Shown here: positions 1 to 64,000 of the stretch, one piece after another | Numbering within the stretch: the first letter of the stretch is position 1 | Layout of the letters: every line of letters starts with the position of its first letter | Assembly: GCA_964387175.1 (NCBI GenBank) | Contig: CAYLVJ010000001.1 | Coordinates: 602 to 64,601, forward strand | DNA length: 64,000 bases | Source: an uncultured Candidatus Saccharibacteria bacterium | Lineage (GTDB): Bacteria > Patescibacteriota > Minisyncoccia > Minisyncoccales > CAYTKG01 | Direction of reading: 5' to 3' | Made by a program: the position numbers and the translations under genes | The notes under the pieces: generated by a model | Seen by the model: only the letters and a program-made list of their open reading frames with translations | What the model was told of the DNA's origin: nothing | Database searches by the model: none

Positions 1-1
1 C

Positions 2-256
2 AGTACACCTTGCCAGACTTACGGCGATCCTTTTATCACAGCTTCTGGATCACGTGTCAGGGACGGTATTGTTGCTACGAACCTTTTGCCTTTTGGAACG
101 AAAGTAAGAATCCCTGAAGTTTATGGAGACAGGGTTTTCGTAGTAGAAGACAGAATGCATGCTCGTAACTCTCAGAATCTGGACGTGTGGTACTCCGAGT
201 ACTGGGACGCCAAGCGTTTCGGGGTAAAACAAACCTATATTGAGGTCTTAGAATAA
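2..256 (+). CDS. 3D-domain protein (MltA/YuiC-like), 5'-truncated by window edge
   Basis: Frame-2 translation ...GSRVRDGIVATNLLPFGTKVRIPEVYGDRVFVVEDRMHA... ends at TAA 254-256; conserved Asp pattern of 3D domain. Confidence 0.5.
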   Translation, partial: STPCQTYGDPFITASGSRVRDGIVATNLLPFGTKVRIPEVYGDRVFVVEDRMHARNSQNLDVWYSEYWDAKRFGVKQTYIEVLE

Positions 257-278
257 AGGAGGTTTTCTAAAATAATAA

Positions 279-306
279 AAAGAGCCGTTTTAAACGGCTC
301 TTTTTT
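279..306. terminator. bidirectional rho-independent terminator (AAAGAGCCGTTTTAAACGGCTCTTTTTT)
   Basis: perfect GC-containing palindrome flanked by A/T tracts between a + CDS and a - tRNA. Confidence 0.5.
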
Positions 307-312
307 GTTTTG

Positions 313-384
313 TGCCGCGGGTGAGAATTGAACTCACGACCCTACGCTTTTCAAGCGTATGCTCTACCACTGAGCTACCGCGGC
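313..384 (-). tRNA. tRNA-Phe (GAA)
   Basis: reverse complement folds as cloverleaf, acceptor GCCGCGG/CCGCGGC, anticodon loop TTGAAAA. Confidence 0.85.
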
Positions 385-388
385 AGTG

Positions 389-462
389 TGGACGATGTAG
401 GACTTGAACCTACGACCTTCTGGATGTAAACCAGACGCTCTAGCCAACTGAGCTAATCGTCC
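389..462 (-). tRNA. tRNA-Val (UAC)
   Basis: cloverleaf on reverse complement, anticodon stem TCTGG/CCAGA, loop TTTACAT, T-loop GGTTCAAGTCC. Confidence 0.85.
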
Positions 463-470
463 TGTTAGGG

Positions 471-554
471 TGCCCAGGGCGGGATTTGAACCCGCACGCT
501 CGCAAGGAGCATAGGCCCTCAACCTATCGTGTATGCCAATTCCACCACCTGGGC
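471..554 (-). tRNA. tRNA-Leu (GAG), long variable arm
   Basis: acceptor GCCCAGG/CCTGGGC, anticodon loop TTGAGGG, 13-nt variable arm, T-loop GGTTCAAATCC. Confidence 0.8.
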
Positions 555-560
555 AAAATT

Positions 561-914
561 TTACTCTTTTCTTCTAAGCCTTGCCTTCTTGCCCTTTCTT
601 TCTCTAAGCCAGTAAAGCTTAGAGCTTCTTACTTTGTGTCGGTCTAAAACCTCTATTTTTTTAATAGTAGGGGAGTGGAGAGGATATATTTTTTCAATCA
701 TCGTTTTTTTGACCTCACCTCTTACAGTGATGGTGCTTCTTACTCCCTTTCCGTGTTTGCGGGCTATTACGACGCCTGCAAAGGGAGAGATTTTTTCTTT
801 TCCATCTTTGTCTTCTCCTGTTTTTCTCCAAACTCTAACTTTGTCTCCCGGACTTATTTCCGGCAGATCATCTCTTTTTTGTTTGGCTTCAAATTTTTCT
901 GTTAAGTTTGTCAT
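561..914 (-). CDS. rplS: 50S ribosomal protein L19
   Basis: 117 aa; motifs GDKVRVW, FAGVVIARKHGK, RSSKLYWLRER typical of bL19. Confidence 0.9.
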   Translation of the reverse strand: MTNLTEKFEAKQKRDDLPEISPGDKVRVWRKTGEDKDGKEKISPFAGVVIARKHGKGVRSTITVRGEVKKTMIEKIYPLHSPTIKKIEVLDRHKVRSSKLYWLRERKGKKARLRRKE

Positions 915-937
915 AAAATTGTTTAATTTTAACGAGA

Positions 938-1013
938 TGGTGGGCGGTATAGGACTTGAACCTATGACCTTCTCTACGTCAAAGAGACGCTCTAGCCAAC
1001 TGAGCTAACCGCC
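938..1013 (-). tRNA. tRNA-Val (GAC), CCA encoded
   Basis: acceptor GGGCGGT/ACCGCCC, anticodon loop TTGACGT, encoded CCA. Confidence 0.85.
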
Positions 1014-1018
1014 CGGCT

Positions 1019-1095
1019 TGGTGGGCGTGCGTGGACTCGAACCACGGACCTCTTGTTTATAAGACAAGTGCTCTCACCGACTGAGCTACACGCCC
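1019..1095 (-). tRNA. tRNA with anticodon UAU (candidate tRNA-Ile2), CCA encoded
   Basis: acceptor GGGCGTG/CACGCCC, anticodon stem CTTGT/ACAAG with loop CTTATAA giving anticodon TAT; T-loop GGTTCGAGTCC. Confidence 0.6.
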
Positions 1096-1123
1096 GGGCC
1101 GAACCATTTTAGTCTATTTAATC

Positions 1124-2980
1124 TTAACTGGTATTTAGTATTTTTTCAAATTCTTGTCTCTCAATTGTCTCTTTTTCGACCAAAACCCCAGCTAGTTTTT
1201 CAAGAATTTCTTTGTTTTCCTTCATAATTTCTTCCGTTTTTTTTCTTCCTTCAAGAAGAATATTTCTTATCTCCTTGTCTATTTTTCTGGCTGTCTCTTC
1301 AGAGTAGCTTCTTGCTCCGAACATTTTCTTTTCGAAAGAGGAGAGTCCTTCGTCTTGTTCTACAAATGATATGGGGCCTAAAGAGGACATACCGAACTGT
1401 GTAACCAACCTCTTAGCGATTTCAGTTGCTTTTCTCAGGTCATTTGCTGCTCCGGTGGTTATTTCCCCAAACTTAAAGTTTTCTGCCACGTAGCCTCCGA
1501 GAGCGGTTGATATTTCCGCTAAGAACTGGGATTTTGTGACCAATCTTTTTTCTTTTTCCGGCATTTTAAGCGTGTATCCGGCTGCTTGTCCACGGGCGAT
1601 TATGGAAACTTTTCTTACCTTTTTAGCTTCGGGAAGAAAGTGAGCAACAAGAGCGTGTCCGGCCTCATGAAAAGCGGCGATTTTCTTTTCATCTTTGCCT
1701 AAGAGGTGGCTTCTTCTTTCCGGGCCCAAGAGAACTTTTTCAATTGACTCCAAGAGTTCGTCTTGGTTTATTTCATTTTTTTCTCTTCTTGCGGCGAGTA
1801 TGGCACCTTCATTCATCAGGTTTTCCAAGTCCGCGCCTGAAAATCCGGGTGTTCTTTCTGCAATTTCCCGAAGATCTATATCCCCCGCCAAAGGTTTTTC
1901 CCTTGAGTGTATTTCTAAAACCTTTTTCCTGTCTTTGATATCGGGTAAATCGAGAGTAATCCTTCGATCAAACCTCCCCGGTCTTAAAAGGGCGTGGTCT
2001 AAAGCCTCGGGTTTGTTGGTGGCTCCCATAACTATAACACCCGATCTTTTTTCAAAACCGTCCATTTCGGTGAGAATTTGGTTTAGAGTTTGTTCTCTTT
2101 CTTCCATTCCTCCTCCTCTTAATCCCTGTCCTCTTGCTTTTCCGATGCTGTCCAACTCATCAATAAAGATAATGGCTTTGCCTGCTTTTTTTGCTTGAGA
2201 AAAGAGGTTTCTTACCCGGCTGGCTCCTACACCTACGAAAAGTTCTATAAACTCAGGTCCGGAAATGGAAAAGAAAGGGACTCCGGCTTCATTAGCCACC
2301 GCTCGAGCCAGAAGCGTCTTCCCGGTGCCTGGTGGCCCGACTAAAAGAACTCCTCGGGGTATTTGAGCCCCTATCTTGAAATATTTTTCCGGGGTTTGGA
2401 GAAAATCAACCACTTCTTTCAACTCTCTTTTTGCTTCCTGGAGCCCGGCTACATCTTCGAAAGTTGTTTCCTCTCCATCTTTTCCTCCAGCTCCGAAAAG
2501 CTTGGCCTTTGCTTTTGTGAAGTCAAAGGCGGCTGAGGTGCTGCCCTTGGCGCCTTTAATTATCTTCCAAAAGATAAAAAGTATAAGAAGAGAGGGCACT
2601 AAACTTACCAAAAGAGGAGTGAGCCACCCCCATATGTTTTGATCTTCTTCGAACTTTATTTCAACCTGTTGTAATTTTTCCTTTTCTGCCCCGATACTAA
2701 GCAAGGTTTCCGTGAAGGGCTGGTCTACTGCTTTTAAGGCCTGTTCTGTTTCTCCGTCTTTGTATTTTACCTCCAGCTTTTCTCCTGTCGAAAAAACGCT
2801 TTCTACCTTCTCCTGGTTGATGTCTTTTGCCACCTGGCTTAAAGGTATTGTTTCCTTATTTTCTCCCTGAAACAAAGAAAAAAGAACAAAAATTACCACC
2901 AAGCCTGCCAAAGCGTAGGCTATCATGGAGGTATTCTTTTCTTCTTCGTTTTTTCCTTGTTTTTGATTTAGAAACTTCAT
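1124..2980 (-). CDS. ftsH: ATP-dependent zinc metalloprotease FtsH
   Basis: 618 aa; N-terminal TM, Walker [12 protein letters not shown] region, HEAGHAL zinc motif. Confidence 0.95.
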
Positions 2981-2982
2981 TT

Positions 2983-4065
2983 TTAAGCGAATTTTAAGAT
3001 CATTCGATGTTCTTCCGGATCCAAAAGAGAGATCTTGAATTCATATTTTTCTCCGACGTCCAACTCTTCCTTCATCTTTTTTTCCGTTCCGAATTCGGAG
3101 ATATGAATCAAGCCCTGAATTTTTTCGTTGATTTTAACGAATGCTCCAAAGGGATTTAATTTGGTTACGGTTCCTTCAACCGTATCTCCCTTTTTAAACT
3201 CTTTTCCGATTTCTTCCCATGGATCTTCCTTGAGTGATTTAAGGGAAAGGGAAACTTTTCCTTGAGAGATGTCTATTATTTTAGCTTCGACTACTTCTCC
3301 CGGTTCCACCACGTCCTGCGGGTCTTCTATGAGCTGCCAGGCGAGTTCAGAGATATGTATCAAGCCCTCCATGGTTGATTTTTCCCCGCCTTCAGAGTAG
3401 GGGAATTTAATAAAGGCGCCGAAATCAACCACCCCTGTAATTTCTCCTTTTACCACGTCTCCCTCCTCATATTTTTCCAAAACCTCGGCTATTTTTTCAG
3501 AGCCCACTTCTTTTTCAGAAAGGATTAAATTATTTTCTGTCGGGTCGAGAGTAAGGACAGTAACTTCCATTTTTTCTCCTACGAAATTTTTCAACTCATC
3601 CAAGATTTTTTCCGGGTCGCCTCCTTCCACCTTTGGATAGTTTTCCGGTCTAAGCTGTGAAACGGGTAAGAATCCAGGAATGCCGGACACATAGGCGATA
3701 AGTCCTCCGCGGTTCGCTTTTGAGATTTGAACCTCCAGGGATTTTCCTTCTTCTTTTAACTTTTTTAACTTTTTCCATGCTTTTTCCTCGTGAGCTTTAG
3801 TGATGGAAAGTTCGATGAAACCGCCTTCTCCGTCTGGGTCGAGCACCTTAGCCTTAACAGTTAGTCCTTTTTTAATTTCTGTTAATTTTTTAGCTTTGAA
3901 ATATTCTTTGCCGTAGACTATACCTGTTCCAAAAGGGCTCAAGTCCACAAAAAGAGCCAATCTCTCTTGGCTTATTATTTTTCCTTTGACCATATCTCCT
4001 TCCGTCGGATAGTCGAAAAAAGGAGAAAGGTCTTCTTTTTGAAGTAAGTTTTTCATTAAATTCAT
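2983..4065 (-). CDS. S1 RNA-binding domain protein (short ribosomal protein S1-like)
   Basis: 360 aa with four S1-like repeats (G..V.G.V..I..FGAFV pattern). Confidence 0.75.
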   Translation of the reverse strand: MNLMKNLLQKEDLSPFFDYPTEGDMVKGKIISQERLALFVDLSPFGTGIVYGKEYFKAKKLTEIKKGLTVKAKVLDPDGEGGFIELSITKAHEEKAWKKLKKLKEEGKSLEVQISKANRGGLIAYVSGIPGFLPVSQLRPENYPKVEGGDPEKILDELKNFVGEKMEVTVLTLDPTENNLILSEKEVGSEKIAEVLEKYEEGDVVKGEITGVVDFGAFIKFPYSEGGEKSTMEGLIHISELAWQLIEDPQDVVEPGEVVEAKIIDISQGKVSLSLKSLKEDPWEEIGKEFKKGDTVEGTVTKLNPFGAFVKINEKIQGLIHISEFGTEKKMKEELDVGEKYEFKISLLDPEEHRMILKFA

Positions 4066-4204
4066 ATATTTTACTATAACATGAAAGTTTTCCTCTGCAA
4101 GTGATTATTTTGATAATCTTTCCTTTTGTTTTAAAATTAAAAGCAGCGGGGCGGAAATGTTTTCCTCGCTTGGTTTTTATTATTAGATTTGGTAAAATTA
4201 ATCA

Positions 4205-4813
4205 ATGGTTGTACGCATAAGAAAAGTAGAAAAGGGAAGGGTACGTCTTCTTTTTCCCTATAGAAAAGAAAGAAGAAAAAGAGTGAAGGTTATAATAGGG
4301 CCCTGGGAGGGGGATCTTAATTCTCTTTCCTCAGAAAGTGATATTCTAGCCTCTCCTATTAAACAGGACACAAAGGTCAGCAAAAGGAAAGGTGCTTTTT
4401 TAATCGATGGTCCTGGGGAGTATGAGGTGAAGGGAGTTTTTGTAACCGGTATAGAAGATTCGGGTGAGGGTGTTATTTACGCTTTTAAGACGGAAAGGAT
4501 TCAAACTTGTTTTCTTCCGGCTTTAAACAAGGAGGAGCTGGAGATAAATCAGTTGGAGAAGATGGACGACGTTCATCTTTTACTTTTTCCGCTTGACCCG
4601 GATGATTTGCCCCGGGTGAAATGGCTTAAAAACGTAGTGGCGCAAATTGAGCCCGAGATTATGGTTTTTGTTAAGCAAAACGGAGGGGAGAAAAAAATAG
4701 AAAAGTTCTTAAAAGAGATGGATATTAAAAACGGCGAGGAAGAGGAAGAGTTCAGCTTTGGAACGTCTGATTTTGAAAAGGATAAAACCAAGTACTTTAT
4801 CTTAGGTGACTGA
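4205..4813 (+). CDS. hypothetical protein (possible MBL-fold-like, no catalytic His motif seen)
   Basis: 202 aa ORF with host-like codon usage; acidic C-terminus. Confidence 0.45.
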   Translation: MVVRIRKVEKGRVRLLFPYRKERRKRVKVIIGPWEGDLNSLSSESDILASPIKQDTKVSKRKGAFLIDGPGEYEVKGVFVTGIEDSGEGVIYAFKTERIQTCFLPALNKEELEINQLEKMDDVHLLLFPLDPDDLPRVKWLKNVVAQIEPEIMVFVKQNGGEKKIEKFLKEMDIKNGEEEEEFSFGTSDFEKDKTKYFILGD

Positions 4814-5156
4814 AGAAAAGTTAAAAAAACAAGAAAATATTCTTGATAAGGTTCGGAAATGGCCGGAACTTTATCGTAAAGCCCTCTTATGGTTTCTTAT
4901 CGCTTTACTTTTCGTCGGGCTTTTTTATTTATTTCTTCTAAGGACTAAAAACAGGATTGAAAGACATTCTGGAGGAAAAATAGAAAGAAAAGAGAAGGAA
5001 GAGGTGGAAAATACGATGGGAGAAATAAAAAATGAATGGGAGATCTTGCAGGAGGAAAGTGGAGAAATTAAAAAGAGGCTTGAGGAGATGTCTGAAGAAG
5101 AAATGCAAGAAGAGATTGAAAACTTAGAAGGGGGAAGTTCCTTATTTTCAAATTAA
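4806..5156 (+). CDS. hypothetical membrane-anchored coiled-coil acidic protein
   Basis: 116 aa, one TM helix then E/K-rich segment. Confidence 0.4.
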   Translation: MTEEKLKKQENILDKVRKWPELYRKALLWFLIALLFVGLFYLFLLRTKNRIERHSGGKIERKEKEEVENTMGEIKNEWEILQEESGEIKKRLEEMSEEEMQEEIENLEGGSSLFSN

Positions 5157-5167
5157 AATAACTAAAA

Positions 5168-8100
5168 ATGCCTAAACAAAGAAAGAAAAAAAATACTGAT
5201 ATTGGGATGGTGAAGCCGCTTTCTATTGTTGAAGAAATGAAAAATTCTTATATCAGCTACGCTATGTCCGTTATTGTATCAAGAGCTCTTCCGGATGTCC
5301 GGGACGGGTTGAAGCCGGTTCAAAGAAGGATACTTTTTGCAATGGATAAGATGGGTCTTTCACCCGGCGGAAGTTTCAGGAAATCAGCCACCGTAGTAGG
5401 ATCCGTTTTAGGGAATTACCATCCTCACAGTGATACTGCGGCTTACCACGCTATGGTTAGAATGGCTCAGGATTTTTCAATGCGTTATCCACTGGTTAAA
5501 CCCCAGGGAAACTTTGGTTCTTTGGACGGGGATCCTCCGGCCAGCATGCGTTATTGTGTGACCGGGGACTCGATGGTTGTAACGGACCGCTGCACCCAAA
5601 GAATCGGCAGCATCTCGGAAGAAGAAGACGTTGATCTCAAGGTTTTGTCGTTTGGGAAAAAAATTAACGAAGCGTCTAAGCTTTTTGACTCCGGAGTTTG
5701 GCCGGTAGTTGAAGTTACAACTTCAAAAGGATACTCCCTAAAAGGTACCGAAAACCACCCCGTTTTAACCCTGCAAAAGTGTGAAGAGGGGAAACCTGTT
5801 TTTAGGTGGAAACTTTTGGGAGAAATTGAAGAAAAAGACCTTGCTGTTATAGACAGAAGCAATGTTTTGTGGCCCACGATGGAGCCGGAATTGGATAAAA
5901 TTTCAAGCAACAAAGATCTTCCTAGTCGGATGTCTCCCGAACTCTCGTTTTTCATGGGTTCACTTTTAAGCAGGGGTTTTAGCTATTGCGGCGGGGAGTC
6001 CTTAAAGGTTAGCTTAAACACAAAAGATCTTTCAGAGAAGTTCGCGGCTTGTTTTGAAGAATTGTTTCCGGGCTCCAGCTTAAAGAGGGTTGCCGATAAA
6101 AAGAAAAACTCAACCACTTTCAAGATAACCTCTCGAGATGTTGTCGGGTTTTTTAAAAAGTTAGGGCTTAGTGAGTCTTCTCCAGTGATACCCGAGGTTA
6201 TCTTAGACTCCAGACGGGAATCTGTGAGAGAGTTTGTTAAAGCCTTTTTTGAAAAAGGCCGCGGCTACTTTGTTTCAGATGAGAAACTGGCAAAAGAGCT
6301 GCAGGTTCTTTTGCTGCGGTTCGGGGTTGTCTCAAGTTTAAGCCGGGTGGAGGGAAAGGTTAAACTTTCACTGGAAGGAGAAAAAAGTGTCTCGAAAGAG
6401 AAGCCGGGTTTAAATTGGGTTCCTTTTCTTTCTTCTTACATCAAGAGAAAATATGAAAGCAAGGTTAAAGAAAAAACAAGAGATTGGCTTTTAAAATCCG
6501 ACTTTGATTCTTACGGGAAAATTAAAAATCACAAGGACAAGCTTGAAGAAATATTAGACAAGGAAGATTATAGGTTGGTAAAAGAGATTCTTGAAGGTAA
6601 TTATTGTTTTGACCGAATTGTTTCTATTGAAGAAAAAGGAGAAGAAAGAGTCTATTCCTTTAAGGTGGAAAGCGATTGTCATTCTTTCGTGTCAAATGGT
6701 TTTGTAAGTCACAACACGGAAAGCAAGCTTTCTAAGATGGGGGCTTTGATGCTGGAAGATCGCGCGAAAGACACGGTTAACATGAGTGAAAACTTTGACG
6801 GAACAAAACAAGAACCCGATGTTTTACCTTCTCCCGTTCCTCAGCTTCTTTTAAACGGCTGTCTTGGGATTGCTGTCGGAGTGGCGACTAAAATACCGCC
6901 TCACAATTTGGAGGAGTTGTGTGATGCTACCGCTCACCTTATAGACAACCCGAAATCCAACACAGAGGATCTTTTTGAGTTCATCAAGGGGCCCGATTTT
7001 CCAACTGGAGGGGTGATTTATGACCGGGAGAGTATGATAGAAACATATTCTCACGGCAACGGCGGGATTGTAGTTAGAGGAAGAGCAGAGATTGTAGAAG
7101 GACGTAAAAGAGCCCGCATCGTTATTTCAGAAATTCCTTACGGACTTCAAAAAACAAAACTTCTGCGTAAAATTGCGAAGCTGGTTCAAAAAGGAGACCT
7201 GGAAAAAATTAAAGATATAAGGGACGAGTCCGACCAGGACGGAGTCAGGGTGGTCTTGGATCTTAAAAGAGGTGCTTATCCCAAAAGAATTTTAAATCTT
7301 CTTTACAAGAAGACTCCTCTTCAGCAGACCTTTCATTTGAATATGGTGGCTTTGGAAAAAGGCATTCAACCCAAGCGTATGAGTTTGGCTGAGGTTTTAA
7401 GTCAATTCGTGGAGCATAGAAAAGAAGTAATAAGGAGAAGAACTAGATATGATAAGGACAAGGCGGAAAGAAGGGCTCACATTTTGGAGGGTTTCAGTAA
7501 AGCCATTGATGATATAGATGCGGTGATTGAAACCATTAAAGCTTCTGAAGACAGGGATGATGCTAAGAAGAATTTAATGAAAGACTTTGATCTCAGCGAA
7601 GAACAGGCGGAGGCGATACTTAATATGAGGCTTTCTTCTTTAGCCAAAATGGAAAGAAAAAATATTTTGGACGAATTGAAAGAGAAAAAAGAACTAATAG
7701 AAAGACTAACCGCTATCTTGGAAGATCCGGAAAAGGTAAGGGATATTTTTAAAGAAGAATTAGAAGAGATAAAAGAAAAATTCGGCGAGGGAAGAAGAAC
7801 CAAGGTTTTTGCAAAGAAAGCCGATGAAATATCGGCTGAAGACTTGATTCCTGAAGAAGAATGCGTTGTGGCTCTAACTCAAAAAGGGAGAATAAAAAGA
7901 GTAAGCCCCTCCAGCTACAGAGTGCAGCACAGAGGTGGCAAGGGAGTGATAGGGGCGAAGACAAAAGAAGAAGACAGGGTGGAGCATCTTGTCTTTGCCA
8001 ATACTCACGATGATATTCTTTTCTTTACCGACTCGGGCAAGGTCTTTAAAACGAAGGTTTATGAGGTGCCGGCGGCCCAAAGAACGGCGAAAGGGATTAA

Positions 8101-8779
8101 TATTATGAACTTTTTACAGATTTCTTCTGAAGATAGAATATTAGCTCTTCTTTCTCTTTCTTCTTCGGAAAAAAAGAAAAACTCTTATCTTGTTATGGCC
8201 ACCAAAGAAGGAAAAGTTAAAAAGACCGACCTGAAAGAGTTTGAAGACGTAAGAAGAAGCGGACTAATAGCCATCAATCTTAAAAAGAGAGACCTTTTGT
8301 GCGACGTGGCTAAGTGCAAAAAGAAAGAAAGTGTGTTTCTCATCAGCAGAAAAGGTAAGGCGATAAGGTTTGATCAAAAAGAAGTAAGGAGTATGGGAAG
8401 AACCGCGATGGGGGTTAAGGGAATGGATCTTGACAGTGACGACGAAGTAATAGGGATGGAGGTTGTAAAAGATGACAAAAACGAACTTTTAATTGTTACA
8501 AAAAAAGGTTTCGGTAAAAGAACCGAGATGTCGGAATACAGGGTGCAGGGAAGATCCGGCAAGGGCGTTAAAGCGGCAAATATCACCAAAAAAACCGGTT
8601 TGGTGGCTGCAGCTCGTGTTTTAACTGGGGAAGAAGAAAACCTGATGATTATTTCTGAAAAGGGGAAAGTGATAAAAACAAGAGTGAAAGATATTTCCAA
8701 GATGGGGAGGGTAACACAAGGGGTCATAATAATGAAGCTAAGAAAGGGTGATAAGGTGGCCTCGATAAGCTGCAGTTAG
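5168..8779 (+). CDS. gyrA: DNA gyrase subunit A, interrupted in-frame by an intein
   Basis: N-extein ...[16 protein letters not shown] then C...; C-extein resumes TESKLSKMG...[15 protein letters not shown]; C-terminal GyrA-box beta-pinwheel repeats. Confidence 0.95.
5555..6715 (+). mobile_element. GyrA intein (387 aa) with LAGLIDADG-type homing endonuclease domain, inserted next to active-site Tyr (gyrA-a site)
   Basis: begins Cys after MRY, block [18 protein letters not shown]-like [15 protein letters not shown] and [12 protein letters not shown], ends ...[10 protein letters not shown] followed by Thr; same junctions as the Mxe GyrA intein. Confidence 0.85.
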
Positions 8780-8824
8780 CTTGCGGGTTGAAAATCAACT
8801 AAAAAAGCGGTAAAATTAAAAAAC

Positions 8825-9337
8825 ATGTTAAATCCTAAGGATGTTTTAAGTAGAATTAAGCTGGAGAAGAACATGAAAGCGGCTGAGTTTGGTTGCGGCT
8901 CCGGCAAGTTTGCTCTTCTTTTAGCTGAGAAACTGAAGGAAGGCAAGGTTTATGGGTTTGACATTCAAAAAGAGCCACTCTCTGTTTTAGAGAAAAACGC
9001 TGATCAAAAAGGATTTTTCAATGTAGTGGGGGAAAGGTGCGACTTGGAAAAAGAAAGAGCAACTGCAAAGCCCGATGGTTTTTTTGACCTTGTTTTCATT
9101 CCCAACCTTTTGTTTCAGGTGCAAGGACAAGAAAATGTGATTAAGGAAGCCTCCAGGGTGACAAAAGCAGGCGGGACAGTGGTGGTTATAGATTGGAAAA
9201 AAGAAGCGGCCTTTGGACCTAAGGAAGGAAGAATAGACCGGGGGGAAGTTTTAGACATGGCTCAAGAAAACGGACTTACTTTAAAAAGAGAGCTTGAACC
9301 TGGATCATTTCATTTCGCATTAATTTTTGAAAAATGA
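8825..9337 (+). CDS. class I SAM-dependent methyltransferase
   Basis: motif I EFGCGSGKFALLLAE, acidic motif II, 170 aa; stop TGA overlaps next ATG (ATGA). Confidence 0.8.
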   Translation: MLNPKDVLSRIKLEKNMKAAEFGCGSGKFALLLAEKLKEGKVYGFDIQKEPLSVLEKNADQKGFFNVVGERCDLEKERATAKPDGFFDLVFIPNLLFQVQGQENVIKEASRVTKAGGTVVVIDWKKEAAFGPKEGRIDRGEVLDMAQENGLTLKRELEPGSFHFALIFEK

Positions 9338-9756
9338 AAAAGATATTTTTAATTCTTTTAATGGCTGGCTTGTTATTTTCCTTGATAAGTTATGGATTGA
9401 CATTTAGAAACTCTATTGAGGCAGAAACTTTTGAAGAGTTAATAGAAAGCGTTCTTGATTTTCTCTTTTATATCGGCTTAGCAGCAGTTCCTTTAATGGT
9501 TGTTTTGGGAGGATTTTTCATAGCTACCGCCGGGGGAGACAGTAAACGCTTTAAGAGGGGTCAAAACTTTATACTTTATGCGGTAATTGGATTAGTCGTT
9601 TTACTTTTGGCCCGGGGAATAATTGCTTTTATCAGGCATGCCATAGGTTATGAAAACGGAGAAAGTATGAGAAGGGTGAGAATTGTTAAAAAAGATGATT
9701 TATTTAAAAAAGAATTAAAAGGTCGAACTAGTAATGAAATAAAAATTGAATTATGA
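9334..9756 (+). CDS. TrbC/VirB2-like (T4SS-pilin family) small membrane protein
   Basis: signal peptide, two hydrophobic helices separated by conserved ATAGGD..F.RG motif. Confidence 0.5.
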   Translation: MKKIFLILLMAGLLFSLISYGLTFRNSIEAETFEELIESVLDFLFYIGLAAVPLMVVLGGFFIATAGGDSKRFKRGQNFILYAVIGLVVLLLARGIIAFIRHAIGYENGESMRRVRIVKKDDLFKKELKGRTSNEIKIEL

Positions 9757-10211
9757 ATAGTAAATTAATATTAGCGATTGTTTTCGCTTCTTTGTTTGTG
9801 GGTGTTGCTGGATGGATGCTTGGTCCGCAGCTTGCTATGGCCCAAGATGGGATTCCCACTTCATGTACGGTTAGAAAAGAAACCGGTATTGATGAATGTC
9901 CAGATCCAGCGGAAGATGGCACTGCTGCTGAATGTCAGTATGATTACGAAGGAGACGATTACGATGGAGGGTTGTGTGGGCTTTGTTGTACGGTAAGTAC
10001 TATTTATTATGTAATGGACATCGTTTTCATTGTCTTAATGGCAGTTGTTGTTGGCTTGGTTGTTATAGGGGCCTTTATGATAATGACCGCTGGAGGAGAT
10101 CCAGATAATTTTGGGAAAGGTCGAAAAATGATTATGTTCGCTGCCATCGGATTAGCAGTTGCCTTATTGGCAAGAGCCGTTCCTGCTTTAGTTAAGTTTA
10201 TAATTGGCTGA
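9753..10211 (+). CDS. TrbC/VirB2-like pilin paralog with Cys-rich acidic insert
   Basis: signal peptide, Cys/Asp-rich segment, then MIMTAGGDPDNFGKGRKMIMFAAIGLAVALLARAV paralogous to the upstream ORF. Confidence 0.5.
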   Translation: MNSKLILAIVFASLFVGVAGWMLGPQLAMAQDGIPTSCTVRKETGIDECPDPAEDGTAAECQYDYEGDDYDGGLCGLCCTVSTIYYVMDIVFIVLMAVVVGLVVIGAFMIMTAGGDPDNFGKGRKMIMFAAIGLAVALLARAVPALVKFIIG

Positions 10212-10216
10212 ATCCT

Positions 10217-10248
10217 TAAAGCCCTAAATTTATAGTTTAGGGCTTTCT
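10217..10248. terminator. rho-independent terminator (AAGCCCTAAATTTATAGTTTAGGGCTT)
   Basis: 10-bp inverted repeat after stop of 9753..10211. Confidence 0.5.
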
Positions 10249-10251
10249 CTG

Positions 10252-10334
10252 GCCGCGGTGGTGAAATTGGCAAACACGCATGGTTTAGGACCATGTGCCT
10301 TCTTGGCTTGTGGGTTCGAGTCCCACCCGCGGCA
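10252..10334 (+). tRNA. tRNA-Leu (UAG), long variable arm
   Basis: acceptor GCCGCGG/CCGCGGC, anticodon loop TTTAGGA, long variable arm, T-loop GGTTCGAGTCC. Confidence 0.8.
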
Positions 10335-10339
10335 TAGAA

Positions 10340-10372
10340 AAAACCGTCTTTTTTGTAGACGGTTTTTTAATT
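10340..10372. terminator. bidirectional terminator (AAAAACCGTCTTTTTTGTAGACGGTTTTTT)
   Basis: palindrome with flanking A/T tracts between + tRNA and - hsp20. Confidence 0.5.
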
Positions 10373-10377
10373 CTTTT

Positions 10378-10764
10378 TTATTTTTCCTCTATTTCGATTC
10401 TTTTCCCTTCCTTTTCTTCTTGTTTAGGGAGGGTTACCGTTAACACTCCGTTTTCCACTGTTGCTCTAACCTCTTTTTTCTTTATCGGTTCGGGAAGAGT
10501 AACTTCTCTTGTAAAGGATCCGAAATAACATTCTCGAAGAAGGAAGTCTTCTTCGGGTATTTCTTCAGATTCTTTTCTTGTTCCTTTGATCGTTAAAATA
10601 TCTCCTTCGATTAAAATCTCCAAGTCGCTGGAATCAATACCTGCGATAGGAGCTCTAACCTTTATCTCTTCATTGGTTTCATAAACATCGATGACGAGTT
10701 CTCCTTCGGGCTCGAACCATCCTTCTTTTTTAACGTCAATTTCCTTTTTGTTTTGTTTTTCCAT
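10378..10764 (-). CDS. Hsp20/alpha-crystallin family small heat shock protein
   Basis: alpha-crystallin domain (VRAPIAGIDSSDLEILIEGDILTIKG...GSFTREVTLPEPI...NGVLTVTLPK); alternative upstream ATG at 10800. Confidence 0.8.
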   Translation of the reverse strand: MEKQNKKEIDVKKEGWFEPEGELVIDVYETNEEIKVRAPIAGIDSSDLEILIEGDILTIKGTRKESEEIPEEDFLLRECYFGSFTREVTLPEPIKKKEVRATVENGVLTVTLPKQEEKEGKRIEIEEK

Positions 10765-10777
10765 CTTATTTTTTTTA

Positions 10778-11476
10778 TTAATCTTTACATAAACTTTCAA
10801 GACCTTTGGCTTTTTGAAAAAGATACAAGACTACAAAGAACATAAAGGTGAGAAGCAGGGCGGGAAAAGTAAAGTGTGAGAATCTTTTCATCCTTATTAT
10901 AGAGAAATTATACAAAGTATGCAAAACGATGGCTAAAGAAAACCCTGAAAAAAGATAAGAAATCTTTTTTCTTTTTTTGTAAAAAGAAAGAGCTAAAAAA
11001 TAACCGATGATGCCGGAACAAAGAGCGTGAAGAAGGGTGGCTCCTAAAAAGCGCAGCCCGGAGTAAGCAAACACCTCTAAGAATTTCAATTCCCGGGCAA
11101 AAAACAAAGCTACATTTTCCGCGCTGGCAAAGCCCATTGCGGAACTTACCATGTAAATCATAAGATCTATTGGTTCGTCCATATTAAGGTTGCGTATTCC
11201 TCTAAGCTGAACCGGAAGAAATTTTAAAACCTCTTCTATAACTGCTACTCCGAAAAAAAGAAGCATGAATTTGGGAACTTCTTGTATTTTAAGCGGATTA
11301 ACCCATCTTAAAAGAAAGGTTTCTATAACAGCAGCGAAAAGAGCACTCACCGCTCCTAAAAGAAAAAGCTCCAATATTTTCTTTTTGGGTTCGGGGTCTT
11401 CGTCTTTTTTAAAGTAAAAGAGAAGCCAGAGAAAACTAGGCAAAAGGCCTAATAAAACGTAAATGATTCTATTCAT
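10778..11476 (-). CDS. PrsW-family intramembrane protease-like membrane protein
   Basis: multi-TM, EEVLK (EExxK), LLHAL and HTLYN (HxxxN) motifs. Confidence 0.5.
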   Translation of the reverse strand: MNRIIYVLLGLLPSFLWLLFYFKKDEDPEPKKKILELFLLGAVSALFAAVIETFLLRWVNPLKIQEVPKFMLLFFGVAVIEEVLKFLPVQLRGIRNLNMDEPIDLMIYMVSSAMGFASAENVALFFARELKFLEVFAYSGLRFLGATLLHALCSGIIGYFLALSFYKKRKKISYLFSGFSLAIVLHTLYNFSIIRMKRFSHFTFPALLLTFMFFVVLYLFQKAKGLESLCKD

Positions 11477-12654
11477 GGTTCTAAATTAAGATTAGCATGA
11501 GCTTTTACTTCTTTCCAATTTTTTGACTTCATAAAAAATGAAGCGGCGGCGATCATAAAGGCGTTGTCGGTGCAAAGTTCGGGGGAGGGCGCTAAAAGCT
11601 GAAGAGTAGAGGAGAGGTTGTTTTTTATCTTTTCTCTTAGTTTTTTGTTGGCACACACCCCTCCGCCTAAGATAACGGATCGAGCGGGATAATTAAGACT
11701 TGCTTTTATTAGCTTCGTAGTTAAAACATCGGTTATTGCCTCTTCTATTTCAAAAGAAAGTTCTTGAATGAAGCTTTCGCTTTCTTTTCTTTTTTTCTCA
11801 GTATCTCGAAGGAGATAAAGCACGGCGGTTTTAAGGCCGGAAAAAGAAAAGTCGTAGTTTTTAGTTTTTATCATCGGTCTCGGCAGGTGAATAGAAGAAC
11901 CGGTTGGCCTGCGGGAGAATTTTTCCGCCATTTCGGCGATACTTGGTCCTCCGGGGTAAGGAAGGCCCATCATGCGGGCTGTTTTGTCAAAGCATTCTCC
12001 TGCCGCGTCATCTCTTGTTTCTCCCAGCACTTTGTATTTCCCAATGTCTTTTACCAAGGCAAGTAAAGTATGCCCTCCAGAGGCGACAAGAGCCAAGGCG
12101 GGGAAAACCTCCTCTTTTTTTCTTATCCTAAAGCCATCCTCTTTTTTTTCTAATAGGTTAACTAAAATGTGAGCTTCGATATGGTTGACGGGGATTAAGG
12201 GAACCTTCCACCCTGCGGATATTATTTTGGCGAAATTAACCCCCATCCACAGACACGGCTCAAGCCCCGGTCCGTAAGTTACAGCAACCCGGTCGATTTT
12301 TAGCCTTTTAATTTCTTTTAAGGTTTTTTTAGAGCTCCGGTAAAAACCCTTGTCTTTGAATGATTTTTTTAAATCTCTTTTTTCTTTTTCAATCTGAAAC
12401 TCGGATTTTAATTTTAAATTACTTGGTGTTTTTTTAACAATTTTTCTTAAAAGAAGGGGAAGATTCTTTTGGTGTTCTCTTTGGGCTAAAGTCGGGAAAA
12501 CTCCTCCGTGCTTTTGGTGCAGCTTTGTTTGAGAGGCAAGCTCTTCAGCCACTTTTTTTATTTTACCTTCCTTTTTTTCCAAAAAAGCCAACCCTGTCTC
12601 ATCACAGGAGGTTTCGATAGCCAATACTTTTTTAGATATTATTTTTTGGTTCAT
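11473..12654 (-). CDS. tsaD: tRNA N6-adenosine threonylcarbamoyltransferase TsaD (Kae1/Gcp family) with lysine-rich insertion
   Basis: LAIETSCDETG N-terminus, HIEAH, GGGVCANKKLRE; ~50 aa K-rich insert. Confidence 0.9.
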   Translation of the reverse strand: MNQKIISKKVLAIETSCDETGLAFLEKKEGKIKKVAEELASQTKLHQKHGGVFPTLAQREHQKNLPLLLRKIVKKTPSNLKLKSEFQIEKEKRDLKKSFKDKGFYRSSKKTLKEIKRLKIDRVAVTYGPGLEPCLWMGVNFAKIISAGWKVPLIPVNHIEAHILVNLLEKKEDGFRIRKKEEVFPALALVASGGHTLLALVKDIGKYKVLGETRDDAAGECFDKTARMMGLPYPGGPSIAEMAEKFSRRPTGSSIHLPRPMIKTKNYDFSFSGLKTAVLYLLRDTEKKRKESESFIQELSFEIEEAITDVLTTKLIKASLNYPARSVILGGGVCANKKLREKIKNNLSSTLQLLAPSPELCTDNAFMIAAASFFMKSKNWKEVKAHANLNLEP

Positions 12655-12696
12655 AAGTAATTATTACATTTTAACACGACCTAGTCTTCCTGGTAG

Positions 12697-12726
12697 TTGA
12701 CAAACTAAAGAATTTGTTGTTATACT
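12697..12726 (+). promoter_or_regulatory. sigma70-like promoter TTGACA-N18-TATACT enclosed by 9-bp inverted repeat (12686-12694 / 12763-12771)
   Basis: consensus -35, near-consensus -10, 70 nt upstream of small ORF. Confidence 0.35.
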
Positions 12727-12796
12727 TTTCTTAGTAGGGATAAACGGTAAGGAAGAAAATCAACCAGGAAGATTAAACTAAAAGGAGGTGAGAATA

Positions 12797-12979
12797 ATGG
12801 CAGGGCAGAAGTATAGAGAATATGCAGAGCCCCTTACTGGACTCACTGGTCTCCTCGCGGATGGGTGGAAGGTGAAGCTTACTCATGTCGAAAGTGGAGA
12901 CAGGGTGGAGGCGACCGGCAATACCAAGGAAGAGGCTCGTCAAAGAGCGTATCAGAAGATGCGGGAATTAGGACACTAA
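12797..12979 (+). CDS. small protein (60 aa), possible HicB-like fold; higher GC than surroundings
   Basis: AAAGGAGGTGAGA 8 nt upstream of ATG, own terminator; C-terminus ATGNTKEEARQRAYQKM resembles HicB-type antitoxins. Confidence 0.5.
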   Translation: MAGQKYREYAEPLTGLTGLLADGWKVKLTHVESGDRVEATGNTKEEARQRAYQKMRELGH

Positions 12980-13003
12980 TTTTCCTTCCTGCCGTTTATC
13001 CAA

Positions 13004-13035
13004 GGGTGCCACTCGTAGTGGCACCCTATCTTTTT
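13004..13035 (+). terminator. rho-independent terminator (GGGTGCCACTCGTAGTGGCACCC + T-tract)
   Basis: 9-bp GC-rich stem followed by TATCTTTTT. Confidence 0.55.
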
Positions 13036-13085
13036 ATTAATATAGTTGAAGTTTTTTTATTTTTAATTTACTATTAAGTTGAACT

Positions 13086-13160
13086 GACCCCATCGTCTAG
13101 TCTGGCCTAGGACATCAGGTTTTCATCCTGGCAACCCGGGTTCGAATCCCGGTGGGGTCG
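13086..13160 (+). tRNA. tRNA-Glu (UUC)
   Basis: acceptor GACCCCA/TGGGGTC, anticodon loop TTTTCAT, T-loop GGTTCGAATCC. Confidence 0.8.
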
Positions 13161-13168
13161 CAAAGATT

Positions 13169-14719
13169 ATGAATTACCTGCGAATCGGCAGAGCCGGGGA
13201 ATTAAAAGATCCGAAAGAGCGTAGATTATATCGCTTTCTAGAACTGGTCCCCGGAGGCCTAACATGGCTTACTTTAGTCGGCGCCCTCCTTTTAGCTTGG
13301 ATGGCGCCTTTTTTCACTTCTTATCTTTTGATTGTTTTTGCTGTTTTTTGGTTTTTAAGAAGTACTTACTTAAACTCACACCTTTGGACGAGTTTTAAAA
13401 AAATGAAGGAGGTTCAAAGTAAAAACTGGCTGAAAAAGCTAAAGAACCTCAAAAATTATTCGTTAGATATTAAAAACTGGAAGGAGATTTATCATGTTGT
13501 TTTGCTCCCCAACTACAAAGAACCTTATGAGGTGATAAAGGAAAGCGTTGATTCAATTTTTGACTCGAATTATCCCAAGGATCGTTTGATTGTTGTTTTA
13601 AGTTTTGAAGAAAGAGCAGGAGAGGAAAGAAAAAAAGTCGCTCGGAAACTAAAAAAAGAGTTTAAAGGAAAGTTTAAAAATCTCGTTATTACTTTTCATC
13701 CCGGGGATTTGGAAGGTGAGATCCCGGGTCACGGATCAAACGACGCCTGGGCTTCAAAAGAGGTGAAAAGAAAGGTTTTGGATCCAATGGGAATTAGTTA
13801 TGAAAATGTGATAATTTCTTCTTTTGATACGGACACCATCGTTTACCCGGATTACTTTGCCCGTCTTGCTTATGTTTATCTTACCACCCAAAATCCCACC
13901 CGTGCCTCTTACCAGCCGGTGCCTCTTTTTAACAATAATATTTGGAGAGTTCCTTTTTTTTCTCAAACGTCTTCTTTTTCAACTACCTTTTGGCAGATGA
14001 TGTGTCAGGAGAGGAAAAGCAAACTGGTTAGTTTTTCCTCTCACTCTATGAGTTTCAAGGCCTTGCACGAGGTGGGTTACAAACAACCCAACATTATTGC
14101 TGATGACTCCAGAATATTTTATCAATGTTTTTTTAAATTTAACGGAGATTACAGGGTAAAACCTCTTTATTATCCCGTCTCCATGGATGCCAATGAAGGA
14201 AAAAACTTCTGGGCGACGGTTAAAAATATTTACAAGCAGAAGAAAAGGTGGGCCTACGGGGCGGAAGACGTTCCTTATTTTCTCTACGGTTGTTTAAAAA
14301 ACAAGAAAGTTCCTTTAAGAAAAAAAATCTCCAGGGGAGTGGAGCTTATTGTGGGGCACTGGACGTGGGCGACGACATCCGTTTTGATATTTGCTCTTGG
14401 TTGGCTTCCCATTTTTTTAGGAGGAAAAGAGTTCAACCGCTCTTTGGTCTCCTATAGTGTTCCTTATTTGGCCAGCCGGGTGATGACTATTGCCATGATC
14501 GGACTTATAACATCAATTTGGTTTGCCGCTCAGCTTTTACCGGCCAGTGAAAAAGAAAAAAAAGCGAAGGGAAAGCTTCGCTATGTCGGTTTTCTTTTGA
14601 GTTGGTTTTTAGTGCCTTTTGAACTACTTATCTTCGATTCTCTTCCCGCCGTTCATGCTCAAACAAAAATTCTCACCCAGGACTATCTTCAATTCTGGAA
14701 CACACCCAAGTCCAGATAA
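13169..14719 (+). CDS. family 2 glycosyltransferase, processive membrane type (cellulose/chitin-synthase-like)
   Basis: N- and C-terminal TM helices, DxD (SFDTDT), QxxRW motif (QKKRWAYG). Confidence 0.7.
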   Translation: MNYLRIGRAGELKDPKERRLYRFLELVPGGLTWLTLVGALLLAWMAPFFTSYLLIVFAVFWFLRSTYLNSHLWTSFKKMKEVQSKNWLKKLKNLKNYSLDIKNWKEIYHVVLLPNYKEPYEVIKESVDSIFDSNYPKDRLIVVLSFEERAGEERKKVARKLKKEFKGKFKNLVITFHPGDLEGEIPGHGSNDAWASKEVKRKVLDPMGISYENVIISSFDTDTIVYPDYFARLAYVYLTTQNPTRASYQPVPLFNNNIWRVPFFSQTSSFSTTFWQMMCQERKSKLVSFSSHSMSFKALHEVGYKQPNIIADDSRIFYQCFFKFNGDYRVKPLYYPVSMDANEGKNFWATVKNIYKQKKRWAYGAEDVPYFLYGCLKNKKVPLRKKISRGVELIVGHWTWATTSVLIFALGWLPIFLGGKEFNRSLVSYSVPYLASRVMTIAMIGLITSIWFAAQLLPASEKEKKAKGKLRYVGFLLSWFLVPFELLIFDSLPAVHAQTKILTQDYLQFWNTPKSR

Positions 14720-14720
14720 A

Positions 14721-16802
14721 TTATTCCAAATGAACGTTTTTTGAAAAGCGCCTTAAGCGCTTTTTTAAAACGGGATACTTATTTAAAGAAGGAGATTTTT
14801 TCAGCAACTCTTTGGCTCTTTTTCTCGCTTCTTTAACCATTTTTAAATCTCCCAAAGAAGCCATTATTAATCCGGTCTTTCCGGACTGCCTTTGTCCTAA
14901 AAAGTCTCCTACTCCCCTTATCTTTAGATCTTTCTCTGCTAACTTAAAACCATCGTTTGTTTCAACCAAAGCCCGCAGTCTTTCGGTTTCTCTTTTTTCT
15001 TCGGAGGTTGGGAAAAGAAAACAATGAGAAGGGCTGTTTGAACGTCCTATTCTTCCTCTAAGTTGATGAAGCTGGGCCAACCCAAACCTTTCTGCCCCTT
15101 CTATAATCATCACCGACGCCCGGGGGACGTCTATCCCGACTTCGATTATGGAGGTGGAAAGCAAGATGTCTATTTCTCCCGCTGAAAATTCTTTCATGAG
15201 TTTTTCTTTTTTTTCACTATCGATCCGGCCGTGTATTTTTTCCACCTTCAAATCGGGGAATACTTTTTTACTTAAAAACTCCCAGTTTTCTTCTATCGAT
15301 TTTACATCTGTTTTTTCATCGAGTAAGATGCGGGGGAAAATTATGAAAGCCTGCTTTCCTTTTTTCATTTCGCTTTTTACGAATTCATATATTTTCTCCC
15401 TTTCTTCTTGAGGAACAATCACGGTGCGGACTTTTCTTTCACCGTGAGGCATCTCATCAATTGTTGAAATGTCCAAGTCACCATATATTGTTAGCCCCAA
15501 GCTGCGGGGGATGGGTGTAGCCGTCATACTTAAAAAGTGGGCATATTTTTTACTTTCTTTTTTCCTTAGTTTCCCTCTTTGTTTTACTCCGAAGCGGTGT
15601 TGTTCATCAATCACAACAAAAGCTAATTTGGAAAAGTTAACGCCTTTTTGAATCAAAGCATGGGTTCCAACCACTATATCAATCTTTCCCCCTTCAATCA
15701 TCTTTAAAAATTCTTGTTTTTTTGTTTCTAGTATCTTTTTTTCTTCAGCAATTCTACTTTTAGATCCGGTTAAAAGACCTGTTGAAACATTTGTTTCTTT
15801 AAAAAAGTTGCTTAGTTTTTTGAAATGCTGGTGGGCTAAAATTTCAGTTGGAGCCATCAGTGCGGTTTGAAAATTGTTTCTTGCGGTGTTTAAGGCGGCA
15901 ATAGCGGCTGTTATTGTTTTTCCCGATCCTACATCTCCTTGGAGAAGACGCGCCATGGGGCTTTCTTCTTCCATATCTTTTAAAATCTCCCAGGCAGATT
16001 TTTTCTGAGAGTCGGTGAGAGTAAAAGGAAGACTTTTTACAAATTCCTTAACCTCTTTTTCTTTAAAGTTAATTTTCCAGGATTTTTTCTGTTTTACTTT
16101 TCTTCTGGATCGGAGCATCTTAAGTTCCAGTAAGAAAAGTTCCTCGAAGGAGAAGCGTCTTATCGCCTCTTTTTTAGTTTCTTTATTTTCAGGAAAGTGA
16201 ATTTCTTTCAAAGCATTTTTAAAAGAATAAAGATTTTCACTTTTAATAATTTCCAAAGGAAGAGTTTCCGGCATACGGGGGGATATTTTTTTAACCAAAG
16301 GAAAAAGAACGTACCTCAACCAGCGGGAGGAGACACCTTCCGTTTCGGGATAAACGGGGACTAATCTAGCGGTGTGAATTTGTTCTTCTTTTTTTCTTTC
16401 ATGGATCGGATTGGAAAGAAAGGGGCCGTTTTTACCAACTTTTACTGGTCCCGCGAAATAAAAATTTCCTTTTTTTTGAAAAGTGTCTTTTAAGTAAGGT
16501 TGGTTAAACCACAAGGCGGGGATCAACCCTGTTTCGTCTTTAACAAAGGCTTTGGTGATCGTTATTCTTTTTCTTGCGGTCCGATCGTTTAAAACGCGGG
16601 TCACATTCCCCTTGACGCAGATTTTTTCTTTGGGTTTTGCCCCTCGAGCTTTTTTTATTTTCACTACAGAAGAGAAATCTTCATAACGATGGGGAAAATG
16701 AAAAAGAAGGTCTCCTAAATTTTTAATCCCCAAGCTTTCAAGTCTTTTGGCGTATTTGTCCGAGATCCTCGGTGTTTTTTTAATTGGGGTTTTAAGGTTC
16801 AT
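14721..16802 (-). CDS. recG: ATP-dependent DNA helicase RecG
   Basis: wedge/OB N-terminus, helicase motifs GDVGSGKT, DEQHRFGV, C-terminal helicase domain. Confidence 0.9.
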   Translation of the reverse strand: MNLKTPIKKTPRISDKYAKRLESLGIKNLGDLLFHFPHRYEDFSSVVKIKKARGAKPKEKICVKGNVTRVLNDRTARKRITITKAFVKDETGLIPALWFNQPYLKDTFQKKGNFYFAGPVKVGKNGPFLSNPIHERKKEEQIHTARLVPVYPETEGVSSRWLRYVLFPLVKKISPRMPETLPLEIIKSENLYSFKNALKEIHFPENKETKKEAIRRFSFEELFLLELKMLRSRRKVKQKKSWKINFKEKEVKEFVKSLPFTLTDSQKKSAWEILKDMEEESPMARLLQGDVGSGKTITAAIAALNTARNNFQTALMAPTEILAHQHFKKLSNFFKETNVSTGLLTGSKSRIAEEKKILETKKQEFLKMIEGGKIDIVVGTHALIQKGVNFSKLAFVVIDEQHRFGVKQRGKLRKKESKKYAHFLSMTATPIPRSLGLTIYGDLDISTIDEMPHGERKVRTVIVPQEEREKIYEFVKSEMKKGKQAFIIFPRILLDEKTDVKSIEENWEFLSKKVFPDLKVEKIHGRIDSEKKEKLMKEFSAGEIDILLSTSIIEVGIDVPRASVMIIEGAERFGLAQLHQLRGRIGRSNSPSHCFLFPTSEEKRETERLRALVETNDGFKLAEKDLKIRGVGDFLGQRQSGKTGLIMASLGDLKMVKEARKRAKELLKKSPSLNKYPVLKKRLRRFSKNVHLE
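14742..14770. terminator. bidirectional terminator (AAGCGCCTTAAGCGCTTTTTT)
   Basis: palindrome between convergent GT2 and recG. Confidence 0.5.
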
Positions 16803-16804
16803 TT

Positions 16805-17788
16805 TTACAAAGAAGAGAAGTTTAACTTTCTTTTTTTAAGTATCTTTCTTGTCATTCCCTTGGTTTGTCCGGCCCACTTTGACTGGGCGAAAAGTTGTAA
16901 ATCTTCTTTTGTGTGGGAGTCGCCACCGCCGCTTTGGGTGAGTTCATATTTTTCGGTTAGCTTTTTCATGGTTTCCATATCTTTTTCGACTTCGAAGGTA
17001 GGGTTTTCCAAAAGACTGAGGCAAAAAATTATTTCTGCCCCGTCCAACCTTTTTTGCCGGAAGATTTTTTCAGCTAACTTTTCATTAAATTTATGCTTAT
17101 TTAAACTCCAGTGAGCTAAGATTGCTATTCCTCCCGCTTCTCTTATTAATTTTACGGTTTTATCAAGCGGTGTGAAGTAAAGATAGGGAATCCAACTTTT
17201 AAAAATTGCATTTTCGCTTAAAAACAAACCGTAAGGCCATTTTTTCTTGTCTCTTGATTTTATTCTTTTCCACGTCTTTTTAGACTTCGGATCTTTTTTC
17301 TTGCTGGCTTTTCGGGCAAACTTCATTATGAGATTTCTGTTTTTTTTCTTTTTATTGAGCTCTTCTACTATGTGGGGTCTTCCTAAAGATTTTTTATTTT
17401 TTATCTCATCAAAGCTTATATCAAAACCCAGCTTAGCGAGGTTTTGAATCATGCCCCGGGCTCTTTCTTCCCGCGCTTCGGCAGCTTTCTGGCAGTATCT
17501 TTTTAAAGGTTTGTTTGTAGGGTCGACAAAAAGTCCCACGATATGGAAGTTGCTGGCTGCTCCCCCTATTTCCCTGGGCCACCCCGAAGAGATTTCTATG
17601 CCTACGATCCATTTTGTAGGGTGGTTTTTGTTTTTTTCCAAAACTTCCAGGTCTTTTTTGCCTGGAAGACGGTCGTGGTCTGTAAAAGCTACCACTGATA
17701 TTTTATTTTCCGCGCAGACATCTAAAACTTCTTTGTAGTTTAGTTCTCCGTCTGAAGTTGTGGTGTGCGCGTGTAGGTTTTCATACAT
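16805..17788 (-). CDS. PHP-domain phosphoesterase with lysine-rich insertion
   Basis: N-terminal HAHTTTSDG...AFTDHD PHP motifs. Confidence 0.7.
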   Translation of the reverse strand: MYENLHAHTTTSDGELNYKEVLDVCAENKISVVAFTDHDRLPGKKDLEVLEKNKNHPTKWIVGIEISSGWPREIGGAASNFHIVGLFVDPTNKPLKRYCQKAAEAREERARGMIQNLAKLGFDISFDEIKNKKSLGRPHIVEELNKKKKNRNLIMKFARKASKKKDPKSKKTWKRIKSRDKKKWPYGLFLSENAIFKSWIPYLYFTPLDKTVKLIREAGGIAILAHWSLNKHKFNEKLAEKIFRQKRLDGAEIIFCLSLLENPTFEVEKDMETMKKLTEKYELTQSGGGDSHTKEDLQLFAQSKWAGQTKGMTRKILKKRKLNFSSL

Positions 17789-17823
17789 ATCTTATTATAT
17801 CAAAAAAGGGCGAAAAGCCCTTT

Positions 17824-17900
17824 TGGTGCGCCCAGCAGGACTTGAACCTGCACTTTTCGGCTCCGCAAGCCGACGTTTTTTCCAATTAAACTATGGGCGC
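17824..17900 (-). tRNA. tRNA-Arg (GCG), CCA encoded
   Basis: acceptor GCGCCCA/TGGGCGC, anticodon loop TTGCGGA; followed (on - strand) by terminator 17796-17823. Confidence 0.75.
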
Positions 17901-17942
17901 TTTGTAAGTTCATTAAAGCATAAAAATGAAAAAAGATAAAGT

Positions 17943-17953
17943 TGTGTTATAAT
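17943..17953 (+). promoter_or_regulatory. extended -10 promoter TGTGTTATAAT upstream of tRNA-Ser pair
   Basis: TGnTATAAT consensus ~50 nt before tRNA 5' end. Confidence 0.4.
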
Positions 17954-18004
17954 CAAAATGAAAGTTTACTTTCTTTAAAATTTGTGTTTTACTAATGAAA
18001 GAAG

Positions 18005-18087
18005 GGAGGAGTCGCATAATGGTATTGCAATGGCTTGCTAAGCCATGACGGTTTACCGTCTTGCGGGTTCAAATCCCGCCTCCTCCG
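18005..18087 (+). tRNA. tRNA-Ser (GCU)
   Basis: acceptor GGAGGAG/CTCCTCC, anticodon loop TTGCTAA, long variable arm. Confidence 0.8.
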
Positions 18088-18094
18088 CATTCAC

Positions 18095-18178
18095 GGTGGG
18101 CTGCGCCGAATTGGCAAGGCACCGGTTTTGAAAACCGGCGGGCTTCGGCCCTTACAGGTTCAAGTCCTGTGCCCACCG
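18095..18178 (+). tRNA. tRNA-Ser (UGA)
   Basis: acceptor GGTGGGC/GCCCACC, anticodon stem CCGGT/ACCGG, loop TTTGAAA, long variable arm. Confidence 0.8.
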
Positions 18179-18192
18179 CTAAGTATTAAAGC

Positions 18193-18630
18193 ATGAAAAC
18201 TGTAAAAGAATTTTCAGCCGGAGGAGTGGTATTTAAAAAAGAGGCCGAGCCTCTTTTTCTCTTGGGCAAACACTCCGGTTATCACAAATGGGTTCTGCCC
18301 AAAGGCAGACCCGAAAAAGAAGAAACTCCGATTGAAGCAGCCGGGAGAGAAATAAGAGAGGAGACAGGGATTAAAGCCGAGCTTGTTTTTCGCGAGCCGC
18401 TCGTTAAGGAACATTATTTTTACACCAAAGAAAAAAACAAAAAAAAGACAAGAGTTTCAAAAAGAGTCTTTTTTTATCTTTTCCGCTTTAGGAAGGGTGT
18501 GATTGAAGATCACGGCTGGGAGATGGAAAAAGTCGGGTGGTTTTCTTACAAAGAAGCTTTAGGCAAGATGGCTTTTTCCGGAGAGAAAGAAGCGGTTAAA
18601 AAGGCAAGGATAAAAATTACTAACCTTTAG
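18193..18630 (+). CDS. NUDIX hydrolase
   Basis: Nudix box GRPEKEETPIEAAGREIREETGI. Confidence 0.8.
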   Translation: MKTVKEFSAGGVVFKKEAEPLFLLGKHSGYHKWVLPKGRPEKEETPIEAAGREIREETGIKAELVFREPLVKEHYFYTKEKNKKKTRVSKRVFFYLFRFRKGVIEDHGWEMEKVGWFSYKEALGKMAFSGEKEAVKKARIKITNL

Positions 18631-19276
18631 CGATTACCAATCCCTTCACCTCGTCGGCTCCTGCTTTTTTTAAAGCTTTGCGGGCTTTTTTTAAGGTGGT
18701 TAGGGTGACCGCGACGTCATCGAAGATAATTATTTTCTTACCCTTTACTTCTTTGGGGTTGGGGCAAAAAAAGGCGTTTTCTAAACTTTCTCTTCTTTTA
18801 AAAAGGGGCAGCTCAGACTGTGGTTTTGTTTTCTTTCTTTTTTCAAGCAAGGAAGAGGAAAAGGGAAGTTCGTAGTAACCGGCAATTATTTTCACTATCC
18901 GTAATGATTGGTTAAACCCCCTCCATCTTTTCCGAGCAGGAAAAAGCGGAATGGGAGTTAAAAGATATTCCTTTTTCTTTAAAAAGTCAGGTTTCTTTTC
19001 TAAGATGTTAAAATAAGTTATAATAACAGAAGCCAGTTCAGTAGCAATCTGCCGGGCGAAAGGAGGATTTTTGTACTTTTCGATCATCTTTTTTACAAGA
19101 CTATTCCTGTAGTCTGCGGCGAAGTAAATAGTGAAAGGATCTTTTATGGGACGTCTTGGAAAGTCCAGAGTGGAAAGACAATCTTGACAAAGGTAACTTC
19201 CATATTGCCGGCAGCCCAGACAATGCTTCGGGAAAAGAAGATCCGCTAAAAAATTTTTAATTTTAAAATAAGGCAT
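18620..19276 (-). CDS. comF: ComF-family protein (zinc ribbon + phosphoribosyltransferase domain)
   Basis: CLGCRQ..CQDC zinc ribbon, PRTase motif KKIIIFDDVAVTLTTL; start set at MPYFKIK to avoid overlap with pilM. Confidence 0.75.
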   Translation of the reverse strand: MPYFKIKNFLADLLFPKHCLGCRQYGSYLCQDCLSTLDFPRRPIKDPFTIYFAADYRNSLVKKMIEKYKNPPFARQIATELASVIITYFNILEKKPDFLKKKEYLLTPIPLFPARKRWRGFNQSLRIVKIIAGYYELPFSSSLLEKRKKTKPQSELPLFKRRESLENAFFCPNPKEVKGKKIIIFDDVAVTLTTLKKARKALKKAGADEVKGLVIAKG

Positions 19277-19333
19277 TGTAGTCCGTTTTTCTTCATTTTT
19301 TATGTTACAATATGAAAACGGGCTCCGAAAGTT

Positions 19334-20398
19334 ATGATTTGGCCACCTAAAAAGGAAAAAGAGACTTCTGTGGGGATAGATATCGGTACTTCGGCGGTGA
19401 GGATCGTTGAGGTCAGCCGGCATGGTGAACAAGCTAAGTTAGAAAACTACGGAGAGCTTTCTATTCCGCTTGATCTCCCCCTTTATTTCGGACAAACCCA
19501 CAGAGGAAGATTGCTTTTTTCAAGCAAAAGACTGGCAGAAATGATAAGTGAGCTTCGACAAAAAGCGGGGATAGAAAAGAAGGGTGCTTTCTTTTCAATC
19601 CCTGATTTTTCTACGCTTTTAACCACTTTTGAACTCCCCCCTATGAAATTAGACGAGGTTCCGGAAGCGGTTCAGTTTGAAGCCCGCAACCGAGTACCCC
19701 TTCCTGTTTCTGAGGTCACCCTGGACTGGGTGGTTATGGAAGGAGGGTTGACAGAAAGGTCGAAAGAACCGGTGAAGATTATGTTGGTGGTTGTTCCTAA
19801 CCGAGTGATAGAGAAATATACGGAAATTGCTCATTTGTGCGGATTGGATTTAAAAGGTATGGAGGTGGAAGTTTTTTCCCTCCAGAGATCTTTGGTCAAA
19901 GATGACAAAAAAACTGTTGCCCTGATTGATATTGGAGCACAGAGTACGACCTTTAATATTGTTGACAGAGGGATTTTAAAAAGATCGCATAGTTTTAATA
20001 TCGCAGGAACCAACTTGACGGAAAGAATATCCGAGGCGTTCGAGATGGACTACCAAAAAGCGGAGACGATAAAAGAAAACCAAGGGTTAAAAGAAGGTAA
20101 TTATAATTTGAGTGAAGTTTTGATTCCGGTTCTGGATCTCATAATCACTGAAATTAAAGAATCTTCTGACAGCTTTTATCATGCGACCGGACGACAAATT
20201 GAAAAATATCAGATTGCAGGAGGAACAGCCGCCCTGCCCGGCTTGGAAGAGTACTTTACCGAATCTTTAAAGAAAGAAGTAGAAGTAGGGTTTCCTTTTG
20301 AAGGGATGGTTTATCCTTCAATTTTAAAAAAAGAACTTAAAAGAATCGGCCCTGCTTTTGCCGTGTCAACAGGGGTCGCTTTAAAAGGGATAAGATAA
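19334..20398 (+). CDS. pilM: type IV pilus assembly protein PilM
   Basis: actin-like ATPase fold, VGIDIGTSAVRIVEV N-terminus. Confidence 0.85.
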   Translation: MIWPPKKEKETSVGIDIGTSAVRIVEVSRHGEQAKLENYGELSIPLDLPLYFGQTHRGRLLFSSKRLAEMISELRQKAGIEKKGAFFSIPDFSTLLTTFELPPMKLDEVPEAVQFEARNRVPLPVSEVTLDWVVMEGGLTERSKEPVKIMLVVVPNRVIEKYTEIAHLCGLDLKGMEVEVFSLQRSLVKDDKKTVALIDIGAQSTTFNIVDRGILKRSHSFNIAGTNLTERISEAFEMDYQKAETIKENQGLKEGNYNLSEVLIPVLDLIITEIKESSDSFYHATGRQIEKYQIAGGTAALPGLEEYFTESLKKEVEVGFPFEGMVYPSILKKELKRIGPAFAVSTGVALKGIR

Positions 20399-20399
20399 A

Positions 20400-20963
20400 A
20401 TGGATATACAATTAGTACCTAAATCAGGTCAAAAAGGAGAGTTAAAAGTTACCGGAAAGGAGATTATCTACTATATTCTTTTAGGACTGGCTCTTTTTGT
20501 TACTTTTGCATTTCTTTACCTTCATTTGGTTGGCCGTAAGATGGAAAAAGAAATTACGACGATAGACAGAAAATTGATTGAAAGTCGTTCGGGAGAATTC
20601 GAAGACCTGGAAAAAAGTATTTTAAAAGCCGAGGCTAAGATTAGCTTGTTTTCGAAGTTTTTAGACTCACACAAGAAAAACTCATTATTTTTTGATTATT
20701 TATCCACCGTTTGTCACAAGGAAGTTTTTTTCACCCACCTTGATTTGAATGCGGTTGACTCAACCGCTGAGGTGGAGGGAAAAACAGAAGATTTTGCCCG
20801 CCTCCGCCAGCAGATTTTGATATTGAGAAATGAGGAAAAAATCGAAGAAGTAGATTTAAAAAGCGTATCGATAAATCAGGAGAGGGGAGTAGATTTTTCT
20901 TTGAGTTTGTCTTTTGACTCCTCCATTTTAAAAGAAGGTTTTAAAAAAGAAGCTGAAGATTAA
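20400..20963 (+). CDS. pilN: PilN-like pilus assembly protein
   Basis: single N-terminal TM then periplasmic domain, position after pilM. Confidence 0.5.
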   Translation: MDIQLVPKSGQKGELKVTGKEIIYYILLGLALFVTFAFLYLHLVGRKMEKEITTIDRKLIESRSGEFEDLEKSILKAEAKISLFSKFLDSHKKNSLFFDYLSTVCHKEVFFTHLDLNAVDSTAEVEGKTEDFARLRQQILILRNEEKIEEVDLKSVSINQERGVDFSLSLSFDSSILKEGFKKEAED

Positions 20964-20964
20964 T

Positions 20965-21573
20965 ATGAATAAAACTCTTCCAATACTTTTTCTTTTAAGC
21001 TATGTTGTGGGCGGAGGATTCGGCCTTGTTATGCCGCAAATGAGTACTTTTCGTCAAAAAAGAAAAGACCTCCTTATTAAAAAAGAAACTCTTGAAAGTA
21101 GAGAAGAATATATTGAGCATCTTAACGGGATTTCTGAAGAGCTGGAGAAACGGGAAGAGGAAATGGAAAAGGTTAATCAAGCATTCCCCGATCATCCGGA
21201 AACATCTTGGTTGGCTGAATTTTTAGAAAAAGTAACGCCTCAGTCCGGGATGACGTTAAAGGAGGTTGGTTCTTTTTCAACCTCTGTTTCAGAAACATCA
21301 ACCGGACAAAAAATCGTGGAGACGGAAATTAGAATAAAAGTCAACGGAAGTTACGAAGCTTTTCTAAACTTTTTAGAAGAGCTTGAAAAATCGGTCCGCC
21401 TTATTGAGGTGGAAAAAGTTACTTTCTCGGCTGACTCCCTTGAAGAACAAGAAGAGGGATCTGAGGTGGAAGAAGGAACGGAGGTGGAAGAAGGATCTGA
21501 AGAAGAAAAGCCTACTAGAATGTATGATTTTTCCTTAACCTGCAAGGTCCGCTCAGGCGAATTTAATTTTTAA
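20965..21573 (+). CDS. pilO: PilO-like pilus assembly protein (acidic C-terminus)
   Basis: N-terminal TM, coiled coil, gene order. Confidence 0.45.
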   Translation: MNKTLPILFLLSYVVGGGFGLVMPQMSTFRQKRKDLLIKKETLESREEYIEHLNGISEELEKREEEMEKVNQAFPDHPETSWLAEFLEKVTPQSGMTLKEVGSFSTSVSETSTGQKIVETEIRIKVNGSYEAFLNFLEELEKSVRLIEVEKVTFSADSLEEQEEGSEVEEGTEVEEGSEEEKPTRMYDFSLTCKVRSGEFNF

Positions 21574-21588
21574 AATTCAAGGTGAGTT

Positions 21589-21957
21589 ATGATAAATATA
21601 ATTAAAAAAAACAAGAAGCTGGTATTTTTAGTCGGCAGTTTGTTTTTGGGAGGTGCTGCTAGTTTGATCTTTCTTCTTTCTTTTGGCTCCAAAGAGGAAG
21701 TCCTTCCTCTTGCCGGCGAAGAAGAAGTCAGTATTAATTTTGATGTTTTTAAAAAAGAAGAATTTCAAAAATTAGAGATGTTTGACCAAGAAAGTGAAAT
21801 TCCCGAGGAGAAGGGAAGAGAAAACCCTTTTGAAAAGTACGAAATAGTCGAAGAAGAAGTCGAAGAAGAAACCGAAGAGCTTTCTGAAGAGGAACTACCG
21901 GAGGAAGAAGAGGGGGAAGAAACTGAAGAGCTTCCCGAAGAACTCCCGGAGCAATAA
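21589..21957 (+). CDS. hypothetical TM-anchored acidic protein (PilP position)
   Basis: 122 aa, one TM helix, E-rich tail. Confidence 0.3.
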   Translation: MINIIKKNKKLVFLVGSLFLGGAASLIFLLSFGSKEEVLPLAGEEEVSINFDVFKKEEFQKLEMFDQESEIPEEKGRENPFEKYEIVEEEVEEETEELSEEELPEEEEGEETEELPEELPEQ

Positions 21958-21979
21958 TTTAATAACTTAAATTTTCCCA

Positions 21980-23707
21980 GTGTCTTTAATTAAAGAACTT
22001 GTCAAAAAAGGAATACTTGAAGAGAAAAAAGCTTCTGCTTTTCAATACGAAGCTAAAAACAAGGAAAAGACGATAGAGGAGGTGCTCTTAGAAAACGGTG
22101 TCATTCCAGAAAAAAAACTTTTCGAGATAAAAAGTCGTTTAGTCGATGTACCCTTAAAAAAGGTTTATCCGGAAGATGTGGATATAGATCTTTTAAAACT
22201 CATTCCCGGGAAGACAGCCGGGCACTACAAAGTTATTCCTTTGGGAATTCAGGGGGATGTACTTGAGTTGGGTATGGTTTATCCGGAAGATGAGAAAGCA
22301 AAAGACGCCATAAATTTCTTAGCAAGACAAGGAGGTTTTGATTACGAAATATATCTTGTCACTCCCAACAACTTCAAGGAGATCTATAGAAAATATCGAG
22401 GTTTGGAAAAAGAAGTTTCAGAAGCATTAGAGGAGGCTCAAAAAGAAGAAGAAGAAGAAAAGAAGAAGTTCAAAAAAGGAACTCCAAAAGGATTGGAGAG
22501 ATTAACAGAGAGAACCCCTATTTCTAAGGTAATAGATGTTCTTCTAAGGCATGCTTTGGAGGGGAGTGCTTCTGATATTCACATTGAGCCTTTCGGAGGT
22601 AAATTAAGAGTGCGTTTTAGGGTTTTGGGAGATCTTCATTCTTCTATTTTTTTACCGGAAGATTACCTTTCTACTTTAGTAGCAAGAGTTAAAATACTGT
22701 CTGACTTGAGAATTGATGAATCAAGAATACCCCAAGACGGTCGTTTTTCAAAAGAGGTAAGCGGGCGAAAGGTAGATTTCCGGGTTTCTACTTTTCCGAC
22801 AGCTCACGGGGAAAAGGTGGCGCTGCGTGTTTTGGATCCCAAGGAAGGTTTAAAAAATTTCGATGATCTTGGCCTTTCCGAAAGGGGCTACCAAAAACTA
22901 AAAAGATCAGTGGAGCAGCCGGCGGGGATGATTCTGGTCAGCGGTCCTACCGGGTCAGGGAAGACGACGACCCTTTATGCCCTGTTGCAGCATCTTAATA
23001 AGGAGGAGGTTAACATAGTAACCTTGGAGGATCCTATTGAATATTTCCTTCAGGGATTGAACCAATCTCAAATTAAACCTGAGATTGGCTATACTTTTGC
23101 CAAGGGATTGAGGTTTGTTTTAAGGCAGGACCCTGATATTATTATGGTGGGTGAGTTGCGGGATGAAGAAAGTGCTAAACTGGCTGCTCATGCTGCGTTG
23201 GTGGGAGATCTCTTGTTGGCTACAATTCACACTACCAACGTTTTAAATGTTCCCACTCGTCTTGTTAACTTGGGAGTAAAACCTTATCTTATTCCTGTTA
23301 CAGTAAGCACCATGCTCTCTCAAAGGTTGGTCCGCAGGCTTTGTGATAACTGTAAAGAAAAAAGTAAGCCCAATAAAGAAGAAGAAGAAGTTATTAAACA
23401 AGAGCTAGAGGGTCTACCGAAGGACGTTGAAAAAGAAATTGACTTTAACGATCTTAATATATGGAAAAAGAAAGGGTGCAGGGAATGTGAACAGAGGGGT
23501 TTTTCCGGCCGGATTGGTGTTTTTGAAGTTTTGGACATGACCGAACCACTGTCAGAAATTGTAATTGGTGGAAATTTAAATGAATTTAAAATTTCTGAGG
23601 AAGCAGAAAGACAAAAGATGGTGACCATGCGTCAAGACGCTTTCTTGAAAGTTTTAAAAGGAGAGACTACTATTAAAGAGGCATTATCAGTAGTAAGAGA
23701 GAAATAA
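21980..23707 (+). CDS. pilB: type IV pilus assembly ATPase PilB (GspE family)
   Basis: Walker A VSGPTGSGKTTTLYA, Asp box, His box, tetracysteine motif CDNC...CREC. Confidence 0.9.
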   Translation: MSLIKELVKKGILEEKKASAFQYEAKNKEKTIEEVLLENGVIPEKKLFEIKSRLVDVPLKKVYPEDVDIDLLKLIPGKTAGHYKVIPLGIQGDVLELGMVYPEDEKAKDAINFLARQGGFDYEIYLVTPNNFKEIYRKYRGLEKEVSEALEEAQKEEEEEKKKFKKGTPKGLERLTERTPISKVIDVLLRHALEGSASDIHIEPFGGKLRVRFRVLGDLHSSIFLPEDYLSTLVARVKILSDLRIDESRIPQDGRFSKEVSGRKVDFRVSTFPTAHGEKVALRVLDPKEGLKNFDDLGLSERGYQKLKRSVEQPAGMILVSGPTGSGKTTTLYALLQHLNKEEVNIVTLEDPIEYFLQGLNQSQIKPEIGYTFAKGLRFVLRQDPDIIMVGELRDEESAKLAAHAALVGDLLLATIHTTNVLNVPTRLVNLGVKPYLIPVTVSTMLSQRLVRRLCDNCKEKSKPNKEEEEVIKQELEGLPKDVEKEIDFNDLNIWKKKGCRECEQRGFSGRIGVFEVLDMTEPLSEIVIGGNLNEFKISEEAERQKMVTMRQDAFLKVLKGETTIKEALSVVREK

Positions 23708-23709
23708 AA

Positions 23710-24084
23710 ATGAATAAGAAAATACTTTTGGTGGAGGACGATCCTTTGATTGTTAAAATTTACAAGACACGTTTAGAGGAGGAAGGCTTTGAGGTGGAAG
23801 TTGTTTCTCAAGGGGAAAGGGTAGTGGGGGAGCTAAAGAAAAATGAATTTGACCTTGTTCTTTTGGACATTGTTTTACCTGAGTTGACGGGTTTTGAGAT
23901 TTTAAAGAGGATAAAAGGGGAGGGTCTTTTGGAAAACTTGAAAGTTTTAGTTCTTTCTAATCTAGGGGAGAAAAGGAGTGTGGAAAAAGCAGCCAAATTG
24001 GGAGCGGTAAGCTACTTGATAAAAGCGCATTACACCCCCACCGAAGTCATAGAGGAGGTTAAAAAGACTTTAAGTGAAAATTAA
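23710..24084 (+). CDS. CheY-like response regulator receiver protein
   Basis: LLVEDDP...DLVLLDIVLPELTGFEIL...KVLVLSNL receiver motifs. Confidence 0.8.
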   Translation: MNKKILLVEDDPLIVKIYKTRLEEEGFEVEVVSQGERVVGELKKNEFDLVLLDIVLPELTGFEILKRIKGEGLLENLKVLVLSNLGEKRSVEKAAKLGAVSYLIKAHYTPTEVIEEVKKTLSEN

Positions 24085-25159
24085 AATGAGTATTTATCCA
24101 CAAAAAGCGAGAGAAATTTTAAAATTAGCCCTTAAGGAAAAAGCATCGGACGTTCATTTCTCTAAAGGTCACAAACCTATCTTAAGGATAGATCGCAGCT
24201 TGGTGCCTCTGAAGCGTTTTGAAAAACTGCGTGACGATGATCTACGGAAAATAGCCGAATCTTTTTTAACCGAAAAACAAAGAATAACATTGTCTGAAGA
24301 AAGAACTGTGGAGTTGTCTTATGAGTTGGAAGAGCGGGCGCGCTTTAGGACCAGTGTCTTTTATCAAAGAGGCTCTATCTCTATCGCCATGCGTCTTATT
24401 CCCGCTGAGATAAAGCCCATAGAAGAACTTAATCTTCCCCCGGTGCTTCACCGCTTTGCCAAGGCTCCACAAGGGTTTGTTTTGGTTACCGGGCCTTCTT
24501 CACAAGGGAAGTCAACCACTCTTGCTTCAGTGATGGAAGAGATAAACAAAAACCGTTCAGCTCATATTATAACGATTGAAGACCCGATCGAGTATTTCTT
24601 TGAGGATAAAGAGTCCATAGTGGATCAAAGAGAAGTGGGCAGAGATGCGAAAGATTTCCAAAAAGCCTTAGAAGAAAGCTTCAGACAAGATCCGGACGTG
24701 ATCATGCTGGGAGAAATGAGAAGCAAAGAAACGATTGCCACCGCTATCACCGCCGCTGAAACGGGTCACTTGGTTTTTTCCACCCTGCACACCAACAGCG
24801 CTTCTCAAGCTATCCACCGTGTTGTTGACAGCTTTTCCCCCAAACAGCAGCCGCAGATAAGAAACCAGCTTTCCAGCTCTCTTTTGGGAGTAGTTTCTCA
24901 GCGTCTTTTGCCGCGGATCAAAGGAGGTCTTGTACCTGCCTGCGAGATACTTATTTCCACCCCAGCTGTTTCTAACTTAATTCGGGAGAATAAAATACAC
25001 GAGATTCCGATGGTGATTGAAACTTCTGCTGACGAGGGCATGATTACTTTAAACAAGGCTCTTGCCAACCATGTCAGGGCCAAGGAAATATCTTTAAAAA
25101 CAGCTGTTAAATATTCTTTAAACCCCGGGGAATTAAGGCAACTCGTTGGTGATTTTTAA
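24074..25159 (+). CDS. pilT: twitching motility ATPase PilT
   Basis: Walker A VTGPSSQGKSTT, IITIEDPIEYF, AIHRVVD. Confidence 0.9.
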   Translation: MKIKMSIYPQKAREILKLALKEKASDVHFSKGHKPILRIDRSLVPLKRFEKLRDDDLRKIAESFLTEKQRITLSEERTVELSYELEERARFRTSVFYQRGSISIAMRLIPAEIKPIEELNLPPVLHRFAKAPQGFVLVTGPSSQGKSTTLASVMEEINKNRSAHIITIEDPIEYFFEDKESIVDQREVGRDAKDFQKALEESFRQDPDVIMLGEMRSKETIATAITAAETGHLVFSTLHTNSASQAIHRVVDSFSPKQQPQIRNQLSSSLLGVVSQRLLPRIKGGLVPACEILISTPAVSNLIRENKIHEIPMVIETSADEGMITLNKALANHVRAKEISLKTAVKYSLNPGELRQLVGDF

Positions 25160-25162
25160 ACT

Positions 25163-26371
25163 ATGAAGTTTACCTATCAAGCGAGAACAGAAGAAGGAGA
25201 GAGTAAAAGAGGGTTTATCGAAGCTTCTTCACGAGAAGCCGCTTTAGATATTTTAAAACAATACGGACTTTATCCAACTTCTCTTTCTCCCCACCGCAGA
25301 CCTTTAAAAGAGATGCTGCCTTCTGCTTTTCGTGATGTTTCAAGACAGGACGTAATTCTTTTCACCAGGCAGCTTTCTATTATGGTGAGGTCTGAAATTC
25401 CGGTGGTTGAAACACTAGAGACTATCGCTAAACAGGTGGACAAGGAGATCTTTAAAGAAAAGATTTTAAAGATGTCTCAATTTGTTGAGGACGGCCGGCC
25501 CTTGTCCGAGGCGATGGAAAACTTTCCCGACATGTTTTCCGATTTTTATATAGGAATGATAAGGGCGGGGGAAAAAGCAGGCGAGGTTCCCCAAAGCTTG
25601 GATTACCTGGCCGATTATTTGGAAAAGAATCAAAAATTAAAGAGTCAGCTGATAGGAGCTCTCCTTTATCCGATATTTGTCTCTGTGTTTTTTGTTCTTT
25701 TGATGTTTGTTATGAGTATTTTTGTTGTTCCCAATTTTAAAACCGTTTTTGAAGATATGGAGATCGAACTGCCCCTTATTACTCAGATTGTAATTGGGGC
25801 GTCAGAAGTTTTGAAGAATTGGTGGTGGGTTTTTCTCGTTTTGTTTTTCGGAGTCTCCAGTTTAATTTTTTATCTTTTTGAAAACGAAGAAACGAAAAAA
25901 AAGATGGATAAACTTTTGCTCCGTGTTCCCTTGATAAGCGGACTTTTGAAAAAAGTTTATCTTTCTCGGATCGCACTTAACTTGTCTACTCTTATCTCAA
26001 GTGGAGTTCCTATCAGTGACGCCTTGGAGGTTACAGCTGACTTGGTGGGAAACCATGTTTACCAAGAGATTGTTCTTGAGGCGAGAAAAGAGGTAAGGGC
26101 GGGCAGTGAGATAAGCAGCGTTTTTAGGTCTTATCCAGATAAGTTCTCCGTATTCTTTAATCAGATGATGGTTACTGGAGAAAGAGCGGGAAAGCTGGAG
26201 TCGACCCTGGGCAACATAGTTACCTTTTATGAAAAAGAAGTTGACGAAACCCTGGAAAGACTTCTTAAATTTATTGAACCTGTCCTTATTATCGTTCTCG
26301 GTGTTTTGGTGGGCGGATTAGCACTTTCCTTGTTTATTCCTTTGTTCCAGCAGGGAGGTCTCGCCATGTAA
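25163..26371 (+). CDS. pilC: type IV pilus inner-membrane platform protein PilC (GspF family)
   Basis: two GspF repeats, 3 TM segments. Confidence 0.85.
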   Translation: MKFTYQARTEEGESKRGFIEASSREAALDILKQYGLYPTSLSPHRRPLKEMLPSAFRDVSRQDVILFTRQLSIMVRSEIPVVETLETIAKQVDKEIFKEKILKMSQFVEDGRPLSEAMENFPDMFSDFYIGMIRAGEKAGEVPQSLDYLADYLEKNQKLKSQLIGALLYPIFVSVFFVLLMFVMSIFVVPNFKTVFEDMEIELPLITQIVIGASEVLKNWWWVFLVLFFGVSSLIFYLFENEETKKKMDKLLLRVPLISGLLKKVYLSRIALNLSTLISSGVPISDALEVTADLVGNHVYQEIVLEARKEVRAGSEISSVFRSYPDKFSVFFNQMMVTGERAGKLESTLGNIVTFYEKEVDETLERLLKFIEPVLIIVLGVLVGGLALSLFIPLFQQGGLAM

Positions 26372-26433
26372 TTCTTGTTTTCTTCCCTTTTTTGTTATAA
26401 TTAATGAATAACCAGCTAATCAAGAGTTTAAAT

Positions 26434-26898
26434 ATGAAAAAAAGAGTCATAAAAAAAGTTGGAAAAAGGGGTTTTACCCTGATAGAGCTTCTGGTGGTTA
26501 TTGCTATTATTGGCATTTTATCCTCCATCGTTCTTGTAGCCTTAAGAGGAGCGAGAGATCAGGCTAAAGACGCTCGTATAATTTCAAGCGTGAGCCAGAT
26601 GAGAAGTTTGGCAGAAGTCTATTATACAGGAAGTAGCTATAATGACTTGAATGCGGGGTGTGGGGGTGATGGGGTTATAGGTTCCGCTGATTGCAGCGAT
26701 TGTACCGAAGGAGACATAGAATCTTTGTGTGAAGATATATATGAGCAAAATTCTAGCGCCGCTCTAACTATTCATACCGGAAGTGAGTATTGTATCGAGG
26801 CTGATTTGAATGGAGGAGATAGTTATTGTGTTGATAGCAGCGGTTACGCGGGGAAAAGTAGCTCTCATAGTTGTGACAGCGGTTTTTCCTGCAACTAA
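26434..26898 (+). CDS. pilA: type IV pilin (prepilin, major pilin paralog 1)
   Basis: class III signal MKKRVIKKVGKRG|FTLIELLVVIAIIGILSSIVLVAL, Cys-rich C-terminal domain. Confidence 0.85.
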   Translation: MKKRVIKKVGKRGFTLIELLVVIAIIGILSSIVLVALRGARDQAKDARIISSVSQMRSLAEVYYTGSSYNDLNAGCGGDGVIGSADCSDCTEGDIESLCEDIYEQNSSAALTIHTGSEYCIEADLNGGDSYCVDSSGYAGKSSSHSCDSGFSCN

Positions 26899-26961
26899 TT
26901 TGTCAAATGCTTGATTTTAAAAAATTAAAAAAGGTCGTAATAGCTTAAAAACTAAGAAAAT

Positions 26962-27357
26962 ATGAACAACAAAAAAGGTTTTACACTTATTGAGCTTTTG
27001 GTGGTTATTGCCATAATTGGTATCTTATCCTCTATTGTTCTTGTAGCCTTAAGAGGAGCGAGAAACAAGGCCAAAGATGGTAGGATTATAGCAGAAATGA
27101 GTCAGTTGAGGAGTTTAGCTGAGGTTAGCTATGATGGAGCAGCTTACAACATATCAGGCACAGATTATGATTCTCTGGAAACTGACATCAACGCACAGTC
27201 AGACGGATCCCTAACCCTACACCAACAAGGCGACGAATACTGCGCTTATGTTTCCTTAAATGAAGGAGATGACTATTGCATAGACAGCACCGGTTTTGCT
27301 GATGAGGTAAGTGACGCTTCTACTTCATGTGACGGGGACACTTATACCTGTCCATAA
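26962..27357 (+). CDS. pilA: type IV pilin (major pilin paralog 2)
   Basis: MNNKKG|FTLIELLVVIAIIGILSSIVLVAL. Confidence 0.85.
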   Translation: MNNKKGFTLIELLVVIAIIGILSSIVLVALRGARNKAKDGRIIAEMSQLRSLAEVSYDGAAYNISGTDYDSLETDINAQSDGSLTLHQQGDEYCAYVSLNEGDDYCIDSTGFADEVSDASTSCDGDTYTCP

Positions 27358-27369
27358 GGCTAGGGTTAA

Positions 27370-27400
27370 AAAAGAGCCCGCTTGCCGGGCTCTTTTTCTT
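27370..27400 (+). terminator. rho-independent terminator (AAGAGCCCGCTTGCCGGGCTCTTTTTCTTTT), followed by extended -10 TGTGATATAAT (27402-27412) for pilD
   Basis: GC stem and U-tract after pilin stop. Confidence 0.6.
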
Positions 27401-27420
27401 TTGTGATATAATTTGAGAAT

Positions 27421-28197
27421 ATGTTTGATTTTGTTTTAGTTTTTGTTTTAGGTCTTTGTGTTGGATCTTTTTTGAATGTGGTTATTTACCGTTTGAAAAC
27501 AAAAGAGTCTATACTTCTCACCCGCTCTCATTGTCCTTATTGCGCCCACGAGCTTTCTTTCTTTGATCTGGTACCGCTTTTTAGCTTTTTGTTTTTAAAA
27601 GGTAAGTGTCGTTATTGCAAGAAGAAGATTCCGTGGCGTTATCCTTTGGTGGAGTTTTTCTCGGGGGTTCTTTTACTTCTTGTCTTCTTGTTTTTTTATC
27701 CGGAGTTAGTTTCTGTTTTTTACTATTCTTTTTTGGCTTTTTCTCTTTTGGTGATTTTTGTCTACGACCTACTTCATTTCATTATTCCGGACAAGGTCTT
27801 GTTGCCGTCTTTTTTGCTTGTTCTTTTTTTTCACGCCTTTCAAGTTTTAAAAGGGGTTAATGGATTAGAGGAGCTTTTTTCTTTTTTTCTTTCGGGGCTT
27901 GGTGCGGCGGTTTTTTTCTTTTCCTTTCATTTTTTCTCCAAGGGAAAAGCGATGGGGTTCGGAGATGTAAAGCTTGCTTTCCTTCTCGGTTTGTTTTTAG
28001 GTTGGCCCTTGATTATTCCAGCTCTTTTTATCGCTTTTTTTATTGGAGGCTTGGTTGCGAGCTTTTTGCTTTTTTTTACCGAGAAAGGATGGAAAAGCAA
28101 AGTTCCCTTTGGCCCTTTTTTGGTCTTCGGAGCGATTTTGAGTCTTTTTTGGGGGGAAGCTTTGATTCGTCTTTATATTAATTTAGTTGCTTTTTAA
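27421..28197 (+). CDS. pilD: prepilin peptidase PilD (A24 family)
   Basis: N-terminal CPYC...CRYC zinc motif, multi-TM, catalytic Asp region GFGDVKL. Confidence 0.85.
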   Translation: MFDFVLVFVLGLCVGSFLNVVIYRLKTKESILLTRSHCPYCAHELSFFDLVPLFSFLFLKGKCRYCKKKIPWRYPLVEFFSGVLLLLVFLFFYPELVSVFYYSFLAFSLLVIFVYDLLHFIIPDKVLLPSFLLVLFFHAFQVLKGVNGLEELFSFFLSGLGAAVFFFSFHFFSKGKAMGFGDVKLAFLLGLFLGWPLIIPALFIAFFIGGLVASFLLFFTEKGWKSKVPFGPFLVFGAILSLFWGEALIRLYINLVAF

Positions 28198-28217
28198 CCT
28201 TGTGGTATAATTTAACA

Positions 28218-28739
28218 ATGTCAATTTTTAAGAATAAAAAAGGTTTTACCTTGATGGAACTTATGGTTTCTTTCGGAGTGGTTGCGCTTTTAGTCGGAGT
28301 AGTTTTAGCCCGTTACAAGGTTTTAAGCACCCGTTTTAATATATTAAATGAAGCTCACAACACGGTGCAGAGCTTGAGGGCCATGCAGGAGCACTCTATT
28401 TCGGGTAAGGAGATAGAAGGTTCTCTTCCGGACAGTTTCGGATTTTATCTTACAGGCTCAAACAGCTATATTCTTTATGCTGATCAGGATGATAATCAGC
28501 ACTATGATTTTGGAGAAAAAATTAAAGAGGTTGAGCTGGAAAAAGATTTTTACTTCGGTTTGGGAGGGGCAAGCGAAGTGGACATTAATTTTGAAGGCCC
28601 AAGTCCTGTTACCACTATTCGGGTTGATGGTTCTTTAGAAGGGTCAACGGAGTTTTATATAATCTCTCTGGAAGGTTCTGCACCTGATCAAAAGATATGG
28701 GTTAATAAGGGGGGTTTAATTTATACCGATGAAAGATAA
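28218..28739 (+). CDS. minor pilin / pseudopilin
   Basis: KNKKG|FTLMELMVSFGVVALLVGVVLA prepilin N-terminus. Confidence 0.7.
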   Translation: MSIFKNKKGFTLMELMVSFGVVALLVGVVLARYKVLSTRFNILNEAHNTVQSLRAMQEHSISGKEIEGSLPDSFGFYLTGSNSYILYADQDDNQHYDFGEKIKEVELEKDFYFGLGGASEVDINFEGPSPVTTIRVDGSLEGSTEFYIISLEGSAPDQKIWVNKGGLIYTDER

Positions 28740-29232
28740 AGGATTTACAATACTAGAGCTTACCGTCAGCATTTTTATTCTAATAGTTGGAGTGGTTGGA
28801 TCCTCTAATATGATTGCGGATTTACTTACTTATACTCGTTTTACCGCCGACAAGGCTACCGCTTCCTATTTAACCCAAGAAGGAATGGAGATAACGAGAA
28901 ACATCAGAGACAGCAACTGGATCCAGGATGAAGACTGGGATACGGGTTTGTGTGGAAGCAGTGAATGTCAAACGGGCCAGACCTACTCATGTTATGGAGA
29001 CCTTGGAGACGATGAATCTTTACATTGTGGGTCAGGGGGAGAAACAATTTATGAAAACAGCGGTTTTTACAATCATAACAGCGTGGGAAGTGCAACTATT
29101 TTTTCCAGATTGATAGAAGTAGAGAAGGTTTCTCAGGAAAAGATTGAAGTATGTACGAAAACAAGCTGGGATACTCATAAGATGGAGGCTTGCACTTGGT
29201 TATATAATTGGCACATGCCCGAAGAATCATGA
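28729..29232 (+). CDS. minor pilin / pseudopilin (Cys-rich)
   Basis: MKDKG|FTILELTVSIFILIVGVVG. Confidence 0.7.
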   Translation: MKDKGFTILELTVSIFILIVGVVGSSNMIADLLTYTRFTADKATASYLTQEGMEITRNIRDSNWIQDEDWDTGLCGSSECQTGQTYSCYGDLGDDESLHCGSGGETIYENSGFYNHNSVGSATIFSRLIEVEKVSQEKIEVCTKTSWDTHKMEACTWLYNWHMPEES

Positions 29233-29825
29233 AAAACAAGAAAAACAAAGGATTTACTCTTATAGAGCTTATTATGGGAATAACAATCTTCCTTTTGGTT
29301 TTGGGAGGGCTGGTTGGTGTTTTTATCTACAGTCTCCGCTTGCAGAGGAAAATTTTAAAAAAACAACAGGTTTTGGCTGAGGTGGCCCTTTTTGACATGG
29401 AGTTTATGACCAAAAATTTGAGAATGGCTAAAAGACAAGAAGATGAAACGTGTCTTTCTCCGGATATTTTTTATGAAAGCATAAACGGAGGAGAGGGGAT
29501 TAAATTTTTAAATAAGCTTCAGGAAGAAGGAGACACTGCTCCCTGTCAAAGTCTTTTTTTGGCGGAGGAAAGTGGAAGGGGCGTTTTAAAATACTGTATG
29601 GATGAAGCTTGTGTTAATGACGGCGGCAGTTCTGCTTATTCGCTTACCTCGCCGGATATTGATGTTTTAGAACTTGATTTTTTAATCCAAGGGCAGGTAT
29701 CAGGTGATGAGCTTCAGCCCAAGGTAACGATTACTATCAAGTTCACCCACAAGGACTTTGACGAAGTTATTTTTCTTCAGACCACCGTTTCACAAAGAAA
29801 CTTAGATATAGATACTAGTTCTTAA
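29229..29825 (+). CDS. minor pilin / pseudopilin
   Basis: MKNKKNKG|FTLIELIMGITIFLLVLGGLVGV. Confidence 0.7.
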   Translation: MKNKKNKGFTLIELIMGITIFLLVLGGLVGVFIYSLRLQRKILKKQQVLAEVALFDMEFMTKNLRMAKRQEDETCLSPDIFYESINGGEGIKFLNKLQEEGDTAPCQSLFLAEESGRGVLKYCMDEACVNDGGSSAYSLTSPDIDVLELDFLIQGQVSGDELQPKVTITIKFTHKDFDEVIFLQTTVSQRNLDIDTSS

Positions 29826-29835
29826 ATTAGAAATA

Positions 29836-32277
<2,442 letters not shown>

Positions 32278-32278
<1 letters not shown>

Positions 32279-33378
32279 TGAAAAAAACTAAAAAACATTT
32301 AGAGAAAATAGATTGGGTGATTGTCTTTTCCGCTCTTTTTTTATCTTCTTTTGGAGCTTTGTCTATTTACAGTTCCTCTTTTTTTAGGGATGACTTTTTT
32401 AACTTCAAAAAACAAGTGATTTTTATTGCCCTGGGGGTTGTTCTAATGTTTTTGGTAAGTTTTTGTGACTGGCGGATGTTTAAAGATCAGTCTCATATTC
32501 TCTTGGGAATTTGGATTATTTTAGTCTTAAGTTTGTTTTTCCTTTTTATTCTTGGGCAGAAAACTAAGGGAGTGAAAGGGTGGTATCGTTTCGGTGCTAT
32601 TTCTTTTGATCCCGTTCCTTTTATGGAGATAGCTCTTATTCTTGTTTTGGCTAAGTATTTTTCAGAAAGGCATGTCGAGCTTTACAACTTTAAACATATA
32701 TTAATCTCTGGTTTTTACGCTTTTTTACCATTCCTGTTTGTTTTTTTTCAGCCGGATTTGGGATCGGCGGTGTCTTTCGGAGTGATTTGGCTTGGAATAC
32801 TTGTGGCCTCCGGCATTAAAATCAAGGACTTCTTATTTCTAATGGTTATCTTTTTAATAATTTCCGTTTTAGCATGGTCTTTTCTTTTAAGGCCTTATCA
32901 AAAAGAAAGGGTTTTCAACTTTCTTTTCCCAGAAGAGGATGTTTTGGGAGGAGGTTGGAGTCAGATGCAGTCTAAAATAGCAATAAGCACTGGAGGGTTG
33001 TGGGGAAAAGGTTTTAAAAAGGGTGAGCAGGTTCAAAGGGGATTTTTAACTCTTCCCCAGACCGATTTTATCTTTGCTTCCATTGCTCATGAATTCGGAT
33101 TGATGGGGGTGACCCTTCTTTTGGGCTTGATTTTGATTTTATGTTGGAGAATTGTTAAAGTGTGTTACGAGTCTCGTGGAAACTTTCCCCGTCTTTTTGC
33201 TTTAGGGCTGGCTATTTCCCTCTTCTTTCAAGCTTTTGTTCATGTCGGAATGAATCTTGGAATTTTACCTATTGTAGGTCTTCCCTTTCCTTTGGTCAGC
33301 TATGGAGGAAGTGGGATCATCGCTAAGTTTTTGGGGCTCGGTATTTTACAAAGCTTGGTAACTCATCCGGAAAAATGA
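32278..33378 (+). CDS. SEDS-family peptidoglycan glycosyltransferase FtsW/RodA
   Basis: 10-TM FtsW/RodA/SpoVE profile, C-terminal PLVSYGGSG. Confidence 0.85.
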
Positions 33379-34388
33379 AAAAAATATTGACATTTTTTGT
33401 TTCTTTACTTTTGGGCCTTGTTTTTGTTCTAGGTCTTTTCAGGTACTTTGTAGCCTGGCAGGAACTTAAAGAGAGCATGGCTTCTTTTTATTTTTGGAAA
33501 TGGACTCTGGTTTTAGCAGTTTCTTTTTTAAGTCTTTTGGCTGCCTCTTTAAAGTGGCGGTCAATTCTTAAAAGTTTCGGGTCAACCGCTTCCTTTAAAA
33601 CTATTTTTGAAGCTCATTTTTCTGCTTTTGCAATTACCTATCTTATCCCCCCCGCTATTTTTTGGGCTGATTTTTTTAGAGCCCGGGCAGTGGAAGACGA
33701 AATATCTTTAACTAAAAGAATCGCCTCTGTTTTTTCAGACAGGATTTTGACTACCTTTTTTGACCTTCTTCTTATTTGTCTCGGTTCGTTTTTGTTTTTT
33801 AAAGAAGCGGATGGTTTTTTTGGTAAGTTCGGGCATATATATCTCGGCTTTTTGTTCTTTTTCGCTTTTATAATCTTTTTCGTTTTAATATTTCTTCTTT
33901 ATTCCAACCTTCTACAGAAAATGGGGGTATTGAAGCTCTTTTTAAACTCTTTTTCAAAAGAGAATAATATCGGGAGGGAAATAAAGCAAGAAATAATCAA
34001 CTTTTTTAAAAACAAAGGGGGTGGATTAAGAAAGGTGCTTGTTTTGGGACTTTTGCGAAGTTCTTTGATGGTTTTTCAATGTTTTTTAATCATTACCTTT
34101 TTGGGAAACCAGGTGGGTGTCTTGGAAAGCTTGGCTATTTTTGGTCCCACCACCGCCTCTTTAGAAACTCCCATTTCGGCGGACTTGGGAAGTCATGATT
34201 TAACTTCCGCCTTGGTTTTTAAAGGAATCGGTTTGACTAAAGGCAGCGGGGCGGCTTACGCTTTTATCTTTAGAGGAGCGAATTTAGCTCTTGTTTGTTT
34301 GGGATCCTTTTTTCTTGTTAAAATTGGCCTTAGCTCATTTCGAAAAAGAATAGTTTCTAAGGTGAAGAAGATATTTAATAATTTGTAA
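33375..34388 (+). CDS. integral membrane protein (UPF0104 / LPG-synthase-TM flippase-like)
   Basis: 337 aa, ~8 TM helices. Confidence 0.4.
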   Translation: MKKILTFFVSLLLGLVFVLGLFRYFVAWQELKESMASFYFWKWTLVLAVSFLSLLAASLKWRSILKSFGSTASFKTIFEAHFSAFAITYLIPPAIFWADFFRARAVEDEISLTKRIASVFSDRILTTFFDLLLICLGSFLFFKEADGFFGKFGHIYLGFLFFFAFIIFFVLIFLLYSNLLQKMGVLKLFLNSFSKENNIGREIKQEIINFFKNKGGGLRKVLVLGLLRSSLMVFQCFLIITFLGNQVGVLESLAIFGPTTASLETPISADLGSHDLTSALVFKGIGLTKGSGAAYAFIFRGANLALVCLGSFFLVKIGLSSFRKRIVSKVKKIFNNL

Positions 34389-34389
34389 A

Positions 34390-36132
34390 ATGTCAAACCT
34401 ACGTCTTTCAAAAATTTTTAACGAGATAGCGGATTTTCTTGAAGCGGAGGAGGTGGATTTTAAACCCCGGGCTTACAGGAGAGCGGCCCGCAGCATTAAG
34501 GATTTAGATGTAGAGGTTGAAATAATTTATGAGGAAAAAGGAAAAGAGGGCCTTAAGGAAATACCGGATATAGGGGAAAGTATCGCTCAAAAAATTATTG
34601 AGTTTTTAGAAACGGGGGAGATTGAATATTTAAAAAACTTAAAAGAAAAAGCCCCTTTCAAGGTGGAGGAACTTACCAGGGTGGAAGGTTTAGGGCCTAA
34701 GGGTGCTAAAAAGCTTTTTAAAAAGCTTGACGTTAGAAGCCTCAAAGATCTTAAAAAAGCTGTTGAAAAAGGAGATATAGCTGAGCTTGAAGGGTTTGGA
34801 GAAAAAAGCCAAGAAAATATTGCTCAGGCTATTGAGTTTCTTGAACACTCCAAGGGTCGTTTTCTTTTGGGGGAGGTGTTGCCTCAGGTGGAAAGACTAA
34901 AGAAAAAAATGTCTCGCTTGAGTCAGATTTCAAAAATGGAGGTAGCCGGATCGGTGAGAAGAATGAAAAAAACCATTGGTGATGTGGACCTTTTGGTTGT
35001 GGTTCAGGGGGGAAAGAAAAGCAAAAAAGCACAAGAGGTGATGGAATTTTTTACTGGTATGCCGGAGGTGGTTAAGGTTTGGAGCAAAGGGTCTACACGT
35101 TCTTCGGTGCGGCTTCAAGAAGGAATCAACGTGGATCTAAGAATTGTTTCTCCTTCTTCTTTTGGGTCCGCCCTTCAATATTTCACGGGATCCAAGGAGC
35201 ACAATATCGCAGTTCGAGGAGTGGCAAAGAATAAAGGAATGAAACTAAACGAATACGGTCTTTTTAAAGATGAAAAAAATATTGCCGGAAAAAAAGAAGA
35301 AGAAATCTATGAAAAGTTGGGAATGTCTTATATCCCTCCCGAGCTCAGAGAAAACAGAGGAGAGGTGCAGTCAGGGCTTAAGGGTAATTTGCCGGATTTA
35401 ATTAAAAAACGAGATTTAAAAGGAGATCTTCACATGCACTCTGATTGGAATGGTGGAAAACATTCCATTTCCGAAATGGCAAAGGTCTTAAAATCAATGG
35501 GTTACAAATACGGAGGTATCTCAGATCACACTAAGTTTTTGAAGGTTGAAAACGGGTTGGACGAAGAAAAACTTTTAAGGCAGAAAAAAGAAATAAAAAG
35601 AATCAACCGCGGGTTTAAAAAGACGGGTTTTGTTCTGCTTCAAGGATGTGAGGCCAACATTCTAAAAGACGGTTCGTTGGACATGGGAAGAGAAATCCTT
35701 TCCGAGATGGATTATGTGATTGCGGGAGTTCACTCTCACTTTCACATGGGAAAAAAGGAAATTACGGATCGTTTAATCAAAGCTCTTCAAAATCCAGAGG
35801 TCAATATTATCTCACATCCTACGGGCCGTGTTTTAAAAAGAAGAAAGGAGTTTGACATTAATTGGGATAGATTTTTGGGGGCGGTTCAAAAAAACAAAGT
35901 TGCTTTGGAGATAAACTCCAGCGCGGCGAGACTTGACTTGGACGGGGAGATGGTAAAAAGAGTTAAAGAAACCGGGGTAAAAATGGTTATCGGATCTGAT
36001 TCTCACGCCAAGGTTCATCTTTCCGGGATACGTCTTGGAGTGGGGCAGGCAAGAAGAGGATGGGCGGAGAAAAAAGATATTATTAACTCTTGGGAGCTGG
36101 AAGATCTTTTGAGCTTTTTTTCAAAAACTTGA
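34390..36132 (+). CDS. polX: DNA polymerase X family protein (Pol beta-like core + C-terminal PHP domain)
   Basis: HhH N-terminus, GS...VGDVDLLV nucleotidyltransferase motif, PHP HMHSDWNGG...DSH. Confidence 0.85.
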   Translation: MSNLRLSKIFNEIADFLEAEEVDFKPRAYRRAARSIKDLDVEVEIIYEEKGKEGLKEIPDIGESIAQKIIEFLETGEIEYLKNLKEKAPFKVEELTRVEGLGPKGAKKLFKKLDVRSLKDLKKAVEKGDIAELEGFGEKSQENIAQAIEFLEHSKGRFLLGEVLPQVERLKKKMSRLSQISKMEVAGSVRRMKKTIGDVDLLVVVQGGKKSKKAQEVMEFFTGMPEVVKVWSKGSTRSSVRLQEGINVDLRIVSPSSFGSALQYFTGSKEHNIAVRGVAKNKGMKLNEYGLFKDEKNIAGKKEEEIYEKLGMSYIPPELRENRGEVQSGLKGNLPDLIKKRDLKGDLHMHSDWNGGKHSISEMAKVLKSMGYKYGGISDHTKFLKVENGLDEEKLLRQKKEIKRINRGFKKTGFVLLQGCEANILKDGSLDMGREILSEMDYVIAGVHSHFHMGKKEITDRLIKALQNPEVNIISHPTGRVLKRRKEFDINWDRFLGAVQKNKVALEINSSAARLDLDGEMVKRVKETGVKMVIGSDSHAKVHLSGIRLGVGQARRGWAEKKDIINSWELEDLLSFFSKT

Positions 36133-36136
36133 AAAT

Positions 36137-36168
36137 AAAAAAACCACCGTCGGTGGTTTTTGATTTTT
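36137..36168. terminator. bidirectional terminator (AAAAAACCACCGTCGGTGGTTTTTGATTTTT)
   Basis: palindrome between convergent polX and rplT. Confidence 0.6.
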
Positions 36169-36176
36169 ATCCCTTC

Positions 36177-36527
36177 TTATTTTTCCTTTACTTCGTTGAC
36201 GATTTCTTCAAAAACTTTAGGGTTTTGAACTGCAAGTTCTGAGAGAACCTTGCGGTTCAAATTTACTCCCCCTTTTTTTAAAAGATGAATAAAGTGTGAG
36301 TAAGTTAATCCCATTTTACGCACGGCGGCGTTTATTCTTATCTGCCATAATCTTCGAAAGAACCTTTTTCTCGTCTTTCTGTCTCTGTAAGCGTAAGTTA
36401 AAGCTTTAAGCCGGGCTTGTTTAGCGGCTCTGTATTTTCTACTTCTTTGCCATTTGTAACCTTTAGCCTCTTTTATGAGGCCTTTTTTTCTTTTTCTTCT
36501 GGTTGAACTTTGAGTAGAGCGTGGCAT
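36177..36527 (-). CDS. rplT: 50S ribosomal protein L20
   Basis: GYKWQRSRKYRAAKQARLKALTYAYRDRK, IRINAA. Confidence 0.9.
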   Translation of the reverse strand: MPRSTQSSTRRKRKKGLIKEAKGYKWQRSRKYRAAKQARLKALTYAYRDRKTRKRFFRRLWQIRINAAVRKMGLTYSHFIHLLKKGGVNLNRKVLSELAVQNPKVFEEIVNEVKEK

Positions 36528-36528
36528 A

Positions 36529-36723
36529 TCAACCTGTTTTAAGTAATCTTTTAATTATTTTGGCCTCTCCTTTTGAAACAGGAACCCATTTTCTTTGGCT
36601 TCTTTTTTTATCTCCTGATTTTTTAGCACGAAAATGGTTTTGCCCGCATGCGCGCCTTAAAACCTTGCCTGTTTTTGTTATTTTAAATCTTTTTTGCAGT
36701 GATTTTCTTGTTTTTCCGCTCAT
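36529..36723 (-). CDS. rpmI: 50S ribosomal protein L35
   Basis: 64 aa basic, KTRKSLQKRFKITKTGKV. Confidence 0.9.
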   Translation of the reverse strand: MSGKTRKSLQKRFKITKTGKVLRRACGQNHFRAKKSGDKKRSQRKWVPVSKGEAKIIKRLLKTG

Positions 36724-37232
36724 GTTTCTTTTGAAATTATCGTTGCCAACCCTCCTCTTTCTTTTTTAATTTTTCTTTCTACTTTGATGGGAAGTTCCTT
36801 TTTAACCTTTTCTAAGAAATGATTTATCTTTTTTCTAGCGTGGTCTTTTAAAGCGTTCTCTCTACCTCTCAAGCTTAGAAGAACTCTTACTTTGTAGTTT
36901 TTGTTTAGGAATTCAATTGTTTTTCTCTTTCGTGTTTCAAGGTCGTGTTCCGAGATGTTGAAAGTCAATCTGATTCCCTTTATTTCCCCGGCCTTGCTTT
37001 TTGCTTTTCCCGCCTGCTCCTTTTTCTTTTGTTCGTAAAGATATTTTCCGTAGTCAAGGATCTTGCAGACCGGCGGATCGGTTTGTGTTATTTCTACTAA
37101 GTCCAAACCCCGCTCCTCGGCTTTTTCAAGCGCTTCTTTGGTGGGAACCACTCCTATGTGTTCCCCCTTGTCTATTAGGCGCACCTTATCAGCCCTTATC
37201 TTTTTGTTTTTTCTTGGTTTGGCGATATTAAT
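36720..37232 (-). CDS. infC: translation initiation factor IF-3, probable AUU start
   Basis: IRADKVRLIDKGEHIGVV...VCKILDYGKY; the longer ATG-start ORF would overlap the tmRNA 3' end, an in-frame ATT sits at 37230-37232. Confidence 0.85.
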   Translation of the reverse strand: MNIAKPRKNKKIRADKVRLIDKGEHIGVVPTKEALEKAEERGLDLVEITQTDPPVCKILDYGKYLYEQKKKEQAGKAKSKAGEIKGIRLTFNISEHDLETRKRKTIEFLNKNYKVRVLLSLRGRENALKDHARKKINHFLEKVKKELPIKVERKIKKERGGLATIISKET

Positions 37233-37244
37233 AAAATTAAGTTG

Positions 37245-37591
37245 TGGAGATGGGGAGATTGAACTCCCGTCCAAAACTTCCGCGAGCGTGTTTCTACAAG
37301 CTTAGTCCATTTGTTTTTTTCAAGAAACCGAGTAGTAAATGGACAAAATCTTCGATTTCTTTATCCCTTTTGTTTCGAAAGACTTGTTGGGAAGACAAAC
37401 CTTTCTATCTCAATATATGATACCGGATCTTGACTATTGAGAATCGTCAAGGCGGCACTACCCTTAAGCGTAAGCTAGGGCAGGTTCGAAATCAAAGTTG
37501 GCATTTGTTTGCCTTCCAGGTTTTTGATCAGTTTCCTGGGAACTGAGCTTGCGGCATTCTCACAATAAGTTTTGTCGATGCATGCATCCCC
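37245..37591 (-). ncRNA. ssrA: tmRNA (ssrA), tag peptide ANFDFEPALAYA
   Basis: 5' GGGGATG pairs with 3' CATCTCC+A giving G3:U70; T-arm-like GGGAGTTCAATCTCCCC; in-frame GCC AAC TTT GAT TTC GAA CCT GCC CTA GCT TAC GCT TAA at 37464-37502 (- strand); adjacent smpB. Confidence 0.8.
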
Positions 37592-37608
37592 ATTGTTAAA
37601 CAACAAAA

Positions 37609-38058
37609 CTAACGACGCTTTTTTAGTTCGCGTCTTATCTCTCTTTTGGCCTGTCTTTTTCTTATTGCCTCTCTTTTGTCGTATTGTCTTTTTCCTTTAG
37701 CCAGTCCTATCTTTACTTTTATCAGGCCACTTTTAGTATATACCTTCAAGGGTACTAAAGTCAACCCCTTTTGGCTTGTTTTACCGATTAAACGGCGGAT
37801 CTGTCTTTTTTTCAAAAGAAGCTTTCTTTTTCTTTGGGGGTCATAGTTTCGGGGAGCGTTGGCGGGTTGATAAGGAGGGATGTTTGCTCCCAGGAGCCAA
37901 ACTTCTTCGTCTTTGGTTTTCGCGTAACTCCCCTTTATCGATATCCTTCCCTTTTTGGCTGCTTTCACCTCCTGACCGGTTAAAACTATCCCTGCCTCTA
38001 AGGTTTCAAGGATATTGTATTCGTGATAAGCTTTTTTGTTTTTGGCTAAAACTGGCAT
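37609..38058 (-). CDS. smpB: SsrA-binding protein SmpB
   Basis: KAYHEYNILETLEAGIVLTGQEVKA, basic C-terminal tail. Confidence 0.9.
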   Translation of the reverse strand: MPVLAKNKKAYHEYNILETLEAGIVLTGQEVKAAKKGRISIKGSYAKTKDEEVWLLGANIPPYQPANAPRNYDPQRKRKLLLKKRQIRRLIGKTSQKGLTLVPLKVYTKSGLIKVKIGLAKGKRQYDKREAIRKRQAKREIRRELKKRR

Positions 38059-38158
38059 TTGTTTAATCTTAACAGATTGTACGCAGTGTGCAAACGGTGT
38101 TGATTTTTAATGGATGTTGAGTTAAAATGAAGATAATTAACAAACTAAATTTGAAAAC

Positions 38159-38443
38159 ATGCTTGCTAAATTTCCAATTGACTTAAAAAAGGTAAAAAAA
38201 GAGGATATAGACAAGGAAATACTAAGAGTCGGCCTCATTGCCGAACTGGATGCTATAAATCTTTATGAGCAGCTGGCTGCCGAAACGGACGACCCCCAGC
38301 TTAAAAGAGTTCTTTTAGACGTTGCCAAAGAAGAAAAGGAACACGTCGGTGAATTCCAGGCCCTTCTTTTGAAAAGAGACCCGGAACAGTTGGAGGAAAT
38401 GGAAGAAGGAAAAAAAGAAGTTGAAGAAATTATTAACGAATAA
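38159..38443 (+). CDS. ferritin-like (EncFtn/Flp-type) small diiron-family protein
   Basis: ELDAINLYEQ...DDPQL...EEKEH (ExxH) motif pattern of encapsulated-ferritin-like proteins; 94 aa. Confidence 0.5.
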   Translation: MLAKFPIDLKKVKKEDIDKEILRVGLIAELDAINLYEQLAAETDDPQLKRVLLDVAKEEKEHVGEFQALLLKRDPEQLEEMEEGKKEVEEIINE

Positions 38444-38516
38444 CCCTGCTTTTTAACTAAAGTAGGGTGGTTACAAAAGGGGCCTGGCCCCTTTTGTTTG
38501 TATAAACAAATAAAAT

Positions 38517-41426
38517 ATGAAGTTTAAAAAACTCGAAAAAAGAGTTGATTTCCCGGAACTTGAAGGAAAGGTTCTAAAATATTGGAAAGAAAACGATGTT
38601 TTAAAAAAATATCTTCGAAAAAATGAAGATAAAAGTAAGAGGTTTTCCTTTTTCGACGGCCCCATAACGGCTAATAATCCTATGGGGGTTCACCACGCCC
38701 GGGGGAGAAGTTTTAAAGACCTTATTCAGCGCTTTAAGAATATGCAGGGCTACAAGCAGCGCTTCCAAAACGGGTTTGACTGTCAAGGTTTGTGGGTTGA
38801 AGTGGAGGTTGAAAAATCTCTTGGGTTTAACACGAAAAAAGATATTGAGGATTACGGTTTAGGGAAGTTCACCCAAAAATGCAAAGAAAGAGTAAGAAGG
38901 TTCGCCAAAAAGATAACCGATCAGTCAAAAAGACTGGGCTACTTTATGGATTGGGACAACTCTTATTTCACCTTTTCCGAAAGAAACAATCTTCATATTT
39001 GGCATTTTTTAAAGAAATGTTACGAAAAGGGATTGATTTACAAAAGTCACTCGGCGGTTGCTTGGTGTCCCAGGTGTGAAACCGGACTTTCCAAACACGA
39101 ACAAGCCGACGGCTACAAAATGATTACCGACCTTTCCTTATACATCAAGTTTCCTCTGAAAGACAGAGAAGATGAGTATCTTTTAGCTTGGACCACTACT
39201 CCTTGGACCTTGACCGCCAATGTTTTGCTGGCTGTAAATCCCGAGTTTCAATACGTAAAATCTAAAAAGGAAGGAGAAACTCTTTATCTAGCTGAAGAGT
39301 CGGCTAAAAGGCTAAACCTTGATTATGAAAAAATTGACGGAGAAAAACTTGTCGGCTTGAAATATGAATCTCTTTTCCCTCATCTTCCGGCCGGAGGAGA
39401 AGTTGATCACTTTGTTGTCGAGTGGAAAGAGGTTGATCCTAGTGAAGGGACGGGGGTAGTTCATATTGCTCCCGGCTGCGGAGAGGAGGACTTCGAACTG
39501 GGGAAAGAAGTTGGTGTTCCTGCTTTTTCTCCCATTGACGAAAAGGGTGAGTTTAAAAGTGACTGGGGAGAGTTTGCGGGGGAGAACGCCCACGAAGTGA
39601 AAGAAAAAGTGATAAGTTTTTTAAAGAAGAAAAACCTTCTTTTTAAAACGGAAAACATTACCCACTCCTATCCTCACTGCTGGAGGTGTAAAACCAAATG
39701 TCTTTTTCGCCTTGAAGACAACTGGTTTATTGATTGTCAGAAGATAAAAGGGAGGTTGAAAGAAAAGATGAAAGATGCAAACTGGATTCCTTCTTATGTT
39801 GAAAGAAGAATGGAAGATTGGCTGGAAAATATGGGCGACTGGATGATCTCCAGGAGGCGTTTTTACGGATTATCCCTTCCTTTTTATGAATGCGGAGAAT
39901 GCGGGGGGTTGACGGTTGTAGGAAGCAAAGAAGAGCTGTCTGAACTGGCGGTTAACCCGGAAAGGGTTGACACCTTGCCCAGCCTTCACCGTCCCTGGAT
40001 AGACGAGGTGGAGGTAAAATGTCCGGAATGCGGGAAGTTGGTAAAAAGGATAGAAGAGGTCGGTGACTGCTGGTTGGACGCAGGAGTCGTTCCTTTTTCT
40101 ACCCTTGATTATCTTTCTAACAAAGCTTATTGGAAAAAATGGTTTCCGGCTGATTTCATTTCAGAGATGATAGAGCAGGTTAGGTTGTGGTATTATTCCA
40201 TGCTTGTTTACGGGGTGGTTTTGGAAGATGAGGTTCCTTACAAAAATGTAGTAAGTTATGACGAGGTGAGAGACGAAGAAGGGGAGGCGATGAGTAAAAG
40301 TAAAGGAAATGGAATTCCTTACGATGAGGCGGTGGAGAATATGGGGGCGGATGTGATGCGCTGGATATATTTTTCTAAAAACCCGAACGCTCCGGTTAAT
40401 TTCGGATACAAACTGGCTGAAAAAGTAAAAAGAGGATTTCTTTTTACTCTCTGGAATTGTTACAAGTTCTTTTTAGAATACGCGAGTTTAGAAGTGGGGG
40501 GAGAGATCGATCTTGAAGGATTGGAGCAAAAAACAGTGCTTGACCGATGGATCGTTTCTCGTCTCAACAAGCTTAAAAAAGAAGTCACAGAATCTTTAGA
40601 AGAATTCAGCCCCGCTCCAGCAGTAAGAGCCATAGAAGATTTTGTACTTAAAGATCTTTCTACTTGGTATATCAGAAGGTCAAGAGACAGGATTGGTCCT
40701 TCAGCAGAAGACGGTGAGGACAAGAAAAACTGTTATTTAACCTTTTATCTTGTTTTAACGGAGGTTGCTAAGACTTTAGCTCCTTTCCTTCCATTTTTAA
40801 GTGAAAAACTTTCACATAGTTTAGGCTATGAGAACTCTGTCCATCTGGAGGATTGGCCCTCTTTTAAGAGGGAGAAAATAGATGAAGAGGTGGAGGAAAA
40901 AATGGAGATGGTGCGGGAAGTCTGCAGTCTGGCCCACCGGGCGAGAAGAAAAGCGGGGATAAAAACAAGGCAGGCTTTAAAAGAGATGCAGGTTAAAACA
41001 TTGAAAAGTAAACTAGAAGAAGGTTTTACCACTCTTATCAAAGACGAGGTGAACGTTGAAGAAGTCTACTTTGTTGAAAACTTCCGTAAGCTTGAAAAAG
41101 AAGAACGGGTGAAAGGGGAAAGAATAGAAGTGTCTTTGGAAACCGAAATTACTCCTCGTCTTAAAAGAAAGGGGGTGTTAAGAGAGGTGGTGCGCCGGGT
41201 GCAGTTTATGAGAAAAAAAAGCGGTTTAAAACCTTCAGATACGATTCAAATCTACTACAACGGTAGTTCAAAGCTGGAAAGAATGATAGAGGAAGAAAAA
41301 AAAGAACTAAAAAAGGAAACTATTGCTTCTTCCGTTGATAAAGAAGCAGAAGAAAAGGAGGGTGTGATGTGGAGGGAATACGAGATAAAGTCCATGAAAA
41401 TTAAACTGGGGATTAAAAAGATATGA
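38517..41426 (+). CDS. ileS: isoleucine--tRNA ligase (IleRS)
   Basis: FFDGPITANN...GFDCQGLW, WCPRCETGLS, KMSKS-like AMSKSKGN; 969 aa; HIGH motif appears degenerate (GVHH). Confidence 0.75.
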   Translation: MKFKKLEKRVDFPELEGKVLKYWKENDVLKKYLRKNEDKSKRFSFFDGPITANNPMGVHHARGRSFKDLIQRFKNMQGYKQRFQNGFDCQGLWVEVEVEKSLGFNTKKDIEDYGLGKFTQKCKERVRRFAKKITDQSKRLGYFMDWDNSYFTFSERNNLHIWHFLKKCYEKGLIYKSHSAVAWCPRCETGLSKHEQADGYKMITDLSLYIKFPLKDREDEYLLAWTTTPWTLTANVLLAVNPEFQYVKSKKEGETLYLAEESAKRLNLDYEKIDGEKLVGLKYESLFPHLPAGGEVDHFVVEWKEVDPSEGTGVVHIAPGCGEEDFELGKEVGVPAFSPIDEKGEFKSDWGEFAGENAHEVKEKVISFLKKKNLLFKTENITHSYPHCWRCKTKCLFRLEDNWFIDCQKIKGRLKEKMKDANWIPSYVERRMEDWLENMGDWMISRRRFYGLSLPFYECGECGGLTVVGSKEELSELAVNPERVDTLPSLHRPWIDEVEVKCPECGKLVKRIEEVGDCWLDAGVVPFSTLDYLSNKAYWKKWFPADFISEMIEQVRLWYYSMLVYGVVLEDEVPYKNVVSYDEVRDEEGEAMSKSKGNGIPYDEAVENMGADVMRWIYFSKNPNAPVNFGYKLAEKVKRGFLFTLWNCYKFFLEYASLEVGGEIDLEGLEQKTVLDRWIVSRLNKLKKEVTESLEEFSPAPAVRAIEDFVLKDLSTWYIRRSRDRIGPSAEDGEDKKNCYLTFYLVLTEVAKTLAPFLPFLSEKLSHSLGYENSVHLEDWPSFKREKIDEEVEEKMEMVREVCSLAHRARRKAGIKTRQALKEMQVKTLKSKLEEGFTTLIKDEVNVEEVYFVENFRKLEKEERVKGERIEVSLETEITPRLKRKGVLREVVRRVQFMRKKSGLKPSDTIQIYYNGSSKLERMIEEEKKELKKETIASSVDKEAEEKEGVMWREYEIKSMKIKLGIKKI

Positions 41427-41935
41427 AGATTGTTTTTTTGTCCGACACCCACGACAACCTTCCCAATTTCAAAAAGGTGGTTGGTTGGGCTGAAAAAAAG
41501 AGAATAAAAACCATTATTCACTGCGGGGACGTTTCTTCACCTACTACTTGGAAAAAGGCGCTGGAAGATTTTAACGGTAAGGCCTTTGTTTCTTTGGGTA
41601 ATGCGGACGAAGGTTTTAACTGGGAAAGAGAAAAAAGACGGGATCCGGATCTAGGGGAATCTGTTTTTACTTCTTACGGTAAGATCAAGTTGGGCGGGGT
41701 GAGGGTTGGTTTTTGTCACCTCCCAAGGAAAGCTCGAGAGCTAGTGAGGGATGAAAACTTTGACGTTTTTTTTTACGGGCATACTCACAAACCGTGGGAA
41801 GAAAAACAATCCGAAACATTGATGCTTAACCCGGGCAATGTAGCGGGGATAAAGTATCAGCCGACTTTCGGCGTTTACGACACCCAAAAAAAGAAGGCGG
41901 AGCTTAAAATTCTCCGTCAGCTGAAAGATGTTTAA
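41423..41935 (+). CDS. metallophosphoesterase (YfcE/MJ0936 family)
   Basis: MKIVFLSDTHDN...IIHCGD...GNAD...GHTH. Confidence 0.75.
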   Translation: MKIVFLSDTHDNLPNFKKVVGWAEKKRIKTIIHCGDVSSPTTWKKALEDFNGKAFVSLGNADEGFNWEREKRRDPDLGESVFTSYGKIKLGGVRVGFCHLPRKARELVRDENFDVFFYGHTHKPWEEKQSETLMLNPGNVAGIKYQPTFGVYDTQKKKAELKILRQLKDV

Positions 41936-42641
41936 ACGTTTTTCAACGGAAGCTTTTTTATTGGATTCTTTTCCCCGCAAGGAGGCGGATAAAGTTTTCC
42001 TTTTTTTTTCTAAAAAATATGGAAAGATTTTTGCGGTTGGAAAATCAATCAGAAAAATTTCTTCAAAGTTAAACGCCGGGTTGGATTTTTTCGCTCTTTC
42101 CCGGGTTGAGTTTATCCAGGGGAGAAGTTACAAAATTCTTGTTTATGCTGAAATAAAAAACGAGGCGGTTTCTTTTAGAAAATCTCTCCACCGGTTGAAG
42201 GCTGCTTTTAAGACAAGAGATTTTCTCTCCCGCGTTATTAAAGGCACGGAGCCGGATCTTGGTATATGGCGGGTTTTTTCAAGAGCGGTTGAGGCATTGA
42301 AAAAATCTTCTTCTCCGCTTTTCTCTTTTTTGATTTATCAAAACTTTTCCTGGCAGGCGCTTCAAGAACTGGGTTACGAAATGAACTTTAAAGCCTGCGT
42401 TGAGTGCAAAAAAGAAGTTTCTTCTTTTGGGCTTTTTTCTCAAAAAGGATTTTTATGCTCTGATTGCGGCGAAGAAACTTTCCAAAAAGAAAACGTGATA
42501 CGCCTTGAAAAGAACGAAAGAAGAGTGTTGGAAAGAATAAAGAGATCTTCTTTGGATGAATTGGAAGGAGTTGAGGTGAGTTTAATTGAGGCTAAAAAAG
42601 CAGAAAAGGTTCTTGATTTCTTTTTGGAGGACTTGTATTAA
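41928..42641 (+). CDS. recO: DNA repair protein RecO
   Basis: OB N-domain, C4 zinc motif CVECKKE...CSDCG. Confidence 0.8.
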   Translation: MFKRFSTEAFLLDSFPRKEADKVFLFFSKKYGKIFAVGKSIRKISSKLNAGLDFFALSRVEFIQGRSYKILVYAEIKNEAVSFRKSLHRLKAAFKTRDFLSRVIKGTEPDLGIWRVFSRAVEALKKSSSPLFSFLIYQNFSWQALQELGYEMNFKACVECKKEVSSFGLFSQKGFLCSDCGEETFQKENVIRLEKNERRVLERIKRSSLDELEGVEVSLIEAKKAEKVLDFFLEDLY

Positions 42642-42679
42642 TTTGGCTCTTTTTAACTTTTTATCCTATAATAATCATA

Positions 42680-44359
42680 ATGAAGGAAAAACAAAGTGGA
42701 AAAATATTAATAATCCTGCTTTTTATTTTTTTGGGGCTGGCTGCCCTCACTTTTTGGTATTTTCAAAGAAATACTTATTCCAAAGATGTTTTGAAGTTTG
42801 AAATACTCGGCCCTGAAGAAGCGCGAGCAGGGGAAAGGGTGGAATACACCGTCCGCTACAAAAACACTGGAGAGGCAAGGCTGGAAGAAGTGGAGCTGGT
42901 TTTTGAATATCCGGAAAAGGTTCTTCCTTTGGAACGGGAAAAAGATCGGGTGATAAAAGAAATTGACGACATTTATCCCGGTCAGGAAGAAACCATCGTT
43001 TTCAAGGCCAAGGTTTTCGGTCAAGAAGGGGAGTTGGTTAAACCCCGGGCTACACTTAATTACCGTCCTAAAAATTTGAAAGCTTTTTATGAATCTGAAA
43101 CTACGGTTTCCACAAAGATTAGTGAAGTACCCCTTACTTTTGTTTTCGATTTTCCTTCCAAAATGGCGGTGGACAGAGAAAGTAAGTTGTCTTTAAATTA
43201 CTATTCCAATTTCGAAGAGCCTATTTCTGATCTTGCTATTAATGTCAATTACCCTTCTGAATTTGAATTTCAGAAAACAAGGCCTCAGGGAATCGAAAAA
43301 GACGAATGGCAGATCGGTGTTTTAAACAAAGGAGAAGGGGGAAAGATCGAGATTTATGGTAGTTTTATCGGAGGACTCGGCGGGGAAAAGGTTTTTGAGG
43401 GAGAGATAGGGGTTTGGGTTCAAGACAACTTCGTGGTTTTAAAGAGTATAAGAAGAGGGGTTCAAATTACCAAGCCGGGGATTGTTGTTACCCACGAGGT
43501 AAACGGCAGCTCGGATTATGTTGCCAGCCCGGGGGATCTTCTTCACTACGAAATTTACTTCCGCAACATAGGCAACGACTACTTGGAAGATTTGTACTTA
43601 GTGTCAGAGCTTGAAGGTCCTTTTGACTTTGATACTTTAAAGGTTCCTTCGGGCAGGGTGAGTGATTCGGTAAATACTTTGTTTTGGGATGAAAGAGACA
43701 GCTCCGATTTAAGATTTTTGGCTCCCGGAGAGGAAGGTAAGGTAGATTTTTGGGTTAGTTTAAAGAAAGAGTGGGACTCTTCTCAGTACAAGCAGCCGGT
43801 TCTTAAAAATGATGTTTCTTTGGGGCAGGTGAATGAACATTTTGAAACAAAGGTTAATTCACGTTTGGTTTTAGAACAAAAAGGTTATTATGAAAACGAG
43901 GTTTTCGAGGCTTCCGGGCCGATTCCTCCCGAAGTGGGGAAAAGAACCACCTATACTATTATTTGGACCGTTAAAAATTCTTTCAACCGGGTTGAAAATG
44001 TGCGGGTGAAAGCTATACTGCCTGACGAAGTGAGCTTGACAGATAATGTTTTCCCCGAAGATGAAAAATCAAACTTTGCTTTTGACTCTAGTTCGCGTGA
44101 GCTTCTTTGGAAAGTGGGAGACTTGGAGCCGGGAGTTGGTTTTAATGGTGATGCTTTGAGTTTGGCCTTTCAAGTCGAGCTTAAACCCACCGAAAGCCAA
44201 AAAGGATTGGTGGTTCCTCTTGTAAGTGAAGCTCGTCTTTTGGGAGAAGATCAGTGGACCGAAAAAGAGCTCGAGATTTCTGTAGAAGGAGTGGACAGCT
44301 CTTTACCGGATGATGATTCAGTTTCGGCGGAAGAGGGGGTGGTTCAGGACGGATCTTGA
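42680..44359 (+). CDS. hypothetical large signal-anchored extracellular protein (repeat beta-domain)
   Basis: 559 aa, N-terminal TM anchor, acidic C-terminus. Confidence 0.6.
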   Translation: MKEKQSGKILIILLFIFLGLAALTFWYFQRNTYSKDVLKFEILGPEEARAGERVEYTVRYKNTGEARLEEVELVFEYPEKVLPLEREKDRVIKEIDDIYPGQEETIVFKAKVFGQEGELVKPRATLNYRPKNLKAFYESETTVSTKISEVPLTFVFDFPSKMAVDRESKLSLNYYSNFEEPISDLAINVNYPSEFEFQKTRPQGIEKDEWQIGVLNKGEGGKIEIYGSFIGGLGGEKVFEGEIGVWVQDNFVVLKSIRRGVQITKPGIVVTHEVNGSSDYVASPGDLLHYEIYFRNIGNDYLEDLYLVSELEGPFDFDTLKVPSGRVSDSVNTLFWDERDSSDLRFLAPGEEGKVDFWVSLKKEWDSSQYKQPVLKNDVSLGQVNEHFETKVNSRLVLEQKGYYENEVFEASGPIPPEVGKRTTYTIIWTVKNSFNRVENVRVKAILPDEVSLTDNVFPEDEKSNFAFDSSSRELLWKVGDLEPGVGFNGDALSLAFQVELKPTESQKGLVVPLVSEARLLGEDQWTEKELEISVEGVDSSLPDDDSVSAEEGVVQDGS

Positions 44360-44384
44360 ATTTTGAACTTTTTTAGGTAAAATG

Positions 44385-44580
44385 AATTAATGAACGAAGA
44401 AGGGGAGAAGTAGGAGAAATACTTTCCCAAAGAAAGCCGCGCTTAAGCTGAGAAGCGGTGGAAAAGTTTCTCTCGAAAGGAGCCCTGGAGTTTTAAAGTA
44501 AATTAAGAGCCTCTTTTTAAGAGGAATTAGGGTGGAACCGCCCATTGGGTCCCTACGACGAGAGTCGTAGTTTTTTATTC
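44385..44580 (+). promoter_or_regulatory. T-box riboswitch leader of glyQS
   Basis: AATTAGGGTGGAACCGCC at 44525-44542 matches T-box consensus with UGGA bulge; terminator CTACGACGAGAGTCGTAG+T7 at 44553-44578; directly upstream of GlyRS. Confidence 0.6.
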
Positions 44581-44594
44581 TAAATTTAAAAAAT

Positions 44595-45977
44595 ATGTCA
44601 AAAACAAAAATGGAAAAACTGGTTTCACTTTGCAAGAGAAGAGGGTTTGTCTATCAAACTACTGAAATTTACGGCGGACTGGCTGGTTTTTATGATTACG
44701 GACCCTTGGGAGCGGAAGTGATACGCAATTTAAAAAACTTGTGGTGGGAGGAGATGGTTCACAATATGGAGAATATTTATGGTATTGACGGATCCATCAT
44801 TTTACATCCCAAGGTCTGGCAGGCAAGTGGTCATGTTGAGGGCTTTGACGACCCCTTGGTTGAGTGCTCGGAGTGTAAGAAAAGAGTGAGGGCGGATAAG
44901 TTGGAAGGTTGGCGGGCCAAAAAAAATAAAAAGGGAGAGTGGGAAGTTTTAAAAGTAGGCGAAAGGAAGTGTCCTTACTGCGGAGGGGAGCTGGGAACTG
45001 AAGTCAACCAGTTTAACTTAATGATGAGGACTTATCTCGGGTCTGTGACCGGTGAAAAAATGGAAACCTTTCTTAAGGGTGAGTCTTGTCAAAACACTTA
45101 TTTAAATTTCAAGCCGGTTTTGGATTCTTTTTCTCCTAAACTTCCTTTTGGAATCGCCCAAATCGGAAAAGCATTTAGAAATGAAATAACATTTGGAAAA
45201 TTCATCTTTAAAATGCGGGAGTTTGAACAGTGGGACGTTGAGTTTTTTGTTCACCCCGAGGAAGCCGACAGCGCCTATGAGGATTGGAAAAAGATAAGGT
45301 GGGATTGGTTTGTTTGCTCGGTTGGAATTGATGAGGAAAAGTTGAGATGGAGGCGTCATACGAAAGATGAACTTATTTTCTACGCCCGGGATGCGTGGGA
45401 TATAGAATACGAGTATCCTTTCGGATGGGATGAGCTCGAAGGTCTTCACGACAGGTCTGACTATGACTTAAGGCAGCACAGCAAATGGAGCGGTGAGGAT
45501 TTAACATACCGGACTCCAGACGATGAAAAGTTTTATCCCTTTGTAATCGAAGCTTCTGGAGGAGTGGATAGAACCTTTTTAGCTTTGATGCTTGATTCAT
45601 TGAAAGAAGAGGAAGGTAGAAGCTATTTGAAGATTAAACCTCGTTTGGCACCTTACCAGGCGGCTGTTTTTCCTCTTTTGGCCAACAAGCCCGAATTGGT
45701 TGAAAAAGCAAGAAAAGTATTTAAAAACTTGCAAAAAAATTTTCACACAGCTTGGGATGACAGGGGAAACATCGGAAAGCGTTACTTTGCCCAAGATGAG
45801 ATAGGTACTCCTTTTTGTGTAACGGTGGACTTTGATACACTTAAAGATGAGACGGTTACTATAAGAAATCGGGATACGACCAGCCAAGTCAGAGTGAAGA
45901 CAAAAGATCTCCCTGAAGTTTTAGAGAAACTTGTAAGTGAAGAAAAAGCTTTTGAGGAGGTTGGAAAAAAAGTATAA
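44595..45977 (+). CDS. glyQS: glycine--tRNA ligase, class II alpha2 type (GlyQS)
   Basis: RRGFVYQTTEIYGGLAGFYDYGPLG, class II motifs, anticodon-binding C-domain. Confidence 0.9.
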   Translation: MSKTKMEKLVSLCKRRGFVYQTTEIYGGLAGFYDYGPLGAEVIRNLKNLWWEEMVHNMENIYGIDGSIILHPKVWQASGHVEGFDDPLVECSECKKRVRADKLEGWRAKKNKKGEWEVLKVGERKCPYCGGELGTEVNQFNLMMRTYLGSVTGEKMETFLKGESCQNTYLNFKPVLDSFSPKLPFGIAQIGKAFRNEITFGKFIFKMREFEQWDVEFFVHPEEADSAYEDWKKIRWDWFVCSVGIDEEKLRWRRHTKDELIFYARDAWDIEYEYPFGWDELEGLHDRSDYDLRQHSKWSGEDLTYRTPDDEKFYPFVIEASGGVDRTFLALMLDSLKEEEGRSYLKIKPRLAPYQAAVFPLLANKPELVEKARKVFKNLQKNFHTAWDDRGNIGKRYFAQDEIGTPFCVTVDFDTLKDETVTIRNRDTTSQVRVKTKDLPEVLEKLVSEEKAFEEVGKKV

Positions 45978-45990
45978 TTAATTAAAATAT

Positions 45991-46305
45991 ATGTTTTTAC
46001 CTATATTAATCGCCGGTTTCGGAGGGGGACTGATAAGAGGATTAGTGGGGTTTATTAAGCATCAGTTTTCCTACAAGAATGTGGGGTTTGATCTTCCTTA
46101 TTTTTTCTCGATGTGTTTCCTTTCCGGGGTGGTCGGGGTTTTAGTCGCTGCCGCTGGAGAGAGTTTGGGCATGCGTTTTTTTCAAGGAACTTTTACTCCC
46201 GCCCTTGCCTTTTTTATCGGTTACGCGGGCGGTGATTTTATAGAAAACGTGGTTAAAATTATTCTCAAAAGGCCGGAGCTTTATTCTTTTAACGAAAAAT
46301 CTTAA
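45991..46305 (+). CDS. hypothetical small membrane protein
   Basis: 104 aa, 3 TM. Confidence 0.45.
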   Translation: MFLPILIAGFGGGLIRGLVGFIKHQFSYKNVGFDLPYFFSMCFLSGVVGVLVAAAGESLGMRFFQGTFTPALAFFIGYAGGDFIENVVKIILKRPELYSFNEKS

Positions 46306-46307
46306 AT

Positions 46308-46481
46308 ATGAGTGGAATAGTTATTCTTTTGCTGGGAATTTTTTTGGTGCTTATTGTTTTTTTTCTTAGGTCTCAGGGGGCGAGCCTTATTGATGCTATA
46401 ACAATAGTGCTTTTTTACATCTTTTTAATCTGGTTTTTATTGACTCAGTTTCCACTTTCTGAAGGAACAAGTTTTTTTTGA
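46308..46481 (+). CDS. hypothetical 57-aa membrane peptide (below ORF-track cutoff)
   Basis: ATG 46308, two TM helices, stop abuts next ATG. Confidence 0.3.
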   Translation: MSGIVILLLGIFLVLIVFFLRSQGASLIDAITIVLFYIFLIWFLLTQFPLSEGTSFF

Positions 46482-46482
46482 T

Positions 46483-47031
46483 ATGAAAAGCAAAAGATCA
46501 AAGATTTCTCTTTTTTTATCTTTGTTGGCATTTTCAGTCTCCGTCGGTTTAGGTTTTTTGTGGGGCGGGAGTGACGCAGCTCGGGAGATTCTTTTTATTG
46601 CCGACAGGCTTTTTTCCATGGTAGCCCCTATAGAGTCACTTAATCTTTTTCTTTTTCTACTGCTTTTAGATCTTTTACTTTTGGCTTTTTTTGTTCTTTC
46701 TTCTTTTCTTCTTTCTCTGCCTTCTCTTTTTTATCTTTCTTTTTACTCTTTTTTGACCGGGGCGGCAGTCCGGATTTCGGGAGTCAGTCCGGTTTTTTTC
46801 TTACTTTTCCCTTTTTCAATTTTTAAAATTCTTCCCTTAATCTTAGCTACTTTTTTCTGCCTGCAGTTTTCAGGAACTTTGGTTTTAGAAGTATTTTCGG
46901 ATCAATTTACTTTTCCTAAAAAAGAAGCAAAGGTTTTTTTGAAAAAAATTGTTTTGCTTTTTCTTCTTTTTGCCTTTTTTAATTTTCTTGAAGTTTGGGG
47001 AGTTTCTTTTGTCTTTCGTTTTTTCACTTGA
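46483..47031 (+). CDS. hypothetical polytopic membrane protein
   Basis: 182 aa, 5 TM. Confidence 0.5.
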   Translation: MKSKRSKISLFLSLLAFSVSVGLGFLWGGSDAAREILFIADRLFSMVAPIESLNLFLFLLLLDLLLLAFFVLSSFLLSLPSLFYLSFYSFLTGAAVRISGVSPVFFLLFPFSIFKILPLILATFFCLQFSGTLVLEVFSDQFTFPKKEAKVFLKKIVLLFLLFAFFNFLEVWGVSFVFRFFT

Positions 47032-47195
47032 CAAAAAACTTTATTTTTTTAAAATGAGGGAAATAAAGGTTTTATGGATTCAAGATTAATTACAATTCAA
47101 CTCCTTCTTGTCACACGGTTTATTGACCTTGTGCCTTTTGGAGGGTTGAAAAGTAATCTTGAGTTAAGCTGACGAAAAATATTCGAGAAAACCTT

Positions 47196-47229
47196 TCAGC
47201 CCTTCCATCGGAGGGGCTGATTTGTTTTT
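47196..47229 (+). promoter_or_regulatory. leader hairpin + U-tract of cassette 1 (TCAGCCCTTCC-ATC-GGAGGGGCTGA TTTGTTTTT)
   Basis: 11-bp stem followed by T-tract, 30 nt upstream of AAAGGAGGTGAGA and ORF; duplicated at 47576-47610. Confidence 0.5.
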
Positions 47230-47260
47230 AGTTCTTTAGACTTCAAAGGAGGTGAGACAC

Positions 47261-47386
47261 ATGAGTGGGCTCAGGGAAAAAATTGTTTGTCCCGACTGTG
47301 AGCACGTTTATTGTGGCGACGTCTGTCCGCAATGCGGGCAGACAAAGGAGGAGGCGGCCCGAGCGGCTGCCAAGAAGGGGAGTTGA
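47261..47386 (+). CDS. 41-aa zinc-ribbon peptide (MSGLREKIVCPDCEHVYCGDVCPQCGQTKEEAARAAAKKGS)
   Basis: Strong RBS-like 13-mer, high GC, own GC-rich terminator 47388-47440. Confidence 0.5.
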   Translation: MSGLREKIVCPDCEHVYCGDVCPQCGQTKEEAARAAAKKGS

Positions 47387-47575
47387 ACTTACCCCCTTAA
47401 GGGGCGGAAAAGATTCGTCTTTTCCGCCCAAACCAATCTAAAAATGAACTTGTTTGAAATAAAAAAATTAGTTAACTTTTTCTTCGCCCTTCTTATCGAA
47501 GGTCTTTTTACCGGTTTTTGCCCGGGAGGGTTGAAGAATGATTTTTAAATAAATGAAACAACTTAAGGTTATTCT

Positions 47576-47610
47576 TCAGCCCTTCCATCGGAGGGGTTGA
47601 TTTGTTTTTT
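47576..47610 (+). promoter_or_regulatory. leader hairpin + U-tract of cassette 2
   Basis: TCAGCCCTTCCATCGGAGGGGTTGA TTTGTTTTTT, 1 substitution vs copy 1. Confidence 0.5.
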
Positions 47611-47644
47611 AGCTCTTTCAAGTTTTCAAAGGAGGTGAGAAAAA

Positions 47645-47746
47645 ATGTTCAAACTCATGGTGCCTAAAAAGAAAAAGGCGAAGAAAAAGGAAAAAAATTC
47701 CAAGAAGTCTTCTCCTACGCCCAAGGGAGTCAACATTTCTCCTTAG
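47645..47746 (+). CDS. 33-aa lysine-rich peptide (MFKLMVPKKKKAKKKEKNSKKSSPTPKGVNISP)
   Basis: same 13-mer upstream, own terminator AAGGGGGTAAGTTACTCCCCCTTCTTTTTT. Confidence 0.4.
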   Translation: MFKLMVPKKKKAKKKEKNSKKSSPTPKGVNISP

Positions 47747-47833
47747 GAAAGCTCTTTCGCTAGAAGGGGGTAAGTTACTCCCCCTTCTTTTTTATTTAAT
47801 GATTTTTTTGGTAAAATTAGACAGAGTGAAAAA

Positions 47834-48985
47834 ATGAAGTTGTTTAAAAAAATATTCAAAAACAAAAAGTGGAAAGCGGTTGCTACCTTGGTGGGGACAA
47901 CTATAGGGGCCGGGATGTTCGGCCTTCCTTATGTTGTAGTCAAGGTTGGTTTTCCGTTAGGTTTTCTTTACCTTCTTTTTTTAGGAGGAGTTGTTTTATT
48001 TTTAAACCTTGCTTACGGAGAGGTGATACTTAGAACGCCGGGGGATCATCAGTTCAGCGGTTATTTAAACTTTTATTTAAAACCAAAGGAGCATATTTTA
48101 CGTTTTGCCGAGCTGGTCAGCTTTTTCATCTCTGCTTATGGAGCTCTTCTTGCTTATCTGGTTAAGGTGGGTGATTTTTCCGTTCTTCTTTTGGGAAGAA
48201 AAGGGCCTGATTTTTACAGCCTGTTGTTTTTTGGCTTAGCAACTATTGCTCTTTATTTCGGATTGCGGTGGGTTTCCTTCTTTGACTTTGTGGCGGTTTT
48301 TTTAATCTTTTTAGTTTTGGGAGGTCTTTTTCTTTTTAATTTTTCACACATTAATCCTGAGATTTTAAGAAAGGTTGATTTCAGTTTTTTCTTTTTACCC
48401 TACGGCGTTATTTTGTTTGCTTTAAATGGAAGTTCAGTTATTCCCGAAATGGAAGAGGTTTTAAGAAAAGAACACGGGAAATTAAAAAATGCCGTAGTGA
48501 TAGGTACGTTAATTCCTCTTGTCGTTTATTTTATCTTCGTGAGCTTGGTGGGAGGGATTTGCGGAGAAAGTGTTTCTCCCGACTCCGTTTCTTGTTTACC
48601 TGGCATTCTTCCTTCTTGGGCGGTGGGGTTGACTGCTTTTTTGGGAATTTTAACCATGAGTAGTTCTTTTGTAAGCTTTGCTTATGTTCTAAGGGAGCGT
48701 TGGTATCGGGATTACAAATTCCCCAAATTTTGGTCTTTCGTTTTGGTTCTTTTCCCCCCTCTTCTTCTTTTCTTCTTGGGGGTTAGAGATTTTTTAGGGA
48801 TAATAGAGTTCAGCGGGGCTCTTTCAATCGGGTTGATCGGAATTCTTATTCTTCTTATGCACAAAAGAGCCAAGTCACGGGGCAAAAGGGAGCCGGCTTA
48901 CAACCTGAAAATTCCTTTGAAGGTTCGTTGGCTGCTTATTTTTATTTTTATAAGCGGGGCGGTTCTTTCTTTAATTTTTAATTAA
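47834..48985 (+). CDS. amino-acid permease family transporter
   Basis: 11 TM, N-terminal GTTIGAGMFGLP motif. Confidence 0.65.
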   Translation: MKLFKKIFKNKKWKAVATLVGTTIGAGMFGLPYVVVKVGFPLGFLYLLFLGGVVLFLNLAYGEVILRTPGDHQFSGYLNFYLKPKEHILRFAELVSFFISAYGALLAYLVKVGDFSVLLLGRKGPDFYSLLFFGLATIALYFGLRWVSFFDFVAVFLIFLVLGGLFLFNFSHINPEILRKVDFSFFFLPYGVILFALNGSSVIPEMEEVLRKEHGKLKNAVVIGTLIPLVVYFIFVSLVGGICGESVSPDSVSCLPGILPSWAVGLTAFLGILTMSSSFVSFAYVLRERWYRDYKFPKFWSFVLVLFPPLLLFFLGVRDFLGIIEFSGALSIGLIGILILLMHKRAKSRGKREPAYNLKIPLKVRWLLIFIFISGAVLSLIFN

Positions 48986-48991
48986 AAAACA

Positions 48992-49828
48992 ATGGTCGGT
49001 AAAAATTTTTCAAGGTGGCTTCTGATTTTGGTTGGATTTTCTTTTTTCTTTTTTATTTGGGTTCGCTTTGTGGAGCCAAACGTTTTATCCCTTGAGGAGT
49101 TGGAGTTTAACTTTAGTACTTTTCCGGATGAGGAGATTACTATTCTTCACCTGAGCGATCTTCATTCTTTTGGATATGGGGAAAAAGAAAAAAAGCTTGT
49201 TAACGCAGCTAAAAGGCTGGATCCCGACTTTATTTTCATCACGGGAGATCTTGTTGACTGGAGAACGTCGGATTTTGAAGAGTGTGCTCTTTTTTGGCGG
49301 GACTTAAGTCAAGGTTTTGAAGGGCGGGTTTTTGCTGTTTACGGCAATCACGAACATAAAAATCCGGGTTTTGCCCGGATAGGACCTATTTTGGAGAGAA
49401 GCGGGATAAGGGTTTTGGAAAATGAAAGGATAAAAATTGAACTGGAAAGAGGCGGTTATTTTTACCTTTTAGGAGTGGATGATCCGCGTTTGGGATATGA
49501 CAACGTTTCAGAAACGTTTGTTGACCCTTATATTCCCGGCCCCAAGATTCTTTTAGCTCATTCTCCTGAGATTTTTAGAAAGGTGAAGAAGAAAGAAGTT
49601 GATCTGGTTTTAGTTGGGCACACCCATGGTTGTCAAATTAACGTTCCGATCGTTCGAGAGTGGTTTCTCCCTTTGGCATATGACAAAGGGTATAAACAGG
49701 GACTTTTTGAAGAAAGCGGAACTTATCTTTATGTCAACCGGGGGGTGGGGGAAACCTACCTTCCTTTCAGGTTCAACTCTTTTCCGGAGGTGACCTTGAT
49801 TACTATAAACAAAGAGTCGGACTCTTGA
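48992..49828 (+). CDS. calcineurin-like metallophosphoesterase
   Basis: LSDLHS, ITGDLVD, GNHEH, GHTHG motifs; N-terminal TM. Confidence 0.75.
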   Translation: MVGKNFSRWLLILVGFSFFFFIWVRFVEPNVLSLEELEFNFSTFPDEEITILHLSDLHSFGYGEKEKKLVNAAKRLDPDFIFITGDLVDWRTSDFEECALFWRDLSQGFEGRVFAVYGNHEHKNPGFARIGPILERSGIRVLENERIKIELERGGYFYLLGVDDPRLGYDNVSETFVDPYIPGPKILLAHSPEIFRKVKKKEVDLVLVGHTHGCQINVPIVREWFLPLAYDKGYKQGLFEESGTYLYVNRGVGETYLPFRFNSFPEVTLITINKESDS

Positions 49829-49833
49829 GTTCT

Positions 49834-50853
49834 TTAATTTGGCTTCCAAGTTATTGTTTCTTTTTCTACCTTGAAATTGCCGGGAAGGAATTTTTCTATA
49901 ATTTCTATATTTGTTTCAGCATGCTTTGTAACGTGGGAGGCTTTTATTTCGCTTTTTTTGTTGGAAAGAGCCATGTAGGGTAAAAGCTGGTCGGTTGTAT
50001 GTTGGTCAACACAACCCTTTGTTTTTATCTCTTCTAAAAAGCTGGCGGCGGCTTCTTCACCCACCTTTTCTGCTGACTTCCCGAGCTTTCCCAAATTGTC
50101 AACTCCTAAAATAGTTTCTTCAAGCTCTGCTATGATATTTATTACACTTCCCGTACTTTCGGATTCGACATAATCTATTTTTTCTTCAAAAGGGAGGTTC
50201 AGTTTGCCTAAAATTTGTTTTACGCCTGAGATTTGTCTTTCAGCCACTTTTTTTTCCTTTAGATCTTTTGATGCCCGGGAAATGATTTTCAAGGTTTTTA
50301 TTTCTCCTCTTTTTTTAATCTTTATCGGCTTTATTTCCGCCACCAAAAGAGATGTCTTAAGTTGTGCTTTTCCTTTGGGGTAAAACCCTCTTTTTTCGGT
50401 TTCGATTTTGACCTTTACTCCGTGTTTTTCCAGGATTTTTAAAAAAACAAGGTTGAAGTGATCCAGGCTGGGTGAAAAGAAGGTGTCTGTTGCTCCTCCA
50501 CTAAAGGTAACTCTGATCGGTTTTTCTAAAACTGAAACAAGAGGAAGAATTCCCTGTAAGATAAGAGTAATGCTTCCCGCTGTTTCTATTTTAATTTTTA
50601 AATCTCTTGACTGAAGGTAGGTGGGGGTAAAAGTAATTTCTTGGGAGCCGAGCTTAACCCCTTCGGTTTCGGCTCTTGTTAAGACGGCGAGAGCTCTTAT
50701 TGTTTTAAGGTGGGATCTTTTAAGTCCCGGACTTTTTCTTCCGGCTCTGATTTTTGTAATCCGGCATGGTTTTTGGGTCACCACTGAGAGACTTGCGGCG
50801 GTTCTTAGGATTTGTCCTCCCCCTTCTTTTAAGTTGCCGTTTATTTCAATCAT
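49834..50853 (-). CDS. rtcA: RNA 3'-terminal phosphate cyclase RtcA
   Basis: GGGQILRTAASLS, SRASKDL...H region; 339 aa. Confidence 0.85.
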   Translation of the reverse strand: MIEINGNLKEGGGQILRTAASLSVVTQKPCRITKIRAGRKSPGLKRSHLKTIRALAVLTRAETEGVKLGSQEITFTPTYLQSRDLKIKIETAGSITLILQGILPLVSVLEKPIRVTFSGGATDTFFSPSLDHFNLVFLKILEKHGVKVKIETEKRGFYPKGKAQLKTSLLVAEIKPIKIKKRGEIKTLKIISRASKDLKEKKVAERQISGVKQILGKLNLPFEEKIDYVESESTGSVINIIAELEETILGVDNLGKLGKSAEKVGEEAAASFLEEIKTKGCVDQHTTDQLLPYMALSNKKSEIKASHVTKHAETNIEIIEKFLPGNFKVEKETITWKPN

Positions 50854-50933
50854 ATTTATTTTATCATAACATACTTTTATGCTTGACAGGGGGGTGAGGA
50901 TGCTTGATACTATACTAAGATTATTTTCTCCTT

Positions 50934-51416
50934 ATGATGATTTGTAAAAAAAAATATTACCTCACCGAAAAAGGCTTGAAAGAAGCAAAAGAGAAGTTAG
51001 AAGAGGTGAAAAAAGAGAAGATGAGGTTAATTAAGGAAAGATCTCCTGAAAAGCAGGATTACGGCGAGGCGGATATAGAATACGTGAAATACCAGGAAGA
51101 TATGGAGACGGTTGAAAAAAAGATTTACAAATTGGAGTGTATTTTGGATAATTATGAGTTGATTAAAAAACCTCCCAAAGAAAGAAGAGAGGAGGTTCAT
51201 TTGGGGGCTACTGTAGTTGTGGAAGGCAACAGTCAGGTGGATGAATTTACTATCACCGGTAGTTTCGAGTCTGATCCACTTTCTGGTAAGATAAGTAATG
51301 AGTCGCCTGTCGGCGAGGCTCTTTTAGGAAAAAGAGTAGGGGAGGAGGTAGAAGTTGAAACTTCCATGATCAAGCAAAATTACAAGATTTTAAAAATAAG
51401 TTATGACAAGCTTTAA
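50934..51416 (+). CDS. greA: transcription elongation factor GreA
   Basis: N-terminal coiled coil, C-terminal FKBP-like GATVVVEG...GKISNESPVGEALLGK. Confidence 0.8.
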   Translation: MMICKKKYYLTEKGLKEAKEKLEEVKKEKMRLIKERSPEKQDYGEADIEYVKYQEDMETVEKKIYKLECILDNYELIKKPPKERREEVHLGATVVVEGNSQVDEFTITGSFESDPLSGKISNESPVGEALLGKRVGEEVEVETSMIKQNYKILKISYDKL

Positions 51417-52731
51417 AACCTTCGACTTTGATGAGAGCGTTCTAACCGAAGAAGAAAAAAAAGTTTTACATCATTTGAAAGAAGCAGCGCGGAAGGTAGC
51501 ATCTCTTTACGAGAAACAAAAAAGACCGGGGCAAAAAGGAGCTGCCTTTTACCCTGAAAATGTTTCAAAAGAAAAAATTGAAAGACAGGCAGAAAAAAAT
51601 TCCAAGCTTTTGGATCCTTATACTTTTGTAGAAGAAAAAAACGGGAAGTTGAAGGCGGTGAAGTTTAAAAACCGTTTTAAAAAAGAGTTGAAGGAGGTCC
51701 GCAGAGAAATCGAGAGGGCAGCTAAAGCTTCTTCCAATAAGGATTTTAAAAATTATTTAAAAGAGATGGGCAAAAGTTTACTGCAGGATGATTATGCCAG
51801 AAACGAAATGCTTTGGGTGACAAGCCCTCTTTTCAAGTTTAGTTTTATAATCGGTCCTATTGAAAGATACTTGGACCGTCTTTTTTTTAAAAAGTGCGCT
51901 TATCAAAGCTGGCTGGGTGTTATTAATGAGAAAAGAACCGAAGAAGCTGAAAAATTCAAACAAATTATTTTAGCCGCGAGAAGAAAAATCCTATCAGACG
52001 CTCCCAAGGTGCGTGTTCCCTCTTTGAGGGTGGAGGTTAATAAAACGGTTTGCTTTGCCGGTCTTATAGCTAATAACATGTTTACGGGGACCAATCTCCC
52101 CAACAGCATGGAGCTAATGGAGGAGGAGGGGTCCAAGTTGACTATTTTTTCCAGCTCCTTAAAGGAAAAATTTGAAAAAGACCAACTTCCTGTTTTTAAA
52201 GAAATTTTTCCTGAGAAGATAGAAGAAGAGTATTCAGAAGATGAGTTGTATGAGGGAACCTTACGCTGCATTCTTCTGCATGAGATAAGTCACTCTTTGA
52301 TACGCTACGAAGATGCGGAAGAGAGATTGGGATCTATCTTTCCCGTTTTTGACGAGGCCCTAGCTTATATCCTGGGAATAAAAGCCTGCGGGCACCTCAT
52401 CCTAAAAAAAGTTTTAACCCAGAAAGAACTAAGAAGCATCTTGCTGCTTCATATTGTTCGCAACCTCGTTTGGTACCGGGATTTTAAAGAAAATTCACAG
52501 GTAGAAGATTATGCCCGCGGAGCGGCGTTGACCCAAAAGTTTTACGAACAGAGCGGAGCTTTGTGGCTGGATGAAAAAGGGAAGGTGAATGTTGACTTTA
52601 AAAAACTTTTTTCTGCTGTTGAAAAACTTTCCGGTGTTCTTGAGCATTATTTGTCTAGTGGAAACTTGGAAGAAGCAGAAAACTTTGTTAAAAGCCAGGC
52701 TGGTTTTGAGGTGTTCGATAAATATTTTTAA
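51403..52731 (+). CDS. hypothetical protein with HExxH zincin-like motif
   Basis: LLHEISHSL ... EALAY (possible third ligand). Confidence 0.45.
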   Translation: MTSFKTFDFDESVLTEEEKKVLHHLKEAARKVASLYEKQKRPGQKGAAFYPENVSKEKIERQAEKNSKLLDPYTFVEEKNGKLKAVKFKNRFKKELKEVRREIERAAKASSNKDFKNYLKEMGKSLLQDDYARNEMLWVTSPLFKFSFIIGPIERYLDRLFFKKCAYQSWLGVINEKRTEEAEKFKQIILAARRKILSDAPKVRVPSLRVEVNKTVCFAGLIANNMFTGTNLPNSMELMEEEGSKLTIFSSSLKEKFEKDQLPVFKEIFPEKIEEEYSEDELYEGTLRCILLHEISHSLIRYEDAEERLGSIFPVFDEALAYILGIKACGHLILKKVLTQKELRSILLLHIVRNLVWYRDFKENSQVEDYARGAALTQKFYEQSGALWLDEKGKVNVDFKKLFSAVEKLSGVLEHYLSSGNLEEAENFVKSQAGFEVFDKYF

Positions 52732-52743
52732 TTTGAAAAAAAT

Positions 52744-53724
52744 ATGAAGTTTGACTTTGTCACTTTCGGCTCCGGCACGTTTGATATTTTTCTAAAAACC
52801 GATAAGTTTTTGATTGAAAACAAGAAAAAATTTCAAAGCGGAAAATCAATTTGTTTTCCCTTCTCTTCTAAGGTTGATCTGGAGTCGGTTGATTTTGCCT
52901 CCGGAGGAGGGGGAACAAATACGGCTGCTTCTTTAGTTTTTCAAGGATTTAAGGTTTCCTACTGCGGGTCAGTGGGAGATGATTTTGCCGGCGGGAAAGT
53001 TTTAGAGGCCTTGGAGAGATTTAATGTGGATGCTTCTTTGGTTCAAAAAACCGATAAGACGCCGACTAACCTTTCCGTCATTTTTTCTCAAAAAAAAGAA
53101 AGAACTTGTTTTGTCTGGCGGGGAGCTTCAGAGTGTTTGGATTGGGAAAGCGTGGACAAAGAAAAGTTGGAGGCGAAATGGTTTTATCTCGCTCCTTTGT
53201 CGGGAAGATTGGCTCCTCTTTCTTCTAAGCTGATGGACTTTGCTCACAGCAGGGGGATGAAGGTTTTTGCCAATCCGGGCAACAGCCAGATAAAGATGGG
53301 TCTTGAAAAACTTGAGCCTCTTTTGAAGCGTTCGGAGGTGATTCTTTTAAATCAAGAAGAAGCCTCTCTTCTTACCGGTGTTTCCTACAAAAAAGAAAAG
53401 AAGGTTTTTAAAAAAATGGATGAGTTGGTGGACGGCCTGGCTATTATGACCAAGGGAAAAGACGGGGTGGTTGCCTCAGACGGTGATTATTTGTGGCGGG
53501 CGGATGTTTTACCGACAGAAGTTGTGGAAAAAACGGGAGCCGGAGACTCTTTCGGGGCCGGTTTTGTAGGGGGTTTTTTTGAAAAGGAAAATGTGGAATA
53601 CGCGCTTCAGAAAGGGGTTGCTAATTCTGCCGCTTGTATTTCAAAAACAGGCGCTAAAAACGGTCTTTTAAAAAAAGGTGATGAGTGGAAAAAAGTAGAG
53701 GTCAAAAAAGAAAAACTGGAGTAG
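52744..53724 (+). CDS. PfkB-family carbohydrate kinase
   Basis: GGGGTNTAASL, C-terminal GAGDSFGAGF. Confidence 0.8.
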   Translation: MKFDFVTFGSGTFDIFLKTDKFLIENKKKFQSGKSICFPFSSKVDLESVDFASGGGGTNTAASLVFQGFKVSYCGSVGDDFAGGKVLEALERFNVDASLVQKTDKTPTNLSVIFSQKKERTCFVWRGASECLDWESVDKEKLEAKWFYLAPLSGRLAPLSSKLMDFAHSRGMKVFANPGNSQIKMGLEKLEPLLKRSEVILLNQEEASLLTGVSYKKEKKVFKKMDELVDGLAIMTKGKDGVVASDGDYLWRADVLPTEVVEKTGAGDSFGAGFVGGFFEKENVEYALQKGVANSAACISKTGAKNGLLKKGDEWKKVEVKKEKLE

Positions 53725-53747
53725 TTTTAAGGTATAATGAAACAAGT

Positions 53748-54578
53748 ATGTATTTAGGCGACATTTTTAAAAAAGCAAAAGAAGAAAAGTGGGCCGTGCC
53801 TCAATTTAATTTTTCAACTCTTTCTCAACTAAGAGGAATCATTCAAGCTGGGAGTGTTTTAGGTTCTCCAATTATTCTGGGTACTTCGGAAGGGGAGGCT
53901 GGTTTTTTAGGAATGAAGAAGGTGGCAAAATTGGTTGAGGCGATAAGAAAGGAAGGCAAAAAAGATGTTTTTTCTCATTTAGATCACGGGAAAAGTTTTG
54001 AGGTTGTTAAAGATGCTGTTGAGGCCGGTTACGACTCTGTTCATATTGACGGGTCGGAGCTTCCTTTCGATGAAAATTTGAAAATAACTGAAAAAGTGGT
54101 AAAATATGCTAAAGAAAAGGATGTGTGGGTGGAAGGAGAGTTGGGGGTGATCGGAGGAGGGAAAAAGAAAAGTGTTTTCACGGATCCTTCCTTTGTTTCC
54201 GAGTTTGTAAAAAAGACTGGAGTTAGTAGTTTGGCTGTTTCGATAGGCAATGTACATGGAGTTTTAGACAAGATGCCGCGTTTGAGGTTTGATATTTTAA
54301 GAAAAATAAAGAAGGAAGCAGATATATTTTTGGTTTTTCACGGCAGCTCTGGTTTTTCTTTAAAAGAAATCAAGAAAGTTGTTGAAGAAGGATTTCAAAA
54401 GGTAAACGTCAACACCGCTTTGCGTAAAGAATGGAGAAGAGTTTTGGAAAAATCTCTACGCAATAAAAAAAGTATCAAACCTTACGAGATTCTTCCTAGC
54501 GTGTCGGACGCAACTGAGAAAAAATGTAAAGAGTACATTAAAATACTTAACGCTTCCGGAAAAAGTGAAACTCAGTAA
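53748..54578 (+). CDS. fba: class II fructose/ketose-bisphosphate aldolase
   Basis: VPQFNF, HLDHG, HIDGS, GNVHG motifs; start set at internal ATG 53748. Confidence 0.85.
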   Translation: MYLGDIFKKAKEEKWAVPQFNFSTLSQLRGIIQAGSVLGSPIILGTSEGEAGFLGMKKVAKLVEAIRKEGKKDVFSHLDHGKSFEVVKDAVEAGYDSVHIDGSELPFDENLKITEKVVKYAKEKDVWVEGELGVIGGGKKKSVFTDPSFVSEFVKKTGVSSLAVSIGNVHGVLDKMPRLRFDILRKIKKEADIFLVFHGSSGFSLKEIKKVVEEGFQKVNVNTALRKEWRRVLEKSLRNKKSIKPYEILPSVSDATEKKCKEYIKILNASGKSETQ

Positions 54579-55011
54579 ACGCACAACTTATTTCACTATT
54601 TTTCTCATAATTCTTTTTTCACTTGTCGTGGGTGTTGTTTGGTTTTTAAAAACCAACAGTGCGGTGGCGTTGAGTAAATACAGCTGTCGTAACGGGGAGG
54701 ATATAAACATCAAGGTTAAAAATCTTCTTTTAAGCCAAGAGTTGTGCTTATCTTCTTGTTATCCTTATTACCTCCAAAGAAAAAACGAAAGCGGAGAATG
54801 GAAAACTTATGAGTACGCAGAGTGTCCTTTTGAGGATAAAATAGAAACTTGTATTAGTCCTTTAAAGGGAAAAGAATTTAAAACATCCGTTCCCCAGGTA
54901 AAAGAAGGAACCTACAGGGTGATGATATCGGTTTGTAAAAGCTGCAGCATGGGGGAGCGTTTTAAAAAAGAGGGAGATCTTTTTTCAGAAGAATTTGAAG
55001 TAGTAAGATGA
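54565..55011 (+). CDS. hypothetical secreted Cys-rich protein
   Basis: N-terminal TM/signal, 8 Cys. Confidence 0.45.
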   Translation: MKLSKRTTYFTIFLIILFSLVVGVVWFLKTNSAVALSKYSCRNGEDINIKVKNLLLSQELCLSSCYPYYLQRKNESGEWKTYEYAECPFEDKIETCISPLKGKEFKTSVPQVKEGTYRVMISVCKSCSMGERFKKEGDLFSEEFEVVR

Positions 55012-55238
55012 AAATAATACACGAAAAATACAAGTGTATAGGGTGTAGGGCTTGTGTCCGAGTATGCCCGGAATATTTTGAAATGGCTGACGATGGCAAG
55101 GCTTCTTTGAAGGGGTCAAAAAAGAAAGATCAAGAAGGTGGAGAGACAGAAGTCCGTTTGATAAAAGAGGCGGGCTGCGCCCGAAACGCTGCAGACATTT
55201 GCCCTGTAAGTTGTATCGAGCTTAAAAATGAGGGTTGA
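55008..55238 (+). CDS. ferredoxin (Fe-S cluster)
   Basis: CIGCRACVRVCP ... CPVSC. Confidence 0.7.
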   Translation: MKIIHEKYKCIGCRACVRVCPEYFEMADDGKASLKGSKKKDQEGGETEVRLIKEAGCARNAADICPVSCIELKNEG

Positions 55239-55272
55239 CAATTATTCTTTTTGTAAGTTACTCTAGGTGTGT

Positions 55273-55962
55273 ATGTTAACTATAAAAGCAAAAAAAAGAG
55301 ACGAGAAAAACGAAAAGCTAAGAGAAGAAGGTTTAGTGCCGGCTGTTTTGTACGGTCCGGAGACCGATCCTTTGAAAGTATGCGTGGAGGATAAAACCTT
55401 TAGAAAGGCTTATCAAAAAGCAGGTGAGTCGTCCATTCTCAAACTAGAGGTGGAAGGTGATAAAAAGGAGCATATAGTTTTGATTAAAGACTACCAGGTT
55501 CATCCCGTAACAGACCAGCTTCTTCACATTGACTTTTATCAGCCCATTATGAGTGAAAAGGTGGAGGCGACTGTTCCCGTGGTTTTTGAAGGTGAAGCTC
55601 CCGTCGTTAAAGAAAAAGACGGAGTTTTAATAAAGAACATTTCAGAGCTTCAAGTTTCAGCTCTTCCGAAAGAGCTTCCTTCTGAGATAAAAATAGACGT
55701 TAGCGGGCTTAAAACATTCGGTGACCATATTACGGTGGGGGATATAAGTTTGGGAGAGGGGGTTGAAATAAAAAGGGAAAAGGAAGATGTTGTTGTTTCC
55801 GTTTCCAGTCCTAAAACAGAAGAAGAACTTAAAGAAGAGATGGGCCGCACTGAAGGGGAAGAGCTCTTCATCGGCGAAGAAGAGCTCATTGAAGAAGAGC
55901 CTCTTGAGGAGGGTGAAGAAGAAGAAAAGTCAGAGGAAGAACAGGAAGAAATTGAAATTTAA
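55273..55962 (+). CDS. rplY: 50S ribosomal protein L25 / general stress protein Ctc, acidic C-extension
   Basis: LVPAVLYGP, QLLHIDFY. Confidence 0.8.
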   Translation: MLTIKAKKRDEKNEKLREEGLVPAVLYGPETDPLKVCVEDKTFRKAYQKAGESSILKLEVEGDKKEHIVLIKDYQVHPVTDQLLHIDFYQPIMSEKVEATVPVVFEGEAPVVKEKDGVLIKNISELQVSALPKELPSEIKIDVSGLKTFGDHITVGDISLGEGVEIKREKEDVVVSVSSPKTEEELKEEMGRTEGEELFIGEEELIEEEPLEEGEEEEKSEEEQEEIEI

Positions 55963-55971
55963 AAAATCAAA

Positions 55972-57357
55972 ATGCAAAAAAAGTTTTTAAAAAGAGCTTT
56001 TCTTTCCCTTATTGTTCTAGGGGTTTGTGTTTTTTTAGGAAATGCTTTTTGGTTTGTAAATGCCGAAGAGTCGTGCTCAACCGTAGAAGAATGTAGGGCT
56101 CTTTTGGAAGAATATGAGAGAAAAATTGCCGAGTATCAGCAAATTGTCACTCAGACACAGGCGGAGCAAGATACTTTAAATAATAAAATATATCTTTTAA
56201 GACAAAAAATAAACGGTTTGGATTATCAGATTAGAAGAAGCAATATCGTGATAGGAGATCTTACGGAGCAGGTTAAAGACACACAAGAGTCGATTAAAAA
56301 AAGCGAGAGAGAGATTGAAAAATCAAAAGAACGCTTGACGGAGGTTTTAAGAAGAATAAATGAAGAAGAGCAAAAAAGTACTTTGGAAATTTTTTTAGCG
56401 AACGATGATTTGTCTGAGTTTTTTGAAGATGTATTTGCTTTAGAAACCGTTCTTTCCGAAAACAGAAAGATTTTAGTCCAAATCAAAGAGATGAAAGCAA
56501 GCTTGGAGGGTCAAAAAATAGATTTGGAGTCGGAAACCGAAGAGTGGCGTAGAACAAAGCAGGCTCAAATTTTACAAAAACAGGAGAGAGAAAGTTTAAA
56601 ACAAGAACAGGAGTGGCTTTTAACACAGACCAGGGGAGAGGAAGAAGAGTATCAGAAACTTTTAGCAGAGAACAGAGAAAAAGCTCAAGAAATAAGAGAG
56701 AGAATTTTCAGCTTGGTGGGTGTTGCTGAGGCTCCCAAGTTTGGGGAGGCCTTAGAGATAGCTAGATACGTAGAAAGTGTAACGGGAGTTAGGCCTGCTT
56801 TCCTCTTGGCAATTTTAAGGCAGGAGTCTAACATCGGTCAAAATGTTGGCCAGTGTTATCTTAAGAACAAAGAGACCGGAGACGGTATTGTGATAAGAAC
56901 CGGCCAGACGCAAAGCAGGGTAATGAAACCCATGAATGTCGGAGGAAGGAAAGGAGATGTGGATGACTTTATTGCCACCTGCAGTGAGGTGGGAAGAGAT
57001 CCTTACAGTACTCCTATTTCTTGTCCTTACGTTAGCGATGGGCAAATTATTGGATATGGAGGAGCGATGGGCCCGGCTCAGTTTATTCCGACTACGTGGG
57101 CGACTTACAAGCACAATGTGAAAGCTGTCACCGGGAAGCCAGCTGATCCGTGGGACATTAAAGATGCATTTTTAGCGGCTGGTCTTTTATTAAGAGATGC
57201 GGGAGCTACTTCTAAAGAGGGAGAGTGGTGTGCGGCCATGGTTTATTATTCCGGTTCCTGTAGCTCTGGTCATGACTACTATGCCAATTCTGTAACGAGC
57301 ATTGTAAAACAATATGAAAACGATATCGCGCAACTTGAAAAATACGGTAGTAAATAA
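55972..57357 (+). CDS. secreted coiled-coil protein with C-terminal MltB-like lytic transglycosylase domain
   Basis: signal peptide, long coiled coil, ILRQESN ... GGAMGPAQFIPTTW. Confidence 0.65.
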   Translation: MQKKFLKRAFLSLIVLGVCVFLGNAFWFVNAEESCSTVEECRALLEEYERKIAEYQQIVTQTQAEQDTLNNKIYLLRQKINGLDYQIRRSNIVIGDLTEQVKDTQESIKKSEREIEKSKERLTEVLRRINEEEQKSTLEIFLANDDLSEFFEDVFALETVLSENRKILVQIKEMKASLEGQKIDLESETEEWRRTKQAQILQKQERESLKQEQEWLLTQTRGEEEEYQKLLAENREKAQEIRERIFSLVGVAEAPKFGEALEIARYVESVTGVRPAFLLAILRQESNIGQNVGQCYLKNKETGDGIVIRTGQTQSRVMKPMNVGGRKGDVDDFIATCSEVGRDPYSTPISCPYVSDGQIIGYGGAMGPAQFIPTTWATYKHNVKAVTGKPADPWDIKDAFLAAGLLLRDAGATSKEGEWCAAMVYYSGSCSSGHDYYANSVTSIVKQYENDIAQLEKYGSK

Positions 57358-57371
57358 TTTAAAAAGAAATA

Positions 57372-57398
57372 AAAAAGGCGCTTTAAGCGCCTTTTTTG
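57372..57398. terminator. bidirectional terminator (AAGGCGCTTTAAGCGCCTTTTTT)
   Basis: palindrome between convergent genes. Confidence 0.6.
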
Positions 57399-57401
57399 TT
57401 T

Positions 57402-58130
57402 TTAAGAGAAGTTTTTTATTATCGGGTCTAGATTTCCTTCTAGTATTTCTTCTAAGTTGTGCCAAGTTTTTTCAAGACGGTGGTCGGTTACTCTGTTTTG
57501 GGGGAAGTTATAAGTTCTTATTTTGAATGATCTTTTCCCTCCGCCCATTTGATTTTTTCTCTTTTTCTCTTTTTTTTGTCGCAGCTTTTTCTTTTTTTCT
57601 TCTACCAGTTTCGCCTGTAGAATTCGAATAGCATTGACTTTGTTTTTGTGTTGGCTTCTGGCTGACTGGCAGTTAATCGTTAGTCCTGTCGGTTTGTGGG
57701 TAACCCGAACGGCGGTTTCCGTTTTGTTGGTATATTGTCCTCCCGGCCCCGAAGCTCTGTATGACTCTATTTCTACATCGCTTCTTTTAAGTTTTGCTTG
57801 CTTTGCGTTTGTTTTTTTAAGAACTACTACGGTGGCGGTTGAGGTATGGATTCTTCCTTTGCTTTCGGTTTCTGGTACTCTTTGAATCCTGTGAACCCCG
57901 GCTTCGTTTTTCATTAAAGTGTACGCTTTTTCTCCCCTTAATTCAAAAACAACCTCTTTAAGCCCGTTTAGAGAGGTTGTTTCCATGTTTAGAGTTTTAA
58001 GCCCCCAGCCGTGTTTTTTTGCGTAACCGGAGTACATTTTGAAAAGATCTTTTACAAATTTGGCTGCTTCTTCTCCTCCGGCGCCGGGTCTAATCTCAAC
58101 AATAACGCTTTCAAGATTGTTTTTCCCCAT
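57402..58130 (-). CDS. prfA: class I peptide chain release factor, RF1-like (PET tripeptide, GGQ) lacking N-terminal domain 1
   Basis: [11 protein letters not shown] (domain 2 start), [37 protein letters not shown]; in-frame stop 16 codons upstream of ATG. Confidence 0.8.
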
Positions 58131-58371
58131 CTTTTTCTTCTGTTTTGACTTGTTTTTTTTGCATCTTTTGGTGCTTTTTCATCTTCTTTCGGAATTTTTC
58201 AACTCTTCCCATAGAGTCTACTATTTTTTCTTTTCCGGTGTAGAAAGGGTGGCACGCGGAACATATCTCCACCTTTATATATTCTTGGGTGGATCCAGTC
58301 TTAAATTTATTTCCGCAGGCGCACTCAACTGTTGCTTCCGGAAAATATTTTGGGTGTACGTCTTTTTTCAT
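58111..58371 (-). CDS. rpmE: 50S ribosomal protein L31 (zinc-binding type) with basic C-extension
   Basis: [16 protein letters not shown]...[11 protein letters not shown]. Confidence 0.9.
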
Positions 58372-58472
58372 GACTTATACCTTTATTTCTATTATTATCT
58401 ATTTTATCCTATCAGAAGTCATTGGAGGTTGCAACCTTGATTTAGAAAAGGACAATTGTTATATTAAATCAT

Positions 58473-59357
58473 ATGATTAATAACAAAACTAATTCAAAAT
58501 CTGTAGAAAAGGCGTTTAACTTGGATCCTGAAGAAATGGTGAAGGCAGGGGTCCACTTTGGACACAATCCTTCCAATCTTCATCCTAAAATGGCCCCTTT
58601 CGTTCATAAGAAAAAAAAGAATGTTTATCTTTTGGATCTGGAGAAAACCGTTGAAAAATTTACTGAGGCACTCCAGTTTATTCAAAAACAGGCGAAAGAG
58701 GGGAAAACAATTCTTTTTGTGGGAACCAAGTCTCAACACAAGAAATTGGTGGAGAAAACAGCTAAAAGATGCGGCTTTCCTTATGTCACCCAAAGATGGT
58801 TGGGCGGAATTCTTACCAACTTCGGGGTGTTAAGGGATAGGATTGATTATTTTATAGAGTTTAGGCAAAAGATAAACTCTTCTGATTTCGAAAAATACAC
58901 CAACAAAGAACAACTGGACATGAAGCACGAACTTTATAAATTAAAGAGAAAGTTCGGAGGTATAGAAAAACTTGAAGGTATTCCTGACGCTGTCTTCATT
59001 TGTGATTTAGGAAGAGACGATCTTGCCTTTGAGGAGGCGAGGAAAAAAGGAGTAACGGTGATAGGAGTTTGTGACAGTGATGTTGATCCGACCTTTGTTA
59101 GTTACCCTATCTTTGCCAATGACGACGCCGTCTCTTCTATGGAATATATTTTAAAAAAAGTAGAAGAGGCAATTGGCGAGGTTAAAACCTTAAAAGAATT
59201 GAAAGAAAAAGAAATTAAAAAACCTGAAGAAAGAGAAACCAAAGAAAAAGAGAAAAAGGAAGAAGAACAAGAAGAAGAAAAAGAGGAAAAAAAGCAAGAA
59301 GAAGAAAAAGAGGAAAAAAAGCAAGAAGAAGAAAAATCAAAAGAAAAAGAAAATTAA
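58473..59357 (+). CDS. rpsB: 30S ribosomal protein S2 with K/E-rich repetitive tail
   Basis: AGVHFGHNPSNLHPKMAPFV, VFICDL; tail has tandem 39-nt repeat. Confidence 0.9.
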   Translation: MINNKTNSKSVEKAFNLDPEEMVKAGVHFGHNPSNLHPKMAPFVHKKKKNVYLLDLEKTVEKFTEALQFIQKQAKEGKTILFVGTKSQHKKLVEKTAKRCGFPYVTQRWLGGILTNFGVLRDRIDYFIEFRQKINSSDFEKYTNKEQLDMKHELYKLKRKFGGIEKLEGIPDAVFICDLGRDDLAFEEARKKGVTVIGVCDSDVDPTFVSYPIFANDDAVSSMEYILKKVEEAIGEVKTLKELKEKEIKKPEERETKEKEKKEEEQEEEKEEKKQEEEKEEKKQEEEKSKEKEN

Positions 59358-59371
59358 ATTAACTTAAAATT

Positions 59372-59956
59372 ATGGTTGAAATAGAAAAAATTAAAAAGTT
59401 GAGAGATAAGACGGGGATATCGGTGATGGAGTGTAAAAAGGCGATAGAAGAGGCCGGAGGAGATCTTTCTCAAGCTGAAAAAATTTTAAGAAAAGCAAAA
59501 AGAAGATTAGCTGCAAAGAAAAAAGGAAGAACCACCGGCGAGGGAGTGGTTGCAAGCTACATTCACGCCAACAAAAAAATGGGATCTTTGGTGCAGGTGA
59601 ATTGTGAGACTGATTTTGTTTCTAAGTCCGAACGATTTCAGAAACTGGCCGAGGCTTTAGCGATGCAGGTGGCGGCTATGAACCCTCTTTTTGTTAGTGA
59701 AAAAGACATTCCTGAAAAAGTTTTACAAGAAAAAAAAGAGACGATTAAGGAGAAGATGAAAGAAAAAGAAAAACCGGCTGATATAATTGATAAAATTACG
59801 GAAGGAAAAATTTCTAAATGGAAGGATCAAGTTTGTCTTTTAAGGCAGGAGTTTATCAAAGATTCAGACAAAAGCGTGAAAGATTTGGTGCAGTCTGCGA
59901 TTGCGGAGATAGGAGAAAATATTACCATTGAGCGCTTTACGCGTTACGAGATATAA
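59372..59956 (+). CDS. tsf: elongation factor Ts (short form)
   Basis: UBA-like IKKLRDKTGISVMECKKAIEEAGGDLSQAEKILRK. Confidence 0.9.
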   Translation: MVEIEKIKKLRDKTGISVMECKKAIEEAGGDLSQAEKILRKAKRRLAAKKKGRTTGEGVVASYIHANKKMGSLVQVNCETDFVSKSERFQKLAEALAMQVAAMNPLFVSEKDIPEKVLQEKKETIKEKMKEKEKPADIIDKITEGKISKWKDQVCLLRQEFIKDSDKSVKDLVQSAIAEIGENITIERFTRYEI

Positions 59957-59966
59957 TTAAGTTAAA

Positions 59967-60323
59967 ATGTCTCATTATTTTTTAATTGCGGGAGCTGTCT
60001 TCGGTTTTTCCGGCCTTACTTATTTGAGTTCGAAAAGCCTACACCGATTGAAAGACTTCGAACCCTCTCCTACCCCAAATAAATCTTTTTTTAAAAGAGG
60101 CTGGAGTAAAATTACAGGTTTTTTTAAAAGGCTGTTTGGTGGTTTTGAATGGGAGGTTGTAGCTCAAGAAGTTCTTTCTTGGATCAAGGTGGTTGCTCTA
60201 CGGGTTGAAAGAAGGGCCAGCAAATCTCTTGTCAACTTGAGAAAAAGAATCAAACGCAAAAAAGAAAGTGAGAAGTATTGGAGACATCTGGCTCGGTTGT
60301 CCAAGAAAGAAGAAGAGGAGTAA
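59967..60323 (+). CDS. hypothetical small membrane-anchored basic protein
   Basis: 118 aa ORF. Confidence 0.45.
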   Translation: MSHYFLIAGAVFGFSGLTYLSSKSLHRLKDFEPSPTPNKSFFKRGWSKITGFFKRLFGGFEWEVVAQEVLSWIKVVALRVERRASKSLVNLRKRIKRKKESEKYWRHLARLSKKEEEE

Positions 60324-60326
60324 GGT

Positions 60327-60398
60327 GCCAGCGTAGCTCAGTGGGAGAGCAATGGTTTTGTAAACCATCGGTCGTCGGTTCAAATCCGACCGCTGGCT
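60327..60398 (+). tRNA. tRNA-Thr (UGU)
   Basis: acceptor GCCAGCG/CGCTGGC, anticodon loop TTTGTAA, T-loop GGTTCAAATCC. Confidence 0.8.
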
Positions 60399-60433
60399 CT
60401 TGACACAAAATTTCCGGGCATTATAATAAAAGT
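60399..60433 (+). promoter_or_regulatory. rRNA promoter TTGACA-N16-TATAAT
   Basis: consensus hexamers immediately after tRNA-Thr, ~190 nt upstream of 16S. Confidence 0.55.
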
Positions 60434-60542
60434 GAGGTTAAAAGTAAAACTTACCATGCCAGGAGACGGAGGTAATTAAAATTAAAAATAAAGTAAGAAG
60501 GTTTGGTAAAACCACGAGCCTTCGTGGTTTTTTTAACCCAAA

Positions 60543-60554
60543 GTTCTTTGAAAA
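60543..60554 (+). promoter_or_regulatory. boxA-like antitermination element GTTCTTTGAAAA (preceded by hairpin 60508-60536)
   Basis: resembles boxA TGCTCTTTAACAA in rRNA leader. Confidence 0.4.
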
Positions 60555-60617
60555 TTAAATATGGACCTTTTGAGTTGCTTCGAACCTTGTATTCGTAAAG
60601 CTTTATTGCTTTACACC

Positions 60618-62104
<1,487 letters not shown>

Positions 62105-62220
62105 TCGATGTTGTCGACTAAGATTGATAGCTGAAATTTGGCTATTAATCTTAAAGGTATTGGTCTCGAGGCCTCTAAACCGAGACACCTGGTTTGAAGC
62201 AACTCAAAGGGTCCAAGAGT

Positions 62221-62246
62221 AAAAAAGGCCGAAATGGCCTTTTTTG
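62221..62246 (+). terminator. terminator-like hairpin after 16S (AAAAAAGGCCGAAATGGCCTTTTTTG)
   Basis: GC stem + T-tract. Confidence 0.5.
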
Positions 62247-62288
62247 TTTGAGAAAAGTTAGTTTTTGTTTTAAGATATAAGAAGATTA

Positions 62289-62365
62289 GGGTGTGTAGCT
62301 CAGTTGGCTAGAGCACGTCTCTGATAAAGACGAGGTCCGTGGTTCGAGTCCACGCACACCCACCA
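62289..62365 (+). tRNA. tRNA-Ile (GAU), CCA encoded
   Basis: acceptor GGGTGTG/CACACCC, anticodon loop CTGATAA. Confidence 0.85.
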
Positions 62366-62368
62366 TTT

Positions 62369-62440
62369 GGGCCGTTAGCTCAATGGCAGAGCACCTCGTT
62401 TGCATCGAGGAGGTTACCAGTTCAAGTCTGGTACGGTCCA
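62369..62440 (+). tRNA. tRNA-Ala (UGC), G3:U70
   Basis: acceptor GGGCCGT/ACGGTCC with G3:U70, anticodon loop TTTGCAT. Confidence 0.85.
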
Positions 62441-62496
62441 CACTACTTTCCCATCTAAAAAGGTCTTTAATAATAAATTTACAATTAATTTATAAC

Positions 62497-63210
62497 ATGA
62501 ATGACAAATTACTTTTAGAAGTAGGAGGTAATCTTCCGGAAAGTTGGCAAAGCGCTTTAAGCCCTCGGCCTTTTACAGTGGCTTTTCAAAGAATGATTGG
62601 GTTTTTCCCTAATATTATTGGGTCGATTATTCTTCTAGTGCTCGGTTGGCTGGTGGCCAACGGTATTGGAAAGTTAGTTAGTGAACTTTTGAAAGCTTCT
62701 GGGTTTAACAAATTATTTGAAAAATCCGGGTGGCAGGAAGCTTTAAAAAGAGCGGAGGTGGAGGTGGATGTTTCTCAATTTTTGGGAGCGGTTTGCAAGT
62801 GGGTTCTTTTCTTTGTTTTTCTGGCGATAGGGGTTGAAGTTTTAGGACTCAGTCAGTTTGCTGGATTCTTAAATCAAGTTCTAGCTTATATCCCCAGCGT
62901 GATTGTTTCTGTTTTAATTTTTGTAGCAGCGGTTGTTATTTCCGATATCCTAGAGAAAATAGTGGTTGCTTCTTTGGAGAAAGCAAAACTGGGTTACACG
63001 AAACTAGCTGGACTTTTAGTTAGGTGGGCGATAATAGGGTTTTCTTTGCTGGCTATTCTGGTTCAGTTGGGTATTGCCAAAGAAATGGTACTTGTTCTGT
63101 TTAGAGGAGTAGTTGGTTTCTTTGTTATTTCCTTGGGTCTTGCTTTTGGCTTGGGAGGAAAAGAAATCGCCGGTGAAATCTTAAGAAAACTTCAGAGAAA
63201 ATTAAAATAA
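62497..63210 (+). CDS. membrane protein with conserved TM-helix repeats (mechanosensitive-channel-associated TM_helix-like), inside the rRNA spacer
   Basis: 237 aa from ATG 62497; 4-5 TM helices, repeated ~50-aa units; track ORF start 62383 overlaps tRNA-Ala so internal ATG chosen. Confidence 0.55.
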   Translation: MNDKLLLEVGGNLPESWQSALSPRPFTVAFQRMIGFFPNIIGSIILLVLGWLVANGIGKLVSELLKASGFNKLFEKSGWQEALKRAEVEVDVSQFLGAVCKWVLFFVFLAIGVEVLGLSQFAGFLNQVLAYIPSVIVSVLIFVAAVVISDILEKIVVASLEKAKLGYTKLAGLLVRWAIIGFSLLAILVQLGIAKEMVLVLFRGVVGFFVISLGLAFGLGGKEIAGEILRKLQRKLK

Positions 63211-63254
63211 TTTTAACTTAAAACTTTGAAACACTGTTTTTTTAACATTGTTTC

Positions 63255-63283
63255 TTGACACTTTTTTTTAATTAAGTTAAAAT
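63255..63283 (+). promoter_or_regulatory. promoter TTGACA-N17-TAAAAT upstream of 23S
   Basis: consensus -35 and good -10 ~180 nt before 23S 5' end. Confidence 0.45.
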
Positions 63284-63460
63284 CAAATTGACATGCAAAA
63301 AGTTTTAAACAAAGGAAGTGGCTAAAGCTCGCTTTATGGAGTGGGTTTTGGCTGCTTCCTTTGGAAGCAGCTTTTTAGTACTTTAAAAATTAAATAATGC
63401 AAGTAAATTTGAGAAGGTTGAGCTTGGTTTTGCCAAGCTTAACTTGACCAGGTCTAAAAA

Positions 63461-64000
<540 letters not shown>

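Follow-up and report, generated by a model that had tools for sequence, protein, structure and literature searches.

In a 64,000-nucleotide stretch of DNA from an uncultured Candidatus Saccharibacteria bacterium (hereafter the window), two units of approximately 380 nt lie in tandem, with natural boundaries at 47074-47443 and 47444-47833. Both carry a common leader, followed by small ORFs that are unrelated to each other. The initial annotation had described these units, and all of the elements it listed were present. The locus raises the question of what the leader does, and whether the RNA or the downstream peptide is the selected unit. CPR/Patescibacteria get by with very small genomes, cannot synthesize amino acids, and depend on other cells. 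To our knowledge, hardly any cis-regulatory RNAs are on record for this lineage, and a literature search found no report of elements like these there.

A repeat search returned a 35-nt repeat (47195-47229 and 47575-47609; 97% identity, 380 nt apart) and a box, GGAGGGTTGAA, at 47140 and 47525 (385 nt apart). An identical 16-mer, TTCAAAGGAGGTGAGA, was present in both units, at 47242 and 47625. A 24-nt hairpin pattern occurred twice in the 64 kb at three or fewer mismatches, where the expected number was 0, and covariance-model and pattern searches of the window returned no further copies.

All elements of the array lie on the plus strand. The array promoter (TTGACA-16-TAAAAT, 47028-47055) matched at 11 of 12 positions. 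It is followed by an upstream ORF, uORF1 (47074-47172), with a predicted leader peptide of 32 aa, MDSRLITIQLLLVTRFIDLVPFGGLKSNLELS. Segment 1 of the unit (AUUCAACUCCUUCU, 47095-47108), read as the codons I-Q-L-L-L, pairs with the A box (segment 2; TGGAGGGTTGAAAAGT, 47139-47154), which is the 5' strand of an antiterminator. The B arm (segment 3; ACCTTTCAGCCCTTCC) lies at 47191-47206, and leader terminator 1 (47196-47229) consists of an 11-bp hairpin at 47196-47220, TCAGCCCTTCC-ATC-GGAGGGGCTGA, and then TTTGTTTTT. The 16-mer at 47242-47257 forms the conserved spacer and the strong Shine-Dalgarno (SD) sequence of cargo ORF 1 (47261-47386), which encodes a 41-aa zinc-ribbon-like peptide (CPDC...CPQC). 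An inter-unit hairpin with a 12-bp perfect stem and no U-tract lies at 47402-47429.

Unit 2 contains, in turn, uORF2 (47444-47548; predicted leader peptide of 34 aa, MNLFEIKKLVNFFFALLIEGLFTGFCPGGLKNDF) and a B-like segment 1 (UUCUUCGCCCUUCUU, 47480-47494; codons F-F-A-L-L), the pairing partner of the A box. This box (segment 2; GGGAGGGTTGAAGAAT, 47524-47539) is, over its 16 nt, 88% complementary to 47571-47586, which is the B arm (segment 3; ATTCTTCAGCCCTTCC). Leader terminator 2 (47576-47610) has its 11-bp hairpin at 47576-47600, followed by TTTGTTTTTT. The conserved spacer and SD (47625-47640) lead to cargo ORF 2 (47645-47746), which encodes a 33-aa Lys-rich peptide. The array is closed by a canonical intrinsic terminator, AGAAGGGGG-loop-CCCCCTTCT and then TTTTTT (47762-47794), and the gene that served as the synteny anchor, for an amino-acid transporter of the Trp/Tyr-permease family, occupies 47834-48985.

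Both leader hairpins of the window scored as terminator-like, with 11 bp followed by TTTGTTTTT. Leader hairpin terminators were also present in the copies from other genomes, and the U-tract was weak or absent in L008_u2, L015, and L012 (L numbers denote related loci). The 5' arm of the terminator can instead be taken up by an antiterminator, the two helices excluding each other: the B arm is common to the antiterminator (with A) and the terminator (with the C arm). In all 11 units first analysed, the folding energies ranged from -20 to -30 kcal/mol for the A:B hairpin and from -10 to -19 kcal/mol for the B:C terminator. The values for the terminator and the antiterminator were -19.1 versus -25.4 kcal/mol in unit 1 and -16.7 versus -29.5 kcal/mol in unit 2. 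The leader folds gave z scores of -3.2 to -5.1 with the same alternative helices. The box GGAGGGTTGAA, initially taken as promoter-like, is the 5' strand of this antiterminator; it lies inside the uORF, and its partner is the 5' arm of the leader terminator. TTGACC/TTTACC as a promoter was rejected, as there was no -10 at 16-18 nt. The hairpin GGAGG had been proposed as a sequestered SD; however, the cargo ORF has its SD some 25 nt 3' of this GGAGG, where it remains free of pairing in either state.

The covariation of these helices was then scored in 17 copies, which represent 16 distinct rows of a block alignment registered by hand and include close relatives (window/L002 and L014/L016). For A:B, 91.0% of the cells were paired and 11 of the 16 pairs had changed on both sides; none of 500 shuffles was as good, and the slid controls reached 44-62%. 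For B:C, the corresponding values were 85.7% and 7 of 11 pairs, with 2 of 500 shuffles as good and slid controls of 41-65%. At several positions, the changes were joint across the three strands, as exemplified by GGGAGGG / CCCTTCC / GGAGGGG for A/B/C in the window versus GAGAGGA / TCCTCTC / GAGAGGA in L015. The locus thus provides a comparative example in which both alternative helices of an RNA switch covary in only 17 sequences.

Segment 1 can pair with segment 2 in most units, in which only 0-6 of 200-300 shuffles reached the real pairing. In unit 1, segment 1 paired with the A box at -13.6 kcal/mol (5 of 300 shuffles as good) and with a longer A strand at -25.1 kcal/mol (0 of 200); in unit 2, the pairing with the A box had -16.7 kcal/mol (0 of 300). 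The 1:2 pairing was not significant in L008_u1, L014_u1, L016_u1, and L012, and in L010_u1 it was significant against the A core (6 of 300) but not against the longer A strand (92 of 200). The minimum-free-energy structure of the full leader was 1:2 plus the terminator for unit 1 of the window and for L010_u2.

A hydrophobic uORF of 32-34 codons is present in each unit of the window, with the A box inside it, and a uORF was found in 16 of the 17 copies. The initial annotation had missed the uORF, the antiterminator, and the segment 1 within the uORF; some of the uORFs are annotated by gene callers. In all eight units with their own promoter, the uORF ATG lies 17-20 nt 3' of the -10 hexamer. 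Per long copy, the uORF frame stayed open in just 2-12% of composition-matched shuffles (12% for uORF1), and the other two frames contained 53 and 39 stops in 478 codons. uORF1 spans the whole A box and ends within the apical part of the antiterminator. Across the copies, the uORF stop lies -2 to +54 nt from the start of the A box and 19-46 nt 5' of the 5' arm of the terminator; therefore, a terminating ribosome would block 2:3, not 3:4. Most copies read the A box as GGLK; in L002_u2 it becomes R-E-G-stop, and in L014_u1 W-R-V-E-E. In the L002 orthologue of uORF2, a 2-nt indel shifts the frame and places a TGA stop inside the A box, with the proviso that all genomes are uncultured MAGs or contigs, in which uORF frameshifts could in principle be assembly errors. 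Compared with L002, uORF1 differed at 4, 2, and 2 sites by codon position and lacked the third-position bias seen in the cargo ORFs and the permease. Judged from these comparisons, the A box appears to be selected as RNA and not as peptide, and the uORF peptide seems barely constrained, yet its frame is kept open.

Each unit is probably a transcription attenuator of the ribosome-mediated (leader-peptide) kind, with the classical four segments. The four complementary segments, the covariation of 2:3 and 3:4, the maintenance of the uORF, the promoter spacing, and the conservation across genomes with different cargo are the observations behind this proposal. Transcription would start about 10-13 nt 5' of a uORF of 30-50 codons. 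Segment 1, inside the uORF, is a polypyrimidine tract whose codons are those for Leu (CUY), Phe (UUY), and Ile (AUY); segment 2 is the conserved A box, GGAGGGUUGAAGAAU; segment 3 the B arm, AUUCUUCAGCCCUUCC; and segment 4 the C arm, GGAGGGGYUGA, followed by the U-tract. Of their pairings, 1:2 would act as the anti-antiterminator, 2:3 as the antiterminator, and 3:4 as the terminator. When supply is ample, the ribosome would pass segments 1 and 2 and stop in the apical region between segments 2 and 3, so that 2:3 is blocked, 3:4 forms, and transcription terminates at about 150 nt. Stalling of the ribosome on the Leu, Phe, or Ile codons of segment 1, 23-49 nt 5' of the A box, would leave segment 2 free to pair with segment 3; no terminator would form, and the polymerase would enter the strongly SD-led small gene. 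In the window, the polymerase would then pass the U-less hairpin into a second, promoter-less attenuator unit. We infer that the position of the ribosome decides the fold and that the charging of Leu-, Phe-, and Ile-tRNA is the signal, and any role given to the cargo proteins is likewise putative.

The promoter arrangement was compared among the loci. TTGACA-16-TAAAAT at 47028-47055 was the sole promoter-like site in 46400-48400, and its -10 hexamer ends 18 nt 5' of the uORF1 ATG. The same promoter, with the same gap of 17-20 nt to the uORF ATG, was found in L002, L003, L008, L010, and L015. Upstream of uORF2 there was no promoter, the best match being 6 of 12. The initial annotation had assigned each unit its own strong terminator; this held for unit 2, which alone closes with a canonical terminator, and failed for unit 1, whose hairpin at 47402-47429 is flanked on the 3' side by AAACCAATC and lacks a T-run. 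The inter-unit stem is maintained in L002 by a compensatory A>G / T>C change. Transcription probably reads through this U-less hairpin into the promoter-less unit 2.

The permease matched PF03222 at 2.7e-18, and its match to TIGR00837 fell below the cut-off of that profile. It has an extended -10 of its own (TGGTAAAAT, 47809-47817) and starts 17 nt after this -10 without a good SD. No SD precedes the uORF start codons, in contrast to the perfect AAAGGAGGTGA ahead of the cargo ORFs; this counts against the attenuator, but, given the start of the permease, SD-less initiation may be usual for this genome. We considered whether the leaders control the permease and found this unlikely: in the window, the strong terminator and the separate -10 precede the permease; in L014, a terminator precedes a peptidase-permease pair; and in L012, the unit lies on the opposite strand. 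The permease is probably outside the control of the leaders.

The cargo ORFs were compared with those of L002, in which the permease is 92% identical. Sixteen of the 24 differences in cargo ORF 1 and 10 of the 13 in cargo ORF 2, which also has an in-frame indel, fell at third codon positions, which marks both cargo ORFs as real genes. Neither has a promoter of its own. Searches of the cargo proteins against Pfam, NCBIfam, and PDB sequences gave nothing above threshold and only a generic zinc-ribbon resemblance, and a homology search with the zinc-ribbon peptide returned only self or near-self matches. Cargo ORF 1 was weakly related to the cargo of unit 1 of L010. In exact-sequence look-ups, the zinc-ribbon peptide and the permease had no record, and the Lys-rich peptide had one short, near-identical Logan contig. 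Among the leader copies, the cargo varies and is shuffled, comprising zinc ribbons, Lys-rich peptides, 'DRDEYV' proteins, and others. That the regulated genes are not amino-acid genes, and that the array is cut off from the permease by a strong terminator, were counted against the attenuator; amino-acid-linked targets are typical of the attenuator family and are not mechanistically required.

To follow the leader in relatives, a covariance model was built from 11 copies. It returned five further full copies with 53-70 bits (two in L014, one in L003, and two in L016) and a weaker copy in L012 (34 bits). Altogether, 17 full copies and one partial copy were found in nine related CPR metagenome genomes, with one to three per genome and always in the same gene neighbourhood; approximately 90 kb of related loci away from the syntenic site contained no leader copy. 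The leader was retained while the permease diverged to 51-55% identity. The leader recurs before other, unrelated small ORFs in relatives and it covaries, which supports the view of the initial annotation that the RNA leader, and not the downstream peptide, is the selected unit. In a metagenome scan with the two-part pattern GAGGRTTKAARART-N(25-55)-YTTCRGCCCTY, for which about eight chance matches were estimated, four matches were obtained, all within coding sequence and without the hairpin. The leader is rare in the scanned collection or too divergent for the pattern.

Rfam, whose scan the initial annotation had proposed, gave no family at the gathering thresholds for the whole window and only sub-threshold chance matches for a 3-kb region at E <= 10. 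The best was Phe_leader (RF01859), with 18.8 bits against a gathering threshold of 55 (E = 8.5), and no other Rfam leader family appeared at E <= 10. Neither these searches nor the conservation of the apical region revealed a riboswitch or T-box aptamer upstream of the expression platform. The earlier suggestion of a terminator placed between promoter and ribosome-binding site thus stands as an attenuator but not as a riboswitch-like platform.

A broader reading, which we offer tentatively and do not expect to hold, is that of a portable cassette: one permease-adjacent hotspot would hold one to three modules of an attenuator plus a small protein, with the cargo shuffled between genomes, and the array would be a small-protein regulon triggered by starvation or translation stress. 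If this were true, the system would be defined by the module plus its exchangeable cargo and not by the attenuator alone, and the cargo could be, for example, ribosome-binding or host-interaction factors in organisms unable to make amino acids. The TM-like leader peptides might, in addition, have a function of their own.

The same uORF and terminator/antiterminator could also serve a different signal, namely general translation stress and not a specific amino acid, which we regard as unlikely. Any slowing of the ribosome on the uORF would then switch on the small proteins, whether the cause is ribosome-targeting antibiotics released by a host or neighbour or a cell-wide lack of amino acids or energy. 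Firmicutes have ribosome-mediated attenuators with short uORFs that respond to antibiotics, which counts for such a signal, as does the nature of the cargo genes: tested for amino-acid metabolism or transport, they gave no match and were small proteins without a family. The uORFs also vary widely in length and sequence (6 to 51 codons across copies), and their composition is generically hydrophobic with no clean single-codon run. The segment-1 codons read IQLLL, FFALL, FFILLI, IVYLLL, FLFILL, and ILYILL across units, and no single amino acid dominates. The Ile, Leu, and Phe content of the uORFs (42%) equals that of local membrane proteins (36-46%), so that an enrichment of regulatory codons is inseparable from generic TM-like, T-rich sequence. 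A codon-usage argument for segment 1 was set aside as uninformative, CUU being the commonest Leu codon in the genome. However, segment 1 repeatedly coincides with consecutive in-frame CUY/UUY/AUY codons, and the cargo is depleted in exactly Ile, Leu, and Phe (together 13%, versus 23% in a proteome proxy); both points favour the amino-acid signal without being decisive.

It is improbable that the uORF peptide itself is the sensor, setting the RNA fold through the stalling or release either of a membrane-inserted or arrest peptide of the MifM/SecM/VemP type or of a TnaC-like peptide with ligand-dependent stalling. The peptides do resemble a single TM helix followed by a basic tail, and L003_u2, L010_u2, L015, and L008_u1 share an N-terminal N-L-S-F motif with synonymous codon differences. 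In the first 24 codons of uORF2, there were four synonymous and three non-synonymous changes relative to L002, and the neighbouring gene encodes a transporter of the Trp/Tyr-permease family. However, the C-terminal GGLKN 'motif' is the RNA A box, and in L002_u2 and L014_u1 it is frameshifted away with the element intact. Moreover, in two copies the uORF, of 6 and 21 codons, ends before or at the 5' edge of the box, uORF1 lacks peptide-level constraint, and a profile built from the uORF peptides matched only themselves or near-self sequences, with no wider family.

Just as improbable is a trans-acting factor that picks the helix, the uORF being incidental: a TRAP/PyrR-type protein, feedback by the cargo protein, or an sRNA or tRNA binding the A box or the apical region. 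No element of the leader is better conserved than the A box, and the antiterminator is intrinsically stabler than the terminator, so that something must block A; zinc-ribbon and basic small proteins could bind RNA. However, the cargo differs among copies that have the same leader, which makes cargo-specific feedback unlikely, and the A-B apical region is A/U-rich, low in complexity, variable in length (19-50 nt), and without conservation. A trans-acting factor would also have to act without a T-box or riboswitch match, and would not explain why the uORF is kept and why it lies at a constant distance from the promoter.

Very improbable is the view that the uORFs are genuine genes for small hydrophobic proteins (type I toxins or membrane peptides) and that the cargo is expressed by leaky read-through of each terminator. 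It would suit the TM-like peptides of 30-51 aa with basic tails, the tandem copies, as at many type I toxin loci, and the gene calls on some uORFs. However, the minus strand of 46400-48400 showed, in what is a weak test, no promoter-like site for an antitoxin RNA. The peptide is barely constrained and its C-terminal frame varies, the copies truncated to 6-21 codons keep an intact RNA switch, and the cargo ORFs are promoter-less. A plain terminator would need neither the A:B / B:C competition nor the covariation of A. Finally, a mobile or recombination element (integron-like attC cassettes or a MITE) or the recent, functionless segmental duplication envisaged in the initial annotation can be dismissed as barely credible, for although a conserved imperfect palindrome precedes a variable, promoter-less small ORF and the unit number (one to three) and cargo differ between related genomes, the repeats are fixed at one syntenic site with no copy elsewhere in the 64-kb window or the related loci, no integrase or transposase is found among the neighbouring genes, the GTTGAAG...CTTCAGC order misfits the attC R''/R' cores (RYYYAAC / GTTRRRY), and the persistence with compensatory changes at 51-55% permease identity makes them neither recent nor neutral.

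The preferred reading, the ribosome-mediated attenuator, was compared with known systems. The classical examples are trpL, leuL, pheL, ilvL/ivbL, hisL, and thrL (actinobacterial examples, PMC1262725 and PMC11857589; pheL, PMC3082878). The present units share with them a short leader ORF near the 5' end, four successively complementary segments that give an anti-antiterminator, an antiterminator, and a terminator with a U-tract, and runs of hydrophobic-amino-acid codons in segment 1. The ilvL leader peptide is comparable, being hydrophobic and about 30 aa long. In contrast to the classical attenuators, the sequence is unrelated; the leader ORF crosses segment 2 and stops in the 2:3 apical region, whereas the classical ones stop before or at segment 2; the targets are small proteins of unassigned family and not biosynthetic, aminoacyl-tRNA synthetase, or transport genes; and the units are chained in tandem (one to three) in a CPR/Patescibacteria host. 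A Leu/Phe-codon-rich uORF before a terminator is shared with the Rfam leader families (Phe_leader and the Leu, His, Thr, and Trp leaders), although the thresholds place the present leader in no curated family. The 'Leu/phe leader' motif of Lactococcus embodies the same concept, a Leu/Phe-rich uORF upstream of a terminator.

Attenuators of the Bacillus bmrCD / vmlR type respond to translation inhibitors through short uORFs and control resistance genes. As proposed here, a ribosome positioned on a uORF chooses between terminator and antiterminator in them, and the output is not an amino-acid pathway; however, their uORFs are usually very short, whereas the present leaders have 30-50 codons, a B-like segment 1, and small-protein cargo. 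The arrest-peptide monitors MifM, SecM, and VemP, together with TnaC, act on SD exposure or Rho and not on an intrinsic terminator/antiterminator pair, and the tna operon includes a permease of the same Pfam family as that of the window. A hydrophobic, TM-like leader peptide upstream of an RNA switch is common to these systems and the present one, which differs in having no conserved arrest motif in a fixed frame. Tandem riboswitches (PMC12452182) and tandem attenuators place two regulatory leaders in series on one transcript; here, unlike there, each leader has its own cargo ORF and there is no aptamer. In Sinorhizobium, the attenuated leader transcript rnTrpL and the leader peptide peTrpL can act in trans (PMC7298713; bioRxiv 10.1101/864512). 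Such trans action, in unrelated sequences, is the only form in which the 'sRNA' gene of the initial annotation could hold; an attenuated transcript of about 150 nt would be expected as a by-product of attenuation.

The mechanism is a textbook one, so the surprise to specialists should be moderate; here it would operate through a previously undescribed leader, in ultra-small CPR bacteria and ahead of small-protein genes. If the classical attenuator is true, CPR bacteria would sense their amino-acid or translation status through the coupling of transcription and translation, and the leader would point to a set of small proteins switched on under such stress. The locus also offers a comparative example of a constant leader with exchanged cargo. 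As a minor observation, the GC content, initially described as raised across the region, was raised only over the zinc-ribbon ORF (0.53 at 47200-47399) and was 0.31-0.38 in the remaining region.

Two head-to-tail units were found at the claimed site, at 47074-47443 (unit 1) and 47444-47833 (unit 2) of the window, and the repeats and both small ORFs described in the initial annotation were recovered. A 35-nt repeat (47195-47229 and 47575-47609) is 97% identical between the copies at a spacing of 380 nt, the GGAGGGTTGAA box occurs twice, at 47140 and 47525, and the 16-mer TTCAAAGGAGGTGAGA is identical at 47242 and 47625. With up to 3 mismatches allowed, the 24-nt hairpin pattern matched the two leader hairpins and no other site of the 64-kb window (0 expected). 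Both leader hairpins scored as terminator-like, with 11 bp followed by TTTGTTTTT; the ORF behind the first (47261-47386) encodes a Cys-rich peptide of 41 aa, and that behind the second (47645-47746) a Lys-rich one of 33 aa. The local GC, reported as well above that of the rest of the window, was raised over the zinc-ribbon ORF but not elsewhere in the region. The box taken for a promoter was instead found to sit within a short ORF and to pair with the terminator hairpin's 5' arm; the sole good promoter of the region is TTGACA-16-TAAAAT at 47028-47055.

The ORFs around the box are uORF1 of unit 1 (32 aa, 47074-47172) and uORF2 of unit 2 (34 aa, 47444-47548). On folding, the box and the terminator 5' arm form a long alternative hairpin of 16-25 bp, with energies of -25 to -30 kcal/mol and z-scores of -3.2 to -5.1. 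Each unit has a uORF with the box (segment A) inside, then segment B, segment C and its U-tract, and lastly a small cargo ORF led by a strong SD; segment B is common to both competing helices, the antiterminator A:B and the terminator B:C. The 23 nt at the uORF2 start (47440-47462, AAAAATGAACTTGTTTGAAATAA, MNLFEIKK) match the beginning of the downstream permease gene (47830-47852, AAAAATGAAGTTGTTTAAAAAAA, MKLFKKIF) with 87% identity, which could be a trace of unit duplication or a common initiation context. A 13-nt perfect inverted repeat (AACTTACCCCCTT / AAGGGGGTAAGTT, 47386-47398 and 47764-47776) joins the sequence just past cargo ORF 1 with the terminator behind cargo ORF 2.

The gene downstream of the array (47834-48985) encodes a Trp/Tyr-permease-family transporter, and it served as the anchor for finding relatives. 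A genome scan yielded two MAGs labelled uncultured Candidatus Saccharibacteria: L002, whose permease is 92% identical to that of the window and which has the same two units, and L003 (55% identical), which has three units in total, two of them first seen upstream of the permease, with cargo ORFs unrelated to those of the window. The further contexts fetched via permease homologues at 50-55% identity held two units (L010), one full and one degenerate unit (L008), one unit (L015), or no unit near the permease (L009, L011 and L013). A covariance model trained on 11 copies re-found all 11 at 63-97 bits and added the third copy of L003, two copies in L014, two full copies and a partial one in L016, and one in L012 that lies on the opposite strand; in the window, no copy beyond the two units was detected. 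The expectation that the leader recurs in related genomes ahead of other small ORFs was thus borne out by 17 full copies and 1 partial copy in 9 genomes, with varying cargo. All copies share a neighbourhood of GlyRS, membrane proteins, leaders, permease, metallophosphoesterase and RtcA. Since a two-part pattern scan of the metagenome collection gave chance matches only and a profile search with the uORF peptides revealed no wider family, the element looks lineage-restricted.

The units of L012 (2765-2853, minus strand, ahead of an 80-aa ORF) and L016 (1-85, minus strand, partial, at its edge) are oriented opposite to the permease; the leader therefore belongs with the small ORF and not with the permease. 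Upstream of unit 1 in L010, three direct repeats of a TTGACAG(A/G)AGGAAACTTTTTCTC-like box (2780-2850) each carry a perfect -35 hexamer. Immediately 5' of the leader/small-ORF region, L009, L010, L012 and L015 have a gene for a 415-aa protein with an MJ0043_C domain, which in L010 and L015 stands directly 3' of a SpoIIM-like membrane gene. The window is without this gene at 46483-47031, and a 182-aa membrane ORF with no Pfam match directly adjoins the array promoter.

The A, B and C segments of the 17 copies were aligned in blocks, registered by hand from the sequence with two documented indels. Covariation supported the hairpin and its competitor: in the A:B helix 91.0% of cells were paired, both sides had changed in 11/16 pairs, and 0/500 shuffles were as good, and for the B:C helix the values were 85.7%, 7/11 and 2/500, several rows being close relatives and the shuffle control ignoring phylogeny. 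When slid by 1-3 columns, the helices were 44-62% (A:B) and 41-65% (B:C) paired. The three segments have changed jointly, from GGGAGGG / CCCTTCC / GGAGGGG in the window to GAGAGGA / TCCTCTC / GAGAGGA in L015, and at the UUGAAG position of L014_u2 segment 1, A, B and C are all altered together. In all 11 units first analysed, the antiterminator (-20 to -30 kcal/mol) was stabler than the terminator (-10 to -19 kcal/mol). The U-tracts are weak in some units.

An ATG-initiated uORF is present in 16/17 copies and terminates at or within the A box or else in the A-B apical region. Its stop is at -2 to +54 nt relative to the start of the A box, and 19-46 nt separate it from the terminator's 5' arm downstream. 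The ATG lies 17-20 nt past the -10 hexamer in all 8 units with their own promoter (10-12/12 matches), and the permease ATG is equally spaced behind its own extended -10. For each long copy the open frame was kept by only 2-12% of composition-matched shuffles, and the other two frames had 53 and 39 stops in 478 codons. The frame across the A box varies, reading GGLK in most copies, TGA within the box in L002_u2, and WRVEE in L014_u1, whose close relative L016_u1 reads GGLK. Differences between the window and L002 at codon positions 1, 2 and 3 numbered 4, 2, 2 in uORF1; 4, 4, 16 in the zinc-ribbon ORF; 2, 1, 10 in the K-rich ORF; and 26, 8, 91 in the permease. By these sequence comparisons, the A box is conserved as RNA and the uORF peptide is barely constrained. 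Together with the open frame and the kept end point, this makes the uORF resemble a leader peptide.

Whole-leader folding showed the A strand (segment 2) paired with a polypyrimidine, B-like stretch within the uORF (segment 1). The full-leader MFE comprised this 1:2 pairing and the terminator in win_u1 and L010_u2. The 1:2 pairing was better than shuffles in most units (0-6 of 200-300 as good); in L010_u1 it was significant against the A core alone, and in L008_u1, L014_u1, L016_u1 and L012 it was not significant. Segment 1 reads in frame IQLLL in unit 1 (47095-47108), FFALL in unit 2 (47480-47494), and FFILLI, IVYLLL, FLFILL and ILYILL in other units. It ends 23-49 nt from the A box, so that a ribosome stalled on it would leave A free.

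We consider it fairly probable that each unit is a classical 1:2 / 2:3 / 3:4 ribosome-mediated transcription attenuator, with B and C as segments 3 and 4. With ample charged tRNA, the ribosome would clear segments 1 and 2 and rest on the uORF stop codon, within the apical region, thereby blocking 2:3, so that 3:4 would form and transcription end at the U-tract. A ribosome stalled in segment 1, on its Leu/Phe/Ile codons, would let 2:3 form, and the polymerase would enter the cargo gene. The leaders would thus operate like the trp/leu/phe/ilv leaders (PMC1262725, PMC11857589, PMC3082878). Against this attenuator count the lack of an SD before the uORFs, the weak U-tracts or non-significant 1:2 pairing of some units, the apparently separate transcription of the permease, and the nature of the regulated genes, none of which is an amino-acid gene. 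Its amino-acid specificity is tentative, since the uORFs match membrane proteins in composition and the commonest Leu codon is CUU. A general translation-stress sensor, built on the same hardware and indistinguishable from the main model on the present evidence, is unlikely. Sensing by the uORF peptide itself, as in MifM or TnaC, sits poorly with the frame changes and truncated uORFs, and selection of the fold by a trans-acting factor would leave the uORF conservation unexplained; both are very improbable. A type I toxin fails on the lack of peptide constraint and the absent antisense promoter, an integron cassette on the absent integrase, wrong core motifs and fixed syntenic position, and a recent neutral duplication is refuted by compensatory changes and by the element's persistence in genomes whose permeases are 51-55% identical.

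Each unit had been credited with its own terminator. The unit-1 hairpin (47402-47429) does exist, but it has no T-run. In the window, L002, L003 and L014 alike, a U-less hairpin of this kind stands behind the cargo ORF of the first unit and no promoter was found for the next; the units are therefore probably chained on a single transcript. The stem of the inter-unit GC-rich hairpin (47402-47429 in the window, 9565-9592 in L002) is kept by a compensatory A>G / T>C change, and L010 and L014 have similar U-less hairpins after their first cargo ORFs. These hairpins may serve in RNA processing or stability.

The suggestion of a riboswitch-like platform found no counterpart in Rfam: the scan reached no curated family, and the closest, Phe_leader, scored 18.8 bits, below its gathering score of 55. 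A full-text literature search found no paper on leader-peptide attenuation in Patescibacteria. The kind of mechanism is already known; what is unusual is the CPR host, the tandem chaining, the small uncharacterised cargo proteins and the shuffling of cargo between copies. The zinc-ribbon and 'DRDEYV' cargo families were found in different slots. That the units form a regulon of portable attenuator and small-protein cassettes is rather doubtful. The cargo proteins have no Pfam, NCBIfam or PDB relatives past a generic zinc-ribbon resemblance. Their Ile+Leu+Phe content is 13%, compared to 23% in the proteome proxy, which fits synthesis under shortage of these amino acids but is no proof of it. 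Small Cys-rich/zinc-ribbon ORFs also lie just 5' of the permease in L009 (1954-2148), L015 (2224-2397) and L008 (1951-2061). That of L009 and the first small ORF of L015 have a promoter and SD only and no leader, suggesting that the small-protein slot may predate, or be independent of, the attenuator.

Elsewhere in the window, an rRNA operon occupies 60619-64000, with 16S (60619-62104), tRNA-Ile(GAU), tRNA-Ala(UGC), about 1 kb, and 23S from 63463; a 275-aa ORF (62383-63210) overlaps tRNA-Ala and this 1-kb spacer. A five-tRNA cluster on the minus strand (312-1095) includes a tRNA-Ile with anticodon UAU (1019-1095), and a tmRNA gene on the minus strand (37242-37591) encodes the tag peptide ANFDFEPALAYA.

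Follow-up and report, generated by a model that had tools for sequence, protein, structure and literature searches.

A 242-residue RF1 without domain 1 in a CPR-type genome: probable in-frame deletion at the rpmE-prfA locus and likely repeated loss among Patescibacteria

Domain 1 is regarded in textbooks and family models as an invariable part of the class I release factors of bacteria. In E. coli, RF3 engages the factor through this domain, which also makes contact with the L11 stalk. The closest described architecture without it is that of the E. coli RF1 domain-1 deletions, which are laboratory constructs and for which slow growth of the carrier cells has been reported. These constructs keep codon-specific release and lose the stimulation by RF3 (PMC1586002). 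Domain 1 was dispensable for codon recognition and peptide release (PMC1586002, citing Mora et al. 2003; Vestergaard et al. 2005), and truncated E. coli RF1 was functional in vitro and in vivo, domain 1 being required for the RF3 interaction (PMC1586002). By cryo-EM, RF1 domain 1 bridges the L11 N-terminal domain and domain 3 of RF3 (PMC3677378). A reviewer comment printed in PMC1586002 states that domain 1 seems to carry more weight for RF2 than for RF1.

PrfH (RF-H, the partner of RtcB2) belongs to the class I release factor homologues; it is without domain 1 by nature and retains GGQ. Its targets are damaged ribosomes, its decoding region is altered, and its gene invariably follows an rtcB-type partner gene. 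ArfB/ICT1 is also a GGQ-domain protein without domain 1; ArfB (~140 aa) has no codon-reading domains 2 and 4, and its basic C-terminal tail probes the empty mRNA channel.

The RF1 gene described here lies in a 64-kb stretch of DNA, which was analysed as a whole and is called the window. Its product resembles canonical RF1 (NCBIfam TIGR00019 and NF001859; structures 1RQ0 and T. thermophilus RF1) in domains 2–4, the PxT and GGQ motifs, the switch-loop region and a closed fold, and its rpmE-prfA locus is that of related Patescibacteria. It differs by the absence of the ~100-residue helical domain 1, which makes the contacts with the L11 N-terminal domain and RF3. Compared with the E. coli constructs, the short RF1 is natural, under selection, apparently the sole RF1, and appears to have arisen more than once. 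Compared with PrfH, it has an RF1-type PxT loop and rpmE upstream, and unlike ArfB it contains domains 2 and 4. Literature on RF1 and release factors in Patescibacteria, CPR and Parcubacteria was covered incompletely, and the truncation was not found in the part covered; a survey of prfB frameshifting does not mention Patescibacteria. In databases the short proteins are labelled plainly as 'peptide chain release factor 1'. The features of the locus are as follows.

55267–57357, plus strand: L25/TL5 gene and gene for a coiled-coil SLT-type peptidoglycan hydrolase, convergent with prfA (Pfam)
57371–57397, minus strand: terminator-like hairpin, 12-bp stem and T run (consensus scan only)
57402–58130, minus strand: prfA, 242-aa RF1 consisting of domains 2, 3 and 4 only (ORF list, Pfam, NCBIfam)
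57735–57743, minus strand: GGQ catalytic motif, residues 130–132, codons GGA GGA CAA
57867–57875, minus strand: PET, the PxT 'anticodon', residues 86–88, codons CCA GAA ACC
58067–58096, minus strand: first strand of domain 2 and helix-alpha5 tip, residues 12–21, with invariant residues
58111–58130, minus strand: 20-nt overlap of the rpmE 3' end and the prfA start (ORF coordinates)
58111–58371, minus strand: rpmE, bL31 of 86 aa ending in TGA (Pfam Ribosomal_L31, residues 1–63; NCBIfam L31)
58394–58422, minus strand: promoter-like site upstream of rpmE (9/12 matches, weak)
58473–59956, plus strand: rpsB and tsf, divergent from rpmE-prfA (ORFs, synteny)

Several other features of the window were recorded. 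A tmRNA gene (37244–37591, minus strand; tag ANFDFEPALAYA) adjoins infC (36720–37274, minus strand) with ~30 nt of overlap as listed. RtcA, the RNA 3'-terminal phosphate cyclase, is encoded at 49834–50853 on the minus strand, and no rtcB was seen among the nearby ORFs scanned; this gene has no connection with the RF1 locus and is of note because RtcB is the partner in PrfH systems. The 16S rRNA (60619–62104) is followed by two tRNAs (62289–62440), a 275-aa ORF (62383–63210) and the start of the 23S rRNA at 63463. This ORF has mechanosensitive-channel transmembrane helices and its listed start overlaps the second tRNA, so that a protein-coding gene apparently lies between the spacer tRNAs and the 23S rRNA. 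A 140-aa ORF (9334–9756, plus strand) belongs to the type IV secretion system pilin family PF18895; it sits in a run of short genes (8825–10211) and has ATGA-type 4-nt junctions with its neighbours.

The prfA ORF starts with ATG and encodes 242 aa. Between this ATG and the upstream in-frame stop there are 16 codons, none of them ATG, GTG or TTG, as an earlier note made from the letters of this stretch had said, and the earliest available start lies 20 nt within rpmE. The same note had proposed alignment to PF03462 and PF00472. Pfam PCRF (PF03462) matched only from profile position 96 to 194 of 194 (146 bits), and RF-1 (PF00472) matched almost whole, from 5 to 116 of 116 (122 bits). Among the NCBIfam prfA models, NF001859 covered model positions 101–337 of 347 with 340.6 bits, and the TIGR00019 match began at model position 108 of 361 with 336.6 bits. 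Both scores are below the curated cut-offs (400 and 423.25, respectively), which fits the absence of ~100 model positions; these first ~100 positions, corresponding to domain 1, had no counterpart in the 242-aa protein. Models of other families gave lower values, namely 231.8 bits for NCBIfam prfB (cut-off 370), 101.2 bits for PrfH (TIGR03072, cut-off 166.65) and 38.7 bits for ArfB (cut-off 100), where residues 110–144 alone matched. With the window RF1 as query, RF1 chains in the PDB scored 293–209 bits and RF2 chains at most 157 bits. The protein aligned without gaps to residues 86–318 of T. maritima RF1, 106–337 of T. thermophilus RF1 and 110–342 of E. coli RF1, and its identity to canonical RF1 domains 2–4 was 50–57%.

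An HMM of domain 1 was built from 54 full-length Patescibacteria domain-1 sequences. In a six-frame search of the 64-kb window it found no match (best E = 0.43), and it found nothing within ~5–10 kb on both sides of RF1 in the six other short-form loci that have long flanks (L002, L004, L015, L021, L023, L036). The same HMM recovered every full-length locus with E values of 1e-8 to 1e-33. The negative result indicates that no remnant, frameshifted domain or nearby split gene is present in the DNA searched. It agrees with the Pfam and NCBIfam coordinates and bears out two statements of the earlier note, that domain 1 is absent and that there is no frameshifted N-domain. The note had also called this ORF the only class I release factor of the window, and tblastn found no second release factor in the 64 kb.

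The protein begins at the domain-2 motif and keeps both functional tripeptides, PET and GGQ, which were read from the sequence and match the earlier description. The decoding tripeptide is PET and not the SPF of RF2. In an alignment of 73 homologues P86, T88, G130, G131 and Q132 were invariant, as were E12, I13, R14, G16, G18, G19 and E21 and the H95–T98 block, which is part of the GRIHTST of RF1. The helix-alpha5 tip within residues 12–21 presumably reads the first stop-codon base (U1), as in RF1–ribosome structures. The AlphaFold model based on the same alignment had a mean pLDDT of 84 and a pTM of 0.74, and it superposed on the closed T. maritima RF1 (1rq0) with a TM-score of 0.85 and 2.9 Å rmsd. 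These results support reading the 242-aa protein as a true RF1 that lacks domain 1, encoded in a CPR-type genome.

The window RF1 (57693–57740, minus strand) and the RF2 found in the same sample (L041, see below) share an identical, unusual 16-residue segment flanking GGQ, whose usual form is GGQHVNKTESAVRITH. Recent gene conversion between RF1 and RF2 was considered for this segment and rejected, since third codon positions were merely 40–53% identical, which indicates parallel constraint.

The position of the gene was compared by tblastn over 16 loci and by Pfam annotation of homologous loci. Short and full-length loci shared the neighbourhood tsf, rpsB / rpmE-prfA / SLT, L25, and the SLT–L25 order was repeated in L002, L038 and L039. 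For short forms, the L31 stop lay between 20 nt inside the RF1 start (−20) and 33 nt before it (+33); for full-length forms, it lay 0 to ~200 nt ahead of an RF1 of 336–361 aa. Overlap of rpmE with a short prfA was also seen in L038 and L040. L038 (243 aa, 4-nt overlap) and L039 (352 aa) share their gene order, and their RF1 cores are 77% identical. As both forms occur in one neighbourhood, the short form is best read as the orthologous prfA after a deletion in situ. In a related short-form locus (L015) and in two Staskawiczbacteria loci (L010, L014), rpmE is on the opposite strand.

The Ribosomal_L31 match in the window ends at residue 63, leaving a 23-aa Lys-rich C-terminal tail that is conserved in the sister MAG. 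The space upstream of prfA is thus occupied by the extended C-terminus of L31 in another frame, as had been noted before, and the two genes overlap by 20 nt. We considered this tail as a possible remnant of domain 1; the domain-1 HMM was negative for it, in the other frames too, and the idea was rejected. The overlap makes translational coupling of rpmE and prfA likely, judging from the coordinates. The promoter-like site lies within the divergent rpmE/rpsB intergenic region, and the terminator-like hairpin begins 5 nt past the prfA stop, in the gap that separates this gene from the convergent SLT gene. Together with the overlap, these signals are consistent with an rpmE-prfA operon.

The earlier note had suggested a search for release factors without domain 1 in other CPR genomes, and these turned out to be widespread among relatives. 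The homologue set comprised the 120 best database homologues and 3 cluster members. Among these 123 closest retrieved sequences, 52 were short, 61 had a full N-terminal domain and 10 were intermediate. The 52 short forms begin 1–25 residues ahead of the EIRxGxGG motif. The shared core was used for a neighbour-joining tree with bootstrap, which is short and resolved only in part; it placed the window RF1 in a 12-member clade made up of short forms (100% bootstrap). The HR35-type short forms (P0092, P0105) clustered with full-length forms (81% bootstrap), and another group of short and intermediate forms joined full-length forms with 63% bootstrap. The identity of short forms reached 80% with a full-length form and fell to 48% among themselves. 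The core of the window's clade was more diverged than that of other short forms, being 57–59% identical to any full-length form. Taken together, tree and identities indicate at least two independent deletions of domain 1, and probably more than two.

Graded forms were also present. Intermediate RF1s of 287–311 aa have ~50–70 residues before EIRxGxGG. The Staskawiczbacteria RF1s (269–282 aa) have a stretch of 35–50 residues rich in Trp, Gln and Glu in place of domain 1, as seen in L007, L010, L012, L014 and L019; this N-terminus is of low complexity, e.g. MTEEYNWQEEQQKWQNYQAQDQ... It is fairly probable that in much of the Patescibacteria RF1, and not RF2, has repeatedly shed domain 1, giving forms of ~240 aa, forms of 270–310 aa and Trp/Gln-rich replacements. 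In eight of the loci (L031, L033, L034, L005, L008, L011, L024, L036) the RF genes were nearest to Woesebacteria/Microgenomates or Parcubacteria-type sequences; their record titles ('Gammaproteobacteria', 'Candidatus Saccharibacteria') look unreliable, and one of these records is a 938-kb 'chromosome', OZ246401.1. The window itself could be placed at the level of Patescibacteria, with a Parcubacteria-like character.

A library of representatives at 50% identity was rejected as a basis for a frequency estimate, because short forms in it are mostly hidden behind full-length representatives. P0125, P0126 and P0231 were apparent true short forms in this library. The other entries of short or odd length that were inspected were fragments, tandem mis-assemblies and frameshift or read-through products, mostly of high GC. 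P0124, P0127, P0144, P0145, P0150 and others are 'RF1' entries of odd length with tandem duplications or Arg/Pro/Ala-rich tails, and such entries could mislead surveys based on length.

The stop codons of 64 long non-overlapping ORFs in the window were TAA (45), TGA (15) and TAG (4). The GC content of the window is 40%, and its stop codon use is skewed, with TAG the rarest (4/64). The earlier note had taken TGA to be a stop here and RF2 to be encoded elsewhere. Both points held: TGA terminates 15 of the 64 ORFs, so the code is standard and RF2 is needed, and RF2 genes were found in the window's sample and in the sister MAG. The RF2 genes with their sites are given below.

L025: RF2 of MAG CAZTOB01, domain 1 in open frame, +1 shift at TGG GTT TGA C
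L041 (protein P0274): RF2 of SRR7048227, 96% identical to the L025 RF2, same shift site, 371 aa when joined
L026, L027, L030: RF2 of three Staskawiczbacteria genomes, 364–370 aa, canonical CTT TGA C

SRR7048227 also contains the exact RF1 of the window. The prfB shift site of this lineage (L025: 386–392; L041: 495–501) carries the Val codon GTT where CTT is near-universal, a GGAG lies a few bases upstream of GTT TGA C, and the site is identical in the sister MAG and the window's sample. Some 'short RF2s' of 259–300 aa appeared in the length table. As evidence of truncation they were rejected after P0293 was checked at the DNA level: this 260-aa RF2 call is an artefact of a frameshifted gene, whose reading frame continues open upstream for another 97 codons, domain 1 included. 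Wherever the region upstream of an RF2 gene was inspected in detail, the loss of domain 1 proved specific to RF1. One possibility is that RF2 retains the domain owing to a greater functional dependence on it; another is that the autoregulatory frameshift site lies inside the region coding for domain 1 and may hold it in place.

The gene structure, its conservation and the selection acting on it were established from the sequences, as were the orthologous locus, the recurrence and the full-length RF2, and these observations bear on four other explanations. An artefact of sequencing, assembly or gene calling is hardly credible here, even though many 'short' release factors in databases are of that kind (high-GC fragments, the 260-aa RF2 call P0293). 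The upstream stop and the rpmE coding frame rule out an N-terminal extension. Logan contig L001 (SRR7048227), an independent assembly, contains an identical rpmE-prfA pair, and the sister MAG CAZTOB01 (the species representative; L005) encodes a 95%-identical RF1 of 242 aa whose upstream stop and 20-nt overlap with rpmE are as in the window. The short architecture was viewed at the DNA level in at least nine loci. With more than 50 short homologues and the negative HMM search in addition, the frameshift or assembly error that the earlier note had named as a possible refutation does not hold. It is also highly improbable that the gene is a decaying remnant, in the sense that TAG is rare, RF1 is being lost and RF2 is taking over. 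TAG does end merely 4 of the 64 ORFs and RF2 is intact. However, the window and L005 differ by 51.5 synonymous and 12.5 non-synonymous changes, giving a dN/dS of 0.05, a value of strong purifying selection; no variation was seen in GGQ, PxT or the decoding residues of 73 homologues, the short form is kept throughout a deep clade, and TAG still serves as a stop codon.

The gene might instead be an extra specialised paralogue, a PrfH- or ArfB-like factor for rescue or quality control, with a full-length RF1 encoded elsewhere. We consider this quite unlikely. Paralogues of release factors without domain 1 are known, the family models of PrfH and ArfB did score (101 and 39 bits), the visible genome is 64 kb, and the scan of relatives was pattern-based, with six peptide patterns derived from the query. 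Against this, the gene occupies the rpmE-prfA locus that holds full-length RF1 in relatives, its score of 340 bits to RF1 is far over those to PrfH and ArfB, and it keeps the RF1-specific PxT loop; the ArfB-like paralogue that the earlier note had allowed for is accordingly improbable. There is no rtcB partner: the upstream gene is rpmE, and of the rtc genes rtcA alone was seen, 7 kb off. A tmRNA is available for ribosome rescue, which counts against a rescue role for the short RF1, and the scan of MAG CAZTOB01 with the six patterns yielded only this RF1 and one RF2. A supply of domain 1 in trans, from a split gene whose stand-alone product joins RF1 on the ribosome, is very unlikely. Domain 1 is attached flexibly, as a module (PMC1586002), and most of the genome is unseen, but the domain-1 HMM was blank in the 64-kb window and in the ~5–10 kb flanks of six short-form loci, and the shortened or replaced N-termini of relatives suggest gradual decay and not a split.

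The reading that we prefer, with a probability of roughly 0.8, is that of an ordinary RF1 that underwent an in-frame deletion of domain 1 and works at UAA and UAG without L11 or RF3, a full-length RF2 being encoded separately. Some lineages without RF3, Bacillus among them, still keep domain 1, so loss of RF3 alone is an insufficient explanation for such a deletion. In the proposed course of events, loss of ~100–110 codons would have placed domain 2 directly behind rpmE, here overlapping it, and the short RF1 would be translated from a two-gene rpmE-prfA transcript. From the published E. coli truncation results we infer that it is active and specific for UAA and UAG. It would enter the A site, where the intact PET loop and the helix-alpha5 tip would read UAA or UAG, and its GGQ loop would hydrolyse the peptidyl-tRNA. 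Independence of L11 and RF3 is predicted from the architecture, as a protein without domain 1 should make no contact with the L11 N-terminal domain or with RF3. Its departure from the ribosome would then be spontaneous or would occur during subunit rotation or recycling. UGA and part of UAA would be handled by the full-length RF2, with its domain 1 and frameshift autoregulation.

As the short RF1s score below the NCBIfam cut-offs, annotation might mark them as partial, and surveys of genome completeness or of genetic codes might record RF1 as missing. The short forms are ready-made minimal RF1s for structural or synthetic-biology use. If RF1 has indeed shed domain 1 repeatedly across much of the Patescibacteria, these organisms would terminate at UAG and UAA with a minimal, tRNA-shaped RF1 that can do without the L11 contact and RF3. 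A functional difference between RF1 and RF2 would come to light as well, RF2 keeping the domain that carries its frameshift site, and the loss offers a testable link to other reductions of the CPR ribosome. A lineage-wide loss would be the evolutionary, in vivo counterpart of the E. coli truncation experiments and would show, by a natural example, that RF1 carries domain 1 as an accessory; an RF1 without this domain could then serve a free-living or episymbiotic cell.

Follow-up and report, generated by a model that had tools for sequence, protein, structure and literature searches.

A 16S rRNA tail without the anti-Shine-Dalgarno sequence and probable SD-independent initiation in a deep-branching Parcubacteria-like bacterium

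In the 64-kb window analysed here (the whole stretch of 64,000 nucleotides), the anti-Shine-Dalgarno (anti-SD) sequence ACCUCCUUU of the 16S rRNA tail has very likely been replaced by A/U-rich GAAUAAUUU, and the regions ahead of the genes are poor in SD motifs. Taken jointly, loss of the anti-SD and SD-independent initiation are held with high confidence for this organism, probably a deep-branching Parcubacteria-like CPR bacterium, which supports the reading given in a preliminary description of the same DNA. By the textbook account, bacteria select their start sites through SD:anti-SD pairing, and few known RNA sequences are as conserved as the anti-SD. Ribosomes that have lost it are therefore unable to pick start codons through this pairing, and lineages without an anti-SD offer natural experiments on start-codon recognition by bacterial ribosomes in its absence. 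The window provides a clean, well-bracketed case from a deep branch of the Patescibacteria.

The 16S rRNA gene and its 3' end

A scan with Rfam identified a sole 16S rRNA gene within the window, and the following features were recognized in and around it:

60400-60427, + strand: rRNA promoter TTGACA-16-TATAAT, 12 of 12 positions of the sigma-70 consensus
60561-60619, + strand: 5' strand of the pre-16S processing stem, in duplex with 62154-62216
60619-62104, + strand: 16S rRNA gene, full length (Rfam RF00177 SSU_rRNA_bacteria, 1416.8 bits, model positions 1-1533, untruncated)
62068-62091, + strand: helix 45, CACCGGUAGC-GGAA-GCUGUCGGUG, intact (covariance model (CM) alignment; 10-bp stem in the MFE fold)
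62092-62104, + strand: 13-nt 3' tail GAUCGAAUAAUUU, opposite model GAUcACCUCCUUu in the CM alignment
62093-62109, + strand: hairpin AUCGAA/UAAUU/UUCGAU (-5.4 kcal/mol, z -1.6)
62119-62153, + strand: spacer hairpin with a 16-bp stem (-16.6 kcal/mol, z -7.2)
62154-62216, + strand: 3' strand of the pre-16S processing stem, which bounds the region for the mature 3' end
62221-62245, + strand: terminator-like hairpin AAAAAAGGCC-GAAAT-GGCCTTTTTT past the 16S, from reading of the sequence
62497-63210: mechanosensitive-channel-like ORF between the tRNAs and the 23S
63255-63283: second promoter, ahead of the 23S

In a rescan of 61850-62300 the model's ...GGAUcACCUCCUUu was matched by ...GGAUCGAAUAAUUU in the window with maximal posterior probability, and where the tail GAUCACCUCCUUU is expected the window reads GAUCGAAUAAUUU instead. 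The anti-SD core positions (62097-62101) are AAUAA and not CCUCC, a match at 0 of 5 positions. Alignment to the SSU covariance model thus confirms the claim of the preliminary description that the tail lacks CCUCC, and the intact helix 45 that it had reported was recovered both in this alignment and in the MFE fold. A pattern search up to the end of the window found no CCTCC on the + strand of 58080-64000, a stretch that includes the 16S trailer, the spacer hairpins, the 3' processing strand, both tRNAs, the inserted ORF and the 23S start. The earlier statement that no CCTCC precedes the downstream terminator therefore holds, and a spliced-in or displaced downstream anti-SD is excluded in the window; this covers the arrangement, raised in the same description, of a CCUCC lying downstream past an intervening sequence, which was looked for on the + strand into the 23S start and not found.

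The leader (60561-60619) and the trailer (62154-62216) form a duplex of -56.1 kcal/mol, compared to -32 +/- 4.5 kcal/mol for shuffled trailers. Since the leader pairs with the trailer, the 3' flank belongs to this 16S gene, and the same stem would place the mature 16S 3' end, as judged from the sequence, between 62092 and ~62153. The trailer carries the GTCGACT spacer landmark that is common to the nearest relatives among the matches listed, and the distance from GGAUC to this landmark (17 nt) is also that of the nearest relatives among these matches. Downstream of the 16S lie tRNA-Ile(GAU) and tRNA-Ala(UGC), and the 23S starts at 63463 (Rfam), the rRNA genes being unlinked. The 515F primer site in the 16S of the window is atypical, and the hairpin at 62221-62245 falls inside a weak rimP-leader match in the Rfam rescan.

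Start regions of the genes

The gene set comprised 60 non-overlapping ORFs, whose starts were placed by an ORF heuristic and not by a trained gene finder. GGAG, GAGG or AGGA was scored at positions -20 to -4, with 17-nt windows elsewhere as control. Such SD 4-mers were found upstream of two of the 60 genes (3%), against 15-25% in the control windows, and neither of the two resembles a functional SD. Pairing to the canonical anti-SD amounts to -2.8 kcal/mol upstream of the starts, whereas other positions pair more strongly (about -4.3 kcal/mol). From -20 to +20 around the starts the GC content is 24-25% against a background of 40%, positions -4 to -2 are dominated by A, and 40-nt windows centred on the start have an MFE of -2.3 kcal/mol, compared to about -5 kcal/mol elsewhere. 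The earlier observation that core genes lack SD motifs is borne out by these counts, and the genes it named were verified with Pfam. Pfam-confirmed genes include ftsH, rpsA, gyrA, tsaD, recG, ligA, ileS, rtcA, rpsB, tsf, rplT, rplY, rpmE, prfA, infC, smpB, recO, greA, fba, ftsW/rodA, a family X polymerase, a glyQS-type synthetase (class II aaRS), type IV pilus genes and pilB/pilT-type ATPases. The gyrA gene carries an intein.

Avoidance of SD-like k-mers inside genes was considered and rejected, as both GGAGG (149 vs 113 expected) and GGAGGT (44 vs 24 expected) are over-represented in coding sequence relative to synonymous-codon shuffles; their z of about 4.6 is weakly informative, given the breadth of the background z (sd 2.3-2.6). 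A prfB frameshift was dropped as an anti-SD test, since the apparent split RF gene consists of rpmE and, downstream of it, an RF1 gene that is short at the N-terminus, and there is therefore no prfB in the window. Gene finders with an RBS model will misplace starts in such genomes, and the window has several dubious GTG/TTG starts.

Initiation without SD pairing

Eight of the 25 promoter-proximal genes carry a -10 hexamer, in most cases TG-extended, whose end lies 5-9 nt upstream of the start codon, while shuffles give 1.4-2.5 such genes and none of 500 reaches eight (P<0.002). Among operon-internal genes the same arrangement is present in only 2 of 35. The eight genes are rpsA, rpsB, rtcA and those with starts at 4205 (+), 8825 (+), 17788 (-), 27421 (+) and 42680 (+). 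Because the -10 box lies next to the start codon, leaderless or near-leaderless mRNAs are predicted for these eight first genes, and this evidence covers about one third of the first genes. Packing of the genes is tight: 26 of 48 same-strand junctions have gaps of -25 to +3 nt, many of them ATGA overlaps. The stop of infC overlaps the start of rpmI in this way (ATGA), and rpmI and rplT are separated by 1 nt. Such overlapping or abutting internal genes suggest translational coupling. The genes concerned include:

2983-4065, - strand: rpsA (ribosomal protein S1; Pfam S1 domains, 2.7e-43), with a TG-extended -10 TATAGT ending 7 nt ahead of the ATG
36720-37230, - strand: infC (IF3; Pfam IF3_N and IF3_C), with a probable non-AUG start (ATT or ATC)
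58473-59357, + strand: rpsB, with a TG-extended promoter TTGATT-17-TATATT ending 7 nt ahead of the ATG

We propose that operon-first genes would be translated from leaderless or near-leaderless mRNAs and that tightly packed downstream genes (ATGA-type overlaps, 1-3 nt gaps) would be reached through termination-reinitiation coupling. On other genes, ribosomes may load on unstructured A-rich start regions with the help of S1, the gene of which is present in the window. A search of the literature found no report linking leaderless initiation to anti-SD-less CPR; the leaderless and coupled details are modestly new for this group and could have been predicted.

Tail types and SD usage in related lineages

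Relatives were collected in two scans. One searched genomes for the lineage signature GTACTCACCG (GTACTCACCGCCCGTCAC...GTCGTAACAAGG) and gave at least 120 loci; the other searched metagenomes for the helix-45 sequence of the window and gave at least 120 contigs of CPR type. CCTCC is missing after helix 45 in 30 of the 120 listed genome loci, of which seven are Gracilibacteria/Peregrinibacteria with UCUCC variants and 23 are Parcubacteria-type with the A/U-rich tails GGAUCAAUUAAUUU, GGAUCAUUUAUUU or GGAUUAAUUAAAUU. Among the listed metagenome contigs, 58 have ACCUCC and 60 have no CCTCC (118 scored), and ACCUCUUUUAGAGG, AUCUCCUUU and ACCUCAUUU are apparent intermediate tails. The assemblies with A/U-rich tails belong to Paceibacteria, Minisyncoccia, Nealsonbacteria, Wolfebacteria and Minisyncoccus archaeiphilus. 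The closed genome of the cultured M. archaeiphilus PMX.108 has the A/U-rich tail GAUCAUUUAUUU and no CCTCC, and the mechanism is experimentally approachable because this cultured species has the same trait.

None of the ~240 listed loci has a 16S more than 80% identical to that of the window, which therefore represents a deeply branching lineage with a distinct tail variant; the tail GAAUAAUUU likewise occurs in none of these loci. The best 16S matches listed are all Patescibacteria (M. archaeiphilus 79%, Paceibacteria-type contigs 75-80%), identities that are too low to assign a class. Compared with tails of the AAUUAAUUU type, that of the window agrees at 10 of 17 positions. Among the listed loci, a given tail type is shared by lineages with 16S identities of 79-90%, although their spacers diverge past the tail, and the new tails thus appear to be constrained and not drifting. 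These conserved replacement tails point to a constraint on the 16S tail other than mRNA binding.

SD usage in relatives was scored with the same script. In Campylobacterota loci, included as positive control, SD 4-mers reached 41% vs 7% in the control positions, and the script therefore detects SD use where it is present. Canonical-tail CPR gave 13% and 12.7% (controls 10% and 10.8%), the latter from 251 genes, and anti-SD-less CPR gave 10% and 6.5% (controls 17% and 4.3%), the latter from 323 genes. Since relatives that keep CCUCC already show no SD use, the loss of the anti-SD would have come after disuse, and it looks like a late consequence of it. Once freed from the mRNA-binding constraint, the anti-SD may have diverged into several lineage-specific A/U-rich tail types.

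The ATCGAA/TTCGAT hairpin pointed out in the preliminary description is present at the boundary of tail and spacer, but it is not significant alone, as 13 of 200 shuffles fold as stably. It sits where canonical relatives have a CUCC...GGAG hairpin: in 73 of the 75 unique canonical CPR-type tails listed, an SD-like pentamer (GGGAG, AGGAG or similar) follows within 16 nt. Many non-canonical relatives have a hairpin such as ACCUCU/AGAGGU, AUCUU/AGGAU or AUUCU/GGAAU in the same place, with both arms changed, and many relatives with A/U-rich tails of the AAUUAAUUU type have no tail:spacer hairpin at all among the matches listed. The hairpins of relatives were retrieved by a custom hairpin search and their individual p-values are weak. 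Taken together, the comparison suggests that a precursor hairpin at the tail:spacer boundary is conserved and has been re-formed from two altered arms. Lineages differ in the arm register and the loop length of this hairpin. Because tail types are conserved and the hairpin is rebuilt in this way, the role left to the tail may be in pre-16S 3'-end processing or 30S architecture and not in mRNA recruitment.

Small genes preceded by canonical SD motifs

The motif GGAGGTGA occurs seven times in the window vs 1.7 expected, a number reached in none of 100 shuffles. Exactly three intergenic copies (12784, 47248 and 47631) lie ahead of an ATG-led small ORF, all of them inside an identical 13-mer, AAAGGAGGTGAGA, which is perfectly complementary to the canonical 16S tail over 11 nt and lies 3-4 nt before the ATG:

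12781-12793, + strand: AAAGGAGGTGAGA, 3 nt ahead of the ATG of orphan ORF 12797-12979 (60 aa)
47245-47257, + strand: AAAGGAGGTGAGA, 3 nt ahead of the ATG of orphan ORF 47261-47386 (41 aa, CxxC...CxxC)
47628-47640, + strand: AAAGGAGGTGAGA, 4 nt ahead of the ATG of ORF 47645-47746 (33 aa, Lys-rich)

The 13-mer complements the canonical tail and not the window's tail GAUCGAAUAAUUU. An alternative docking site on the 16S for AAAGGAGGUGAGA was rejected: the best one, CUCACC (61969-61975, in the 1390-1400 region), pairs at -13.5 kcal/mol, which is within the range of shuffled 13-mers against the 16S (-10.6 +/- 1.5 kcal/mol, minimum -14.4), and it was therefore treated as chance. The remark in the preliminary description that three SD motifs are anomalous was correct; they are perfect complements of a canonical tail and have no convincing alternative docking site on this 16S.

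The 60-aa and 41-aa products gave self-matches only among 5.8 billion protein clusters, and the sole Pfam hint for mini-gene products is a sub-threshold match to DUF2188 (E=0.005). GC content is 52-57% in the two larger mini-ORFs vs 40% in the genome, and all three ORFs have an elevated GC3 (0.52-0.60 vs 0.33-0.42). The mini-genes hold two of the window's four best promoter matches and have strong terminators, and their RNAs show an unusual degree of structure (z -3.9 to -4.6). The pair at 47 kb is a tandem duplication (47028-47800) with non-coding blocks, namely GGAGGGTTGAA, TTCAGCCCTTCC, GGAGGGGYTGA with a T-run and the 13-mer, that are more strongly conserved than the downstream ORFs and are predicted to be able to form alternative terminator/antiterminator pairings; a hydrophobic upstream ORF of 32-34 aa overlaps the first block. 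The 12.7-kb unit (12697-13040) has a 22-bp clamp between its 5' and 3' ends around the ORF. No Rfam family was found for the mini-gene leaders at E<=1 besides noise. Neither the leader hairpin nor the 16S tail had an exact match in IMG/VR, and a phage origin was rejected for both.

In our reading, the mini-genes are recently acquired or selfish cassettes, with SDs that are relics or cis-acting. That they are functional despite anti-SD-less ribosomes, by means of a second 16S with a canonical tail, a reader of GGAGGUGA or expression outside the cell, is considered very improbable; if true, it would represent a new mode of selective translation. A reader of GGAGGUGA could be a protein or a cis pairing as part of an attenuator, and expression outside the cell could, for example, make use of the ribosomes of the host to which these episymbionts attach. 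Perfect SDs at ideal spacing on three mini-genes sit badly with a wholly anti-SD-less cell.

Alternative explanations

Two explanations would preserve some form of SD pairing in the cell. Ribosomes could be heterogeneous, with a second rrs elsewhere in the genome whose canonical tail ...GAUCACCUCCUU serves the few SD-led messages, an idea modelled on the proposal for two tail classes in Alteromonas. It draws on the three perfect AAAGGAGGTGAGA-N3-4-ATG sites, with their consensus promoters and terminators, and on the description of genomes in which the 16S tails fall into two classes (Amin et al. 2018, PMC6107228). However, there is a single 16S within the window, none of the relatives among the ~240 listed loci has both tail types, and the bulk genes are SD-depleted, so that besides the three mini-genes there is no SD enrichment to serve. 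CPR genomes normally have one rRNA operon, which also counts against a second rrs. The mini-genes are moreover compositionally foreign orphans, and their adaptation to this cell is therefore not required; heterogeneous ribosomes are accordingly regarded as very unlikely. It is also very unlikely that SD recognition has been rewired instead of lost, the A/U-rich tail acting as a replacement anti-SD that pairs with a AAAUUAUUC-like upstream motif. The A/U-richness of the upstream regions would agree with such pairing, as would the conservation of tail types such as AAUUAAUUU at 79-90% 16S identity, which implies constraint. Upstream regions pair with the real tail at -2.15 kcal/mol, though, vs -2.44 +/- 0.34 kcal/mol with permuted tails, and other gene positions pair with the tail at least as well. 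The 6-mers enriched upstream, TTAAAA and TAAAAT, correspond to the -10 box and an A-run and not to a complement of the tail, A/U duplexes of this kind are negligible thermodynamically, and no matching variant SD was present in 128 anti-SD-less taxa (Amin et al. 2018, PMC6107228).

The remaining explanations place the anomaly in the gene or its transcript. A mis-assembled, chimeric or decaying 16S 3' end, with a functional rrs elsewhere, might be suspected in a contig derived from a metagenome and having exact protein matches limited to 1-1.7 kb contigs of one Logan run, SRR7048227, and to one NCBI contig. This is extremely unlikely in view of a full-length, high-scoring 16S with a 12/12 promoter upstream, leader-trailer pairing that spans the gene, tRNA-Ile, tRNA-Ala and 23S coming next, and a trailer with the 17-nt spacing and GTCGACT landmark of the nearest relatives listed; the same trait is also found in dozens of independent assemblies, including the closed genome of a cultured species. 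Restoration of the anti-SD after processing, by removal of an intervening sequence or through a mature end further downstream, is hardly conceivable: no CCTCC is present on the + strand through 64000, which refutes it computationally for the window. Insertions are indeed described as frequent in CPR rRNA genes by Tsurumaki et al. (2022, PMC9297842), and ACACCUGG at 62185-62192 loosely resembles ACCUCC; this ACCUGG lies, however, within the 3' processing strand, and no complementary CCAGG is found upstream of genes. Loss of the anti-SD with SD-independent initiation therefore remains the preferred reading.

Comparison with known systems

Loss of the anti-SD in this clade is already published, and the window is a further example. 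According to Tsurumaki, Saito, Tomita and Kanai (2022, RNA, PMC9297842), who give the anti-SD motif one paragraph, a CCTCCT can be recognized in only 48% of Parcubacteria, and those without it overlap the uL1-lacking group, SD helices presumably not being formed. The window resembles these Parcubacteria in its probable CPR lineage, its intact 16S and its tail without CCUCCU, but differs from the ~240 listed loci by its tail GAAUAAUUU and a 16S at most 80% identical to theirs. No rplK/rplA region was found within the 64-kb window with Pfam. The passages searched in that paper contain no analysis of SD usage, of leaderless gene architecture or of a hairpin between tail and spacer; beyond the published paragraph, the present analysis would add the order of disuse followed by loss, the leaderless and coupled genes, and the constrained tails with their precursor hairpin. 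Era, which reads GAUCACCUCC, has also been lost in most CPR (PMC10582724).

Across bacteria, Amin et al. (2018, PMC6107228) reported 128 taxids to have no consensus anti-SD, among them Flavobacteriia genera, Mycoplasma, Carsonella and Hodgkinia, and none of them with a compensating SD. The preliminary description had called such loss rarer than the retention of an unused anti-SD; it is rare across bacteria, as the 128 taxids indicate (PMC6107228), but common within this clade and already published there (PMC9297842). Chryseobacterium, Elizabethkingia, Riemerella, Blattabacterium, some Mycoplasma, Carsonella and Hodgkinia (Lim et al. 2012; PMC6107228) likewise have a 13-nt tail without anti-SD-like sequence and no variant SD, and among them, too, the trait clusters in the phylogeny. 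The window differs from them in belonging to a distinct phylum, and in that the loss concerns a large free-standing radiation with several conserved tail types, as opposed to sporadic loss in extreme endosymbionts.

A parallel to the leaderless initiation predicted here is offered by prokaryotes rich in leaderless mRNAs, namely Actinobacteria, Deinococcus and haloarchaea, and by mammalian mitochondria, and the window likewise has -10 boxes abutting the starts of promoter-proximal genes. The mammalian mitochondrial 12S rRNA has no anti-SD either, whereas Actinobacteria and Deinococcus keep a functional anti-SD and use SDs on internal genes, which the window does not.

In Flavobacteria, rpsU is subject to SD-led autoregulation; with the anti-SD gone, this cannot operate in the organism of the window, and bS21 was not seen within the 64 kb. 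Bacteroidetes/Flavobacteriia also have SD-poor, A-rich and unstructured starts (Jha et al. 2021, cited in PMC9723584), but there the anti-SD is retained and sequestered, whereas in the window it is gone and not masked. The CPR relatives with canonical tails are in exactly this Bacteroidetes-like state, with CCUCC kept and SDs unused. On the tails and SD counts given above, the clade thus holds both states, the Bacteroidetes-like one and the loss of the anti-SD.

Replacement tails and primer sites of the 16S rRNA gene

Among the listed 16S 3'-end loci of relatives, the sequences standing in place of the anti-SD tail fall into discrete types, namely AAUUAAUUU, AUUUAUUU, AAUUAAAUU, AUUCUWAAAGGAAU, AUCUUUAAAGGAU and AUUUCUAUUAC, and every one of these types is kept across lineages with 79-90% 16S identity. 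A GTCGAC/GTCGG landmark also recurs in the listed loci about 17-25 nt 3' of GGAUC, whether the anti-SD is present or absent.

Within the 16S gene of the window, the 515F primer region (61104-61125) reads GTGCCAGCAGCAGCGGTAAAAC and differs at two positions from the universal GTGCCAGCMGCCGCGGTAATAC, while the 1390-1400 region reads GUACUCACCG. Judging from the sequence, this lineage would be under-represented in amplicon surveys that use standard primers.

The rRNA genes (60400-63463) appear to be transcribed separately, and the following features lie 3' of the 16S gene:

62221-62245, terminator-like hairpin 3' of 16S
62248-62276, weak promoter 5' of the tRNAs
62497-63210, mechanosensitive-channel-like ORF between tRNA-Ala and 23S
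63255-63283, promoter (11/12 matches) 5' of 23S

SD-led mini-genes

The canonical-SD 13-mer AAAGGAGGTGAGA is identical in three orphan GC-rich mini-genes (12697-13040; 47028-47800). Their sigma-70 promoters lie close to the consensus, their terminators are strong and their RNAs are highly structured. In the 12.7-kb unit (12697-13040), which adjoins tRNA-Glu, the ORF is enclosed by a 5'-3' clamp. The 47-kb pair of mini-genes has a tandem arrangement:

47028-47800, tandem module, in the order hydrophobic 32-34-aa ORF, alternative terminator/antiterminator blocks, SD-led ORF

Gene annotation

Two further features were recorded:

5168-8779 (+), gyrA, 1203 aa, with an intein (Pfam Intein_splicing, residues 140-516)
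1019-1095 (-), tRNA-Ile, anticodon UAU (ARAGORN call)

This tRNA-Ile belongs to a cluster of Phe, Val, Leu, Val and Ile; alternatively to the UAU call, it might be a mis-assigned CAU-type tRNA or a minor AUA reader.

The start codons taken from the ORF heuristic are probably wrong in some genes, such as rplY (L25; 55267-55962, +) and the gene at 26404 (+). The rplY promoter (TTGACA-17-TACTCT) ends 2 nt 5' of the GTG and 8 nt 5' of the next ATG (55273), and the Pfam match runs from residue 6 onward; because of this 8-nt distance and the position of the match, a predicted leaderless start at ATG 55273 is likelier than the GTG.

Translation genes

57402-58130 (-), RF1-type release factor
58111-58371 (-), rpmE (L31)

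At just 242 aa, the RF1-type release factor is short, and it carries RVPETE (PxT-type) and GGQ motifs; since its PCRF match begins at profile position 96, the N-terminal domain is absent. The last 20 nt of rpmE are shared with the start of the release-factor gene. The C-terminal extension of rpsB (59200-59357, +) is repetitive and Lys/Glu-rich, with AAGAAGAA-type repeats, and comparable low-complexity tails, acidic or basic, occur in other ORFs.

The infC (IF3) stop and the rpmI start overlap in ATGA, and 1 nt separates rpmI from rplT. No in-frame ATG, GTG or TTG was found for infC (36720-37230, -) between the end of the tmRNA gene and the conserved IRADKVRLID, and its start codon is probably ATT or ATC, the classical autoregulatory start of IF3.

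Follow-up and report, generated by a model that had tools for sequence, protein, structure and literature searches.

A conserved mini-ORF and RNA switch in the 23S rRNA leader suggest a ribosome-dependent attenuator within a split rRNA locus of Parcubacteria

Between the 23S rRNA gene and its promoter, the 64,000-nt stretch of DNA analyzed here (the window) carries a compact leader element (63293–63389) composed of a mini-ORF, an RNA switch and a boxA, which is the main new result of this study. Judging from these sequences and those of relatives, we consider it probable, with moderate confidence, that the element is a ribosome-dependent transcription attenuator gating 23S-5S synthesis and, as part of the same explanation, that the rRNA locus of this Parcubacteria-type CPR bacterium consists of several successive, separate transcription units rather than one operon, in a layout ancestral to a large clade. 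The first-pass annotation of this DNA overlooked the conserved mini-ORF, the terminator/antiterminator switch and the boxA, and it assigned the place of the 23S leader to a membrane-protein gene, which is incorrect, as a complete leader is found downstream of that gene (Table 1).

Table 1. Features of the rRNA locus, in window coordinates.
Feature	Position	Strand	Basis and remarks
tRNA-Thr(TGT)	60327–60399	+	ARAGORN; immediately adjoins 16S promoter
16S promoter, TTGACA-16-TATAAT, 12/12	60400–60427	+	promoter scan
16S-leader hairpin with U7	60510–60536	+	fold; no conserved switch
boxA-like GTTCTTTGAAAA, 16S leader	60543–60554	+	sequence inspection
16S processing stem, 5' strand	60562–60595	+	duplex with 62181–62215, dG -48.9
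16S rRNA	60619–62104	+	Rfam RF00177, 1416.8 bits
16S processing stem, 3' strand	62181–62215	+	duplex with 60562–60595
Intrinsic terminator AAAAAAGGCC-gaaat-GGCCTTTTTT, closing the 16S unit	62217–62249 (core 62221–62246)	+	fold
Candidate promoter TTGAGA-17-TAAGAT, 9/12, weak; tRNA-Ile/tRNA-Ala(/ORF) unit	62248–62276	+	promoter scan
tRNA-Ile(GAT)	62289–62365	+	ARAGORN, Rfam
tRNA-Ala(TGC)	62369–62441	+	ARAGORN, Rfam
ctaaaAAGGTCTtta, degenerate AAAGGTCGR motif (5' UTR mark of the PF05552 gene family)	62455–62469	+	relatives compared
Membrane-protein ORF, 237 aa, ATG to stop	62497–63210	+	Pfam PF05552
23S promoter, TTGACA-17-TAAAAT, 11/12	63255–63283	+	promoter scan
Mini-ORF ATG CAA AAA GTT TTA AAC AAA GGA AGT GGC TAA (MQKVLNKGSG*)	63293–63325	+	frame tests
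Strand A GGAAGTGGCT	63314–63323	+	duplex, covariation; spans last mini-ORF codons and first stop-codon base
Variable inner hairpin, extending A:B to a 25-bp stem-loop (63310–63363)	63324–63349	+	MFE -44.4, z -7.9
Strand B GGCTGCTTCC	63350–63359	+	pairs with A or with A'
Strand A' GGAAGCAGCT and U-run	63363–63376	+	terminator scan; terminator with B
boxA-like GTACTTTAAAAA, downstream of terminator	63378–63389	+	10/12 to clade consensus GAACTTTGAAAA
23S rRNA, 5' part (cut by window end)	63463–64000	+	Rfam RF02541

One of the key features of the leader element is the mini-ORF, which is near-leaderless, its ATG lying 9 nt past the -10 hexamer. Among relatives, the ATG is located at most 17 nt past this hexamer in 36 of 38 loci, against a background of 23%, and the frame is 13 codons long in the modal case as compared with 10 in the window. 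The position of the stop codon is similarly constrained: the first in-frame stop occurs 18–40 nt upstream of strand B in 34 of 35 loci, whereas the other two frames yield 1/35 and 3/35, and shuffled sequences a mean of 8. An independent sample was obtained from a metagenome pattern scan that made no use of the membrane-protein ORF, in which 87 of the 111 testable matches had a 23S gene 48–408 nt downstream. We set aside the remaining 24 matches as chance occurrences, as they showed no rRNA match, came mostly from higher-GC contigs and for the most part resembled the end of an ordinary gene with a terminator behind it. Within the 74 distinct metagenome copies, an in-frame ATG without an intervening stop is present 73 times, versus 1 and 0 times for the other two frames, and the mini-ORF closes with TAA in 37, TGA in 28, TAG in 9 and TGG in 0, the search pattern having permitted TGG at this position. 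In 50 of these copies, a -10 hexamer ends 6–18 nt before the ATG, and in a further copy the two are directly adjacent. The encoded peptides are variable, with a C-terminal Ser-Gly alone being fixed, because it is dictated by the RNA helix, and no regulatory codons fitting a pathway are conserved among them. From this arrangement, transcription would be predicted to start almost at the mini-ORF, which is presumably translated. The clade to which this genome belongs lacks an anti-Shine-Dalgarno sequence (PMC9297842), and CCUCC is indeed absent from the 16S 3' tail of the window and of the 16 relatives compared. Initiation would therefore be expected to be independent of a Shine-Dalgarno sequence or leaderless.

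The final codons of the mini-ORF also belong to the RNA switch, in which strand B can pair either with the upstream strand A or with the downstream strand A'. The minimum free energy structure of the window leader is the A:B hairpin, while the B:A' terminator considered by itself has a dG of -16.4 (z -4.1). The A:B duplex has an energy of -14.8 versus -8.0 for shuffles and, across the relatives, a z below -2 in 28 of 35 loci, and the own-locus A:B energy is better than that of all 5000 of 5000 permutations of B among loci. Both helices are conserved to nearly the same degree, with pairing of 85.0% for A:B and 84.8% for B:A', in each case with a covariation score above 500/500 shuffles, and pairing falls to 57% or less once the strands are slid relative to one another. 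Double changes affect 3/10 pairs of one helix and 6/11 of the other; true compensatory changes are few, given the high conservation of the helix cores (GCGG/CCGC). Three-way compensatory variants are present in four relatives (L026, L057, L077 and L049). A hairpin with a U-run, as expected of an intrinsic terminator, is located upstream of 23S in 35 of 38 loci, and strand A overlaps the region that a terminating ribosome would be expected to cover in 33 of 35. Further downstream, a boxA matching at 10 or more of 12 positions occurs in 21 of 35 relatives as compared with 0.76 expected, typically 15–30 nt past the terminator. The first-pass annotation had also raised the question of complementarity between the two ends of 23S, and such a 5'/3' processing stem exists in 18 relatives, the 3' end of the window's own 23S lying beyond the window.

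The element is confined to 23S leaders. A search of 751 kb with a model of the element (R1) recovered a single copy at each locus, which in every case was situated in the 23S leader, and the only other match below E 0.01 lies on the reverse strand of the same site in one relative (L008); the window contains no second copy by this model. Even in the nine loci where other genes have come between the membrane-protein ORF and 23S, the element is still next to 23S. A scan of the whole window at Rfam gathering thresholds returned no match in the leader element, and a permissive scan of 63211–63470 (E up to 10) gave matches that were all far below gathering scores. A likeness of GGAAGCAGC to SRP RNA was dropped because no Rfam SRP match was obtained. 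Our literature search found nothing relevant on a spacer CDS or 23S leader peptide in CPR bacteria, or on PF05552, and the element matched no Rfam family and no description in the literature searched. We also considered a copy of the same attenuator upstream of 16S, since the window's 16S leader likewise has a hairpin and U7 before its boxA, albeit with no detectable switch. This candidate was rejected: R1 does not match the hairpin, the 16S leader fold as a whole has a z of -1.8, and the hairpin is absent from the short 16S leaders of several relatives, some of which contain boxA only. A hairpin preceding boxA could be read as a boxB-like element. Elsewhere in the window, DnaA-box matches at 23987 and 24094 were rejected as an origin, both being within coding sequence, and a third match is located at 53531.

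When examining the locus as a whole, it is evident that 16S, tRNA-Ile, tRNA-Ala and 23S retain the canonical rrn order on one strand, with a 16S-23S spacer of 1358 nt. However, a canonical rrn spacer is free of protein-coding genes and of internal terminators and promoters, whereas this one contains all three. The first-pass annotation had described a fragmented operon, with a terminator-like hairpin after 16S, the two tRNA genes, a 237-aa polytopic membrane protein of a TM-helix repeat family and a near-consensus promoter ahead of 23S, and our analyses recovered each of these features, either exactly where it had been placed or no more than a few bases away. The terminator after 16S (dG -14, z -4.6, equaled by 0 of 200 shuffles) has strict counterparts 116–244 nt 3' of 16S in 12 of 17 relatives' loci, versus 0.39 expected. 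In 36 of 38 loci, the interval from the ORF to 23S contains a promoter matching at 10 or more of 12 positions, as compared with 3.1 such loci expected and no more than 8 in any of 200 shuffles. The promoter is likewise present in 9/9 loci with further genes intervening between the ORF and 23S; a terminator precedes this promoter, downstream of the ORF, in 14 of 36 relatives. Relatives also have equivalent 16S promoters downstream of tRNA-Thr, with tRNA-Thr(TGT) in this position in L002, L014, L020, L028 and L039, and their 16S leaders share the boxA-like motif of the window. In relatives whose tRNA-Ile directly follows the 16S terminator, promoter-like sequence is visible by eye at this point, most clearly in L005 and L028. 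The 16S of the window is 76–80% identical to that of the relatives, and the recurrence of the locus features across independent assemblies of such distant organisms places them beyond chance. It is these signals, rather than distance, which suggest that 16S and 23S are unlinked in transcription.

The gene within the spacer encodes a bona fide protein that resembles the transmembrane domain of MscS. It is all-helical and consists of two repeats of PF05552 (MS_channel_1st_1, the MscS-type TM helix), matched in two stretches at E 2.5e-19 and 69.3 bits against a gathering cutoff of 22. Its AlphaFold2 model (pLDDT 84) has a local fold match to MscS TM1-TM3 (6vyk_A, probability 0.97, rmsd 3.2 A, 107 columns). 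The relationship to PF05552 or MscS-associated domains suspected in the first-pass annotation was thus borne out for PF05552, but not for the remainder of the channel: PF00924, the channel/vestibule domain, has no match at E ≤1, a solved-structure profile search returned non-significant matches to MscS TM segments only (E ~0.06–0.1), and the NCBIfam msc model NF033912 scored 73.9, below its cutoff of 100. Despite sharing the PF05552 helix motif and the TM1-TM3 fold with MscS channels, the protein consists of two TM-helix repeats only and lacks the PF00924 vestibule. A spurious ORF or pseudogene was rejected on the basis of 1394 homologues, a mean column identity of 67% and a dN/dS of 0.025–0.13, which denotes purifying selection, the lack of which the first-pass annotation had listed under possible refutations. 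A mobile or homing-endonuclease insertion was rejected as well, given that Pfam yields PF05552 alone. The ORF has no paralogue elsewhere in the window. Its 5' UTR mark, AAGGTCG, is found upstream of the ORF in 46 of 78 relatives and shows no enrichment elsewhere in the window; a TT(A/T)TCCACA box is located upstream as well. In this genome, the gene would probably be part of the tRNA-Ile/tRNA-Ala unit, with tRNA processing freeing its mRNA.

The association of this gene with 23S is widespread. Of 66 testable species-level loci, 37 have a homologue on the same strand at most 1 kb upstream of 23S and 9 have one 1–5 kb upstream, with the linkage being lost in 20. Loci in which the gene is close to 23S are dispersed across the whole protein tree, and the closest homologue of the window's ORF (L081, 65% identity) does not adjoin rRNA. 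All of the 11 loci whose tRNA-Ala/Ile is no more than 1.5 kb upstream of 23S have the ORF situated between tRNA and 23S. An additional PF04073 CDS is frequently present in the spacer of relatives. The conserved linkage is that of the ORF to 23S, rather than of 16S to the ORF. Sequence comparison indicates that the spacer CDS is an ancestral, clade-wide feature of the Parcubacteria without an anti-Shine-Dalgarno sequence and no peculiarity of this genome. The first-pass annotation was correct to place a CDS between tRNA-Ala and 23S, although the arrangement is not specific to this organism. An assembly chimera, which it had named as a possible refutation, and mis-binning are excluded because the same order is observed in dozens of independent assemblies.

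Based upon these features, a mode of action can be proposed. The first unit would comprise a promoter, boxA and processing stem followed by 16S and an intrinsic terminator, the second a weak promoter followed by tRNA-Ile and tRNA-Ala, and the third a strong sigma70-type promoter driving 23S, together with 5S in relatives. The transcript of this third unit would open almost directly with the mini-ORF of ~10–13 codons, whose last codons and stop form strand A. Pairing of A with B would create a long antiterminator hairpin, whereas pairing of B with A', followed by the U-run, would create an intrinsic terminator upstream of boxA. If the mini-ORF is not translated, A:B should form first and RNA polymerase should continue into boxA and 23S. 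Conversely, a ribosome at the mini-ORF stop would cover A but not B, which begins 22–32 nt further on, leaving B free to pair with A' and terminate transcription. As translation would trigger termination, 23S-5S synthesis would be throttled by the translation capacity of the cell itself, presumably yielding a ribosome feedback loop that also balances 50S output against the separately transcribed 16S. With this polarity, ribosome stalling would raise 23S synthesis, which is opposite to classical stringent logic. In its most specific form, the proposal would be that in Parcubacteria lacking an anti-Shine-Dalgarno sequence, a functional 70S ribosome translating the first 40 nt of pre-23S, namely a leaderless 13-codon mini-ORF, causes termination before boxA, thus providing hard-wired feedback and 50S/16S balance by way of the first leader-peptide attenuator on an rRNA gene. 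We advance this form tentatively, placing it slightly short of an even chance.

Several other explanations are conceivable. Genome reduction and drift might have fragmented the rRNA genes, leaving a constitutive 23S promoter, a non-regulatory mini-ORF and ordinary leader hairpins, either a boxB-like hairpin with boxA or an RNase III or folding helix. In support of it, unlinked rRNA genes have previously been recorded for Patescibacteria (bioRxiv 10.1101/705046), boxA follows a hairpin here as it does in classical leaders, the window's own 16S leader has a hairpin and U-run before boxA in the absence of a switch, and the sequence conservation of the helix cores makes the covariation modest. We nonetheless regard this explanation as unlikely, since drift leaves unexplained why 73/74 and 34/35 copies keep one frame open and no other, why its stop is fixed in place and is TAA, TGA or TAG but never TGG, why the distance from stop to B remains at 18–40 nt and the length at a modal 13 codons, why A matches A' and changes along with it, and why the U-run is so consistent. 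Moreover, many relatives' 16S leaders contain boxA with none of the switch features.

The promoter and terminator delimit a transcript of ~85–95 nt, and the element might thus be a stand-alone small gene encoding an sRNA or a micropeptide of 10–13 aa, with 23S being transcribed by leak-through or from upstream units. Trans-acting sRNAs derived from attenuators and trans-acting leader peptides have precedents, such as rnTrpL and peTrpL (PMC6614838 and PMC7298713). However, the peptide is not conserved beyond the helix-dictated Ser-Gly, the element is confined to sites directly upstream of 23S, no further conserved promoter lies between it and 23S, the upstream terminator of 14/36 relatives would block read-in, and an antiterminator strand A would be pointless in a simple sRNA gene, all of which renders this scenario quite improbable. 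We assign a comparably low likelihood to a trans-acting factor, such as a 50S ribosomal protein or assembly factor, setting the switch by binding the A:B hairpin, in which case the mini-ORF would be secondary. The A and B cores (AAGCGGTT / ACCGCTTC) are unusually conserved in sequence, as might be expected of a protein-binding site, and autogenous leader attenuators of ribosomal proteins are well known, as in the case of L10(L12)4 of B. subtilis (PMC4538822). Such a factor does not explain the coding constraints upon the mini-ORF, and the inner hairpin is variable in both sequence and length.

The attenuator that we favor is reminiscent of those of amino acid operons (trpL, pheL, hisL and ilv). 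Like these, it has a short conserved leader ORF (34/35 loci and 73/74 copies), mutually exclusive helices with a common strand and an intrinsic terminator before the gene (35/38 loci as well as the window), and the position of the leading ribosome is proposed to select the helix. It is distinct in that it would regulate 23S-5S rRNA rather than a biosynthetic mRNA, and the pathway-matched runs of regulatory codons are missing. The ORF is near-leaderless, in a clade without an anti-Shine-Dalgarno sequence, and boxA lies past the terminator. There are also three strands (A, B and A') instead of the four of trpL-type leaders; therefore, a lack of translation would result in read-through and not super-attenuation.

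Parallels exist with rrn antitermination leaders of the boxB-boxA-boxC type as well, since boxA-like motifs precede both 16S and 23S here and a hairpin precedes boxA. In E. coli, the spacer boxA is inside one long transcript and feedback is exerted at P1/P2 via ppGpp and NTPs, whereas in the present locus a separate promoter serves 23S, and the hairpin represents a U-run terminator with a competing strand tied to an ORF. In the ribosome-feedback model of Nomura, idle ribosomes reportedly repress rRNA synthesis, an idea that the proposed 23S switch would share.

Unlinked rRNA genes have been reported from Thermus, Rickettsiales, Helicobacter and Patescibacteria, the latter being mostly unlinked (Brewer et al., bioRxiv 10.1101/705046). 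As in those taxa, 16S and 23S would be expressed separately at this locus, but order and strand are kept. That study defined unlinked genes by a 16S-23S distance over 1500 bp or by genes lying apart; the 1358-nt spacer is below this threshold, and the locus would therefore be scored as linked. The paper describes no particular gene as conserved in the spacer, nor any conserved element in the 23S leader. Other CPR rRNA genes contain insertions, in the form of introns and homing-endonuclease ORFs (PMC11270868, in which spacers and operons are unmentioned), and likewise tie protein-coding sequence to CPR rRNA. The present ORF differs in being located in the spacer and in encoding a PF05552 membrane protein as opposed to an endonuclease, and purifying selection acts on its orthologues, whether these are located at rRNA loci or not.

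The presence of a protein gene within the 16S-23S spacer is an ancestral trait that has been stably retained, with consequences for studies of long-read rRNA-operon amplicons and for calls of linked or unlinked genes, because the locus is linked by distance, while its signals indicate the contrary. How rRNA synthesis is matched to translation capacity is a classical question, and to our knowledge the ribosome-feedback idea has never been linked to a direct cis-acting sensor. In the present case, all the parts of a translation-sensing attenuator precede an rRNA gene and are conserved in over 100 independent sequences of a major, uncultured clade, which possesses a single rRNA locus, lacks an anti-Shine-Dalgarno sequence and, by our reading, transcribes 16S and 23S separately. 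If the proposed function is correct, the element would constitute an RNA family absent from Rfam and from the literature searched, rRNA would become a new target class for leader-peptide attenuation, and the homeostasis of ribosomes and the balance of their subunits could be traced to a molecular mechanism that is directly open to testing.

The first-pass annotation had described a hairpin after 16S, tRNA-Ile and tRNA-Ala, a spacer gene and a separate 23S promoter, and this description was correct throughout by Rfam, ARAGORN, promoter scan and folding (see table). The 16S flanks pair as a ~30-bp processing stem (60562-60595 with 62181-62215, dG -48.9), directly 3' of which lies the hairpin AAAAAAGGCC-gaaat-GGCCTTTTTT (62217-62249, dG -14, z -4.6), and the 16S-23S spacer extends over 1358 nt. 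In relatives, 12 of 17 loci have a strict intrinsic terminator 3' of the 16S 3' processing strand, versus 0.39 expected, and imperfect terminators are visible in other loci. A promoter matching at least 10/12 positions, mostly with a perfect TTGACA, separates the ORF from 23S in 36 of 38 loci (dinucleotide shuffles: 3.1 expected, maximum 8). In 14 of 36 loci (0.49 expected), but not in the window, a terminator also lies past the ORF stop and 5' of this promoter. The 23S 5'/3' processing stem that the first-pass annotation had looked to as a check is likewise present in relatives, where 23S has its own stem of 25-35 bp and 5S downstream. Given the conserved 16S terminator and 23S promoter, the upstream terminators and the 23S stem with its 5S, the locus is very likely a chain of separate units: promoter-boxA-16S-terminator, tRNAs with or without the ORF, and promoter-leader-23S-5S. 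Unlinked rRNA genes are already known as a general phenomenon in Patescibacteria (bioRxiv 10.1101/705046). Since neither a promoter (consensus scan) nor a structure (fold) was found between tRNA-Ala and the ORF in the window, the ORF is probably co-transcribed with the tRNAs, its mRNA presumably being freed by tRNA processing.

Features of the rRNA locus in the window
Feature	Position	Strand	Basis or detail
tRNA-Thr(TGT)	60327-60399	+	ARAGORN
Strong promoter TTGACA-16-TATAAT	60400-60427	+	Consensus scan; adjoins tRNA-Thr
16S rRNA, complete bacterial	60619-62104	+	Rfam
Weak promoter TTGAGA-17-TAAGAT	62248-62276	+	Consensus scan; 5' of tRNA-Ile
tRNA-Ile(GAT)	62289-62365	+	ARAGORN
tRNA-Ala(TGC)	62369-62441	+	ARAGORN
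PF05552 ORF, 237 aa	ATG 62497 to stop 63210	+	Sole long ORF from tRNA-Ala to 23S
Strong promoter TTGACA-17-TAAAAT	63255-63283	+	Consensus scan
Mini-ORF	63293-63325	+	Window leader; ATG CAA AAA GTT TTA AAC AAA GGA AGT GGC TAA
Strand A	63314-63323	+	Last mini-ORF codons and stop codon; GGAAGTGGCT (clade consensus AAGCGGTTAA)
Strand B	63350-63359	+	3' of variable inner hairpin; consensus ACCGCTTC
Strand A'	63363-63372	+	3-8-nt loop past B, then U-run; consensus AAGCGGTT
23S rRNA, first 533 model positions	63463 to window end	+	Rfam

Several further features of these loci and of the window can be recorded here. tRNA-Thr(TGT) abuts the 16S promoter across the clade (relatives' loci L002, L014, L020, L028 and L039), and in the window the promoter's -35 hexamer begins at the base directly following the tRNA. 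Within the first 10-40 nt past the 16S end, nearly all loci carry a GTCGAC/GTCGAT motif (window 62105-62135: tgttGTCGACtaag) and, 3' of it, a conserved local hairpin (gattgatagctgaaatttggctattaatc type); both probably belong to the 16S 3' processing structure. Unrelated to the rRNA locus, Rfam and ARAGORN place a tmRNA gene with the tag peptide ANFDFEPALAYA at 37242-37591 on the minus strand. A tRNA cluster (Phe, Val, Leu, Val, Ile; ARAGORN) includes a tRNA-Ile with anticodon TAT (UAU) at 1019-1095, also on the minus strand. This anticodon is uncommon in bacteria, in which AUA is usually decoded by a lysidine-modified CAU tRNA.

The spacer ORF is a real gene. It belongs to PF05552 ('mechanosensitive ion channel, conserved TM helix'; Pfam E 2.5e-19, two stretches), a family that the first-pass annotation had proposed to check it against. 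It is under purifying selection (dN/dS 0.025-0.13 over nine pairs, one pair saturated), and its match to the NCBIfam 'msc' model falls under that model's cutoff. A large protein collection yielded 1394 homologues, nearly all of 224-229 aa, the few named ones being labeled Paceibacterota, Nealsonbacteria or Pacebacteria; mean column identity is 67% in an alignment of 22. The AlphaFold2 model is all-helical (pLDDT 84), and the one meaningful structural resemblance it shows is to the MscS TM1-TM3 region (6vyk_A: rmsd 3.2 A across 107 columns, probability 0.97, with an E-value that is not significant), in weak agreement with a profile search of PDB sequences (E about 0.06-0.1). The MscS vestibule domain is absent from the product, which is an MscS-TM-like membrane protein to which we assign no function. 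Full-text literature searches found no description of this gene in the rRNA spacer.

Two motifs recur upstream of the PF05552 gene. The first, AAAGGTCG(A/G) (AAAGGTCGR), lies 30-60 nt 5' of its ATG in 46 of 78 relatives (L002, L004, L005, L008, L009, L020, L028 and about 40 more; ~1.5% expected by chance), whether or not 23S adjoins the gene, and usually ~15-25 nt 3' of a TGnTATAAT promoter or a tRNA 3' end. The window's copy at 62455-62469 is degenerate, and the motif shows no enrichment across the rest of the window (9 matches versus 7.6 expected). The second, a DnaA-box-like 9-mer TT(A/T)TCCACA often lengthened to GTTTTCCACAGG, is found 5' of the gene, on its coding strand, in 28 of 77 loci against a background density of 0.017 per 260 nt. 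It is located ~90-260 nt 5' of the ORF in L004, L005, L009, L013, L020, L043 and others, directly 5' of some 23S promoters (L034, L050, L067), and in L043 within a hairpin with a U-run. It is missing from the window's own rRNA spacer, and the window's matches elsewhere are at 23987, 24094 and 53531, two of them inside coding sequence.

When the distribution of this arrangement is considered, it is evident that a CDS insertion peculiar to this genome, as first supposed, does not hold. We collected 80 loci, one per GTDB species, via the ORF homologue alignment and annotated them by blastn with the window rRNAs and by ARAGORN. Among the 66 loci with enough downstream DNA, 37 have a same-strand 23S starting 231-887 nt past the ORF stop, nine have it 1-5 kb away and 20 lack it; an Rfam scan of 12 of these 20 confirmed its absence. 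The synteny is thus no accident of this assembly, and it spans deep divergence, as the window 16S is just 76-80% identical to those of relatives. On a neighbour-joining protein tree, the adjacent state is dispersed throughout the CPR clade and missing from the three non-CPR outgroup sequences, which argues that the linkage is ancestral and was lost repeatedly. The nearest homologue of the window ORF (65% identity) is one such loss, being located between a 2-thiouridine desulfurase gene and murB. In independent metagenome loci, the PF05552 gene lies at most 600 nt 5' of the 23S leader in 31 of 52, and wherever tRNA-Ala/Ile was within 1.5 kb 5' of 23S, the gene stood between the two (11 of 11). 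Fragmentation and the spacer gene together are a clade-wide ancestral trait, and the initial observation holds and is of greater interest than first stated. We found no evidence of a functional link between the PF05552 gene and the ribosome, and inherited synteny is the default reading of its position. A second spacer CDS, encoding a 158-aa PF04073 aminoacyl-tRNA editing (YbaK-like) protein, lies between the 16S terminator and tRNA-Ile in many relatives (L002:5206-5682; equivalent places in L004, L008, L009, L012, L014 and L020) and is absent from the window. In one relative's contig, a truncated 16S 3' fragment has beside it, at L037:255-339, a fragment with a match to group II intron domains (Rfam RF01998).

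Lining up the sequence 3' of the conserved 23S promoter revealed the design of the 23S leader. A mini-ORF begins with an ATG 6-17 nt past the -10 hexamer in 36 of 38 loci (23% of random 20-nt windows from the same spacers contain an ATG), leaving a predicted 5' UTR of just a few bases. Strand B can pair either with strand A, at the end of the mini-ORF, as an antiterminator, or with strand A', B:A' plus the U-run forming a textbook intrinsic terminator in 35 of 38 loci (in the window dG -16.4, z -4.1, also reported by the terminator scan). A boxA-like GAACTTTGAAAA follows 15-30 nt past the terminator (window GTACTTTAAAAA, 63378-63389), matching at least 10/12 positions in 21 of 35 loci versus 0.76 expected. 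No Rfam family matches this element. The 16S leaders, which have tRNA-Thr, promoter and boxA, contain no conserved mini-ORF or switch. The window's 16S leader does hold a GC-rich hairpin then U7 (60510-60536) directly 5' of boxA, and a candidate short ORF (ATG 60455 to TAA 60478) ends ~31 nt 5' of it; we found no competing strand for this hairpin and no conservation in relatives.

Both helices were compared with controls. RNAduplex of the mini-ORF region against its own B gave z below -2 versus shuffles in 28 of 35 loci (median -3.25), with strand A usually running from -7...-12 to +1 as counted from the stop codon, and the summed A:B energy of -354.5 was reached in 0/5000 permutations of B among loci (mean -301.1, sd 8.4). 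The three strands change together in variant loci L026 (GTTGGCT / AGCCAAC / GTTGGCT for A / B / A'), L057 (GCGGAG / CTCCGC / GCGGAG), L077 (CGCGG / CCGCG / CGCGG) and L049. A covariance model built from 14 leader copies was used to search 751 kb, and all matches with E below 0.01 fell in 23S leaders, one per locus, the exception being the L008 site, which was also matched on its reverse strand; the window matched once (63309-63382, E 9e-12), with no second copy. In the resulting alignment of 35 matches (34 leaders and the L008 reverse-strand match), pairing is 85.0% for A:B and 84.8% for B:A', with covariation scores of 0.216 (shuffled 0.165) and 0.210 (shuffled 0.159), respectively (0/500 shuffles reach either score); sliding the partner lowers pairing to at most 55% for A:B and 57% for B:A'. 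As covariation exceeds the shuffles and pairing falls upon sliding, both mutually exclusive helices are maintained. At minimum free energy, the window leader folds into the long A...B hairpin (25 bp at 63310-63363; -44.4 kcal/mol, z -7.9); absent interference, the antiterminator should prevail. In nine loci with other genes between the PF05552 gene and 23S, promoter, mini-ORF and switch remain beside 23S, and hence the element belongs to 23S.

The mini-ORF is constrained as a reading frame. Its first stop falls 18-40 nt 5' of strand B in 34 of 35 loci, compared with 1/35 and 3/35 for the other two frames (shuffles: mean 8, maximum 18). For an independent sample, not reliant on the PF05552 gene, we scanned metagenomes with AGCGGYTRR-N15-45-CCGCT-N3-12-AGCGGYTTTT, yielding 120 loci; 23S starts 48-408 nt downstream (median 141) in 87 of 111 testable matches. 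The other 24, with no rRNA nearby, were set aside, being mostly on higher-GC contigs (overall GC 0.40-0.66) and resembling an ordinary gene end plus terminator. Of the 74 distinct 23S-linked copies, all but one (73) carry an ATG in frame without intervening stop (other frames 1 and 0), with a length sharply peaked at 13 codons. In 50 copies the promoter -10 ends 6-18 nt 5' of the ATG, and in one further copy the two abut. The stop position reads TAA in 37, TAG in 9, TGA in 28 and TGG in 0, even though the pattern permitted all four. The peptides vary and are mostly basic. Their one fixed feature is a C-terminal Ser-Gly, and its codons (AGC GGY) make up the strand A core. These constraints appear to act on translation rather than on the peptide product.

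These leaders show the conserved elements, a constraint on coding, two alternative helices and an association with 23S alone; from this we lean, on balance, toward a translation-dependent attenuator. Transcription would start a few nt 5' of the mini-ORF ATG, and ribosomes would initiate there independently of a Shine-Dalgarno sequence. Such initiation is plausible, as the 16S 3' tail (window 62085-62104) reads GGATCGAATAATTT and similar, with no CCUCC in the window or in 16/16 relatives examined, as already reported for one Parcubacteria subgroup (PMC9297842); the missing anti-Shine-Dalgarno also fits the absence of any Shine-Dalgarno before the ORF and mini-ORF. A ribosome arriving at the stop codon would cover strand A, which overlaps the expected footprint in 33 of 35 loci, and would leave free strand B, which starts 18-40 nt past the stop in 34 of 35. 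B would then pair with A', and RNA polymerase would terminate before picking up the boxA antitermination signal, whereas without a ribosome A:B would form first and 23S would be made. 23S-5S output would thereby be coupled negatively to translation capacity. Polarity and purpose are the weakest steps of this proposal: stalled ribosomes would raise read-through, contrary to stringent-control logic, and a specific sensed signal is not evident.

Full-text literature searches turned up no leader peptide and no attenuator described 5' of an rRNA gene. The putative attenuator, supported by more than 100 independent sequences, would be of a known regulatory kind with an unprecedented target, 23S. If it works in this manner, it would constitute a cis-encoded ribosome feedback and a means to balance 50S synthesis in a clade whose 16S and 23S have ceased to share a transcript.
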